NCBI GenBank assembly: GCA_028534125.1 | Contig: CM052843.1 | Location: 16,306,001-16,370,000 of the forward strand | Direction: 5' to 3' | Origin: Lama glama | Taxonomy: Eukaryota | DNA: 64,000 nt | Shown: positions 1 to 64,000 of the stretch, piece by piece | Layout of the letters: each line of letters opens with the position of its first letter | Numbering within the stretch: the stretch's first letter is position 1 | Position numbers and translations under genes: made by a program | The notes under the pieces: generated by a model | The model's database searches: none | Told to the model about the DNA's origin: nothing | Seen by the model: the letters and a program-made list of their open reading frames with translations, nothing else

Positions 1-119
1 CAAGAAAAGCATGAATATATTTTATGAATATATTTTAGAAACGTCTCTGTCAAACTGGTCTCACAATGATGTGGTCCAGCCGCTGGAGCAGACCAGGGAG
101 GGCAGATCAGGTGCATCTC

Positions 120-275
120 TTCCCAGCCCCACAGTCAGGAGTGACTTCAAGGTGGGAACTTGACATTGGCCACTGTATTTACCACATGGACATCGGGAAA
201 TGCTAAAAAAAAAAAACAAAAACCCAAAGCCTTGTTTATTTGTTATGAGAGCCTACGGTTATATATTTACCTGTG
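120..275. mobile_element. Degenerate MER63-like hAT DNA transposon fragment
   Basis: Resembles recalled MER63 text (…ttggcca…gtatttaccacatgga…atcgg…aaatgcta…gagagcc…atttacc); boundaries approximate. Confidence 0.45.
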
Positions 276-2226
276 ATCCAAGTGAATATATGGCCCCTAG
301 AGAACAGGGGCTCTGACTCAGGAAAGCAGTGAAGGGAAGTGATCACATGTGCAACGTAGCATCAAGAGGAAGCATCCAGCTCAGCTGAGAGCAGGGGATG
401 GAGGGACAGCGGCCAAAGGAAATGAGAACGGGGACAGCATGAAGCATTCAGGAACTAGACTCTAAAGGCAAAGTGTATGTGAGCGGTGAAGGATGAACCA
501 GGTCAGCTGAGCTTACATCTTCACTCTGACCAAGGAAAACTTGCTGGTTGGATGCTGTTACAAGTATTAAAAATGAGAAGGAAAATGACAATTTTGAAGT
601 TAATGTGTTGGAATCCCTTATTGGAAGACCTTACGCGGCATCGAATTACATATTCCAGTTGTGGCTTTTCCCCCTCTCTCTTTTTTTTTTTTTTAAGGCA
701 AATTAAAACCTGGTGTGAACAGTCCACCTGGATAATCCCTCAAAGGAAGGAGCTGTGACCTTTCCCGTTGAGCTCCATACAGGTGTGGAGGCCCTCCCCT
801 CTCTATCCGTTGATATGTGCACAAAAAGTCAAGTGCTTTTCAGTTTAGGTTAAACCAAATATAATTAGGATAATTGAAACCATAGGTAAGGACTGGGCAA
901 AACATTTCCTGGAAGGAAACTAAAAATAACTTTCGGGTTACTCACTGTTACGGATTATTTTAATAACTACGCTTCTCACATCAACCCAGTTGGCGTGACT
1001 AAATACACAAAGTTTCAAACTGTGGGGTTTAATTATGGGAAATGAGGATCTTATAATTGTGGGAACGCTTGAAATATTCCCTTCGGCATCATACATGTTT
1101 TGAAAAATTTCTTACACTTTACCAACAGGTTGTTGTCAAGAGAGGGGTCTTCAGACGTGTGTTCCAGCCCCGCAGACACCGAGGGAGACGTGAGACAGAC
1201 CAGGCCATAAAGAAACGAGGCAGGGAACGCTTCGCTTCCTCTTTTCCTACCAAGTCAGTAATGCGCTGGGTGAGAGCTCCACAAAAATTAGGCAGAAGGG
1301 AATAGTCTGTTAGTGTTTGTTTGAGGAGGTCCCTGGATGGCTCAACAGGGTGGTTACGTCACCTGAGTCAGTGTCTAAGCGCCCTCCCCTGCCAGAAATG
1401 ACCCCATAGCCTCACTCCTCCCACTGCGCCAAGCAGACACCGACCTTAAAAAAGGCAGTTCCAGTCCACGAAGAGCTCAGGCCAGGAGGAAGGCAACTAT
1501 TGCAGCAAAAGCCCAAAGTGCCAATTTGTTGCAGAACAGCGACTGAAGATGAAATTCCAGCCCTCCCGAGGAGCCGTAATAGATCCACGAGCGCTAACGC
1601 TGAACCCCGACCAACAGCTGGCGGGAGCACGCCTGCTGTGGCCTTTCTGACGCCCACGGAGGTGTTACTTAAATGGCAGCTCAGCATGAGGAGACAGAAG
1701 AGAGGGTTATGGGCCAAACGTTTCTCTAAGGGCCTTTCCATGTCTTTATTTGTAGTAGAGGCCACCTGCAAATTTCCTTCTCTAAAGATTCGCCTTCAAG
1801 TGTGCATTTCAGCAAGAACCAGATCTTTCATTTGGGAATGAAATGAAATGTTTCTTCTTTAGAAAATAATATTGAAAAAAATCTTGTCAAAGTATTTATG
1901 CTATAGGAAACCACTCTCACTTGAAAATTAGAATGTACAGTAGACATTAAGTAATAGTTAATGGTGTTAAAGTAGGTTAACACCTCCCACTGTCTTATTA
2001 TTATTAGTCCTGGGAAGGATGCTGCTGATGCAGCAGACCACTGAACATGGAGGACGTCTTCGACTGCAGAACTGCTGAAATCCTTAGATAATGACTGAGG
2101 TGTTTCGGGTGTAAACTTGCATTTTATTTTCTTCCTCACAATTATCACTAACCAAGAGCTATGATCTAATGTGGGGACATGGTCTTCATTAACTTCATAT
2201 GGTGTCTTTAATCTTCACCGTCAGGG

Positions 2227-2769
2227 TGAGGCAGGAAGGAAGGGGGCAGGGCACAGCCATTCGAGGAATGACACAGCAATTAACACCAAGGTGGCGGAAA
2301 ATTCAACGCCCAGTAGGCCCTGAGGCCCAAGATGGCGGGAGATCTGACTCCCAGTAGGCCTCGAGCTTCATTATACGCTCATTGTAATATATTAGCATGG
2401 TGAATGACACAGCCACAGGCACCATGACAGTCCCAAGGCTGATCATAAAAGGTCAAAAAGTGGGCAGCCCCAATTCTGAGAGTCCCCATCCCGTCTCCAA
2501 AGTAGTTAGAAAGTCCTCCCACTTGTAAGCATATGGAATAACCCAGCTCATTAAAAACCAACAGCCCCACACCTCGTGGCCTTTCTCTTGCCTTCTTAAA
2601 TGGCCTGTGCTCTGTCTATGGAGTATGTGTCCCTCTGAATAAATCCACTTTTACTCAACTGTGGCTCACTCTTGAATTCTTACCTGTGTGAAGCCAAGGA
2701 CCCACACTTGGCAGGGCCCTTCCCAGGAACCCAACTGAGACCAGCACGGGGCCATCCTCTCGTCCCACA
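2227..2769 (+). mobile_element. ERV1-class solo LTR (MER41-like)
   Basis: TG…CA termini, AATAAA at 2638-2643, then the typical U5 text 'ggctcactcttgaattctt…tgtgtgaagccaagga ccc'; internal ~41-bp tandem duplication with a YY1-like AAGATGGCGG. Confidence 0.75.
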
Positions 2770-3204
2770 AACTTAATTAACCACTTTTCAATCGTGCTCG
2801 TGCTTTTTGGACATTAAAATGTTTCTCAGAAGACCAGGAAGCTGGATCGGCCTCTTGGTTTCCAGGCATTTTTATTTTGTAAGTGTACAAATTGACTCAA
2901 TAGATTAGGACCTATCATGTGTTCTGTTTTCTGGTCCCTCTTCTAGTGGTAGGGGCTAAATAAGTCAGTTTACACAGCTACACCAATCATACAGAGATAC
3001 ACTGACAACCTCCTGAGCTTTTATCTCAGACATGCTTCCTCCCTCGCTTCTAGTGAATATGCGTATTTGTAAATTTTGTTATAAGGATAATGCATTTGCT
3101 ATAATTTTATGTTCAGTAAGTATAATTACTGTTCCGTACAGCTACCTAAAGTGATAATAATAATATAGAAGAACACATTTATGGTGCTTTCATCTATTAA
3201 ATAG

Positions 3205-4021
3205 GTTCTGGCACCAACTCCAGTCTGTGTGGAGGTGCTTTGTCCACACCAATAAACAATTCTTGGGAGCCCAGCTGTGTGTTCTAGAATTCAACTCAGT
3301 TCTGACACGACCTACCAGGAGACAGCATCAGACTCCACATGCTAAGGGTTCAGCCCAAGAGGACTGCTTTCTGCACCCCGCCAACTTCAGATGTTAGTCT
3401 CAAGTCCAGGGTGCTATCTGTCCTTCTGACCAGCTGGTTAATAAATCAGAGGTTCCCAAGACCCCTTCCTCAGGTTTGATTAATTTGCTAGGGTCACTCC
3501 CAGAACTCAGAGAAACATTTTACTTAGTAGATTGCTGGTTTACTACAAAAGGATATAACTCAGGAACAGCCGAATGGATGAGAAGCACAGGGCAAGGTGT
3601 GGGGAAAGGGAAGGGGGCTTCCACACCCTCTCCCAGCACGCCACCCTTGGGCACTTCCACATGTCCTCGACTGGAAATCTCTCTGGACCTTCCTCTCCTT
3701 TTGGTTTTTCATGGTGGCTTCATTGCATAGGCACGATTGATTAAGTCCTTGACCACTGATGATTGAACTTGATCTCCAGCCTCTCTCCTCTCTTCTCCCA
3801 GAGGCTGGGACTGAAAGTTCCAGTCCTCTAATCAACTGGTTAGTTCTCCTGACAATCAACCTCCCTCCTTAGGAGCTTTCCAAAAGTCACCTTGTTAACA
3901 TGACAGAAGAAACCTTTGTCTCTCTCGTTGCTTAGGAAATTCCAAGGGTTTTTGGAGCTGCGAGCCAGAAAGGAGGTATGAAGACCAACTATATATTTCT
4001 TACTATAGATGACAATATCAT
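3205..4021 (-). mobile_element. MER21-like LTR
   Basis: Diagnostic MER21 blocks (aattcaactcagttctgacac…, tttgattaatttgctag…cagaactcagagaaaca, gaagaccaa…atatatttctta…acaatatca). Confidence 0.8.
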
Positions 4022-4144
4022 CCCTATGTCTCAGAGTGCATATCTACTCTAAAGTAAAAGAAGAACGCATGTTTTTACAAATCTATTTCCATTTCTGAGA
4101 AAGTTGGGGGAAAAGAGCAAGCTAATATTTGCCCACCATCTACT

Positions 4145-4330
4145 TCATGGCAAGCATTACATATAGTTTTTCTTTAACTGCCAATAAAAACCTCATGAAG
4201 CAAATATTTTACCCTGTTTTTACAGAGCTTTAAGGGCTATCTACACACTCAAGAAACTCAACTAGTTGGTATTAGAATCAGTATGAGAACCAACCTCAGT
4301 CAGACTCCAGATTCCAAATTTTTTATACTA
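4145..4330 (-). mobile_element. MIR SINE (degenerate)
   Basis: Antisense MIR core: aacctcatgaag…ccctgtttttacagag…cagtcagactccaga. Confidence 0.5.
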
Positions 4331-4451
4331 CAGTATGACCTTTCCCTGAAGGTTTAGATTAATTCCTACATTGCCTAAATGTTTTACTAAAAATATATGT
4401 ACAGTTTAGAAAGTACTTTCACAGACTTCTTCATTTGTTCAAGGTTTCAAT

Positions 4452-4797
4452 CAAAATCACTTGTCAAGCCAAGAACTAGGAAGATCTCAAACTGAATGAA
4501 AATAAGACAAGCAACAGATGGCAACACCAAGAGGAGAGAGATATGAAAATTATCTAAGATGTTAAAGCAGCCATAATAAAAATTATTCAATAGGCAATTA
4601 CAAGCATATTTGCAACAAAAAATTAGGAAGCCTCAAACAACAAAAAGTGAAATTCTCAGCAAAGAAAAAGGACATATAAAGAATTAAATGTTAATTTAGG
4701 ACTCAAAATACAGTAACTGAAATAAAAAGCTCAGTGGGCTTAACAACAGAAAGGAAAGGACAGAGGAAAGAATTAGTGAACTAGATAGAACAATAAA
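4452..4797 (+). mobile_element. Old L1M fragment (5'/ORF1 region)
   Basis: A-rich L1M ORF1-like text (ctcagcaaagaaa…aaatacagtaactgaaataaaaagctcagtggg…gaggaaagaattagtgaact). Confidence 0.7.
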
Positions 4798-4886
4798 GAT
4801 GAGATGTGTGTGGTTCCAGCTTTATGAGAAGGGTCCTACACTGCCGGCTTGGGTACTTCTTTGGAATTTATTTCTTCTACCCCATT

Positions 4887-4916
4887 CTAGGGTTAGAGTA
4901 AGGGTTAGGGTCAGGT
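4887..4916 (+). repeat. Short degenerate telomere-like (TTAGGG)n tract
   Basis: ctaggg ttagag taaggg ttaggg tcaggt: five in-register hexamers, one exact. Confidence 0.55.
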
Positions 4917-4936
4917 TTACAGCAAAATGATTCAGT

Positions 4937-4968
<32 letters not shown>

Positions 4969-4975
4969 TATACAT

Positions 4976-5007
<32 letters not shown>

Positions 5008-5189
5008 TACAGACATACATTTTTTTCAATTTCTTTTCAATTACAGCTTATTATAAGAAATTGAATATAGTCCCCTGTGCTGTACAGTAGGTTCTCGCTG
5101 CTTATCCACCTCACATGTAGTAATGTGTATCTGTCAATCCCAATTTCCCAAGCTATCTCCGCCCCCCGTAACCATAGTTTGTTTTCTAT
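4911..5189 (-). mobile_element. Lineage L1 3'UTR fragment, antisense, containing a compound (TA)n(CA)n microsatellite (~4938-5010)
   Basis: Matches the other L1 3' ends in the window (e.g. 55420-55965); poly(A) end missing. Confidence 0.85.
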
Positions 5190-8100
5190 AAAACATTTTT
5201 TAAATCAGACATTTACAGTTGTTTTTAACAGCAGTGATGTTCAGGGAAAATTATTCTACCATTCTGTCAGAAATACGTCTTCCAAAATGTTTCTGATCTC
5301 AAGTAGTATATTGCCTTTACTACACGTTCTCCTTAAGGAATTTAAAAATTCTGCTAATTTTTTTTATTAGGAAACTACTGACATAGGTCATGCCTGGATT
5401 TTGAGGCAAAGTGGGAGCTTGCGCTCATTCAGTTCTCCATCAAGCAATATCACTGTTTAATGTAAACACTGGAACAAATACAAGAAGAAATCCTCTTTGA
5501 TAGCAGTGATTAAAATTTGATTTTTCATAATTAGGTTATGAATTTCTAGAAACTCATGATTCAGCCTGTGTTCAGTGGAAAAAATACTGCATGCTCATTC
5601 TCATCATGTGAACATTAGAGGGCCAAACAGCCTGTGGCATAAGATACAAAGTTTTAATAATCCAGGGCCTGGGTCAGCGTATGTTTGTATCAGACATCAA
5701 ACAGCCACACAAAGAGCAGAGCAGTGTTTTGCATCCTGTATCTGTACAGTAAATATTTGTCAAGTAACATTCTCTCCTCTTCAGAGAAAGAAGACACTTT
5801 TTTTGAGAGAGAGAGAGAGAAATTGCAGTGAAAATATTTGGTGGGTAGTTTTGCTTTAACTCATGATAGATTGAGTAAATAAAATGGGCATCTCCATGAG
5901 TTGGGTGAAATAAAGGAAATGGTTTGACAAGTGAAGAAGTAACTCCTGAATGGAGAAATAAGGAGATGAATAATGCGATGATTTATTTATGGTATGTTTC
6001 TACATTAAGGTGATAAAAATGGTCATACTAGCCTCATTACCCTTCCCTAAATTACTGAATCCTACATAACTTTTACATGGAAGGAGATTTGGAGCTTTTG
6101 TTTCTTTGTCTCCAGCACATCCAGCACCATCTGCTTTTCCTCTCCTAGCCTTCTCGCCATGGCAACACGTATTGATTCACCAGCGAGATCGCGATTGTAT
6201 GGTCAACTTTATGTAACACTCTACTGCCAATCATGAATCCAGCAATCTCCTTTTCCTAACTTTGCTTTCAGAGTCACCTTCCAGCGACTGCGTCGCTGCA
6301 TTCTAGGGCACGCCACCCAGAGCGGAGAGGTGGTATTTTTAGTAAAAGGTGCTTTTATCCCAGCAGCTGTCTCAGAGCCAGACCTTCTCCAGCAGTTCTT
6401 TTGTGAAAGTTAAGACCTGGCTGGCAACTAAAAGTGTGCACACTTGTCAACAGCATTAACTGAGATTTCAACATCTCAAACCAGACAAAAGAGAAGCAGG
6501 GGACCTGGCACCAATTTCAGAAATAGCACGTTTCTTGCTCCTTTGTTCCACACAGCGCCATTCAGGGGACGGTTTAATAAGAACTGGACGCTTCTTTAGT
6601 CATTGAATGGAGACATCCATGACACCAGAAATGTGAATGAATTGCTCATCAAGATCGGGCTTTCTTTCATCTTTACGGTTTAACTAAGAAGAGCTTGCAG
6701 GCGCTGCATTAGGACAGGTCACCAGTACAAAGAGATCATTAAACTCTCCATCAAGGGATTATCAGATTCACGTTGTGAACAGCTTGGCAAATTTATAGAC
6801 TGGTAAGTTTCCAGTGGAACTCTGGAGTCAGAATGCTATTTTTCATCTAATAACTACTAAATGAATCAGAATAAATCTTCCAATAAGTGAGAAAAGGAAG
6901 ACATATTTAGAAAGTAAAACACAGAGAACATAGAACTGATTGTGATATGTAAATGTTGCTCAAACAACGGTCAACAAGGTCCTCACCCTGTATTTCCTCA
7001 ACAATTACGTTTCTGTGGCTCTACAATATTTAGAATATGTTGAATTCAATAGTTATATGTTGGGTAAGTGATTGTATGTTGGGTAAATGAAATATGATCA
7101 AGGCATAGGGAACTTAACGGAAAGACACACGTCCTCGACTACTTGGATATTTTGCAGGTAGTAAGACGATTGAAAACATTTGCCAAGAAATATCATCAAC
7201 AAGATAGTTTTTCCATCCAAATATAGTAAAGGTACAGCAGGTCTTTCCAAGAGAGATGTTACTTAAGCCAAAGATGCAGGATCAAATAAAAGTACATGGC
7301 AAGCAATATCTCTGACATCAAAGTTTATCTACCAATATTTCAAGAGTAAGTATATTTCGCACATTTCCCATCTGACATCCGCACCTAAAAGTCTTCTTGC
7401 TGAAACTACTGGAAAAGTGATGGATTGGTTTTTACAATGATACACCTCTGGTGTCTCTGAATGCAACTCAAATTACCAACTTATTTCCAAAGGTCTCAAA
7501 ACACCTGCTCAAAGGTAATAGCCTTCTGTCCTCTCTGACCTTTGTAGGTTGAGTTAAAAGTTGATAAGTCAGAAGCAAGCCCTATTCCAGCATCAAACAT
7601 TCAAACAATGCAATACCAATTTCTCTCGGTTTTTAATATTCTTATTTTCTCTTTTATCATAATTATGAAGGCACAGATAGGCATCCTTCCCCCCAGCTCC
7701 TTTGATTTTCCTCTTTGTCATGGTTCAATTGCACTGATACTTCAAACCAAACTAGTCCATGGTTGAAACAACAACAAAACAACAGAACAAAAACTCTATG
7801 GACGTATATAACTCTCTGTTCGAATTACAGAAGTCCAAACCAAACAGATACTGAACTTGAAGTGAAACTAGGGACCTTAGAGAGTCAGACTTTGCCTTTC
7901 CTTCCTCCATCCTAGCCCATCTCCCCTTATCTACTAGGAAGGAGCAGCATTCAAGAAATGCTAAAGCTGATGATGGAGTTACATTCACACATTCCAGAAT
8001 AGCCACCAACAGAAGTTTTCTCTTCTTCAAATCATTATTCACTATGGGACTTTGCATAAACAGCCCAATATAAGAATGTTTGTCCTCTGCTCTCGAGGAC

Positions 8101-8654
8101 TTAGTATGGGGTCAACAGTCTACCCAAAACCCACAGTCAAGCTGAGGAGATGGGCAGATAAATTAGTCACACGAATACCGTGGAGCAGTGATGGGGAGGA
8201 GGAAGAGAGCAGCAGAGATGACATCGGAAACCCCTAGCAGATCATCGGTAGCTCCAAGGGGCTTCTGGGACAACAGAGTCAGGGTATGTAAATAAAATAA
8301 GGACTCTCCATTGTTTCCCTTATTTCAGTCAAAGACATATTTCATGTGTTCTTGCTGTTCGTGCTCACTCCCCTCCCCAGCTTCTATACAAAGGAGATCC
8401 TATTCTAAGAATCTGTGAGAATTTCTTACACTGTACAGCCCATCTAATTTTATAGGAACACATTAAATGCACCAAAGTCTTTTTATTTGTATAAAATGCA
8501 ATGCTCATTTTCGCTTCAGAGAACTTTAATAAATATGAGTTTTTCCTTGCGAACCCTACTCTTTTAAAATCATTTCTACTCTCCATCTCTGGATAAACAT
8601 TGCTTAAAGTAACTGTGTCTCATTGTTTGTACAGAATGTCTCAGACTGTAAGTT

Positions 8655-8960
8655 CAATCCAGCCAATGTCAGCGATGTTCTATCAATCTAGGCAATGCCA
8701 GAGATTTAAAAAAAAAAGAAGAGAGATCACTGTTTTCTTAAAAGGGCTTTAGAACCTAGTAGGAATGATAAGTCAAGTTCTTAAATGATGAAGCAGAACG
8801 CGATAAATGATAGAAAAGAGGTAAAGACCAGGTACTGCCCTAGTTCAGGGAGGAGATGGAATTATAGCTTCTTGAGTGTTCATATTTTTCAAAGGAAAAG
8901 AGGAAGCTGGTAAGAAAACGGAAGGATAAACTCCCTTTAAAGGCCATGGTATGATAGTGA
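8655..8960 (-). mobile_element. L2 fragment (degenerate)
   Basis: Antisense L2 3'-region-like text; approximate. Confidence 0.4.
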
Positions 8961-9739
8961 AGCCAAAGAGAAAGAGAAATATTTACCAACAAAAGTGACA
9001 TGACTGGAGATTCTAGCAAAAGGGAAATCGATATGGACATGCAAACTACAATCCTAAGAGCTTACAGCGACTTGTTGGTCTTCCACACTGGTTCTTACAT
9101 CACTAGCAACAGCATTTGCTCATGCTTTTAATTCACGTGCCCATTCTTTCAAGGAACGTATACTGAGTGGTCTGCTAGGCTCTCCAGGTAGCAGGTGAGC
9201 AAAAGGAAACTCTTCTTTTCTCAGGAATGTTGCACCTCTAGACACACGAGGATGCCACGAAACATACGTGCAGATGTGAGTGTATGTGTGCATTTGCACC
9301 TGTAAGTACAATCTCTCAAATATTTGAATAAATATTAATCCAAAGACATTTATCTAGAAGTACAGATCACTTAAGGGAGAAAAAAAGAGTCAGAGATAAA
9401 AAGAGAGAGGAAGAAACAAGCAGGGGGGAGACTGGGAGGGACAGACAAGAAGAGTGTCCGTCTGGATAAAAGAATCAACAGGTCAGTCTAAGAAAAAGAG
9501 ACTTTGTTTGCCGCCAGTCAGACGATTCCAACATGGACTCACATTGTCAAATTGCTAAACATAATTTTTCCTTCTCTGGTGAAAATGCAAAAAGTTAAAG
9601 TGACAACATCAGTGGCTAGCTGGTTTTACCTAATAACATCATTTTCAGATGGAAGGGTTGTAGGCAGGAAGATGAAGGGCCATACCTGTTACGGAAGATA
9701 GATTTTACACAAGATGAAAACCAAGACATGATTTTAAAT

Positions 9740-10080
9740 TAGGAAAAAAAGTAATGCAATAACACTGATGAACACAGAGGATATTCCGCTAAGTGAAATA
9801 AGCCAGAACAAATATTGTATAATTCTGCTCATATGAGATATCTACAGTAGTCAAGCTCACAGAAGAACAGAATAGAGTAGTGGTTGCTGAGGGCAATGGA
9901 GAGAGAAACGGGGAACTGATACTCAGTGGATATAGAGTGTCAGTTAAGCAAGATGAAAAAGATCTGGAGATCTGCTTTACAACATGGTGCCTACAGTTCA
10001 CAATACCGGATTTTGCACTTAAACGTTTGTTAAGAGGGTAGATCTCATGTTAAGTGTTACTACCACAATAAAAATTTAAA
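9740..10080 (+). mobile_element. L1MA/L1MB-type 3' end
   Basis: ctaagtgaaataagccag…gtagtggttgc…ttgttaagagggtagatctcatgttaagtgtt…accacaataaaa. Confidence 0.85.
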
Positions 10081-11432
10081 TTAAAATATTAGAAAAAAAT
10101 GTAACTTAGAACAAAAGAGGCCCAAAGAAAAGAGGTGTGGGGAAGAGGAGGGGGACATGCTACCCAGTTGGATTTAAAGATGAGGGAGTTTCACAGCACC
10201 TCGTTTGATACTGGGAATTCCTAACGGTCTATTATTCACTTTACTGAACGTCTGGATGAGGACAGTTAAAATGAAGAGGGCAGGAGCTCTTCCTTAAAGG
10301 CCCTGTAAGTTTTGCCCAATTTTAGGGAATACTAAAGAGTTTACAAGAAAAATGAGAACATTAACATAATCTATAAAAATTTATTCACTCTTACAGTTAA
10401 TGAAATGTTTTCAAAATCTGCTTAGTTTCTCTAAAGGGAGTGTTAGGTAGAGTGGACTTCTGCAATGAAATATGTGGCAGGAAGCATGAATGATGTCTAA
10501 TAATAGTAAAATATTACTACTGTAGTTTCTTTTTTGCATAATTTACTGAAAACTGTTATTATAAAAAAGGAATAATTTTAAAAGGAATTAAATCATCCAT
10601 AATCTATACATCTTAACTTACACTTCTCTTTTTCCCATCTTCCTGTTATTTATTACTTATGCATATTAAAAACTGTGAACACACAAAAACGCACTGTTAC
10701 AACCATTTTTTTTCCCTTAAGATAATATAAAATTTTCATGTTGTTAGAGTTCTGGCAACTATTATTTCTTGAGGTACATTTTATTCTACCAGGTTGACAT
10801 GTTATAATTTACTTTATATTTTTATTCCAATGGGGATTTTTTTCACTAACGTTCATTGAACATTCATAGGTGCCAGGTGCCCTGTGTGGCATGTGGACCC
10901 AGGGATGAATGAGTGACAGAGCTAGCCGGTCCTGGAGCAGCATGAGCAATCCTCGCACCCTGATTACCCCCCCATCCTCCTGCCCAAGAAGGGAGCCATG
11001 GTGCTAGGACGGGGCTGGAGGGAAGGTGGAACTGAGTCCTGACAGGCAAGTAACTGATTTGAAACTGTCAAACCCTTTCTTCAGCATCGCCTTTCTTTAA
11101 CAAATGTTCCCGAGTTTAGTATTTACAGTTAGGCAAAACGTGAAATATGTTTCAAACAGTAAAATACTGAGCCTATTTTCAGTTCATTTATTAAAGGTCA
11201 ACTTTAACTCTAGCAAGTTTACTCTGCAAATGCATGGGGGACAAAGGGATTATTAGAAAAAATATCAATCACCTTTTTGTCACTGCAGAAATTGAATTTC
11301 TGTTCACTTCTGTCCAGGGAAGAGCATGGGAGTGGACAGGTCTTACAAGATGAACAAACTCGAGAGATCTTAAATCAACAGAGGTTGTGCTTTTATCTTC
11401 AGCTATAATTAAGAGATTTAGAACGTAAGACT

Positions 11433-11590
11433 TCGTAGTGTCAAAGCGTGGGTGTGGACAGAGGCATCAGAAGCACCTGGGAGGTCGTCCGCAGAATCCT
11501 TGGCCCCACCAAGAACTACAGAATCTGAACCAACATTTGAGCATGATTTCCAGGGGACTGTCACGCACTTCCAAATCTGAGAAACTGCCT
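11433..11590. mobile_element. MER5-family hAT-Charlie MITE
   Basis: gcatcagaagcacctgggag…ggccccacc…cagaatctgaa…tgagaaactg. Confidence 0.6.
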
Positions 11591-13564
11591 GAGAGAACAC
11601 CTTCATCGTGACTGCACGCCACACCGTGTGCCAGTCCACGTGGCCAGGGAAGCCGTCAGCCCTGGACTCTCCCCGCAGCCTGAAGCCCAGTAACAGCTGA
11701 CCCTTCAGGCCATCTTTGCTTGCAGGTGATTGGAGAAGCGATGCCATCACCCGTTTAGACCATCACTGAGCTGGTGGCCAGGGGCCATCTTAAGGAATGG
11801 CCTCGAAATTCTGTAAGCATTTGACAGGTGATTCAAACAATAGAAATGTAATCACTAAAGTCATGGAATACAGACTTCTGTTTCTCCTCACCACCAGTCT
11901 GGTGGCCTCGGAGTTGACCTTTCTGATGAGAAATGAATACACAAGAAAAAGCCCCTGATAGTCAACTGAAGCTGCCATAAGTCAGCACCTTATTTTTACT
12001 AATTACGAATGCTATCCCTCTTCAAACAATGCTCTTTTAGTTACCTTCGCTTTTGGCAAACCCACATGGGAGAAAATTGAACCTCTGAGGGCTGGAGAGA
12101 AGGAGGTATGATCCTGCGTTAATCACCGGTCAGGAGCTCCGAGAGGAACATGGACCAGCCAAGACCTCTCTAAGGACAACAGTGAACGCATCATGTCCCA
12201 GTGCCAGACATGTCAGGCAGCTCCCATCAAGGGCAGGTCACTAGGGACACTGGCAAGTCATTCAAAGTGTATCTGGTAGTAGCAACTGCTGATGCCACCA
12301 TGGGGCCCAGCTGTGACTCATGAACAGCCTCAACCTTGTCTGACTTCAGATGAGTCCCTCAATCCATCTTGAGACCTTAGACACCAATGATGTAGGCTCA
12401 GCTGTACCAGGTCTTCACAAATCCACTCTCCCCGCTGGCATCACACACCAGATAACAGAATATTCACTGTTCATTTAAAACCATATGCTGCATTGGCACA
12501 AACCCCATCCTTCAATATTTACAGCTGCGCTGGCTCCCCTGACGCCCTCCGTCAGAATCGTGGGGATGGCGTGCTGAGGGTAATGGCAAGACTTAAACGT
12601 CCACTATTGCACTTCCTTTTGTTACCTGTTCCAACATTTTATAAGCTTATGCTTAAATAGAATAAAATTATATGAACTATTTCAACCAGAGGCAATCCAG
12701 AGACTTCTGATTTGAAATAGTGTCTGGTTCATATTCACAACACATCCTTTCCGAACTCACACAGTGATAATGATGGAGACACCAAAACTGGAAATTCAGA
12801 GATGTGCAACACAAACAAAGGGCCAGTTGCAGAATCGGGGAGAAATGATCACTGTTTTCAATGTTGTTGAACTAGTTGGTTATTAAACTATATGAATGTA
12901 TAGTTTGATAAAAATTTAAAATAATAAGTCACCAAGGGTGTTATAGTTCTTCTTGATTGAAAGCTGACACATTTACTAATGCAAAGAGGAAGCAATGTTT
13001 AGACCATTTGTTGCTTTTTGTTTTGAATGTGACTGACTGACATAAACAACACACATTACAATGTTTACTTCAGAAAGAAGTGGGAAAAAAATGCACCCAG
13101 ATTGTTTAATGTCTTCATGGGATTGATCAAAAGAAACCCTCTGAATCTTTTTCAAAGATCTGCACACAATATAGGTCTAATCTTGGTGGAAAAGTCTATG
13201 ACAATTGGCCAATTTCCTACTGCAGTAAAGCTGAAATCAGTGCTTATACTTGTTTTCTGGCAGTTTGACAACTGACTCTTCAGATGTTTCAGGCAAAGCC
13301 CTCAGTTTTCCTTCAGTTTGGGATGTTTATATTTCGCTGCTCCCATAACTTCATCTTTGATGATCCAGTTATTCTTATTGAGTCATCATGCAAGAAATTA
13401 ATGCTTCAGGATGTCACATTTGTAAAGTTATGCTGCTAAGTTTGCACCCAAGTTGAAAAGGAACTGATGATCGGTTTGAATAGTCCTGGAGCCAATGTAA
13501 GAATGACATGCACGTTTCAGGGCAGAGACACAGGAATCAGCAGGTAGAATAAGGCGCGGGACAG

Positions 13565-13700
13565 TAGTGTTTATTCGTTTGTGGGACATCCACTGACGGC
13601 CTCTCGGGAGCCTCGCACTGTTCTAGGTGCTCGGAGGGTACTGGGAGTAGATAAACAAGTTTTCTATATGCACGACAGTATAGCAGGTGATGACAGAGGG
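13565..13700 (-). mobile_element. L2 3' end fragment
   Basis: ttattcgttt…actga…gcactgttctaggtgct. Confidence 0.55.
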
Positions 13701-14545
13701 CCCGGGGATGAAGTGGTAAGGGAGATGCTGTGGTATATTTCATTATCTGCTTAAATAAATGTGTATCAGTTCATTTGCTCAAAATTAGTATAAGCAGAGA
13801 TGCACTAAGAGTCAAGGTAGAAACTGCCGTGTACTGCAGAGGAACATACCGATGGCACAAGAACCCAGAAATCAACACTAATTTTAACAGAGACCACAGA
13901 GGCTGAAGTTGCATTCAGTGCTGATGTAATACCTGAGACTTGTCACTAGTAGAAGATTCCTCCTATTACATGAAATCCCAACAGAATCAGGTTTGTGGCT
14001 GAAACTAAGCAATGTGAATTTTAAGGCAACACACACACTGAAACCACTTTCTTTTGGAACTCTGTTTAAGATTTATTTTGTAGGGGAAAAAAAAAGTCCA
14101 TTCACCATAAAGCGACCTTGTAACAAGAACTCTGTTTCCCAGTGACATGTTTAGAGATCAAGCCAGACCTATGATTTCCTGAAGCTCCTCGGGGCTCTGT
14201 TTTCCTGTCCCTTCTCCCTGTGCTCTGACACCTGCTTTCTGCCAGGGGAAGCGGCTTCTGGCAGATGTTGGACTCGGGGACGCTGGGCCGTAATCACAGT
14301 TACCATCACTACGAGGTGCGGTACAAAGACCATATAGCTCTGTCCTTGAACTCGGCTTCTCTGAGGTTGTGTCAAAAAGTGAACATCCTCCTGCTTCTGC
14401 AAATGCTGTGTTGAGCAGGAGTATCTTTCAAAAGCAACCTGATCAAAGTGCCCCAGAAAGCAGAAGTCAACTCTCAAAGTCACCAGCTCCGCTTCGTAGT
14501 GACTAGGCGATTTATCTTCTGAGATTCCTAAAAATGTGATGACTA

Positions 14546-14689
14546 CAGTCGTCCCTCAGTATCCAAGGGAGACTGATTCCAGGACCCCCGCCTGCAGGAT
14601 CACATAGTACTGCAGCGTTTATTGAAAAAAAAAATCTACGAGTAAGTGGACCCGCACAGTTCAAACCCACATCGTTCAAGGGCCATCCG
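14546..14689 (+). mobile_element. MER8-like Tigger (TcMar) MITE, internally deleted
   Basis: Termini cagtcgtccctcagtatcc… and …gtaagtggacccgcacagttcaaaccc…gttcaaggg; TA dinucleotides on both sides (14544-45, 14690-91). Confidence 0.8.
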
Positions 14690-15203
14690 TAGTCTCTATG
14701 AAACTACACGCTACAGCTCAAAGGCATTGCTGATTGAGAGCTGTTGGATGAAAAATATAAAAGCGGGAAATTGATTAGAGCATCGCCAGATATAACAAGA
14801 TGCAATTAGGGAAAAGTGGCCAGAGGTAATGAAGTCTAACTAAGAAAAGCAGAATCTTCCTGGGAAGTGAAGCTGGAGAAGAATGTGTTTCTTATCGAAG
14901 CCATTTTATCACTTGTGTCACCTTACAAGGATGTAGAGGTCTCTGCCAACAGTGGCAGCACCAAGGATGAGGTGCTTTAGAACCCCAAGGACATCTATGT
15001 AAGTGGGAAAAATCATATAAAAAATAAACAAAGACATCTTTAAAAAAAAAACATGGCCAGTACACCCTAAGAAAAACCAGTGCATTTACTCAACAAACAC
15101 AACTTCAAAACAAATTCCTTATCTCTTCCTTCCAACTAGAGTGTTGCTCCTGTGCCCCATCTATACAAAAATTCTGGAGCTTGGTTAGACAACAACCAGT
15201 GAC

Positions 15204-15281
15204 AGCATGACTGGGACGTTATGCTGTACACCAGAAACTGACAGACTGTAACTGACTATAGTTCAAAAAAAATAATAAAAA
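15204..15281 (+). mobile_element. Very short young-type L1 3' terminus with A tail
   Basis: gcatgactgggacgttatgctgtacaccagaaactgaca…tgtaactgactata.ttc followed by an A-rich tail. Confidence 0.7.
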
Positions 15282-17007
15282 TGTCAAACGCCACAAAAAA
15301 AAAACCCCAACCAATTACATAATGAGTTCCTTTGGTGTCTGGCTGTCGGGACATACTAGCTTTTTGTCTTCATTGGAAACGTGCCTTAACCAGAATTTAC
15401 TCTACAGTAAAAGTTAAGGTAACAATTCATGGCTTCGTTCTCTTTCCTGAAATGCTGTAGTGCTTCCAGCCAAAGCCAGCCCTTGAGTACATGGTGCCAC
15501 GTGTGCAGGTGCTTGCTCCCTGATGAGATGGGCCTCCCTTCTGAGGATCACTGCTGACTTTGGGATCTCCTCTCTCCTGGTGGGAAGGCAGAACTCAGCG
15601 ATACTGAACTGAGTCGACAAATCACGATTCCTCCTCCATGTGCGTTGGGAACATGACTGGAATGTAGCTGAGAGTGGTTTGGATTGTATGTAAAATGCAT
15701 TTCAGTTTGGGAGTAATGAATGGAGGTTTACTGCCAGCATTCCAATATCACTTAAGAGAATCTGAGCACGTTACCTCTCTAGATACTGTTTCACTTGTCG
15801 GAAGAATTTAATTCAGGAAGTAAGAAAAAGGAGCAGCTATTTCAAGAAGGCTTTATAGGTCCTTCCAGAGAAAGTTTTGTGACCACAGAATCCCCTCCTG
15901 TCTAGTTTCTCCAGGTCTTCCTGGAGGTGTCCAGGGATCCACCACTTAGACCACCCAGGAAACGCCCACTGCTGTTCTACTGGCCCCTTATCCAATTTCT
16001 GTATAGAAGATGCTAAAGGCAAATGCAATTCATTAAATCCAATTGCTTAGGGTCTATAAAAGGACATATATTAACATCATTGTTAAATTAACGCTTGACA
16101 TACATATAATAGGTGTTTAATAACTGCTCTGTATGTTTATGCCTAAAATATATATATATATATATTTTTTTTTTTTCAGATCTAGTAGAGAAAGCAACTG
16201 GATCATGTAACCCTTCTCTTCTTCAGCTAGAGACTTGGCATCATGGGCGTTTGCAGTCTTGCTTTCTGAAGGCATTATGATGATAAATTTATGTTTAAAT
16301 GAATTTTATTCTTAAAAATGTTATAAACACTTTTTTTATCATGTTCCAAATGGCTCCACTTATAGTAATGCTTCAAAAATACTGAGGAACATTTTCTTGA
16401 AAATTTTAATGCATGGTCCAAGAGAACTTAAAGATATAGATAGATAGATCTATGTCTATACACAGAGAGATACAGATTTACCAATTCACACATGCGTGCA
16501 TCAATTTATACAATATATGTATATACACATATGATGTGCATCACCTGACACATCTATGACTGAGGCAGCACATACACTGTGACATATGCTACCAGTACTT
16601 CAATAAGATGAGCAGTATATGGGTTCAACTCAGAGCTCATCTGCCAGCTCTATCAATTTTGGATGCAAAGAGGAATCACTTAGTGTTAACTGAATGGTGG
16701 TAATGACTCCATCAAGACAGTCCAATTCCAAGTTTTATAAATAATGCTACTCATAAACAAAACATGCACACAAATCAATTTGAATTTCAATATACATCTG
16801 CAATGAGCAGAATGTTATTTGTTGAGCTGTGTTTCACAAGAAGCTGCTTATGAATACTTCCTTTGGGACCATTCAGTGGTACTTTCAGAAAATCAGAAAA
16901 CATACAAAGAGAGAGACAACAAACGGAAGGCTACTATATTTCTGCCGCAAAGAAAGAAGCATTTCCCTGACAGGAAGTGGTAGCCATGTGGAAGTTACCT
17001 TTTAGAC

Positions 17008-17193
17008 CAGTGGCTCTCAAAGTGTGGTCCAGGAGCCGCAGTGTCAACAGATGCAAATGTTTCTAATTCCTGCTAGAAACAGAAATGCCTGGGCCCCACT
17101 CCGGATTTACAGAACAGTCTGGGCGGATCCCAGCACTCTGGTTTAGCAGGCCCTCCAGGCCATTCTGACCCGTCCTGAAGTATGAAAACCATG
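17008..17193. mobile_element. MER5A hAT-Charlie MITE
   Basis: cagtggctctcaaagtgtggtcc…gggccccactcc…gccctccagg.cattctga…gaagtatgaaaacca. Confidence 0.75.
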
Positions 17194-18143
17194 TGTTAGG
17201 CTATCAGTGATAAGGAAGAGCTGGCTTTACAGTTCACATGTGAGACTCACCTTATGTTGGTTTGGGGGGGGGGTGTGAAAAAATACACTTAATTATGGTC
17301 AAAGTGACATAATTCCCAACCACCAAATGAAGTGTGGGCTGTGGTAATTTCATAATTCAGCAATTCACTGCAAAAGAGAAGCTGCACTACAGAGTCAGGC
17401 CAGAGTAGGCGCTGTTCTATTTATTAGCGTCATGTTGGCTGGTCTTCTCTTCAAACTCGCCAGGTGCTCCACCCTACCTAGCCTGGTTCTCACTAACCTT
17501 TAAAGGGAGCAACTCTGGCCACTTACGGCTGCTGTTTAGCTGGGAGCCAGGCTTCCCGAGCACAGCCATTTGAACACACACTGGATTCAGCCTACTAAGG
17601 GGAAGCGCTTCCATTTCACGACCATGGTGCTTCATAAAGAGTCCCAGATCCAAGGCAAGAAATTCATCAGAGAATAAAGCGAGCCCCAGGGAAAGCTCAA
17701 TGGCAGGGCAAAGCTCCGCCCACCTTTCCTCATTATCATGAAGTTGCCGTGGTGATGACGATGCACCTGAAGGCAGAGCATCGCTGCTCCGGGACGAGCC
17801 CCGCCCTCGGCGGACCCCTCACTCTCCAGTGTGCTCCAGTTCTCCATTTCAATCTGCCGCCTTTCCTTCATGTCTAAAACCTTGCAAATTTGGACGAGTT
17901 TGCAGAATAACTATTATCATAACTTTGTTTTCCATAATTCCATGGTGAAGGAGTTCTGTTTACTCAGAGTCTGGAGAGAAAAGACTTAAAAAATCCAGGC
18001 ATAATTATCATTTCTGTGAATATAATATGAACTATCAATTTATACATGTGAGCTTCTTCTCTCTGTGTAAGTAATGATCAAAGACTCAAAGAAAAGGGAG
18101 AACCATTTTAAAAGCTTAAGAAGCTCCCAAAACCCAGCTACAC

Positions 18144-18242
18144 GGGGGTGGAGGGTATAGCTCAGTGGTAGCGCATATACTTAGCATATGCAAGGTCCTG
18201 GGTTCAATTCCCTGTACCTCTATTAAAAAAACAAACAAAAAA
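18144..18242 (+). mobile_element. tRNA-Ala-derived camelid SINE (Vic-1 type), followed by (CA)n at ~18257-18280
   Basis: G-rich head, A box TAGCTCAGTGG (18158-18168), B box GGTTCAATTCC (18201-18211), A-rich tail. Confidence 0.85.
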
Positions 18243-18684
18243 TCTTCAGCTTCAATACACACACACACACACACACACACATCTACAAATTTAAGAAACA
18301 GTGGCAGGAAGGAGAAGAATTTACAAAATGAAGGTTTCAAACTGAAGAAACTCTCCCTCCCAAATGCAATTATGTTCCTCAGAGGATGATTCTCCCCATC
18401 CAAGCATCCTGAAACCCTGGTTTGGGAGGTAGAATCCGAAGATGACCACATAAAGGTCACCAGTCCTGGTCCTAACGTGGCTAGAAGCCAAATGATAAAA
18501 TAGAAGAATTTTTGGGTGTCCCCATGTGGAATCCCAATCTAATTTCTCTAGCCGTTCCACTGCAGCGGGGCCGTGCTGCAAGCTGCTCTCCCAAAGGCAA
18601 CAGCTGTTAACAGTTTTAGTTATTACTTGTGAAAATTCCATCTTTTTACATTTTTTTTCCCTTGGGATAATCACACTTCAAAAG

Positions 18685-18966
18685 TGTTTACTTAAAGTCA
18701 CATTTTCAGTGGAGCCTCTCCTGATCAAAGTATACATTACAGCTCCTGGCCCAACTCCCTTTTTATTTCCTGTTTTCTTTTCCTCGGTGGAACATTTCAT
18801 CATCTCCAAATTACATATTTTATGTATTTATTTGATTTATTTTCTGTCTCCCCCACTAGAATGTCAGAGAGTTTTGTTTGGCCAGTGGTTGTATACACAG
18901 TGCCCGGAAGAGCAAGTGACACTGGGTGGACACCGAAAGATTTGTGGAAAGAATGAGTAAATGAAT
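18685..18966 (+). mobile_element. L2a-type 3' end
   Basis: tgtctcccccactagaatgt…cagtgcccggaa…atttgtggaaagaatgagtaaatgaat. Confidence 0.75.
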
Positions 18967-20219
18967 ATTCTAGGGGACGATATTTCCTCCGTCCAAAATG
19001 CCGACTCACCTGTGCTGGAATGTAAAGCACCAAACCCAACGGTGATATGGGACGCGGAGCAGAATTTTTCATGCACAGTCCTTCAAATCTCACTACCTCT
19101 CAGTGTGGATACTTGAACTAGAAGGAGTCGGAGATGCAGGTGCTGGGGAGGGCTGCCACAGTCTTAGGCTACTTCAATAAACTTTCTCACAGAGTGGAAT
19201 TGAAAGGCGGAGCCGATCGCCAAGTGTACCACACACTGACTTCTAAGCGAACTTATACACTGAAATATTTCCAGTATGGTGTTCACCCAGAGACGCCAAA
19301 ATGCTGACACACACACACTACAAAGCTACGCATCATCCCCAAACCAATGCGAAACGCTGAGCCTGTCTGCCAAGGACACTAATTCTCAAAGAGATTAGCT
19401 TCCTAGCTCTATTAAAACACGGATAATTATAGCATCATGTTCATTACGCTGCAGCCAGCAAAGCACACATTCATCTTAATGCAGCTTCTCCCCCTTGGGG
19501 CTTCAGCACAAATATAGATGTTATCCTTTGGACCAGATCGTGAAGGCACGGAGCCTCAGTCTAGGGGATTAAGCAGGGGATGCTCGGCAGAACCAGACTG
19601 CAGCCTTGGCACGGGTGAGTGGCTCTGTCTCTCTGCCAGTGCCACGAGGCTGGCCTTCACCTTCAGCGAACAGTCCTGATCAATGTGATGACAAGGTACG
19701 TGCTAGGTGATCATCTCATTTCTCGTGGATGTCACCAACAGAGAAGAGTTTAATAGAGCCCCTGGCCGAACTGAGCTGTGCTCGTCAAAGAAAGCATCAG
19801 ACCAGGAGCTCTAACCGAAGCACAGATGCCAAAGACAGTCAAAGAGCGTGTCCATGGGGGCTCCCAAGTAAATTCTAAATGACAATGTGTTTCCCCAGAA
19901 GCGCTGTACTGTATTAAGTCCCTGCTTCATACTGTCATCCAAGGGAACTGGCAGTCGTGAGAACACCTGGCAGGAAGCGCAGCGCAGGGGACTGATCCAG
20001 ATTCCCAGCGGGGAGCGGGATTCTGTGCAGCTGAGAGCCGCGCTCACACCAGGGGGGCAGGCAGTGCAGATGCCCAGCAGCTCAGTCTGGCTGCTTCCCT
20101 TGCATCTGTCTGTTCCTCCCCAGTCAGACCAGGCACCATCTGAGCAGGGTGTTGGGAGGAAAAAATCCACCAGCCAGCTCTTTACTTCAGACCATCTCTA
20201 TGTCAATGCATCTTAAACT

Positions 20220-20565
20220 TAAACAATTATGTTCTCCGTGTCAAACGGGTCTGGTAAAACCCACTCACTCACACCGTCTCCGGACTTTTCTCTTCTACAA
20301 GGTCTATTTGAGGGTCTTCGTCATCACTACTGTTGGCAGTTGACTCTTCATTTGATATACAGTCAGCTTCTTCCTCAAGTACCTGCAGGTCTCCTGCATC
20401 AATAATCCCTAGAGATCCATTCTCATCTACATCTCTTGTACTTCTTATTTCATCATCGGAAGCTTTATCTCCAGTTTCATCTATTTGAATTATCTCATTC
20501 ACATCATCATCAGTTATCTGAATGCTTGAATCCATTTGAGAATTAGCATCTGTATAGCACAGGGA
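20220..20565 (-). pseudogene. GTF2A1L: Processed (retroposed) pseudogene fragment of GTF2A1L/ALF (TFIIA alpha/beta-like factor), acidic C-terminal region
   Basis: Minus-strand 20550-20290 translates DANSQMDSSIQITDDDVNEIIQIDETGDKASDDEIRSTRDVDENGSLGIIDAGDLQVLEEEADCISNEESTANSSDDEDPQIDLVEE. This is colinear with human ALF as I recall it (DSNSQVDLSIRVTDDDIGEIIQVDGSGDTSSNEEIGSTRDADENEFLGNIDGGDLKVPEEEADSISNEDSATNSSDNEDPQVNIVEE). After a frameshift, 20287-20222 reads KSGDGVSEWVLPDPFDTENIIV, matching ALF NSGDDVSEQDVPDLFDTDNVIV. No intron lies between the two parts. Flanked by ATCTTAAACT direct repeats (20210-20219, 20566-20575). Confidence 0.9.
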
Positions 20566-20596
20566 ATCTTAAACTACATGGTGGGTCCTCGTATTT

Positions 20597-20880
20597 CTTC
20601 ATTCCTTTACTCAGAAAAAAATTATAAGCGCTCTACTCTGCAGTGACAGTGGGCTGGGGACACGGGAGATCACGATCCCCGTCCTTGAAGAGCCCAGTAT
20701 AGTTGGGAGAACTGACTCAAGATTAGAGCCGTACACAGAGACTGCTGCCACAGTGGTTAGAAATATATATAAAATAAATGACCCAGTGGGCCAGGAATTC
20801 AAGGAGGGAGCAACTAAGATTGTCTAAATATGGAAGGAAATAACTTATGAAACAAACGAAATTCATATGCTGCTTTAAGG
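20597..20880 (-). mobile_element. L2 fragment
   Basis: Antisense L2 3' end (cattcctttactcag…ctggggacac…gtccttgaagagc). Confidence 0.5.
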
Positions 20881-21989
20881 GGAGATAAGTCCTTGTAAGG
20901 CATGTTTGGCAGATTTAGTAGAGTACAGTGTGCTGAACACAGACAGAAAGAAGTGAAAAGACAAGAGGTGCCTAATGTTCACAGTCACCTACTGTTCCTG
21001 TCTTACTAAGAGGACACGAGGAACCGGCAGGTCTCTGGTGAGCTGTGGGTGTGGGCGGGGGTGTTTGTTACTGCATCTCGCAGACAGACACGTGTGTTCT
21101 AGGTTCAGGAACTGTCTATCTCTGGCCCCCCGAGTCTGGTCCTCATAACCACACCATCAGTGAAGAAGGCTGATGTGAAAGAGAGAGACAGGAGATACGA
21201 ATGGGATGGGACATAAACCAAGATTCTTGAAGTGTTGTTCCTTATTAAAGTGAAAAGCCCACTCTTAGATTGAATGTAAGCAAAATTTAAAACCAGAAAA
21301 CATAGGGTTGAGAAAAAAGCAGAATGCAACACTGTTTGCATTTCCCTACATCTGAAGGGAGTTTATATGCAGAGGAAAACAATTTTCTAAATGGTTTAAA
21401 AATCAGTGCTTTTAATCCAAGAGCCAACAGCAGGAGAATCAGTGAACAACATGATGTTCTGGTCTGAATTCACACAGGTCTCCAGCCACCTGCCGAGGTA
21501 TCAGTTCTCAGGGCCATAGGACAAAGACCTAGCTTTAAGACGTTCCTTGGGTTTGGCTTGTGGTTGGGCTTAGGTTCTCCAGCCTACTTAATGGAAGCTG
21601 TGCGTGAAGTATGTTTACCACAGAGACTTGTTAAAGAGTTTGGGACTGTGGGGTGGAAACAGAAAATGGTTCCAGTGTTTGTTTCATGTTTCAGAGGCAC
21701 TTCCTGTCTGGCAGTAACCAATTCTCAAGACACCCAATCACTCCCCACCCCCATTTCACTGCTCAGTTCTTTGGACTGTTGTTCCATTTGTTGACAGTGA
21801 CAAGTTCCATGACGTTATTGCAAGCCATCCCCAACCTCCTGGAATGTGGTGAGTAAACGCATTAAGTAAAAGCAAACTAGCCAATGCAAGGTCAACAGAC
21901 CTGCTGCAGCCAGATCAGGTGGAATCCGGACTCACCGACGTGCGAGCTCGTAGAGGAAGCGTCCAGAACCACGATCGAGACACTGTGGG

Positions 21990-22387
21990 CTTTACAACAC
22001 AGAGACAGACCCACAGACACAGAAAACAAGGTTACGGTCACCAGGGGAGAAAGAGGGTAGGGAGGGATAAACTGGGAGTTTGGGATTTGTAGATACACAC
22101 TACTATATATAAAATAGATAAACAACAAGGTCCTACGGTAGAGCATAGGGAACTATACTCAATACTTGTAATGGCCTGTGATGAAAAAGAATATGAAAAG
22201 GAATACACATATTATATATATATATGAATGAGTCCATATGCTGTGCACCAGAAATTAACACAACATTGCAAACCAACTATACTTCAATAAAAAAGAATGC
22301 AATGATGGTGAATGATAGTAAATATGAAAAAAAAAAACCCTATCAAACTTAAAAAAAAACACAAAAAACACAAAAACAAAACAAAAA
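21990..22387 (+). mobile_element. 5'-truncated lineage L1 3' end with extended 3' tail and TSD
   Basis: L1 3'UTR 21990-22294, extra unique sequence and A-tracts to 22387, ACTGTGGG direct repeats at 21982-21989 and 22391-22398. Confidence 0.85.
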
Positions 22388-22849
22388 GGTACTGTGGGAT
22401 TGCTTTGCTTCCTATGGAAACATCAGAGCTCGGCCTGGCACGTCTGCGCTCCAGGGCTCGCTCTGCACACACGCTGTAAGTCTCATGGGCCCTCCCGCGT
22501 GTCCTGAAAGTGTAAGAGGGTGTGTCTACCTTATTCTCACAGAAGGAGGCAGAAAGGAGCAATGTGTTAGTAAGATTTGTCTAAAATAATTCGAGGCTCA
22601 ACTACAGAAGGCCTTAGTTGAGGGTTCGGGTAATTTTTTTTCCTTTTAAATTAAAGCAATTTCAAGGTTACCATGTAAGAATGCCACTCTAACTTGCATC
22701 CTGATCAGCTTTCCTGAATAGCAGAGAAAAAGGCTGAATTACAGGAAGAGGCCAGGAACTGCACTCAACCACAGGTGCGCCTGGGGGAGTGTGCTGAGTA
22801 CGTGGACGCATCTGCTCCATGAGATACAGGAGAAGGAGGTGGAGAACTG

Positions 22850-23035
22850 CTGGTCTGGCAGAATGAAAGTGGGCTTTGCTGTCCCTGATGATAATTCTGC
22901 CTCGGCCACTGTGCCCTCGGTCAAGTGAGTCCCCTTCTAGGCACCTTGGCTTTCTTATCTGTAAAACTTGGGAAAATGGTACCTACCATTTAGTGGGATA
23001 AAATGGTATGAGGTGTAGGCACTCGGTATATGACT
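22850..23035 (+). mobile_element. MIR SINE
   Basis: ctgtgccctcggtcaagtga…tttcttatctgtaaaa…ggtacctacc. Confidence 0.65.
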
Positions 23036-23079
23036 TACGCCCTCTTCCCTCCTGAAGTGTTCTGAATACTTACTACGCA

Positions 23080-23340
23080 AACTAGGAAGCTTTTGGTTGC
23101 AAATAACAGGAAAGCCAACTTAAACTGGCGTAGACCACGTGCAATGTGCTGGCCCCGAAAGGGACAAATGATGTCCACCAGGCTTCATGAGTGTGGCTAT
23201 CTACTGGCTGAGGCGGTCACCAGGAGCCTGTTACTTGGTACCCCTCAAGTCCTCTTCCCACAGAGCCCAAGCGTTAGGAGCCCCCCTAACGCAGGTGGCT
23301 GTCTACCGCTCTCAGGACGGAGGGCTTCCGGGGGCGAGGG
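23080..23340 (-). mobile_element. Old MaLR LTR (MLT1J/K/L-like) fragment
   Basis: gcttttggttgcaaataacaggaaagccaacttaaactggc, a typical antisense MLT1 end. Confidence 0.55.
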
Positions 23341-26189
23341 GGAGACAGAGAGACAGAGACCGATCACCATGTCAACATTACTGGAACAACATGGCGGCTA
23401 CACGGAGGAGACGATGGTATGGATCAGACGCGGGGGCGGCAACCACGAAGTCCACTGCAGTAGCAGTAACACTGGCAGTGCAAAGTCCTCACGGAAACCT
23501 TTTATGTTACATTTATTCTACAAAAATACACAAAATAGATGTGCTACATTTATTCATATGTATACATATGCATATATGTAGGTACCATATTGAGAGAGAA
23601 GGTTTTACTCTAAGGAGCGTTGTCAGGAGCAGTAGACCAGGGCCCACGCTCTCTGACACGGTCCCATCGCCTCTCGGACGGGAAGTGTGGGAATTAAAGG
23701 GAGGGTTTATCTACCCTTTAGAATTCACTCGGTTTCACCCAATTGTTTTCTTTTTTTATATAAAATCACACAGATAGATATATTTTCCTTGCTAAAATAC
23801 ACACACCAGCAACATCAAAAATCCTTTTATTAAATCCTTCATCAACAACCATGTTCATCTTGATACCGTCAAGTCACAGCTCAGAGCTGGCAAGCATCCC
23901 GAGGCTTCATTATACCCTTGACATTTCTGAAGCAGTTTTATACATAAAGCGTGAACACTTCTGATTAATGTTTATTACCGGGTCCTGACTGGGCTGGAGA
24001 GGTACACATACCAATATATTTTCTAAAGCATGTGTTCTCAACCTGTCCATAGCATTTACTACAGAGCAAATATCCTTCCCGTCTGAAATATAGGGAAGAA
24101 AACTGAGGGCCAGTGAGCTAACTCCCAAATATATAGTAAATGATCTGCTCATCATAAAGGCATTGTGTATCCTGAAACTCAGAACAGTCACAAATTCAGA
24201 AACCTTAGGTTGCTTGCTGTTTCAAATGGGGTGCTCTAACCCCATTATTGTTTTGTAAAGATATGGTTCCTGGTTTGCTGTTGTTATGGAGGGGGAAGGT
24301 TTGAATGGCCCTGAACTGCAGTTAACGGTGAGTTAACATATGTCAGCCCTTTGACTGTAAGTAAGATAACTTACTTTTTCATTTTCAATAATAGAAGAAC
24401 CAGTAAACCTCATGGCCATGCTCAGTAAAGTGGATCTGACCACTCCATTGCATTAACTCCTATCTATGGTCCAGTCATTTGACCTCTGAGTCATTTGGCT
24501 AAAACTGACATGGGAGGTTTTGGCCTTCACCTTAGCCCAGGATGGGAGGCTGACTGGACAGAACTATCATGTACCCAGTCGTGAGTTTCTGTCTCTCTGG
24601 TTTGGAGACCATACTGGGATTCCAGACTGGGGACCAGAAGAAAGATAGAGGTTTATCTCTTAGAGACACTGGTATAAACATGGAGAAGCTGCAGTGTGGG
24701 TGGAGGGACAACTGGGGACTGACGCTGGATGCAGAAGCAGGACCCCTGACGCTGCGCCGTCTAACAGGTGCGTGGCGGGGATGGCGTGGGTGGTGGGTGG
24801 ATGCAGGAGGGTGGCTTCATCACTGCTGCTGTTGTTAAATTGCAGATTCCCGTGGGCTAAGCATGAACCAAGTGCGTGCAGAGAACCATGGAGTGGTCAC
24901 CACGGGATACTGCTTTGCCCACTCCTAACCATAAAGCCTTGGGAAGGGCTGAAAACTCTCTGAGCCCTTTCTTCTCCTTTCTAAAATGACGTTCATTTCA
25001 GATCCAGCGTTCCCTGGTTTTATATTTAATGGGATCATGGCATTTTTGTTTTCTCCATCAAGTAAGGTTTGGAGATTTCTTATAATGCCAAGCACTCCTA
25101 CTTAAATATCCTAAAAATGGACCTGGTTTCTTAGGAAGCATATTTCAAGTATAAGAAGCAATCAAGCAACCTATTATTTAAAATATTGCCCTCTATGTAA
25201 ATAGGTATATAATATTCAGAGAAAATTCAGTTCATCCTCTTCTCCATGATAGACTTCTACTCCAAAATACTCGTGATTAAGGAAAAGCCCACGTCTTGCT
25301 ATGACTGGAAATTTGCCATAGGGGCCCACTCTAATTTGAGTCTTTGAGTTGAACTCTGGTTCTGCGGTTGAACCCAAGGATCTCGCCCTCATTCTGTCCT
25401 TGGGAGCGATCTGTCTCATGTTTAAATTTGCACTGTACGTTGCATTATCTTATTGTTGCTCGTGTCCCTCCTAATCCTTCCCTATCCCACTCACTCTTAC
25501 TCCTTCAGTCTTCCTCTCACCCCATCCATCCTTCGCAGGCCTTTCATCCTGCAGGTTGCCCCTTCTGATCTCGCTAAACGATCGACGTCTCTCACCGCAC
25601 GTGCTAGGCGCAGTCCTCCAGCTGAGGCATGGCCCCAGAAACCACCACTAAACTGGGGTATGTTATGTCCTTTAAGACCCTCTTTGTAACTTGTGATCTG
25701 TTAGAATCCCCGGTTATGTAATGTGAACTGCTGTTTGCTTCCCCTCCCAAAGTTTAACCTGAGACACATACATTTCACTCATTACCATAACCAGTTGGCC
25801 TTTGCCCAATGTCAGGCAAGAGTCAGATCTCCTTGCTATGCCCGAATTCACAGACAGGACCATAAAACTGTGGTTCTATCAAATACTTAACTCAGATTTT
25901 TGAAACTTTAGATCAATAGCAACAATCTTGGATTAACCACCTACAAAGGTTTTACCGTAAATTTTAATTCCTTCAGAAGCTTTATATAGATGAGCGAATC
26001 TTCATGAGACTATCTGATAACAACCAAATCTAAATATTTGGAGAAAAGTTATCAACCTCTCAGTGATCTCACCTTGTTTTCTCTATTTTCATTTAAATTC
26101 TGAATTATTTCCAATATATACATATAATTTACTCACTGCTGTATTTGTACCAGATTTTTTTTTTTCTGAAGCACAAGCATAATGGTTAC

Positions 26190-26395
26190 AGCCAACCCCT
26201 CACTCACAGGCCCTCCCCTGTTCTCTCCAGAGGTAAAAACTATGTGAAGTTGGTGTCCACCATTCCCGTGTGTATTTTTGTATTTTTCCTATATATTCGT
26301 CTATATGGAAACATCATATAACGCTGTTTTTGTGTCTTAAACATTGAAAATAAATGATATCATGCTGCAGGCATCTTTGTGCAACTTTCCTTTTA
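26190..26395 (-). mobile_element. L1ME-type fragment
   Basis: ccagaggtaaaaactat…aaatgatatcatgctg…tgcaacttt. Confidence 0.6.
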
Positions 26396-29300
26396 AACTG
26401 GAAGATAAATTAAATATAACTTTCAATTATTTATAGGGTCAAAGACAGAGGAACTCTTCCAATGAAACTTTTGCTATAAATTCCTCTGATTAGCACCAAA
26501 TCCTACCCCATTCCAAAGAGGCACAAGAGGCAGGTGTATGAAATGGAAGAGAAAAAGGCCATCACCCCGTGGGATGCCTGCGCAGGTTTACCGGGAGCAA
26601 GGGCTCCTTCTGACGTCATCCTCTCCTCTGGCTGGGAAATCGCCTCTTCTCCCCACACCACCTCCTCCCACGACTCAATATTTGTTTCTCTTGAAATGTC
26701 ACTTTCGAAAAGGTTACAATTCACTCTTAAGTATGCATCCCTGAGTAAGTATTTGAAAAAATGTAATCAGTTCTCCTTAGGCGGTTCTGTGGCAGGATTC
26801 TTGGTATCCAGCCCCCCATTAAGGCTAATCTCAGCATAGCTGATGGCACGCAGCAGGAATTAAACAGTTGTCACGAATCGAAGGCATTCATATGAAGTTG
26901 TTTGTTCTTTGAGGGTCTCTGCACACCCTCCCTCCCCCCCACCACAGTAGGATGAGGTGACAGAGCAGTAGATGTTTCTATATGGGCTCTTTCTGATGGA
27001 CCCTGCAGTAACATCAATCCTTATTTGCAATGAATACATCTTTAACACAACCCTTTACATCAACAAACAAAGGCAGCTATTAAACCAGAGAGTCCCAACA
27101 ATTCTCTGAAGGCCTGTATTCATTTTATAAAATCTCAAGATAACGCTGGTAATGAGAGTAAACAAGTAGCCTGCACCGCGGGTGGACAGAGCACTCTTTA
27201 GAATAAAGAGTGAGGAACACAGCACAACTGTTCAGTTTAAAACCTTTGCCAAGAAAGCAAAACAAATTTGAAAAGTTCTGGATAGTGACCTTAGAAGGAT
27301 GGGGCGTGCCTGGAGATTTCAAATAATTGAAGAATGCCACGCGGGTTAATTGATGTCAGCAGAGCAAGGCTGAGGAAGTCACTCACTGTGGATGGAAGAT
27401 GAATAATTCGTTCCATTCAGGGCTGTTTTCTGAATGACCTGTGCAGATTCCCATCAGCAGACAGAATTAGTTATCTCTGCCCATGTGTCCCTCTAGGGCC
27501 TGCTCATTTTTCAACCCACTGCCATTTGGTTGAGTTATTCCCTAAATGAATCAATCACTAATTCATAATTAGATCCAACGCCAGCATAAATCTCTGCAGT
27601 GGAAAACTTTGGAAATGACAACGTGGGTCTTAAGGCAAACCAGAGATGAAGCACGTCTGTCATTCTTGAAACCAACTGAGTCTTGGCTTAAACTCTTGGT
27701 CAAGACATATTAGCTAGATTTTTGAGGAGTTCTATGTGATGATCTTAATACTTCACCTGTTCATCGATCCTTGTTTTTTTTATATACATACATGGCAATC
27801 TTTCTAGAGTAGTGGATTTATCAATGTCATTGACATAAAAAGTCTTATCGCCAGCTCTGTGTTACAGGAAGTATTATGTGAAAGCAACTATTGTTACTTT
27901 AAGGCCAGATTGTCATCCTAGAGGACCAAAGCTGTACAGGAGAAACTCCTGTGGCTATGCTAAAGCTCTATAAAATGACGGACTATAAAACGATAAAGCT
28001 GGCTCACCAGCTGGATCTCTAACTCATCCCCCTCTCTATGAGGCTTGAAGTCCTGGCATGCCAGGACTGGCACCCTGTGAGAGCTCACTGCTTCGCTGTG
28101 TCCTTGCCCCACTGACGCCCCAAAGTGCAGCTGACCCTACCTGCACGCGTGGGAGACAAAGGACGGGTGCTTCCTTACCCTCTGCCGACGTTCAGAACCC
28201 TGGTGCCTTTGTCTTAACCCAGAGACCTCACCGGAATGCTGTGCACACCTAGAGCGTGGACCTTCACATGTTCCTTTCCTGTATCAGGAAAGTATCTCCC
28301 AGTCCTAAACATTTTGATTTCTGGTATACAACAGTCAGTACCGGTGAGTTATTTAATTACGCTCTCTCCCCAGTTTGCCTAGCTGTTCCCTTCTCACTGA
28401 ACTAACTTGACACTTGGTATCTGTTTCAGTGTCTAATGGATGTGGAGGAATGTGGTCGGTACTGAGAAACGTGGTCACTGTGCTGTTGTGGTCCAAGGAC
28501 CAGCGATCCCCGGGCCTCTCTCACCAGATAGGGTCTTAGATGAGTGCATGTTTCATGTACAAATATGAAGAGACCTGAGCTCAGAAAAAATCCTAGCTTG
28601 CTGCCCTTTTAAGCTCTTTGCTTCCTATTCACTCTCAGCCCCATGAAAGGACGAGGGTAGCCATGCAACGTGAATGTCATTGCCACCACCGCCTCCTACC
28701 AACTGTCCAGTCCAGGGAACACAAGCCTAATCTCAACCAAAACACTGAGAACGTCTACGTCACACATTCAAAATGTTTTAACAGCAATGATAGCATTTAA
28801 GAATTCAGACTTCCCCAGACCAGGAAATAAAGTGATTTAGGGAAAACCCTAACTAACTCTTATTTAGGAATAAAGATTTTGATGACATCAGCTGGAGATG
28901 CTTTCCAGTTTCTTGAATCATTCTTTCTTGAATTGACAACCCCTGAGTACTCTCCATTGATGAGTCTTCTGAACTAAATTGGAACTGATGTTGTGGAGAA
29001 TCACATGCTGCAATCTGGGTCCAGATCCAGGATGCTCTTTTTGTCCATCGTTCAGCTGCCCTGCTATCAGTGAAAGCAACTCAAGATGTTTGCAAGTGGG
29101 GTCAACGGCCTGGCTCTGTGCGTTTAATTCAGCACGGCCGTGTCCTCGGCCTCAGCAGTCTTCTGCAGGCCACTTTTTAGTAGGATGTACATGTGCCCCT
29201 CAGAGACACACACAGGATTTACTGCCCACTCACCATGCTCACACTCATGCCCATACAAGGATTCCTCCACTGCTTCCACAGCTAAGCACTTGCTCAATTA

Positions 29301-29899
29301 TCAACACACTCCCAGGCAAGAAAAAAATGTTAGAAAACTCTATAGAACCAGTCACGTAATCACAAAGATTCATTGTTCTTCCAAAATCAACATTTAAAAA
29401 CAGCTGGCGTGTGGCCTCTCCACCCACGGGCTAGCTCACCATTGCGGAATCAGAGCAGGGCGAGACCTTGAGCGAACAGTCCCTCGGTCCTTCAGGAAGC
29501 CTGCAACTAAATCATCGCAGACAGGAGAACATCCGTCCTAATTTTCTTGAGCTCCAGGGACTGAGCTCTCACGGCGTCCTAGTCTGAATAGAGAGAACGC
29601 CTTTCTTACTGTCAAACAGTCTCTCCCTTTAGAGCTGAAGTCTATTCATCGTGCCTGGCTTTCGTGTGAGATGGAGAACCACCTCTCTAACGATTTTTAT
29701 GTCACCCACTCTTTCCTCACAAATGGAAATCAGCTCCTGCCTTGAGGACTGTATTTCCCCAAAACTTTTAAAAGATTAAAATAGTTTTGTGACATTCACT
29801 TGTTTCTCAAAGTTATCTCTATTTTTTCTGAGCCCGTAAGTCCAGACTTAAATATTATTTACCAGTAAAATCTAACCAGATTCGAATAAAACAGTCAGT

Positions 29900-30640
29900 C
29901 TCTGAGTTGCCCAAAATGGTAGCCACTAGCCACATGTGTACTGGAAATGTGGCCAGTGTGACTGAGAGGTTGAATTTTTAATTGTATTTAATTTTACTTG
30001 ATTTAACTTTAGATTTAAGACATACTTGCTACAATGTTTGGGAGACTTTAAGTATGTTTGGAACAACTTGGGTTTGTGAATCTACTTTTGCAAATGTAAA
30101 TTTTATGACATACAAATAATGTTCAAGTATTGCTGATGAAAATTTAGCACCTGCTTTGAGATCTCTTCTAGTCTATAACACAGAGATGACTCTGAAATTT
30201 TTAAATAAAAAAAATTTTTTAAGCATTTCATTAATATTTTTATATTGATTGCATGTTGGAATTATAATATTTTGGATATACTGGATACTGTGGACTAAGT
30301 ATATGTGTCCCCACCAAAAAATTACTATGATTATTATGATTATGATTATGATTATGATTACTTTATTGTTGAAGTCCTAATCCCCAATGTGACAGTATTT
30401 GGGGCCTTTCAGAGGCTGATAGGTGATGGGGGTGGAGTTCCCACCAGGACCCAACCCAGTGGCACCCTGATCTCGGACTTCCGGCCTCCAGAACTATAAG
30501 AAATAAATGTCTGCTGTTTAAGCCCCCAGCAGGTGGTATTTTGTTATGGTAGCCCGAGCTGACTAAGAATGTGGGTTAAAAAATATGTATTATCAAAATC
30601 CATTTTACTTTTTTTTGAACTATTTTTTATGTAACCGATC
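29900..30640. mobile_element. Charlie1/MER33-family hAT element, split by an MLT1A insertion
   Basis: atggtagccactagccacatgtg…gaaatgtggccagtgtgactgag…gtttggaacaacttgg…ttttggatatactgg, resuming gggttaaaaaatat…attatcaaaat after 30568. Confidence 0.8.
30286..30568 (+). mobile_element. MLT1A-type MaLR LTR (internally deleted) with (TATGAT)n microsatellite ~30325-30360
   Basis: gttgaagtcctaatccccaatgtgacagtatttgg…ggcaccctgatctcggacttcc.gcctccagaact…agcccgagctgactaaga. Confidence 0.85.
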
Positions 30641-32339
30641 ACAATCCTGGAAAGAATCCCTTGATGGGAGTTCTATCTCTTATTGTATTTCCTCCCATAA
30701 GCATCATAAATCTGACACAGGATTAAAAGATTGAGAGAGGAAAGGAAGGAAGTCAGAACAGCAGGATTTTAAATGTTGTGGCACAAAGTCACGAGGAGAA
30801 GCAGCCAAAGGGGGAGGATTTACGGTCGTCCACGTGGCCTCAGCATCCCGGCCAGGTGCCAGGCTAAGGCACCGGGACATGTAAGGAACACAAACAAGTT
30901 TGCTGTAAGGTTTTTTGCTTCTGTTCGTTTTGTTTCCGATTTTGCACATGATAGATGTGAAGTGGGAGTCCGTACAAAAAGGGGAAAGACTGAAAAAGGA
31001 GGGTTATGCGTCCTCAGTCATTGGCTGGTCCGGGCTGGCCTCGGACAGCCCAGCGCAGGGGCGGTGCTGCGTCACACGTGGTGTGAGGTGTGTGCGCAAG
31101 GACAGGCTGGAGGCTTGTACTCGAAGGCCAAATTCATAGACTAAGAGGTCTTGGCAATTTGAAAATTTAGGAAGCTATTTTGAATGCAACTGGTTCTGAA
31201 AATATTGGCAGCCCTATAACTTGGAAATGATTTTTTGAAGTATTCCTGCCTGGATTCGAGCTGAGAAGGGGCCCGTCACCAGACCTAGCTCTGTCCAGGA
31301 GGAGCGATGACCGTGCAGAGGTGCCCACAGAGGGTGGGTTTGGAGGAAACGGTGTTCACTTCTAGCATCTTAAGTTAAAAGCTGCCTTTTATTTCCTCTT
31401 GGAACCCCTTTCCAGTGTCTCCTAATGATACCAAAAGAACATGCTATGTGTGCACCATGGGCATGAATATTGCATACGTTCTCACGGATACTGATCTCCT
31501 AAGAAAGCAAACATGTAGTGACCAGCAGCTTTCCTTTGATGTGATGTGTACTCATGACAGCACCATTTGAAGGGGCAGGAAAGTGAATCTGGCCTGTTCT
31601 GACAGAGAAACTCTCAGGAGGCTAAAAGCAGAAGACATGAGATATCTGCTTCCAGATCTTTTAATGAATCATCATGAGAATTTTAGCAAGTCAACTTTCC
31701 GCTTCAACTTTTCCTTGACGTTTTGAAACACCAACTTTTGTTATTTTATTTACTTTTAATATGCTAACACTGCCAGGAATTCAATCATACTAATATTCGA
31801 GACCACCTGAAGGCAGGGACCATCCCCAACTTCTCTTGTGTGTCCTGAGTCTTGGTGCAAAGGTCTACATGAAACGTTGTGGGGTGTTTCTTTTTACTTT
31901 TAGAGAAAACACATCCACCATCCCCATTGCTGACGCTGTCCAGTATTAGGACTGGAATGCTAAAAGGAGTCTGAGAGATTGCCTGGTAAATCCCTCCACG
32001 GCAGAACTGACAAAGCTGGGACCCATGCATTGATGTCACGTCTAAATCCTGTAGCTCCGTAGCAGAAAACTGCACTAGAATCCAGGTCACAAAAAGATTT
32101 GCTTCTTTGTGCTGCATTTTAGCAACAGCTGTGGTAATGTAGGCGGACATCTAGGGACAACTCAAGTACACAAAGTATTTTAAAGTCTCTTAAGTTGAAA
32201 GAGTCATGTTTAAAAGAGTGATTTTTACTGTGTTTTTAGAAAAACAATTGTTAATCTTTTGATGCCTGATGTTCTTGATGCCAAAAGGTAAAACCAAATG
32301 TTTCATACACAATGAAATCGTGTATCTTTAGTGCCCAGC

Positions 32340-32480
32340 ATCACTTAGCGAGCATTAACTGTGTGCCAGAAACTGTGCCCAACACACTATCTCATTGAAC
32401 CCCCCAACACTGGGGGAGGTAGGCACTAATGCTGCTGATACTTTGCAACGAGGAAACTGATACACAGAGGTTACCTAAAC
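32340..32480 (-). mobile_element. MIR SINE
   Basis: tgtgtgccag…atctcattgaacc…gaggtaggc…gaggaaactga…cagaggtta. Confidence 0.7.
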
Positions 32481-34931
32481 AGTGCAAAGTCAAACATTAA
32501 TCTGTTCCAGTGATGAAATCAACTGGGCAGCAGCAGGTGCGGAGCTGTATCTGAGTCTTCCCTGTCTGCTCACACAGTCAGCTCATTTGGCTAAATATGA
32601 CCAGGCAGGTGAGCTCCTGCTGTGATTTCCATGCCATTTGAAGTGGAAGATACAGATATTGATGTAGACAGAGGTATAGATGTAGACGAGGATATGTTTC
32701 TCCTAGCTAGATCTCCTTCGTAATGAAATTCTGAAAAGCAAATATTAAAAATAGACCCACTGTAAACAAACTGTTGACCACAGCATCTCAGGAAAACTTA
32801 AAATCCATGATCCGGAGAGAACAAGGCGTTATACATCCCAAGATGCTAATGCTGGAGTATTGGTTTTTACTTTTCTGGTCATACGCCCTGTGTGGTGGAA
32901 ACTCTTGAGTGCCTGCCCACACCCCATTCTTAAACTTCCTGCCCCTTTGCAGGTAGGTGCTTGTTCTGGACAATGGTTGATGAGTGCATCTTGACAAAAG
33001 GGGATACGCTGTGAATGCTCACTACAGTGCTGTTGGTGACATGAAAGAAACAGCAGAAATGTAGGAGAGGGAAGTAAAATGTGCAAGGTTATGTTATGGA
33101 ACTTAGAGATATATTAGAGGTGCATCTGGTGCTTGCACAGATGTTAAAAAGTGTTGAACAGAAAGAAAATGTTAAGAGTCAGAATGACCCTTTGGCACAG
33201 TTGCGTTTTCTTTAAATGTAGCATAATGTTGTTTTCTTGAGAATAGGCACAGACAAAAACAATATTGTAGTGGCATATTCCCAGTCAAGGATCCAATTTA
33301 AGGACACTGTATGTAAAAAGAAACTAAGCTGCTATGATTAGTAAATCTGTGAACTGGGGTGTAATCTAATCTACTCTTAACCCAAGGGAGCAGACCCAAC
33401 TCTACACATCCTCACTAAGTGGCAAACACCAATTTCAGACGAAATAGAGGGAGACCTAGGTGCAGCATGCGCTATATTCCAATAGGGATATTTGGTTTAG
33501 GAAAGCAATACTTGAAAATTCAGAATCCAGAAATACAAATGGATGTGCAGTGCTGTTTCAGGGTCACAACTATGCCCGTGCCTTGCCTCTAGAAAACCTG
33601 AGTGAAGAGCTGGATGCTGAACCAGAGCTGATGAGACAGAATGCGGCTTTGAAAATGCGTTGCCTGAACCCGCATCACATTTCATTGGAGTAAATGGCTT
33701 TAGTAATTTTTTTCCTAGCAAGGTATGAAGCATCCATTTATCATAATGCATTACTACTATTTATACACATGAAACTACACAGGGCTTCTGTCTTCTAGGA
33801 ACGTGAATGCTTTGATAAGAGAAGATTATTTATTTTTCCCAGTAATGTACTTGATGCTGAGTTGTCCAATTCAGTTTCCTTTGACATCTTATATTATTAT
33901 TCTTTTCAAAAATGGACTTAACGACGCCAGTAGGAAAGCAAATAGTGTGATAAACTCATTTACTTAGTGAGTTTCCCATATATCCTGCCACCATATTTTT
34001 TTTGGTGTGGTTAAAATATATTTGTTTCTAAATACTTGTTGTGAAGCTAGTTATTTGTCACTTGCTGGTAATGTACCATCTGTTCAGAGAAAATGAGAAA
34101 CATGATAAATAAAAGTTTTCTTGATCAGGAAGGAAAGCCAAGATGAGGCTGAAACGCAGGATTTACCTGCGCTTAAGCATGAGGTTATACAAATAGACAC
34201 CCCAGCTGAGAGGCACGGTTTCATCTGCAGCAGCAGCAGCTCAGATACAAACAGTGTGACTAACACTCAGTTTGTTCCCTGCACATGAAGAAGATTTCCA
34301 GCATCAGTAACTGCGCTGTGGACACTGCCCTTTAGGACCTGTGTCTGTGGGAGTCCCACGAGGTGTCTATTTCCCCAATGTAGCTTCTAGATGAAAAGAT
34401 TAGTAAGTATTAAGACTGGAATTTGAGATCAAGGGAGGCAGTTTGGAGGATTGAAAAACAGAAATGAATATCAACCTGAAACAGAACCAACTATAAACCT
34501 GGGAAAGAAGTCAGGGGGATCTAAAACTCCAAATCCCTTAAAGCTGGGGAAAACATGGTCACATATCGGAAAGGTTCTGTTTCCTTGGCCTGATCCTAGG
34601 AGGCAGAAATGAGAACATGTTTCCAGGTTTTCGTTAAATATTTAAAAGAGAAAACTGAGGTAAAAGAAATGAGTTCAGAGCATTAGAGAGAGGAGCTAGT
34701 TGGGAGTATCGGGGACTGGCTGGCAGTACACGCCTTACCCACCTAAACTCTCCTGTCGATGGCTACAGATTCATTAGCTGGACAGTCACCACAATAGTTC
34801 ATTTATTAAATCAAACATCCGTCGATTATTTTAGTAGCTTCCATAGACAAGAACTTTTCAAAGTCCTGGGAACATCATATCAAGTCAGCATTATCTCAGT
34901 TCTCCGGAACTTCATGGTATGAAATGAAAGT

Positions 34932-36150
34932 CATTCACTCATTCATTTTGGCTGAGAGAATTCTGTCTGTTGAGCATCCACTCCATGCCAGGCACCATGC
35001 AAGATGCTGGACTCCAACCATGAGCAAGGGAGATGACCATTTAGACGACGAAAGGGATATTAACGAAAGAACCACAAAAACAACCCCATGGTCATAAATA
35101 AACACAAACACCATGCATGAGTGGGGCAAGGCTCTCTGAGGACACAGACCTGAACACTGGGAAAGGCTGCCCCAGGGAAGAGCGTCTTGAGCCGTGATCA
35201 CTTAGAGATTCTGTGCAGGAAAAGGATGGGCTGGACCTTCCGAATAGGTGAAAGACCAGTGGGATTTGGGCGGAGGAAGCAAGAGGGAGGAAAATGTGCA
35301 TCAGAGATGAAGAGAGAGTTGCCCTGCAGGGCTTTGGATGAAGTGCAAGGACCTTTGTCCGTCTCTTGAGAATAACAGGAAATCCTTGAAAAGTTTTAAA
35401 GCAGAGAACAGCCATCATACTGTTTTTGTCTGGAAAAGATCCTTCCACTGCGGCGTAAAGCGCAGCTTGGAGAACAGTCAGCAGGACACCAGGAGATTAA
35501 AAAGAAGACTTTTTCAGTGATCTGGGTGGGGCTCACCTGGGGGGCGGTTACAGTGGGCTTGGGGAGATTGAGAGAGCCATTGGTCACTGAATCAATGACT
35601 AAATATAGTGAAATAGGCACTATAAACAGTGGGTTAAGGGACCAGAAACCCCAGAGGCGAGTCACACAAATTAGACTGCAGGAAAGCGCCCTGAAAGAAA
35701 CGCCTCTTGAATGAAGTTATGAATGAGGGATTGTTTATTGACTAAAACCAAGAAGAAGAGGAAGTGATATTTCAGGGCCTGCGGAGAGCAAGAGGGGAGA
35801 CACAGAGGCTGTGATGCGTGCGGGAAGCCAGAACAAAGGCAGAAAGGACACTCTAAAGTTCGTGCTGGAGGTTTCTGAACAGCAAGTATACACCTGGCAA
35901 GTTCCGCGTGTCCCATCAGGAGAGGTGAGACAAGGACAGAAACTGGACAGAGACCTTGAAGCCCTGCCATTTATACGGCAAACAAGGCAGGCGGAATCCC
36001 AGTGAAGGACATTGAGAAGGAGCAGCCGGTGTTGCAGAAGGAAAACACACGGAGAAGGAGGGTGGGTCAAAGGGTCAAACACCAAGAAAATGTCAAGCGA
36101 GAAGACTGAAAACCGACTATGGCATTTGGCCGTATGAGGTCCATCCGTAA
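34932..36150 (-). mobile_element. Long degenerate L2 (fragments)
   Basis: Starts cattcactcattcatt…ttgagcatccact..atgccaggcacc; purine-rich antisense L2 body; boundaries approximate. Confidence 0.6.
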
Positions 36151-36239
36151 CATGGCCCCCGCATGTTATCCGCACTTACCTCCCACCGTGCTGCTGAGAC
36201 TCAACGTCCAGGCCGTTCCCTCTCTCCTCCGCTTCCTTC

Positions 36240-36570
36240 CCCTTCTTGCTAACAGACCTTGTTTCCATACGGGACTCAATCATTAAACGGTCCAAGACAA
36301 GCACAGCAAGTCCTTCCGTTTTTGCAGCGATTGACCTAGTGACGGCCACGAGTCTCAGGACGGAGGTGAGCTGCCAGGGCCAAGTGGCAGCAAAAGCCCA
36401 CGTGCTGAGGATGGTGCGGAGAAGGAAGGGAAGCCTGGGTCCCTGAGGACTCAGCAAGACCCGGGACCAGCTACCTCCAGGCTCCCGTAGAATAAACCGC
36501 GAATGCCCCTTCACGTAAAGCTAGTTTAGGAGTTGTTGCACCTTCATCTGAAAGCATTTCCAACAGACGT
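36240..36570 (+). mobile_element. Old MaLR LTR (MLT1J/K-like)
   Basis: gctgaggatggtg.ggagaagga.gggaagcctgggtccctga…cctccagg…aataaacc…gaaagcatt. Confidence 0.55.
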
Positions 36571-37919
36571 AACACCTAACTCTTCACCATTTTGTGTCCA
36601 TTCTCCCCTTTATTCATTTTGATTCCTCTCCCAAGAGACCCTTTACCAAAATCTTCACGCATCCCAAATCAACCCAAATTCCAAGGCCCTTTTAAGTGTC
36701 ACTTTCCATCACGTGGTTTTTCTCTCCGCTTCCCAGTCCTAAGGAACTACTCCCTCTTCCCACCCCCATCCATCTATTTCCCTTTCCGTAAATCTCTCTG
36801 ACCATGTAAAGTATAGGTGTCCTCACGCTTGCCTGTGCCCCTTGCTGGACCTTAATTCGCTCCAGGGAAAGATTCGTCCAAATTATCTTAATTTCCTGGC
36901 ACCTGATGCAGCGTTTTGTCCATGGGAGCTCCTTAACCAACTGAGTGACTTAATGAAAGGACTAAATGTTTCAACATGTATGAAGCTAGCAATAGAGATA
37001 TTGGAGAGTGATGATAAGAAAGAAAATTTTTAGTAAAATAGTCAAGGTCAGAGGAAAGAGCTCACAGCAATTTCAGGCGCAGCTTCACGGAGAATGGCAC
37101 ATTGCTGGAATCATGGACCCGTATCTCACGGCAGCGTGGTGGTGACCGTGCACTCTGGCACTTGGCTGCTTATGGTGCTTCAAGGTAAGACTGCAACAGC
37201 CCCTGCATTTCATTAATAGCCCAGAGATCAACCCAAGGCTGTTTTTGTTAACCCGGGGGCAGGCAGCACTGGCAACAAAGGAAGTGAGCATATGGAGCAC
37301 ATTCGTAAGTGAAAGCAACAGACAAAGGGTGTAAAGAACAAGAGCCACAAGTCTCCCCGGCTGGGACCCTGCACCTGGGCAGATGGCCCGGTGGGTGGTC
37401 AAGGCGGTTCTGAGACAGCAGACCAGGATGGGCGGGACCAACGAGAAAGTGAGGTGAAGGATAAGAAGACATGTGTCTCTAAATGCTTTTCTCAGCCTTT
37501 GACAAAGCTTTTCTAGATGAAACCCCGCTGCACTCCCCTCCCCTGCTCCCTGTGACCAGGGCTCTGTAGTTTACGCTGGTCTGGCACTCATTTCACTGCA
37601 GGTCCTTCAGCTGTCCGTCCCTTGCGCTGGGTATTTTTGCTCTCCCCATAAGACGATAAGCTGGACCCCACAAAGAAAGCCAGCGCCTCCCTAAAGATAG
37701 TACCGAGCGGCGCCTATTCGGAGGGGACCATGCATGACTGATGAGTACGGAAAGAAGCGACAAATTCCAAAAAGACTTTTCTTTAAAAACCTCTGCTGTG
37801 TAACACAGGGAACCATATTCCATATCTTGTAATAACCTACAATGGAAAAGAATCTGAAAAAGAATAGATCTGTATACCTGTATATAACTGAATCTCTTTG
37901 CTGTGCACCAGAAACCAAC

Positions 37920-38419
37920 NNNNNNNNNNNNNNNNNNNNNNNNNNNNNNNNNNNNNNNNNNNNNNNNNNNNNNNNNNNNNNNNNNNNNNNNNNNNNNNNN
38001 NNNNNNNNNNNNNNNNNNNNNNNNNNNNNNNNNNNNNNNNNNNNNNNNNNNNNNNNNNNNNNNNNNNNNNNNNNNNNNNNNNNNNNNNNNNNNNNNNNNN
38101 NNNNNNNNNNNNNNNNNNNNNNNNNNNNNNNNNNNNNNNNNNNNNNNNNNNNNNNNNNNNNNNNNNNNNNNNNNNNNNNNNNNNNNNNNNNNNNNNNNNN
38201 NNNNNNNNNNNNNNNNNNNNNNNNNNNNNNNNNNNNNNNNNNNNNNNNNNNNNNNNNNNNNNNNNNNNNNNNNNNNNNNNNNNNNNNNNNNNNNNNNNNN
38301 NNNNNNNNNNNNNNNNNNNNNNNNNNNNNNNNNNNNNNNNNNNNNNNNNNNNNNNNNNNNNNNNNNNNNNNNNNNNNNNNNNNNNNNNNNNNNNNNNNNN
38401 NNNNNNNNNNNNNNNNNNN
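37920..38419. other. 500-N scaffold gap flanked by an identical 199-bp duplication
   Basis: 37721-37919 is identical to 38420-38618. Confidence 0.95.
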
Positions 38420-38488
38420 GAGGGGACCATGCATGACTGATGAGTACGGAAAGAAGCGACAAATTCCAAAAAGACTTTTCTTTAAAAA

Positions 38489-38672
38489 CCTCTGCTGTGT
38501 AACACAGGGAACCATATTCCATATCTTGTAATAACCTACAATGGAAAAGAATCTGAAAAAGAATAGATCTGTATACCTGTATATAACTGAATCTCTTTGC
38601 TGTGCACCAGAAACCAACACAACATTGCAAATCAACTATACTTCAATAAAAATAAAATTAAATTAAAAAAAG
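38489..38672 (+). mobile_element. Lineage L1 3' end (also present, duplicated, at ~37790-37919)
   Basis: acacagggaaccatattc…cttgtaataacctacaatggaaaagaatctgaaaaa…aatcaactatacttcaataaaa. Confidence 0.85.
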
Positions 38673-38699
38673 AGACAAAAGAAACTCTACTGAATTGTG

Positions 38700-38860
38700 C
38701 AGAGGCATGAGGGCACACTGGGGTTACTGATAATGGTAATGTTCTTTCTTTTTCTGGGTGTTTGTTACACTGGGGTGGTTACTATGTGTACCATTACACA
38801 CTTACAATTGGTATACATTTCTGAAGGTATGTTTAATACTTCAATAAAATGTTAAAAAAA
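38700..38860 (+). mobile_element. Old L1M (MC/ME) 3' end
   Basis: ggcatgaggg…ggtaatgttct…ggtggttac…tacttcaataaaatg. Confidence 0.65.
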
Positions 38861-41029
38861 CTTATTGAAAAATTCATGCTTAAATATCTCTATACTGAAA
38901 GAAAACCCATAATAAAACTCACATGAATATGCGGGCCAGGCTGAAAGGTGAGGACAAGGAGGGACTGAATCTCCCTCACTGTGAACTACTGACCATGCCA
39001 TCTGGGAAGAATGCTTTGAGCATTTGAGACACGTTATTTTGGAGGTCCTCCCAACAGACTCGGGCAGGAGGCATGGCTAACTGGTCCCCAGCAGACGAGA
39101 GGCTGGGCGTGTGGGTCCCACTCTAGTTGCAGGAGCTACAGCCTAGCGTGACCGTGGATGGGACATTTATGATGGGACGCACAGAGAACCTGGTGGTTGT
39201 GCCTTGGTTTGAGTGGGCTAGAAAGTAAAGAAAGATTCAAAAAGTGAGGTCCACGGTGGAGGGAGAAGGGGCAAAAGTGAGTCTGAAGCTAAGGACTGAA
39301 AACTGAGCCAAAAAAGGTCTTCAGTTGGGAAGCCTGGCCGGGAGTGACCGCGGTTCTCCTCTGAACAGATCAGCTTCCTCTTTCTTGTGCAGCTTCTCTG
39401 CATTTGTGGGAAAGTCTCACTGCTCTCCAATCAAAATCTCTCCGGGTTTTCGAGACCTGCTGTCTCCCTGGCCCAGTGCACCAGTTTCAGTGACTATCTA
39501 GAGAAAGAGGAGTCAGAGGAATTATTTCCTGAGAAACAATAATGTCCCACCTTCCTTATGGAGGCCGCACCCCTAAGTTGTGGCAGATGTCTGTTTCAGC
39601 TGAGCCTGAAGAACCACACCCCAGGATGTTTTCCAGCACTTTTTATCCTGTGGAATGGAAATGTGGTTCTTTCAGGCACCCCGATGAGCTGGCAGAGTCT
39701 TTCTGAAGGTCACCCGATACCATCTCAGCCCCCATCCCTTTCTTCGTGTCCTTTCTGCAAGCCTGCACTCCATCAGTGGCCGGGGCAGTGGGCGGCCCAG
39801 TACAGGCATGGTGACGTTTACAGATCCCATGTGGAACAGCTTTGAATGTGCTGAATAATTTGTTACAACCGTGGGAGGTGGGAGCAGGTTTGTAACAGAA
39901 AGGAAAAGAGAGTCATATTAATAATGTCTCCTCCATCCGGCCTGGGACACTGCTTTTAAAAAAGAGACCAAGAGAGAAATGATGGGCAGCTTTGCAGTTT
40001 CAACCAGTGGTGTATGCTTTTAACATTTCGGGGAAGGTGAAGGCATCGAGCAGAAAGCCCTGTGAGGACCTGGGAGTGGCCGTCAGCCGGAGCTACGTGG
40101 GGACAGCTGTGGCCTGAGGCACCGGTCTGCCCCATAGGTCAGTCATTCCTACAGGATTCAAATTAGGTTGCCTAGGAAGAACACAATCAAACCCTGTTGG
40201 CTAGAGGGGAGAAGTGAGACATGATTCTTTCATTCAGACAGCAAGTATTTACTGCGTGTGTGCTGTGTGCAGTCCTAGGCAGCTGCTGAGGTACCGATGC
40301 TGCTGGTTTTCAATAAATCCCAGCGAGTAACTAACTCATAATCCACGAGCAGCATTTTATGCTTTGTTCACATTCGAGGCTCAAATCAGAAATCCTCGTC
40401 CATCTGGTTGTATCCACAATATTCAAGATTGTCTCAATTTGGTACAGCGAAGCCGACAAACACATAATAGAAATTTTTTTTTTCCTAACCAGTCACACAC
40501 TTTGGAAAACAATGGGAAATTATTCACACGGTGCAGAATTATCTTTATTCAGAAGATCACATAAGCCGCATGTTCACAGTCAAAAACATTTTACGTTCGC
40601 AGTAAACACCAGTCATTTATGCAGGAGCTTCCCAGGGTTGGGAGATATTTTTATTGCCTCATTTTGCTTCTGTCAAAGAAATGGAAGAGATGCTTTTAAC
40701 CTATTATCAATTCTACATCAGGTGTAGAGTCGGGCAAAGCATTAAAAAGAGATAGGGGAGGAGAGGAGGGATCTCCACTGATCCCTGTAAAGGAAGCAGA
40801 TTTGGACGTGGTCACCCAGACACCCTCTTTAATTCTCTTAAAAAGCAGAAAAAATGTGTATGTCCTAATTCGCAGAGGCACACACATCCCCACACACAGT
40901 TACTCATGGATTCGAAGGAAATGTAACTTTAGTTACGGCTTCAGGGAAAGGGTCCACGTGTAGCTCTCTCCTTTGAGCAGGGAGTTGGAAAGTCACACTC
41001 TCCACTGTAAATGAGCAAGTCAGTAAGGC

Positions 41030-41510
41030 GGTTCGGCAGACAGAATAAAGGCTCCCCCCCGCAGATGTGGTCACACTCATCTCCAGGTTATTGGATATAT
41101 TCCTTTGAATGACAAAAAAGCCTTTGCCAAGGTGATTAAATTAAAGACCTTACAATGAGACCAGTCTGGGTTATCCAGGTGTGCCCAGTCTCATCACATG
41201 GGTCCTGAAAGCAGAGGCTCTGCCCCAGCTGTAGTCAGAGGCAGGTGTGGCCAGAGAGACGCAATGTTGCTGGCTTTAAAGAGGGGGTGCACCAGCCAAG
41301 GGACAGGGTGGTCTCTAGAAGCTGGAAAAGGCCATGCAACAGATTCTGCCTTAGTGTCTCCATGAAGGAACCAAGTCCTGCCAGCACCTGGATTTGAGCC
41401 CAGTGGGAACTGTATGGGGGCTTCCAACCTGCAGAGCTGTAAGATAATGTGGTTATTCTGAGCCACTGCTTTGTGGTAACTCTTTATAGCAGCAACAGAA
41501 GACCAACACA
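41030..41510 (+). mobile_element. MLT1D-type MaLR LTR
   Basis: ggcagacagaataa…gtgattaaattaaagacctt…ttatccaggtg.gccc…ctctagaagctggaaaagg…tttgtggtaa…atagcagcaacagaa…aacaca. Confidence 0.85.
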
Positions 41511-44500
41511 GGTGGGCTGGCAAATAAGGATTCCTTAGTGCTAATATCTCAAATAAGTACACAAAACTGTTGTGACTAAAATGTCAACAATTACTATTAG
41601 AGGTAGGTCTGGTTACATTTGGTAAAAAGATGGACAAAATCAGGTAACAGTGCTTGATGTCAACAACCATATAGCAAGTCCCTTCCACAGAGTAGGGAAT
41701 ATTAATTGCTATTCAATATTCATTAAGTCATATAAAGTTATGCTTCTGTTTTGATTATGAAAGCATTGTTGAGGGCCTTACCCTTTATTTCACTCAATAT
41801 ATTTTACGTAATGTACCACAAATGGGAAGTTTCCCTCAAAGTTTAGAACCAGGAGAAATTTTCCTCGTCATACTCATGGTGAACGGTTGTAGACAGTCCC
41901 CTAAGATCGTTTCAAGTATGTGACTTAGTCCCACAATTTTTTTTTTTTGGGAGTAGGAGCCAGATCTGTCTTGTTCTTAGTTACTTTCAACACCTAGTGC
42001 TAAACACAAGGGATTCACCCCTAAATTATTTGTGAACTGAATGAATTAATGACTAAATCTTGACTGAAGAGTGGCTCAGGGCTGGGTTTTGTGCATCACC
42101 AGTCCTTGCCGATTGCCATGTTGACTTTATCATCAGCAGAACTGCTTTTCTTGGTTCTTCCTTTACTGTTTCTTCTTTCTTTTTTCTAGCTTCATTACAT
42201 TTGTGTCGTCTGCTCTCAAAGGACTTAGCTTGTGGGGAAAAAAAGAATACTTGCATACTAACTATGATAAGATGAAAAAGCACTAAAAAAGATATTTAAG
42301 TGACACAGAAACCAAAAGAGAGAAGCGGCTAAAGTCACTGGCGCTTTGTTCTGGGGAGAAGGGCTTCTAAAGTGAAGGAGTGTCACTGACACCGATGGCT
42401 GTCTGGGGGACACTGAATAACCTAGTGTTGCTAGCGCGTAAACTAGTGGGAGAAGAATCTGGAGAAGACGGTAGGGTAACACTGTACAGGACAAGGACAC
42501 TGAGCTGAGGAAGTGCGGCGTCCACCCTAGGCAGCAGTGAGCTCCCCAGGGGTTCTGAGAAGCCTGACGTGCTTATTTCTGTGTTTCAAGCAAACAAAGT
42601 AGAACAAAAGTCTGATGACAATAGAATGGATAGTTTCGAGAAATCAGAATGTTGTTGTTACAATACTGTAGGGAGCAAACAGCCAGCACTAAAGCCTATA
42701 CGGCTCGGGACAGACTTCGAGGGAAGCTGGAGTAGAATGGACACGACCCAGCCAGTGATTGGAAGTGAGGACTGGGAGGGAGGAGAAGAGAAGATGGCTC
42801 TGGGATGACGACGTTTTGATTAGAGCAACAGAAATACAAGAGAGAGGCACTGAAGAGACGGATCTCCTCTGTGTGGAATGACAACCACTTGCCAGGTTTG
42901 GTTCCAGACACTTTATATTCACAGTCACTCTACAAAGTAGGTCCCCTCGCCGTCTTTCTCCAGCTGCACGAGGAGTTTCAGTGTCTTCTCCATGGTCCTG
43001 CAGCAATTTAGAGGCAGAAATCTCCCCCTGGTCCATCAGAGGACAAGGTCGTGCCCTTCATGGTCTTCTTCACAGTCCAGTTTCATTCTGGACGCGGTGA
43101 GCTTGAACCCAGAAGAACAGTCACCCCCAGAAAGCCGTTACAGATGTGCACGTGGTGCCCCCGAGAATACCTGGGGCGCGGGATTTCAAGTCACCTGAGA
43201 GTAGATGACGGCTGGGGAAGCATCTGAGGGAATTTGGGAAGGACACATGGGAACAAAGAAGAGTAGGAATGTTACTCCTGAAGGGTTGGTGGAGAAGAAG
43301 AAGTCAGAAGGGGAAGCTGAGAAGAAGTAGCAGGAGGAGTGAGAAATGAAGGGGAGAGCGGCACCGGAGTCTAGAGGGGCGTGTCCAGAAGGAGCAGGTG
43401 GCATAACCTAGAAACATTACAGGAGGGTGAGAAACAGGAAGGGGCCACTGAATTTTGCAAAGGGAAACCCATTAGGGACCCGGCAAGGGCAGCATCGTGT
43501 GAACCGTCAGGTTATCAGGAGAGCCCAGGAGCAAGACTGGAGGGCTGGGTGGTGAGGAGGAACGAAGAAATAAAGCCTGTTCTTTGTGACATTTAGCAGT
43601 GACAGGAAGACTAAAGACAGGACAGAGGATGCAGGAACAAGGGGAAGAAAGAGAAGGTACTTTTTTCTGTATATTTGAATGCCTATAGGAAGGCTTCTTT
43701 AGGTACAACCAGCGACGGAGAGGGAAGAATATGCATATCTGAGAAAGCGACAGATTTTCCTCACTGTCTCGGGAGGTCAGATGTGAATGCTGACGCTCAG
43801 TGCTGGGCTCCATCCCCCTGATGGCCACCTGCCGTGGTGGCAAGGGTCGCTGCAGGACGGACTGCAGACAGAGCTCTGGGCAGCTCTACGGCACATCTAG
43901 AAAACGGGGACCATTCAAACCCTCTTTAACTTAAACATAATATCCAATGAGGTTATATTGGTATTTAAAATGTATCCACTTAGGACAAATGCTGTGTCTG
44001 AGACATGACTCATCACTTAGCACAGTTGTATGGTTGGTAAATACCGAGGACAGTCACTCGAGTGGATGATTTCACTTTGCACACATCCCGGAGCACCGAT
44101 TTGAATATTCACACACAGTGAGTGGAAGTCCAGTGGCTTACATTTGCTACAGAGATTGATTTCAGCTTTTAAGTGAGCGACCATAAAACAAAAACTTAGA
44201 GGAGGAAGAATGTCGGGGAAGGTCTGGCCCCGTCGTACAGATTACACAACAGCAAGGATGCACATTTTGCAGAAAGCTCATACATCAGCGGTGGAGAGGG
44301 TAGAATCGAGTCTGAGTCCAGAAGGGGAGCCTCAAGAGCAGGAAAAGCTTAGAATCAGCAACAGCCCTGAGAGATGAGGCGACTCGGAAAAGACACGTGT
44401 GAGGAGACAGCTTTGTAAGGCGGAGGGAGTTGAGAAAGCCAAGGAAGGTTGGCAAGAGAAGCATGTCAGCCCTGAGCAGAAAGTCTGAAAGGAGCACAAT

Positions 44501-46759
44501 CCAGGTTGCATCCGAGATTATTCTGCCCCCGGAAGAGCAATTTTCAAAAGAGAGAAGAGAAAGATTTAGGATTTATGGGCTTTCGGGGCTGAGGGCTGGG
44601 GGTGGGACCTCCCACAGCCCTCATGGAGAGTCAGGGTGTGATTTCTTCCTCTACATCCTGTTCTTTCCTAGAGTCACTATATTTTCAACAAAACTGGGGG
44701 ATTTGGGAACAATACAATTATGCTATCAATGATCTTTGCCTTCCCCACATTCTCGGCTCAGTCTAGTTGGAAACAGCCAAAAACAACATAAACGGGACCA
44801 CTAGAAAAAGGAACATGCGTACACATCTGTTGATGGGCATGCAGTTAGCATAACAGAGGAACAACTGATATATTCTCAAATTTCCTGAAAACCTGAGATG
44901 CTTTGCTTTTGTTTAGCGGTCACATTTGGCCGAGTGAACCCCACTTCCTCCCTCCTGACAGCCGAGGCACCATCTCCGCTGCTCCCGGGATGCGCGCTGA
45001 TCGGGCTGCACTCCCTCCCTGGTGCCTTTGGGTCTCCTTCCCTCCCTGGGTCTCTCTGATGACTCCCTCTCCCTCCCCGTCCAAACCCCTCTGCCTCCAC
45101 CCTGACGTCAAATATAGCTTGTTCTTCCAGGTCCAACAACACTGTCCTTTCCTGGACCAGACCCTCCCCACCATGGGGTCCTTCTCTCTCGCCCTTCTCA
45201 CTGGTATGCGGTGTCACAGAGGTAACATCTAATCGTCTTCTGATCGTTTCTTACATTTTAGAACAAAGTCTGACATTTTTCTCCTGGGCTTTAAGCCCAT
45301 GTTGCATTTGTCCTCAGTTGAGGAAGACATGATAAATGCTCTTATCTAAAGCTTTCAACTGCTCAAATAAATCTCCAAGAAAGCAGACAAGATTCAAAGA
45401 GCATAGGATTACAAAAAAGAATATTTGGGTTCAAATCCAGACTCTGACACCAACTCACCATGTGGGGTTGAGGACGATAGAATTCTCTGGCACACTGAAA
45501 TCCCCAGGCCCTGCGACATTGCTCAGTGACCAGCCATCCACACATTCAGACCCTTCCAAACACACTTCCGTGAAGTGTTCACTGAAGTTAGTGTCAACCT
45601 TAAAACATTAGGTCTGATCTTCCTCTTGAAATAAATCATCAGTTCTCCCCCCGTGTTATCAGTTCTTAGAAGATGCTTCAAGCATGTCAAGACAGAATAA
45701 AAAGGAAGATTAATTGATGAACTGAAAAATCCTTGCAGTGACAAGGACATAAAAAGAAAAAAGAGAGAGGGGGGGGGGAAGAAAAAAAAGACCAGAGCTA
45801 GGGCACTGCCTTCTTTTGTAGTCCTTGTTTATCTCAGGTTTCAAGGTTTTATCAGTGGGATGGCCAGCTTACAGCCTTAAAAACATGCTGCCAAAATTGT
45901 TAATAAAGGGGAACATGTAAGTCCTCCTCTTGTCATTAACTAACCTTGATTAAAGCTCCTATTTATAGTGACTTTCAACCCCTTGGAAGATACGATGCTA
46001 TAACCTTTGCCATTTTATTTCCCTTCCCAATGAAACGCAAAACAGCATTTTCTTCTAAGTTAACATAAATAAAGTTTAATTTTGCTTGAAGACGTTAAAT
46101 GAAACACCTCTCAAATAAATGGTAGATACCATAAATAGTGCAGAGTTGGATTTGGGACTCATTCAGGGGCATTCTGTCCTAAACAAGCAGCAAAAAGAAC
46201 AGAAAATCCAGCTTCTATCTTCAAAAAGTGTGATCCCTGGCAGCTTCTACCAAGTTCCCATCATGGGCCAGGAAACACCTTTTCATCCTGACAGCAGTCT
46301 TTCGTGTAGGTGTCCCATTACTTCTATCTTAGTTATGTTTAGGACAGTCACACGGCACAAGCTGACACCTGCTACAGAACCAGGTATCAACAAGGAACCC
46401 CTTCCTGGGGTCTGGTGGAGAATCTGAACTGGTAAAAGTGGGAGAACATGGAATAAAAAGGATTACAGGTAGAAAGCTACAAAAGGAGACATTTGAGTCA
46501 GTCTTGAAACTATAATTAGATGCAGATAGATGGTATTATGTGGGAAGAACATTCCAAAAACTAAAATAAAATAAAAGAAGAGTGTCTGGCAAGGAAAGTC
46601 CACCCGTGCTTTGCTTGCTCCATGTCAGGTGTCCCCAGTATGCTGTAAGATTCATCACCTCCGAGGCTCTGCCTTGCTCCCAGCTACAATTCCAAGTCCT
46701 AGTCTACAGTAAGACAAGCTGAATGAAGGGAAATGCATGTATAATCACTTAGTAGACTG

Positions 46760-47400
46760 AGTCATTGACCCAATTCTTTATTCATCATGTATCTGGGATC
46801 TTTGCCTTGTAACTTTTCAGCTCCTCTCTAAAATGGCCATTCTGTTATGGACTGAATGTGTTTTTCCAAAATTCATGTATTGACACCCTAACCCGCAATA
46901 TGATGGTATTTGGAGGCGGGGCTTTGGGCAGGTAACTAAATTAAGATCAGGTCCTGGGGGGGGGGCTCATGATGGGATTAGTGACCTTGTAAGAAGAGAG
47001 GCCCCTCTCCAGGCACAGGCATGGGGGAAAGGCCCTGTGAGCCCACAGCGAGGCGGAGGCTGCGTGCAAGCCAGGGGGAGAGCTCTGACCAAGAACTGGA
47101 CCTGCTTGTGCCTTGACCTCGGACTTCCCAGCCTCCAGACCTGTGAGAAATAAATGTCTACTGTACAAGCACCTACTGTATGGTATTTTGCTATTGCAGC
47201 GTGAGTTGACTAAGACACACTCACTGACTTAGGACTTAGCCATGTAATTTGCTTTGACCAATGAGACTGTATCAGATGTAATCCACGCAGAGGCTTGAAA
47301 TGCACTTGCTTTGTCTGTCGGGCTTCTGCCGATACCACAAGGCGCACGCGGTGGAGTGCATAGGACAGTGGAATGCAAGAGGCAACTGAACAGACTCCTA
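46760..47400 (+). mobile_element. Older MLT1 (F/G/H-like) LTR interrupted by MLT1A/B
   Basis: ctttgccttgtaactttt.cagctcctc before the insert; ttagccatgtaatttgctttgaccaatgaga…gcagaggcttgaaatg after it. Confidence 0.6.
46843..47217 (+). mobile_element. MLT1A/B MaLR LTR, near full length
   Basis: tgttatggactgaatgtg…aaattcatgt…gatgggattagtg.ccttgtaagaagag…gactaagaca; 5-bp TSD cattc/cactc. Confidence 0.88.
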
Positions 47401-47823
47401 TAACAAAGCTGAAGCATGAAGACGCCACTTGGGTTCGAGAGTGGAGCTGGAGGTAGGAATGCGATCAGCAGAAGGCAGCCGAAGGACGGTCTTCATAATC
47501 CAATGTAAAAGCTGACATTTCAGAAGCAAGTCCGAGGAGGAAAGCAATGACGTTACAGAATCTCAACAACGGAGTTGAATAAGATAAACCCAAAACTGGA
47601 GACTACAGAAATAAGCATTCTTCAGACCAGTTCTGCCCTGCTCAGCGACAACAGTTGCGATCTGCTATCTTTATGGCCCTTTTTTTTTTTTTTGACAAAG
47701 CCACCAGGGATCTTGTTTTACACTGTTAAATATTATTCTCAATCCATCCCAAAGGCCTGATTATTACAAACCTTCCTCACGTGTGATGGTAAAGTACAGT
47801 CATTATCAATGTGCATCTGTTAA

Positions 47824-47847
47824 ACACACACACACACACACACACAC
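47824..47847. repeat. (CA)n microsatellite
   Basis: Direct observation. Confidence 0.9.
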
Positions 47848-49994
47848 CTTGCAATGTTCTAAAAACCAAATAAAAGAAACCAAGCAACAAGAGAGGGTAT
47901 GAATGCATGAATGCCAAGTAAAGCGGCTTACCCACCTTCCCCTTTCCCACTCAGCCACTTCAACAGTAGGTGCCAATAGGCTGACTAATGTTAATCCTAA
48001 GATTTTTGTAGTTAATACACCCAGGCTGACAATGCCAGAAACTCAGTCTGCAGCAATCAGTAAACGAAATTCCAGAGAAACATAAATACCCAAGGGCATG
48101 GGAATCAAAGCCCCAGCTGCACCGCACCAGACTGGCTCTCAACATCAAGTTCAAATTCGGCTCTCGGTGCATTTTATCAGGGGTATTCTGGGTCTCTCCT
48201 AGTTGCTTAAGGGGCTTCTCCTAATTGGAATTGCCCTCTGTGAAATAGGATGAAGGTCTTTGGTATGTCTCTACTGAAAATAGGCCTGGAACCAAGCAGG
48301 AACTGGTGGGTTAGAAGTGAATTATAGGATTAGCAGGCCATTTTCTGCTCCTATTGTAAGAGTTTATTCTAAACTAAATTGCCTGCAAGGCAACAGACAC
48401 CTTTACAACTTGTGCCAGGAGCTTGAAAAGAAAATTCAGGTTATATCTAGAAGTCACTACCCACATATCTTGTATTCCACTGAACTTTGCTTCAATTATC
48501 ATCACTGGTTTTTGTTGCTAAAAGAGAATGTACATCCCATCTTCCACTATTCATCTTCAAGTCTACAATGGAGACAAGCATTTTATGTTCAGTAGTTCAT
48601 TTTGCTATAATTTGTCATTCTCTTTCTTTCCCTCAAGTTCTACATTTTCATGACTAAAAGCTATTGAATGACATAGTTTAGAAGTTTCCTCTTTCTGTAA
48701 TAGCTATCAAAAAGCACTTCAAACACTTTGAATTTTGTCAAGGTAAGACATACAGAATTTACTTTAGCCTAGAGCAGAAGAAACAACTTCTTTTCCAGAT
48801 TATCAACTCCTTAGTTGGCAGCTGTATCATTAAGGAAATGTCTTTTTTTTTTTAAGACCTTGAACTTCAATGCCTTCTTAACTGTGAAACTCATTAAGTG
48901 TTCAGAAATGACATTATTCTCTAAAGCTCATACCCATTAAGCGGAGCATACCCATTGTAGTTACAGAGATACTGGGGAATCACGGCTCCGGTGAGGAGGC
49001 AGGAAAATTGGAGACCACAGACTGAAATTAAAGCATTCCCACCAAGAAACTAATTGCATAAACAATACAGAGCAAATGAAACTTCTGCTCCCCCAAAGAG
49101 GCACTAAAATTAGTTTAATCTAATCACACAGCACAACCCATGTTAGCTCTGCCTTTTTGAAGGAGGGTCTGGAGTAGCTCTTTTCAAAGAGGCAGAAGGG
49201 TCTCTCTTCCCAAATTCCCTGACACCACTGAAACCTACTCTTCATATTCATTTTAACTCTACCATGAGGTCTGTTGAATAGATGCATGTGTGAGTGAATG
49301 AATGAATGGATGCACGTGAGCTTGGGACAAGCAACGCAAGTGGATGTCCTACTAAACTTGTTTCAGCAGTTCCGCATGTCAGCCAGAGTCAGAGGGCGAG
49401 ATGGTGCTGCATGGAATTCCCTTCTCTGTGGTTCTGCTCCTTGCATGGGAGCTCTCTCCATCTCTGATCGCCATCCAGGAGGCTCTGGACAAGCCCTGAT
49501 ACCTAGCACTTTCAACATCAATTAGGCAGGACTGTGGTAAAGACCAGAAACTCACTGGGGTTATTAAAACATGTGACTTTTCCCCATGTAGCACAGCTCT
49601 GGTCAGAATGCTGGCTATATCAGTTTTTATGCCCCTTGGGAGGCAATATAAGATGAGCATTATTAGCAGTCTAGTTTAAAACTGCTTATTTCTTCTTGTG
49701 TCTATTTATAGTTTTCTGCCTTTTTAATGTTTACAAAATTTCAGCAGTAAGCATATCATTAAAAGCTATTAAATTAAAAGGGCATGATGATTTTAATAAA
49801 AGCATGTAACTACAAATGACACTTACAAATATAAGGTGTCCCCAAACTCAGTGTTCAATGACTAGACTGAAAATTCCTTGCTTAGACTGATCAAATGGGG
49901 GCAAGCTTTGGTTCAACTGTGCGGTGAGTGAGCCCTGGGCTGGAGTCAGCACAGCCGGACCCCATTGCCAAAGGGTTTTCCAGTGGGAAGGAGC

Positions 49995-50180
49995 AGGCTT
50001 GGGACTCAGCCCTCGGGTTAACTTATTAGCTGTGTGACCTTGAGCAAACTACCTCACCCTTATGAATCTCAATTCTCTTATCTGTAAGTTAGGACTCTTA
50101 GTTCACAGAGCTGTTGAGATATTAAGTAATGTGAATAAATAGCTTAGCACAGTACAAGATAAGTCAATAAATGATAGTAA
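49995..50180 (+). mobile_element. MIR SINE
   Basis: acttattagctgtgtgaccttgagcaa…tctcaattctcttatctgtaa…gcttagcacagt…tcaataaatgatag. Confidence 0.75.
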
Positions 50181-50760
50181 AAATATCTATACTTTGGGTG
50201 CTTCAGTTAACTCTCTATAGTTCAATTTTCTTTCTTTTTTATGTATTTAAAAAAAATTCTAAAGTCCTTCCTGTCCCACAAGAGTTCATTTGTAATCAAT
50301 TTTATACATTCTCTGTTTAACTAACCCCCACGAGCTGACAGCAGGTCTGCTTTTGTATCCCCCATTACACTTGCATCATTGATCAAATGAATTTATTGAA
50401 AAAAGCAGTTTAGCACTAAAGAGATGTACCTACTACGTAATTCTCAGAGGGCTGATTTTAACATTTAATTAATACTCTCTGCTCATTTATTTATTTCTAG
50501 TTCTTAGCTATATACATCTCCTTTCCTCTGGCTGGCATAGTGTCTATTTTTCTGCCTACATAACAACTCTCTTTTTTCACTAGTGTCAATCCCTCATTCA
50601 AATCTATTCTTAATTATTGAATTATTATTACCAAATATTATCGAATCTTATTATCAAATCTATTCAAAATGATTTAACATGGATTTACATAACTTATGCA
50701 TAATCGGGCATGAAACAGTTACAGAAGAACTGCAGTGCAGCAGGCAAACAGTTTTAACTA

Positions 50761-50834
50761 CAGCTGCTGTAGCAAAATGTGATAATGGATAGTGAGAGAC
50801 AGGAAGTAACCACAGAATAAAGGGCTTCTGATAA
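50761..50834. promoter_or_regulatory. Candidate enhancer motif cluster (E-box, GATA x2, ETS, RUNX)
   Basis: CAGCTG 50761, TGATAA 50780 and 50829, ACAGGAAGT 50799-50807, AACCACA 50808-50814, in apparently non-repeat DNA. Confidence 0.35.
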
Positions 50835-51384
50835 TGGAGGCAGAGATTTCCAAGTAGACCTCAGACCAGACGTTGCTCTTTCCCTCCAAAATTGCTACCA
50901 ATTAAATTACTGATAGCATTTTCTGTTATTCACATGCAGCTGCAAAAAGCATAATTGCAAAATTGGTAGAAAATTGTACTTCCGACATTTTCACAGATTT
51001 GTAAAGTAACAAGTCAGAACATTTGAACTAAATGCTGCAACAAACAATAGCTGGAAGGTCTGTGTTCAGACTAAAATGTGAGCAACTGCAGAGAGAGTTG
51101 AGTAACATCTTGAGATTATTACGTTAGCTCTGATATAAAGAAGAAAACAATTTAATACGGCAGAGCATGGGCCAAATATACAGCACCTGGTAAGACAAGA
51201 AGAAAACCCCAGGATCAAAGGAGACTCCACTTCCCCTGGCCCTCTTTCTCACCCAACCTTCTGGAGAAGGTTTCTATTAGTCATGCTGCATCCCTGAAAT
51301 ACATAATGTGATTGCTTCATCTCTTATTGTCTCCTGTATTTCTTATCATTGCTTCCTCTCAAAGAGGATCGTCATGAAAATTGC

Positions 51385-51776
51385 TACTGCATCAACTAGA
51401 GAAGTAGAACCAGGAAGAGATACTATATTAGGAGATTTAGTGCAAGGATCTGGCTTATAATATGGCTGTGAGGCCCAGATATACAAATCTGAAATCATTA
51501 GGACAGGCCACCATGACGGGCAGATTAGAATCCAAGGACAGGCAGGGGTACAAGTGGAATTTCTTCTCTTAGGGAAGCCAAGCTCTATTTTTGAGGGCTT
51601 TCAACTAATCAAATAAGGCTCACTGAGGTTATCTAAAGTAATCTCTCTTGCATAAAGTCAACTGATTATGAACTTTAATCGCATCTACAAAACACGCACA
51701 CAGTAACACCAAGATTAGTGATTGAATTACTAGGGACTGGACCTTGCCAAACTGACACCTGGAAATGTCTATCACA
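51385..51776 (-). mobile_element. MLT2 (ERVL) LTR
   Basis: aaagtcaactgattatg…ttaatc.catctacaaaa…cacagtaacacc.agattagtg.ttga…gccaaactgacac. Confidence 0.8.
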
Positions 51777-51809
51777 GTAGTTATTACCACTTTTAATATG
51801 AATAAATAA

Positions 51810-52020
51810 TATTTACTAAACTACTATACATGTTTACAACTTGCTTAACATCTGATCCTCAAAATAACACTGAGAAATTGGATTAGAGTTTATTGTGCCC
51901 AATTTATAAGAGAGAAAACTGAGGCTCAGATAATGTGGATTTATCTAGGGTCACACAAGGAAATGATGGACTTGGACCTGAAGCCAGACTGTTGGCGCTG
52001 TGGGCTACTCTTGGCAGCAC
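51810..52020 (-). mobile_element. MIR SINE
   Basis: atcctcaaaataac…gaaaactgaggctcaga…agggtcacaca. Confidence 0.7.
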
Positions 52021-53124
52021 ATCCTGATGTAGATCACTGCTCCAGGTATTCACCAAAGGCATCAGGCAATATTAATGAAGTGGTCATGTGAGAATTTCAA
52101 TTTGCAAGGTAGGAAAGTTCTGTCTCAGACGATAATTATAAGTTATTTTAAATTCAATGTAGCATGTACTTGGCTTATTGACTGCCTAATTGATAATTTG
52201 TTATGAGCAAAGAACATGATTAAAATCAAATGCAAACTCACAGCTCTTTTGAACACACTAAATATTTTTGTCTTCATTTTCCAAACTTGTTATACCTAGA
52301 ACCTACCTCTCATAGCATTTGATTAAAAAAAAAATAAAAAAACCTCCATTATTCAGATATTAAAAGCAAGGCACAGGGGAACCTACAGAGACCTTTCACA
52401 GACCCTTCAAGTATTAATTCACTCTCAAACACCTGCCTGCCTAACAGGTAACAGATAACTGATGAGGCTAATATGTTTCTATAATTAAAAGGTTTACATA
52501 ATTTTAAAGATTACAGGGTGCATATATTAAATTTAATGCTATGAATGCATAATTCAAAACTTAGACAAATGTATGTTTAGCATTGAAATTTTCAAATCCA
52601 ATAAATTGATGTTTAAGTCATATAATAAATGATACTAGTAAAAATAATAATAATAATAAAAGTAGTGATAATGTATCGAACTCTTAGCCTGTCTGCCATT
52701 CTGCTAGAATATTTTAACATAAAATATCATTAATATTCCAAGGAAACTTCTGTGGCAGGGACAGTTTGAGGGAAAGTAAGGAGACACAGCTGCTAAGCAG
52801 CAGATGCACAGTTTGAACAAGGTCTAACTCACTCCAGGCTCTCAGTTCTCAACCCCACCGACTACTTCTCAAATGAATGCAGCCTTACACATAGATATTC
52901 CTCAAAATCTCAAACTTTACAATGATTTTGTCTTGCTCACGCTAGTCTGTTATTCTTTTTCTTCTATCAGTAGCAGCCCCTTCAGGTATTCAGCTCCCTC
53001 TACCAATCCAATTATTCCAGGCTCACAAGAAGCCTACACACGGATAACTTTCACCTCAAGCCTTCCACGGGACGAAAAGGAAATCAGATTCCCAGGAAAC
53101 AGCAACATGTATTAGTCATCACCT

Positions 53125-53370
53125 CACTTATTCATTCATTCATAGTAAATATTGACTGGTGGGCTACCCTTTCAGATCGGCAATAGTAGAGATGAAAAAG
53201 AAAAAAGTCTGCTCTCAAGGAATTTGTTGTCTTCTGTGGTGGGGCAATGGGACACGTATACAAAACAATCAGGCAAACATCACGATAAAGGAGGGTACAG
53301 GTGCTGTGCGATCCCAGGGAAGCTGACAGTTAGCTCACCCATGAAGGATGGATCAGAATCAGTATGAACA
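53125..53370 (-). mobile_element. L2 3' fragment
   Basis: ttattcattcattcat…aaatattgact…ctgctctcaaggaattt. Confidence 0.55.
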
Positions 53371-55419
53371 GTGACATCAAGATAAGGCAGAGTCTGAAAT
53401 GTTTCCAGAACACTCAGACGTTCTCTGTGGGTGAGTGAGCAAAAGCAGGTGAGGAGGTGGTGTTTCTGGGATATGGGGAGGTTGGGCTAAAACTTGGTGG
53501 GGCTGTTGCCAAATTTACTGCAGCACTGGATTCCATTCAGCCAAAGGGAGCTAACTTTATAAATCTGAGTTTACAGGTACAATGCTGAAGCTCATAAAAA
53601 TGAAAATTAGATTTTAAGGTAAAACATTGCGAGTGATGAAATGGACCAATCCATCTCCCCAGTGGTCCAGCTGCCTGCCTGAAAATGTCATAAGCTGCAA
53701 CAGTGAAGTTCTCACACTGAAGGACCACATCCAGTCTCCGTAACAGATGTACACATGTTTGTCATTCTTCTGGTGTATGCCCGCAAACTCTATTCCCACA
53801 TGCAATCTGTAGCTGGCAATGGAACCAGCCTAAACACAGCAAATAAAGAATGACAGTGGGCATGTTTCAAAAGATTGTAACAGGCTTACAAGATGTGTGG
53901 TGATAATGGGGTTGCATGACATTAGTATTAAGAGCTTCAGAATAATCCTCCCTTTATCGAGTCATAATTTGTTAAATTGTCGTGTGTATTTTGCGATCTT
54001 ATTTGACAATGCAGATATTCAAAACTCTTGGAAAAAAAAACTGAAAGGAGTGCATCACTCAAACATTAGGCAGTTGAGTAGTCACTGAGCCCACTTGGAA
54101 ATTCAACCGTCTCTTTACAGTAACAGCATTGTTTGAATTACAACACGGAATGCTGCCTTTGACTCTAAAACTGTACCACCTCCTTGACAGTCATATAAAA
54201 AAAGGAGAGTGAACTGTCATTTTAGAAACCAGTGCCTCCCTCCCAGCAGACGTCCACGTCCACATTGCCTTTATCTCTTTGCCTCAGCGTGAGGCACTTC
54301 CTCAGGACTCTCCCAAACTCTGCCATCCGTGAGCCCTGCACAGCTGGCCTTTTTCCACTGAGCAACCCCCAGAATTCTGGGTTTTTGATGATTACCAAGG
54401 CAGCACAGATTCTCTCAGTGTCTTAGCACAACCAGTGCCATTTTGGACACCAAGCACAGCATGTCAGTAACCTGCTCTGCCCTCTCCAGCTCATCAGTGC
54501 CCCACGGCCAGTGACCTCCTGAGCTGTGCGCGAAGTGCAGTGAGGCTAATTAGGACCTTCGGTGATATTTTCAGTGCTTCAGCCTTTATTCTGACGATGG
54601 TGAATTCTCTGATCGAGCCTGGTCTAGGGACTGGGTGTTCCAGTTATTGGTCAATTGAAAGAAAGAAAGTACAGGTGTCAGAGGTGTCCATGCTTGTGAG
54701 AGTCGGGCTGGGCTGAAATGACATGATCGATTGTGTCAACCTGCTGCCTCCATTGTGTGGAGTCACCAGATACCTACATAGCAGCGAGGCAACTTCCAAA
54801 ACTGTCATCTACCCTACTGTACAGGGCCCCCCTCCCCATCCCGGTCCGTCCAGCCTCTCCTCAGAAAGATGACGCAGAGTGAAGTCACCAATCACCGTTT
54901 ACTGAGCCTTGAGACAATCACAAACAGTAGTAAGAGCAGGAAAACTGCGCCGGGAAGATTAATAATGTCCTTCCCACTTTTCCAATCCATGGTGTGTGTC
55001 CAAAGTTTTCTCTATGAGTGTTTGTGAAGCTGTAATAAAGGATATTACTTTTTCACATAGCCTGGGGTCAAAGATACCACGTCCAAAATCAAATGCAGGT
55101 GAGCAAGACAGCCTGCTCAGCTTCGGGTGAGCGGTACCGGAGATGAATCCTGCTTCCAAGTTTCATTTGAGCAATATTTCAAATTACCATGAGGGGATGG
55201 TCTGGGTATTCAATACATTAACTGTCTGAGCACCAAATATTCAGATGAAAGAATTTACACAAAGAAAAATTTAAAAGAAGGAGGAGGAGAAGAATGGGAA
55301 TAAGAAGAGGAAGAAAGAACGAAGGAAACCATATGACCCCGAGCCAAGGATGCAATGAATTAACTCCTTATATGACTGTTCATCTTTGAAGAGACAGATT
55401 CTCACCTATCCAGGTTCTC

Positions 55420-55890
55420 TTTTTTCTTTTTTAAAAAATTTTTTACTGAAGTGGAGTTGATTTACAATGTTTGTTTCAGGTGTACAGCAAAGTGATTCAG
55501 TTATACATTTACATACATATATGTATTTTTTTCAGATTCTTTTCCATTATATGTTATTACAAGAAGTCGAATATAGTTCCCTGTGCTGTACAGTAGGTCC
55601 TGTTGATCTATTTTACATATAGTGATGTGTATCTGTTGATCCCTAACCCCTAATTTATCCCTCCCCACCCTTTCCCCTTTGGTAACTATAGTTTGTTTTC
55701 TATGTCTGTGAGTTTGTTTTTGGTTTGTAAATAGAATCTGTACCATTTTTTTAGATTCCATATATAAGTGATATATGATATATGTCTTTCTCTATCTGAC
55801 TTACATCACTCAATATGATAATCTCTAAGTCCATTCATGTTGCTACAAATGGCAATATTTCATTCTTTTTTATGGCCGAGTAGTATTCCA

Positions 55891-55944
<54 letters not shown>

Positions 55945-55965
55945 CACATCTTCTCTGTCCAGTCA
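55420..55965 (-). mobile_element. Lineage L1 3' end, antisense, with (CA)n at ~55893-55941
   Basis: T-tract, then gttgatttacaatg…tcaggtgtacagcaaagtgattcagttata…ccattcatgttgct.caaatggcaa.atttcattctttttatggc.gagtagtattcca. Confidence 0.9.
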
Positions 55966-55989
55966 TATGGACATCAACCTCACATTTAG

Positions 55990-57300
55990 GTTGTGAGGTT
56001 CCCTTTCTTCTAAACTCCAATGTCTACCTCCCCTTCCTGGAACTCTCTTCTCTCATAGCATCACTTTATCCATCTCAGCTGAGTCTCCACTTCTCCAACT
56101 TTCTCAGTCTCCTTTGCTGGCTCATTTTATTTTGCCTCTTAAATGATGGTGTCCCTATGTCCTCAGCATTTTTTCTTTCTGCTTTGCTTGTCCTGTGTGA
56201 TTTAATTCTGTCTCCTAGCTTTAACCACATACCAACAATTTCCCAAATTTCCTTTTGTCTCCATTCCTGATCTCACTCTTAAGCTGACACTTTCATCTGC
56301 ACTGCACATTTTCAGCTAAAAAGCCTACAACTCTTTCCTAATTAACATTGACTTATTGTCATCATTCAGCCCTGCCCCCTACCCATATTTCATAAATCAG
56401 TTAATGCATTATCAATCGCCTGCTCACTCAAGCTAAAACACTTCCCTTCAGGCTTCATGTCTGATCTGTCATTAAATCTTGAAAGTCAACCTCCAGAATC
56501 ACTCTCTAATCCATCGACTCTTCTCTTTCCCCAGGGCCATTGCCTTGTTTAGATTTTAGTCTCTCCTCCCCAGATAAATGCTACAGACCCCTCAGTGATC
56601 TCTCCAGCTCTGCAGTCTTGTCCCTTCAGTCCATCCTCAGTCCTGCAGCTCCGTAGGACATAGTTATGTTCCTCCACGTCCACTCTGGGGATTCTCTGAT
56701 TAACATAGGATTTTATCACGCTCAGTGTTTACTTGTATCCCAAAGCCTATGATGATTTCTCTAGTTGGTGGACCTAGTATCTTGTATTCTATCAAGTCAT
56801 AAGAAGGCAATGCATTCAACTTGCAGCTTTGGCTATTTCTATGAAGTTCTAGACAAACTTTGGCAAAGCCATCCTACCCCCTTTCATTCTTTTTTTTTTA
56901 TTGCATCAATTATCAAATCAATGGACATTTAGCAAATGCTACCATGAAACTGCCTCTGTGCTAGTTAGTGGGAGTTTAGAGATGGGCTCTCGAACAGCTC
57001 AGAGTTCGAGTCGGGGTGGCAGAAATAAATGGACAGTTAATACATCATGGGTTATAAGTCCAACGACAGAGTCCTGCACAGGAATTCTTGTGTCTATAAG
57101 GGATGAACACATCACCCAACTTGGGGTCTCCTTAGAGAAAGTGCCACCTGAGAAGAGTCTTAATGGATGAGTAAGAGGTGGCTAGCAAAAGGGCGGAGGG
57201 AAAGTGAGGTGCAGGGAGGTCAGCAGTCGTACGTCTGTGCAAGGACTTCCAAGACCTTAGGTGCTGCTGGAGCATCACGTGTGAGAAGAGGGTGGAAAGA
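55990..57300. mobile_element. Degenerate L2 fragments (sense ~55990-56750, antisense ~56890-57300)
   Basis: Pyrimidine-rich L2 body followed by purine-rich antisense L2; approximate. Confidence 0.5.
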
Positions 57301-58629
57301 GGAGGAAATTTTGCACAGTTAATAACATCCTTGGTTACAAGAAATCAGAAGTGAATATGAATATCTCAGTCAAGGAAAAACTTAGCATCAACCTGTCAAA
57401 AAAATCAATCAGTATGAACTGGCAATGAGATCATGATTATAAATATGAGCAGCATGAGAGATGCTGGGTTTTTAAATGACTACGCCCAGGCATCCAGCTC
57501 TTCCAGTAACAGTCAGTCTGGGAAGGCTGGGCTGTTCGTGTTTTCTTGGGATTGGTGACTTCTCTGTCTGAGTCCCCTTTCCTGCGGATCCCTGGGGAAT
57601 TACTCCATTCTGATCATTCCTCAGTTTTGTCTCTGTCAATTCTGCATTTTACAGACGCCGAGAAGCAGCGCCCCCTGCCTTCATTGCTGCCCACCCCCCA
57701 CCCAGTCTACGACCCATCACTATTCAGTGGACTCCAGAAGTCCAGGACTTTGGTGTCTGGCTTCAAAGAAAGCCCCAAAGTTACTCAAGGAATGGTTTTT
57801 CTGGGTACAGTCCAGAGCTGTCCTTTAAATAGAAACGCAGGGCTTTGCTTAACAAGCCCCGAGGCACCCTTCCTCTGGGACCGTTTTGAGTGTCTTAGGA
57901 TGACTTTTCCTGGGGGACTTCAGGAAATCCCAAGTCTGTCCTCTAATTTCTGTGTCCAAACAGGAATGAGAATTTAATGACTTCTTCCCTAACTTCATCT
58001 TGAAAAAAAAAATGATCACATGGAGAACAAAGAGTGATTTGAATTCCCACTTAAATTCCTGTGAAGAGAGATGTTCTATGAAAACCAAGAGATGTTTAAA
58101 AAAAAAAATCTTTGACTCAAAAGAAAACCAAGCTAAATTCTAGAATATTCTGGGAAGATACAAGGGCTTTTCTCATTGTCTTCTGTCGTTCCTTCGTCTT
58201 TGCCTTTCTCCCTTGTTTCTTTGTTACTGAGAATTCCACTGAGGGTGACTGGGACAGAAATACTCTGACCAACACGGCAAACGAAACTTGCGAAATAACA
58301 TTAAATAACTAAGGCTGATTTGCTTCTGAAAGTTTACTCTGGACCCTGGGGAATAGTATACTCCTAGCTCTTCTCCTAGAGTCATTGCTCTAGGATCAGA
58401 GACAACAGGCACATTCTGTCCCCTCCCTTCCTCACCTTTGAATAAGGTTCCTGTCGAGTGTATCCAGTTTTTCCAGAACCATCTTAGCCCCTATTCAGCA
58501 CTCCCTTCTCCTCAATGCCCCCCAACTGATGTGTTATTCTCAAGACTGAGAACAATGTGCGGCAAGTCCCAAAGGTGACAAACGATGTCCATCCACGACA
58601 ATGCCAACACGGAGGACAGGGTGGGGTCT

Positions 58630-58830
58630 TTGCACGTAGGACCCGGGTTCAAATCCAGACCTCACCACGTGGAAGCCGTGTGAGTCCAGGCATTGTGATT
58701 TCTCTCTGCACCAGTTTCCTCACCTGCGGAATTGGATGGCAACACCTACCTCACAGTGATGCTTTGAGGATTAAATGAGACCATATATGTAGAACCTGGG
58801 ATGGTAAGTGGTTAATAAATTATAGTTCTA
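58630..58830 (+). mobile_element. MIR SINE
   Basis: gacccgggttcaaatcc…cagtttcctcacctg…acctacctcacag…tgaggattaaatgaga. Confidence 0.8.
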
Positions 58831-59254
58831 GTAAGAGCAATAATGAAATGAACCCATAAATATTTAGGTCGGTTCCTGTGGAAACACTCACATCTGAGGA
58901 TTAATTATTAGACTGCTCAGATTCAGAGCAATCAGCTAAGTAACATGTCAAGTCCAACACGACATCTTAGGTCCCCTAGAGCCCCGAGGCCAGCACCTGC
59001 AGACTACACTGGATGCATGGGGAGAAAAGGAAAACAGCGGATTGGAAAAGGAGATGGGGTGGGGGTGCGGGGGAGGCCGCCCCTGAGCCAGACCTGCCTG
59101 ACCCGGGTCCGTGCAGTCGGTCTCCACGCTGTGTGCTGTACACGGCAGGGTGTTCTGTCCTCTGAGAACCTTCTGGGTGCCCAGCACTGTGGCCCCACAC
59201 GCTGCCACATCCAACACCCTGCTCTGCAATCGTAAGAGCATCAGCTGAGCGACA

Positions 59255-59445
59255 CCGTTCTCAGTCCCGGCAGTGCCTCAGAATTATTCAGGGAGCTCTT
59301 CAAAAACCCCGACGTGCAGCCCCCCCGTTCCTTCTCTCCACCTTTGATGTCCTGGCTTATTTCATACAGTGCATGGCTCAGGAAATAAGTATTTTTAAAA
59401 CCTTACCCGTGGATTTTAGAGGACTACCAGGTTGAGAAGCACTAT
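59255..59445. mobile_element. MER5-family MITE
   Basis: gttctca…cagaattattcagggagct…gtatttttaaaa…ccaggttgagaagcact. Confidence 0.6.
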
Positions 59446-59539
59446 GGAAAAGTGCTACTTGTATTAACAGTAAAGATGATTAATAGCAAAGATGATCATA
59501 CTAACACTAGCCTGGATTGGAAGTTTACTTCATAAAAAA

Positions 59540-59631
59540 GGTGGGTGAGGGCAGAGCTCAGCGGCAGAGCCTGCGCTTAGCGCGCACGAGGTCCTGGGTT
59601 CCGTCCCCAGTACTTCCACTTAAAAAAAAAA
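59540..59631 (+). mobile_element. tRNA-Ala-derived camelid SINE (Vic-1 type), GC-shifted copy
   Basis: Aligns gap-free over 72 nt to the copy at 18151-18222; A tail. Confidence 0.85.
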
Positions 59632-59884
59632 GTACTTCACGCTGCTCCCTATGCTCAGTGCAGGTTACACAGCTTGCCAGTGGTGGATTCAGGATTGGAA
59701 ATTAGGTCTGAATGATTTCAGTGTTTGTATTTTTAACCAGTATCACATATGTGTCTTAGGTTAATTTTTAATTTGATGGGCCATCCATATAATATAACTC
59801 AATATTAGCATACTGCATGACTTCACTTCCTCCCAAGGTAACGTACAGTCATTTCAGCCGTGGTCACGGGAGCCTACGACCCTG

Positions 59885-60155
59885 GCATCGTAGGGTGGCG
59901 GTTAAAAGCATGCACAGACTCTGGGCCTGGATAACCTTGGTTCAAATACTGGCCCTACCACTAACCAGCTGAATACCTGGCTCTACTAGTTGCCATTTGC
60001 ATAACTTCTCTGTTCCTCAGTTTCCTCATCAGTAAAATGGGAATAATAATCATAGTTATTATTATTATTATAAAAAACCTTACAGAGTTCATTGTAGAGG
60101 ATTAAAGTACTGTGTGGTGAATAGTGTCTGGCATATGGTAAGAGCTATACAAGTT
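59885..60155 (+). mobile_element. MIR SINE, near full length
   Basis: gtggcggttaaaagc…ggttcaaatactggc…cttctctgttcctcagtttcctcatc.gtaaaatgggaataataat…gtgtctggcatatggtaag. Confidence 0.85.
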
Positions 60156-62271
60156 TTTGTTGTTTTTCTTCACCATTATGTACCTAATTGAGCCAGCGCC
60201 CAAAGGTGGGAATTTCAGGAATCATGGAAGCCTGGTGGGGAGACACTTTGGAAGGTTAGCTCTTTGCCACATTTCTAGGATCACACGACATTTGCAGCCA
60301 TTCGGTTCTGGATCTCGAGCACGCACGGGGAGTAATGTGTGTCACGTTTTTCTTTCCCCAAAGCATACGGTGTATGGATTCATTTTATGAGCTATCTTTT
60401 TCCTACGGAACAATTTCTGTTTCAGGTCTCAGAAGCATCTTAGGTATAAGATAGTTACAAAAGCCTGGTTATTTCCCATCCTTTCTCTTATTAAATTATC
60501 CACAAGGTACAATAAAACATAGAACAGTCTTCTGTTTATCCTTTCTGTTTATCAATTTTCAGACTTTGTCAGTGCAATAAACAGTACGTTGTTGAGGGGT
60601 TTTATTTCGCGTTTTCTATTTTAGAAATGTCTCTATTGTAAAAAATCTCCTGTTATGTGTGTATTAGTTTTAGTTCACAGAAGCTAGTATGCCTCCTCAG
60701 TACCAACTAGGTTCTGGAAACTATTTAATATACATATTTTTCTAATATTTCCTTAATCTCCTGTATTTTATAGGTGAGCCTCTTTCTCTGCCCTTGTTCC
60801 CAGAATGTCATTCCTCTCCTTCTCAACTTCCAGCCTGCATTATGTTTCGATGGGGGTCACGACTACTGTTTCTGCTCTACTGCTGACTCTCTCTTTCCCA
60901 TTTTGTCTCTCCGTGGGACTCCCAAGGTCCTACACCTCCCAGAAGCCGCCTCTCAGAATGAAGCAAACACCCCTACCTCCTAGAAATACGGTTTCTCTCC
61001 CCCAAGGAAGCTCACTGCACAGACGTATGAAAGAGAGAGTCATAAGCACCGTCCTGTTGGGAGAATTGTTTCCGGGGCTCTGTGGCTGCAATGAGGGAGC
61101 CGCAGTGCCCCATGAGAGCCGTGAAGTAGAGATGAGTAACAGCCAGTGTCGCTCCCTCCCCAGTGGCCTCTGCAGTGGCCCCGCACAGAGACGGCCCACG
61201 GCGCGCACTCATCCCATCACGGGGAAACACTTCTCACTGCCGCTGGGAAAAGGATGTGCTGTTGTCCCTGTCCTTGGCAAAGGACTCCAGAAGATGCCGG
61301 AGTGTGTGAGTGTGCACGTGTGTGACAACAAGGATGTAACTCTAAGCCCATCCCTGCCCTCATTCCCGTCCTGGCAAGGAGCCTGTGCCCACGCTGCTCA
61401 CCTCCACGTACACTTCCCCACGTGATTGATGCTCTAACATTTGTAACCAGCTGTTTCCTCCCCGCATGAGCACTTCCTGCGCTGCCTTTTCCCCTCTGCC
61501 CAGGGGATCCGTAATCGTTTCCTCTGATTGCTCTTGTACCTGTCCTATGTTTTCCCCAATCAAAGCTGCCTCTGTATTTGCAGTCAAAACACACATCTTT
61601 CCGTCCTAAAGTCACAGTGTGCTCCCTCCCGTCTCGTTTCCCTTTGTCTTGGTTTGTGGTGATTCATTTTAGAATCCCTGTGATCGCTTTATAGAGAAAA
61701 GCAGGATAATATTTATGGAACAAGAGATAGGGACAAACAGATAGAGGATAAAAAAAATAAATTACCCAAAATGCTGTATGTGGGGGAGTGTACAATGGCT
61801 TCTGAATGACTACAGAAACAAACAGATGGAAACGCTACGACAGGTCCTTGTGCCTAACAGTCCTTCAACAGCACAGAGATACATGGTTGTATTCTCTGCT
61901 CCCACAGTAATTGTTTCAAACATTGTGCACACTCAACTCTTCTAAATTCCATCTGCATAGCGCAGACAATTTACTACCCTGCCACCTCTCTCTGTGTTTT
62001 CATACGTCTCTTTCTCAGTGACAACATTTCTATAAAATAAGAGCCGTGGGTATAAAACTCCAAGCCTCTTACTTGATCGTGGCAGAGAGCAGCAAAATCC
62101 TTCAGCCTGGTCTTAGTACAAAGCTAACGTGAAACTGTTAGCCGTAAACTATAATGACGGTAGCCGTTAACATCTAGTGAGCGCTCGCCGTGTCCCAGGT
62201 GTTCTTCCAGATAACTGACTTCTTTGGTTTCATTTTATTCTCATCACAACTTCAAGAAGAATGTGTTATTA

Positions 62272-62333
62272 TGTACACCTGGAATATGTGTAGTTTACTG
62301 TACAGAAATCATACCCCAATAAAGGTGATGATG

Positions 62334-62382
<49 letters not shown>
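62272..62382 (+). mobile_element. Short retroposed insertion with AATAAA, (GAT)3(AAT)15 tail and 18-bp TSD, inside an antisense MIR (~62150-62500)
   Basis: AAGAAGAATGTGTTATTA at 62254-62271 and 62383-62400. Confidence 0.85.
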
Positions 62383-62384
<2 letters not shown>

Positions 62385-62779
62385 GAAGAATGTGTTATTA
62401 GAAGGACTTGAGTCTGAGTGATTTGCTCAAGTTCACGAGTATAGACCCCTTTGGTCTGACCTCATCACACTCCATGCTCTTGCTCTTACCCACTGCGCTC
62501 TACTATGATTTACATTGATTGGTTAAAATGTTTGTTCACATTCTTTATCAATAATTTTTTCTCACTTTACATCTACGTGAGTTTTCTCAGGGCCCTCAGA
62601 TTGCACCATCCCGGGAGCCCATGACAAACAATGTTCTGGAAGGTCTGCCTCTGGGGTTGGGCAGCGCCAGAGCCCGGGCTTTGCGCTCCTTCTCGTCAAG
62701 AATGATGCGATCTTCGTGAACACCCAGGATTTAATGAAGTGGCAACGTGAAACGGGTCTGGAGAGAAAAGGACATGATT

Positions 62780-62918
62780 ACCAAAGTGGTTGTCAAACTT
62801 TAGTGTTCCCTGAAATCACCTGTGGGAGCTTGTGAGACACGCCGACGTCCCAGTCTACCCACAAGCACTTGGTTTCAGTTTAAGGTGGATCCTGGGATTC
62901 GAAAATTCAACAAGCAGA
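62780..62918. mobile_element. MER5A-like MITE (truncated)
   Basis: agtggttgtcaaactttagtgt…aatcacctg.gggagcttgt. Confidence 0.6.
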
Positions 62919-62919
62919 G

Positions 62920-63105
62920 TGGCTAGAAGGGGTGGATGAGTACAGGGTTTCTTGGGGGGAACGATGGAATATTTTTAAATTAGGTTATGATGATGGCTGC
63001 AACACTCTGCAAACACACTAAAAAATACTGCATCAGATCCTTTAGATGGATGAACTCTAGGGCATCTAAATTGTATCTCAATAAAGCTGTTGAAAAAAGA
63101 AAAAT
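62920..63105 (+). mobile_element. L1MB-type 3' end
   Basis: gtacagggtttctt.gggg…gatggaat…gatggctgcaacactctg…tatctcaataaagctgtt. Confidence 0.8.
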
Positions 63106-63379
63106 CATGAGCAACGCTCACCACATCGGTACAGCCTACCAGGCAAGTCCCGCTGACCGCAGCTCCCAGAGGCCCGCGAAGAGCAGGGCTGGGATGGGCT
63201 GGGCTTCCGAGATGGAAGGGCTGTGGTTTTTTCATTCGCTTCAGAAAACTAAAGTACTTTATGACAAAGATACAGAGGAAAACATGGTCTCTTTTTGGTC
63301 CTTTCTAGACTTTGTTCCTTCTTTCCATTTTTTTCCCCCAGAGAGGACTGCTGTAAATGAGTATGTTTCAGTATCTCGT

Positions 63380-63890
63380 CTACTGGCTTTTTTAGTTAAG
63401 CCTCTTTTTATTATTTTTATAATCATCACTCTAGGAATGACAATACACATTCATAATTTATCATGATCAACCTTGAATTCGTATTACATGTTTTCACCTA
63501 TAATGTAAGGTATTTTAATTGACTTTTTAAAAATTTAAGAGAGAAAACAATCTTTCATATTTACCCTTATCAAACTTCTTTGTTGCTTACTGTAGATACG
63601 AATTTCCACCTGGCACCACTTCCCTTCAGCCTGAAAAACTCTCTAGCCATTTTGATAGTACAAATCTGCTGACAGCCATGTCTCTCATCTTCTATCTGAA
63701 AATATTTTTATTTAACCATAATTTTTGAAAGTTTTTTTACCATTCTACAGAATTCTAGGTTGCCATTACTGTTTAGCTTTTGCCTTTTAGCACTTCAGAG
63801 GTTTTGTTCCATTTTCTTTTGGCTCTCGTTGTTTCTGACAATGTCATATTATTATTTTTCCCTGTAGGTATTGATTTTTTTTTCTTTTTC
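63380..63890 (-). mobile_element. Old L1M ORF1-region fragment, antisense
   Basis: cccttcagcctgaaaaact…tctgaaaatattttta…agaattctaggttg…cttttagcactt…ttccatt…tgtttctga. Confidence 0.7.
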
Positions 63891-64000
63891 TTGGCTGCAG
63901 GATCATGAGGTCTTTTTCCGCTTTCCATCCCAGCTCCTTGCCTCTCTTACTCAGCAAAGTTCCCCAAGACAGAATTGTTGGGCAGAGAGGATTACTTTGT

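What the first reader, a model, noticed from the sequence alone, without database searches (positions are those of the whole stretch)
20545..20566. Retrocopy appears to preserve an L1-exonised GTF2A1L splice isoform
Seen: on the minus strand the insert begins TTCCCTGTGCTATACA|GATGCT…. Those 16 nt match the antisense L1 3'UTR copies in this window (55577-55592 ttccctgtgctgtaca, 15/16; also 5071-5086). In both L1 copies the next bases are GTAGGT, a 5' splice-donor-like hexamer. The L1 match ends at the CA|GT donor position (the single G is shared), and ALF homology starts at GAT (Asp), which I recall as the first codon of a phase-0 exon (exon 7). Inference: the template RNA was a transcript in which a cryptic exon from an antisense L1, probably in the preceding GTF2A1L intron, was spliced onto exon 7. 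That would be a genomic fossil of an undescribed camelid testis isoform. It also implies this L1 family carries a usable antisense splice donor.
Basis: partly seen in the sequence, partly recalled or inferred. Interest (0 to 1): 0.8.

Follow-up and report, generated by a model that had tools for sequence, protein, structure and literature searches.

The report
ALF retrocopy with L1-derived leader
A dead, fragmentary copy of the testis transcription-factor gene GTF2A1L (ALF) starts with 15 bases of backwards L1 repeat joined exactly at an exon boundary, so it most likely records an ancient mis-spliced transcript; this is a fossil, not a working element.

Summary
On the minus strand a 346-nt insert (20220-20565) lies between perfect 10-bp target-site duplications. 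It has three parts: 15 nt TCCCTGTGCTATACA; 261 nt equal to camel ALF aa 327-413; and, after a 7-nt deletion, aa 418-438. It has no intron and no poly(A) tail.

- **ALF side.** Homology starts at the first base of a phase-0 exon. Read-through gene predictions from several species switch from intron-like to ALF sequence exactly there.
- **L1 side.** The 15-mer is the antisense of the L1 3' region. In intact copies GTAGGT follows it. A strong acceptor and a 57-nt segment (stop-free and in frame in the one copy translated) precede it.
- **Rivals from ALF itself.** The native exon-6 end can match at most 9/15, and the exon-8 end (back-splice) at most 10/15.
- **Age.** The copy keeps ancestral residues at five sites where Camelus and Vicugna share changes. 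It is also present, 15-mer included, in contigs 2.9% diverged. It therefore predates crown camelids.

A cryptic antisense-L1 exon spliced onto this exon is the best reading (about 0.55). A template switch or twin priming on L1 RNA is the main rival.

The decisive tests could not be run. These are an L1 in the parent intron and junction reads. This is a new instance of known phenomena. The scan has also noted another ALF retrocopy elsewhere in this genome.

The parts
20566..20575 (-). 5' target-site duplication (AGTTTAAGAT on the minus strand).
   Evidence: Perfect 10-nt direct repeat with 20210-20219 (family D3).
20551..20565 (-). 15-nt leader TCCCTGTGCTATACA, the antisense of the L1 3' region. 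It ends where L1 continues with GTAGGT.
   Evidence: The exact 22-mer, including GTAGGT, occurs in 23 metagenome contigs, always in the same repeat. That repeat is L1, shown by the ORF2p C-terminus on the opposite strand.
20290..20550 (-).
   Evidence: tblastn: camel ALF P0055 aa 327-413, 76% identity; pig 80%. Exon limits from read-through predictions.
20285..20289 (-). Remnant of the exon 7/8 junction. 5 nt stand where DPLN (12 nt) should be, a net 7-nt deletion and a frameshift. No intron is present.
20220..20284 (-). Copy of the first part of the next exon (SGDGVSEWVLPDPFDTENIIV = camel aa 418-438). It stops 5 codons before that exon's end and has no poly(A).
   Evidence: tblastn second HSP in another frame. 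Sequence.
20210..20219 (-). 3' target-site duplication.
55526..55598 (+). Reference antisense-L1 copy in the same window. It shows the acceptor tttttttcag (55526-55535), a 57-nt stop-free segment (55536-55592) ending in the motif, and the donor gtaggt (55593-55598).
   Evidence: The L1 lies on the minus strand: poly-T at about 55420 and the ORF2 C-terminal peptides EYYSAIKKNEILPF and MDLEIIILSDVSQIEKD at 55751-56020.
5071..5092 (+). Second antisense-L1 copy with the motif followed by GTAGGT.

Best explanation
The insert is a tailless processed pseudogene fragment of GTF2A1L, truncated at both ends and made by L1 machinery on the camelid stem lineage. Its RNA template was most likely a minor ALF transcript. 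In that transcript a cryptic exon from an antisense L1 3' end, sitting in an upstream intron, was spliced through the L1's ACA|GTAGGT donor onto the normal acceptor of the acidic-region exon. Reverse transcription started internally in the next exon, crossed the exon 7/8 junction and exon 7, entered the L1-derived exon and stopped after 15 nt. The cDNA was then joined to the target.

Shown: the anatomy, the exon boundary, the L1 identity and orientation of the 15-mer, the splice signals in L1, and the age bracket. Inferred: that the L1/ALF join was made by splicing, and that the L1 sat in the parent gene.
For: - **Anatomy.** TSD-bounded insert. It crosses the exon 7/8 junction without an intron, and no other ALF exon lies in the window.
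- **ALF breakpoint.** It falls exactly on the exon start. P0006/P0004 read ...CLQ|N and ...FLQ|N, whereas the spliced mouse-like protein P0007 reads ...SEK|N. N cannot be encoded across an AG, so the boundary is phase 0. P0002 reads ...FSFQ|D.
- **L1 breakpoint.** It falls exactly before GTAGGT.
- **The 15-mer is L1.** It matches 15/15 to the variant found in 23 independent contigs. In L007 the ORF2p C-terminus (PDB 9k6g residues 1105-1269, E 4e-43 and 2e-23) lies on the opposite strand. The chance of an exact 15-mer hit anywhere in a 6.5-kb element is about 1e-5.
- **Null for the GT.** In 596 Gb of bacterial DNA the 16-mer gave 90 chance hits. None was in L1 context, and GT followed in 5 of 90.
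- **Exon-like L1 segment.** Antisense L1 offers a poly-T/CAG acceptor 57 nt upstream. The 57-nt segment is a multiple of three and stop-free in the ALF frame. Such a cassette would not trigger nonsense-mediated decay.
- **Precedent.** Antisense L1 splice sites that cause exonization are documented in mouse (PMC2176070).
- **Rough odds (my inference).** A random breakpoint would hit the exon start (+/-1) about 0.2-1% of the time and a GT about 6-12% of the time.
Against: - Only 15 nt carry the whole L1 claim.
- The parent intron could not be read and no junction read was obtained.
- The donor is weak to moderate: -1 is A and +4 is G (my own knowledge of 5' splice-site preferences, not computed).
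- The single shared G at the join is also what microhomology-mediated joining would leave.
- The insertion is atypical. It has no poly(A), and the target CATGT/AGTTT is far from TT/AAAA. Unusual end-joining chemistry is therefore already in play.
- The coincidences were noticed after the fact.
- In other species' L1 copies the 57-nt segment often carries an in-frame TAG.
Confidence: 0.55

Rival explanations
1. The join was made during insertion, not by splicing. Either the reverse transcriptase switched from ALF mRNA to an RNA carrying antisense L1. Or, as a twin-priming variant, the top-strand nick primed on the L1 RNA of the same particle, made 15-16 nt of antisense-L1 DNA, and the two cDNAs were joined through the shared G. 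The match to both splice sites is then coincidence.
For: Chimeric L1-mediated insertions and 5' filler are well documented (Law and Burns preprint 10.1101/2025.02.02.635956; PMC2104539). L1 sense RNA is the RNA closest to the enzyme, and twin priming on it gives exactly the observed polarity. The junction has 1-nt microhomology. The insertion is already non-canonical: tailless, with a poor endonuclease site. L1 is so abundant that an L1-derived filler is not in itself surprising.
Against: It needs two independent coincidences. The ALF breakpoint must fall on the first base of an exon (about 0.2-1%). The L1 breakpoint must fall directly before a GT that is part of GTAGGT (5 of 90 in the empirical null). 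No RNA species is known to begin at an exon's first base. Classic chimeras carry the 3' terminus or full length of the second RNA, not an internal 15-mer.
Confidence: 0.27
2. An upstream exon was indeed spliced onto this exon, but it is not L1-derived. It could be an unannotated alternative or first exon that resembles the L1 motif by chance.
For: The exon-boundary coincidence alone points to splicing. Only 15 nt are available to identify the partner.
Against: The match to L1 is 15/15. The chance of that is about 1e-5 for L1 and, by my rough estimate, below 0.01 across all repeat families. The match also ends at the L1's own GT.
Confidence: 0.06
3. The 15 nt are the 3' end of the parent's preceding intron. 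The template was a partly spliced pre-mRNA or a lariat intermediate on which the enzyme stopped at the branch point. TTCCCTGTGCTATACAG then acts as polypyrimidine tract plus AG, and one G has been lost.
For: The 16-17 nt are pyrimidine-rich and end in CAG if the shared G is counted. 15-20 nt is a plausible distance from branch point to acceptor.
Against: It needs a 1-nt deletion exactly at the junction. It also needs an L1 fragment to form the acceptor of an exon conserved from amphibians to mammals. Read-through predictions in other species show ordinary ...FSFQ...FFLQ and ...FCLQ intron ends. The next intron was removed cleanly.
Confidence: 0.05
4. The 15 nt are ALF's own sequence. They could be a decayed end of the native upstream exon, another part of the CDS joined by deletion, or the end of the next exon joined by back-splicing (a circRNA-derived pseudogene).
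For: A tailless fragment of just two exons fits a circular template. The native ...LPVSEK could contain CCTGTG.
Against: These are upper bounds over all synonymous codons. Native in-frame PVSEK gives 9/15, the exon-8 end CQYDK gives 10/15, and the best place anywhere in camel, vicugna or pig ALF gives 13/15. The adjacent 21 nt of the copy encode DANSQMD against native DSNSQMD, a single changed residue, so local decay is low. UTRs could not be tested.
Confidence: 0.04

Closest known systems
Exonization of intronic antisense L1 through conserved antisense splice sites (Zemojtel et al. 2007, PMC2176070)
   Same: L1 in antisense orientation supplies GT/AG sites, and part of it enters a host-gene transcript. 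Intronic L1s are biased towards the antisense orientation, which raises the opportunity.
   Different: The documented mouse sites lie mainly in the antisense 5' UTR and ORF1. Here the sites are in the antisense 3' region of a laurasiatherian-type L1. The evidence is a DNA fossil, not cDNA.
Processed pseudogenes as fossils of past transcript isoforms (concept reviewed in PMC5470649 and PMC4772013; the original 'genomic fossils' study is recalled from my own knowledge)
   Same: A retrocopy preserves an exon-exon junction that is absent from the annotated mRNA.
   Different: Only 15 nt of the variant exon survive. The copy is tailless and truncated at both ends.
Tailless retropseudogenes (Schmitz et al. 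2004; Noll et al. 2015, PMC5322556)
   Same: 3'-truncated, no oligo(A), flanked by an 8-35-nt TSD. mRNA-derived forms truncated at both ends are reported. The start of the target (AGTTTA) resembles the element's 3' end (TTGTTTA).
   Different: The target CATGT/AGTTTAAGAT does not fit the reported TT/WAAAAWW consensus.
Chimeric L1-mediated retrocopies, such as U6/L1 and mRNA/L1 (PMC2104539, PMC4476161, preprint 10.1101/2025.02.02.635956)
   Same: Two unrelated RNA-derived pieces lie inside one pair of TSDs.
   Different: The L1 piece is antisense, internal and only 15 nt long. The join coincides with a splice donor on one side and an exon start on the other.

Membership tests
Processed (retro)pseudogene of GTF2A1L | Homology to the parent coding sequence | tested here: met
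   tblastn 76-80% identity over 87 aa plus 21 aa; E 1e-33 to 1e-38. Representative search: 21 hits (best E 4e-28); the full-length ones I read are TFIIA-alpha/beta-like factor proteins.
Processed (retro)pseudogene of GTF2A1L | Intron absent at a parental exon-exon junction | tested here: met
   VEE|DPLNSGDD is an exon junction, shown by read-through predictions VEE|VR..., and P0009 retains the intron there. In the window only 5 nt separate the two parts.
Processed (retro)pseudogene of GTF2A1L | Target-site duplication | tested here: met
   Perfect 10-nt repeat at 20210-20219 and 20566-20575.
Processed (retro)pseudogene of GTF2A1L | 3' poly(A) tail | tested here: not met
   The insert ends ...ATAATTGTTTA directly at the TSD. 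It therefore belongs to the tailless subclass.
Tailless retropseudogene (Noll et al. 2015) | 3'-truncated, no oligo(A), TSD of 8-35 nt | tested here: met
   Criteria from PMC5322556.
Tailless retropseudogene (Noll et al. 2015) | Target site TT/WAAAAWW and complementarity to the RNA's retained 3' end | tested here: inconclusive
   The target is CATGT/AGTTTAAGAT. There is a T/A at the break but no A-run. GTTTA is shared between the element's end and the TSD's start.
Antisense-L1 exonization | The transcript-derived sequence contains L1 in antisense orientation | tested here: met
   The 15-mer matches the antisense L1 3' region 15/15 and lies in the sense orientation of ALF.
Antisense-L1 exonization | The junction uses a GT donor in L1 and the host exon's acceptor | tested here: met
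   L1 continues GTAGGT at the breakpoint. The ALF part starts at the exon's first base. This shows compatibility with splicing, not splicing itself.
Antisense-L1 exonization | The L1 lies in an intron of the parent gene upstream of the acceptor exon | not testable with these tools
No collection available here holds camelid genomes.
Antisense-L1 exonization | RNA evidence (cDNA or RNA-seq junction reads) | tested here: inconclusive
   Read laying on 4 runs laid only the retrocopy locus itself and a third diverged ALF-like piece. No parent mRNA contig was laid, and a filter may remove conserved-gene contigs.
Template-switch chimeric retrogene | Two RNA-derived parts within one TSD pair | tested here: met
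Template-switch chimeric retrogene | Junction position unrelated to splice signals; the 5' part is the 3' end or full length of the second RNA | tested here: not met
   The junction sits on an exon start and on an L1 GT. The L1 piece is internal, about 150 nt from the L1 3' end.
circRNA-derived pseudogene | Back-splice junction: the end of a downstream exon joined to the start of an upstream exon | tested here: not met
   The exon-8 end CQYDK can match the 15-mer at most 10/15.

The most novel reading that the evidence does not exclude
The antisense 3' end of the laurasiatherian L1 lineage carries a ready-made 57-nt cassette exon: a poly-T/CAG acceptor, a segment whose length is a multiple of three, and a GTAGGT donor. 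This cassette is recurrently exonized in host genes, and this retrocopy is a fossil more than 17 million years old of one such event in stem-camelid germ cells. The 15-nt stop could mark an exon-junction complex blocking the reverse transcriptase; that last point is pure speculation.
Probability: 0.25. Interest if true: 0.45.

Novelty: new member of a known kind. Interest (0 to 1): 0.3.

Why it matters
If the splice reading is right, a 346-nt piece of junk DNA preserves a germ-line transcript isoform from tens of millions of years ago. It would also point to a specific, testable pair of splice sites in the antisense 3' end of a very abundant L1 lineage. Such sites could matter for cryptic-exon annotation and for disease-causing mis-splicing in camelids, livestock and carnivores. 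If the reading is wrong, the locus is one more chimeric, tailless L1-mediated insertion. Either way nothing suggests a present-day function: the ALF frame is broken and no promoter or expression evidence was found.

Tried and rejected
- **Reads.** Reads were laid at 80% likeness to catch parent-gene or mRNA contigs. Only the locus itself (run X10), its orthologue in a relative (X1, X3, X8) and a third diverged ALF-like piece were laid. No joints were found.
- **Identifying the fragments.** Pfam on the ALF fragment and on L1 3' ORFs gave nothing. The ESM Atlas gave nothing. PDB searches with the ALF fragment and the window's short L1 peptides gave nothing or only low-complexity hits. A longer ORF2 remnant from metagenome locus L007 solved this.
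- **Literature.** A search for the motif string found no paper.
- **Unbiased L1 copies.** A scan of genome contigs for the 16-mer gave 90 chance bacterial hits and no L1 copy. It served only as a null.
- **Twin-priming inversion of ALF itself.** A + strand frame at 20591-20770 resembles ALF aa 217-275 at only 25-28%. It was rejected as chance, because the direct part is 76% identical and the TSD lies between the two.
- **ALF's own sequence.** Native exon-6, other-CDS and back-splice origins of the 15-mer were rejected by codon-degenerate upper bounds.
- **Target DNA.** The flank beyond the TSD has no L1 similarity, so the 15-mer is not part of a pre-existing L1 at the target.
- **Not done.** The joined model (L1 segment plus ALF exon) was not sent to any search tool; pieces were searched separately by reference. 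P0005 looks primate-like, and only its amino-acid read-through pattern was used.

Full report
**What is there**

On the minus strand the sequence reads ...CATGT AGTTTAAGAT | TCCCTGTGCTATACA | GATGCTAATTCTCAAATGGAT.... A perfect 10-nt direct repeat bounds a 346-nt insert. On the plus strand it is ATCTTAAACT, at 20210-20219 and 20566-20575.

tblastn with camel, vicugna, pig, hippo and sperm-whale ALF places two blocks:
- 20550-20290 matches camel ALF (P0055) aa 327-413 at 76% identity (80% to pig).
- 20284-20222 matches aa 418-438 in another frame.

Five nucleotides stand where the four codons DPLN should be. No other ALF exon lies in the 64 kb. There is no poly(A): the insert ends ...ATAATTGTTTA directly at the repeat. 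The object is therefore an intronless, tailless fragment of GTF2A1L truncated at both ends. This agrees with the companion note s1-859766.

**The exon boundary**

The representative search nevertheless returned many single-exon gene predictions that read through the introns on either side of this exon.

- Downstream end. P0002, P0003, P0004, P0005, P0006, P0011, P0014, P0016 and P0021 all continue ...VEE|V(R/T/I/K).., which is GTN, a donor. P0009 retains the whole intron between ...IEE and DPLNSGDD.
- Upstream end. P0006 reads ...CLFCLQ|NCTSERD, whereas the spliced protein P0007 reads ...HVSEK|NCTSERD. P0004 reads ...FFLQ|NSTFERD and P0002 reads ...FSFQ|DYNSE.

Q is the intron's CAG. An Asn codon cannot start with the G or AG of an intron end. 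The exon therefore begins with the first base of the D/N codon, in phase 0. The ALF homology in the window begins at exactly that base (G 20550). The exon number was not checked.

**The 15-mer is antisense L1**

At up to 2 mismatches the 16-mer has four other hits in the window, against 0.06 expected. Both complete copies continue GTAGGT.

The copy at 55.42-56.02 kb starts with poly-T on the plus strand. On the minus strand it encodes EYYSAIKKNEILPF and MDLEIIILSDVSQIEKD.

A metagenome scan with the 22-mer TTCCCTGTGCTATACAGTAGGT found 23 contigs, all within the same repeat. In one of them (L007) the opposite strand encodes residues 1105-1269 of L1 ORF2p (PDB 9k6g and 8uw3; E 4e-43 and 2e-23). 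These end about 100-180 nt before the motif.

The retrocopy's version (..CTATACA) matches those 23 copies 15/15. It matches the two in-window copies (..CTGTACA) at 14/15 and 13/15. An exact 15-mer hit anywhere in a 6.5-kb element has a chance of about 1e-5.

As an empirical null, the 16-mer occurs 90 times in 596 Gb of bacterial genomes. None of these is in L1 context, and GT follows in 5 of 90.

**Could the 15 nt be ALF's own sequence?**

The exon-6 end is ...SSLPVSEK in nearly all mammals aligned. I took the best synonymous codon at every position to get upper bounds:
- the native in-frame sequence matches at most 9/15;
- the end of the next exon (CQYDK, the back-splice model) matches at most 10/15;
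- the best place anywhere in camel, vicugna or pig ALF matches at most 13/15.

The neighbouring 21 nt of the copy differ from the native peptide at one residue only, so heavy local decay is unlikely. The flank beyond the repeat has no L1 similarity, so the 15-mer is not target DNA from a resident L1. UTRs could not be tested.

**More support for a splice origin**

In antisense L1 the motif is preceded by tttttttcag (55526-55535). The 57 nt from there to the donor translate, in the frame set by ALF, to ILFHYMLLQEVEYSSLCCT without a stop. Where the upstream CAG or TAG is kept, I counted the 57-nt spacing in one metagenome copy (L005), and the others look collinear by eye; several of those copies carry an in-frame TAG.

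Antisense L1 thus offers a cassette exon with a strong acceptor. The donor ACA|GTAGGT I judge weak to moderate from general 5' splice-site preferences (my own knowledge, not computed).

Antisense L1 splice sites that drive exonization are established in mouse (PMC2176070).

**Weighing the mechanisms (inference)**

A join made during insertion would put the breakpoints anywhere. This covers a template switch, filler, or twin priming on the particle's own L1 RNA, which would give the observed polarity.

The ALF breakpoint falls on the first base of an exon. With a few exon starts in about 1.2 kb and +/-1 for the shared G, that is roughly 0.2-1%. The L1 breakpoint falls directly before a GT, about 6%. 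Splicing predicts both.

Against this, cryptic-exon isoforms are rare and the truncation must fall inside a 57-nt exon. My rough priors still leave the splice reading ahead by one to two orders of magnitude. I discount that for three reasons: the coincidences were noticed after the fact, only 15 nt carry the claim, and the insertion chemistry is already odd. It is tailless, and the target CATGT/AGTTT differs from the TT/WAAAAWW reported for this class (PMC5322556).

I put the splice fossil at about 0.55 and insertion-time chimerism at about 0.27. The remainder is shared among a non-L1 upstream exon, a retained intron end or lariat template, and ALF's own sequence.

**Age**

The copy has L in ..QIDLVEE, a residue seen only in artiodactyls in the alignment. 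It keeps the ancestral residue at five sites where Camelus and Vicugna share a change: T not A, D not G, N-E not S-G, and N not D.

Contigs from three runs of other studies (X1, X3, X8) cover the locus, including 20470-20700, with 36 differences in 1242 nt (2.9%). None of the differences falls in the 15-mer. A DNA run of the window's own organism (X10) differs at 2 of 601.

The insertion, 15-mer included, is therefore shared with a related species and predates crown camelids. It says nothing about a present-day isoform. The species names are coded, and 'camelid' rests on the scan's notes and on the best protein matches.

**Expression**

The RNA-library contigs run unspliced through the insert and its flanks. 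They cannot be told apart from DNA carry-over or intronic RNA. No parent mRNA or gene contig was laid. The tool warns that conserved-gene contigs may be filtered out, so this absence means nothing.

**Limits**

- The joined L1-plus-exon model was not searched; pieces were searched apart by reference.

**Verdict**

The kinds are known: antisense-L1 exonization, retrocopies as isoform fossils, and tailless retropseudogenes. The instance is new, and interest is modest.

Noticed in passing
window 37721-37919 and 38420-38618: Two 100% identical 199-nt direct copies lie 699 nt apart, and the second abuts an N run. This is probably an assembly duplication at a gap. Each holds a 5'-truncated L1 3' fragment whose antisense reading stops at ...GTTACACAG, the same L1 position (+/-1) as the L1/ALF junction at 20551.
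   Followed up: partly
window 20325-20413 (read-laying run X1, record 2): A 368-nt contig from an RNA library matches 89 nt of the ALF part at 89% and stays homologous, but below 80%, on both sides. It is a third, more diverged ALF-like sequence in that sample: another pseudogene or a relative.
   Followed up: no
another piece of the same genome (scan note s1-860451): The scan records a second GTF2A1L retrocopy in this genome, said to end inside an intron. ALF seems to have been retrocopied repeatedly in this lineage.
   Followed up: no
window 55860-55950: A (CA)n microsatellite interrupts the ORF2 C-terminal remnant of the L1 at 55.42-56.02 kb.
   Followed up: no
window 20591-20770 (+): A stop-free 60-codon frame just beyond the 5' TSD shows 25-28% similarity to ALF aa 217-275 (tblastn E 0.001 with hippo, 0.69 with camel). 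I judged it chance, not a twin-priming inversion.
   Followed up: yes
window 20285-20289: The only indel in the ALF copy, a net 7-nt loss, sits exactly on the exon 7/8 junction. This is probably coincidence, but use of an alternative acceptor in the template cannot be excluded.
   Followed up: no
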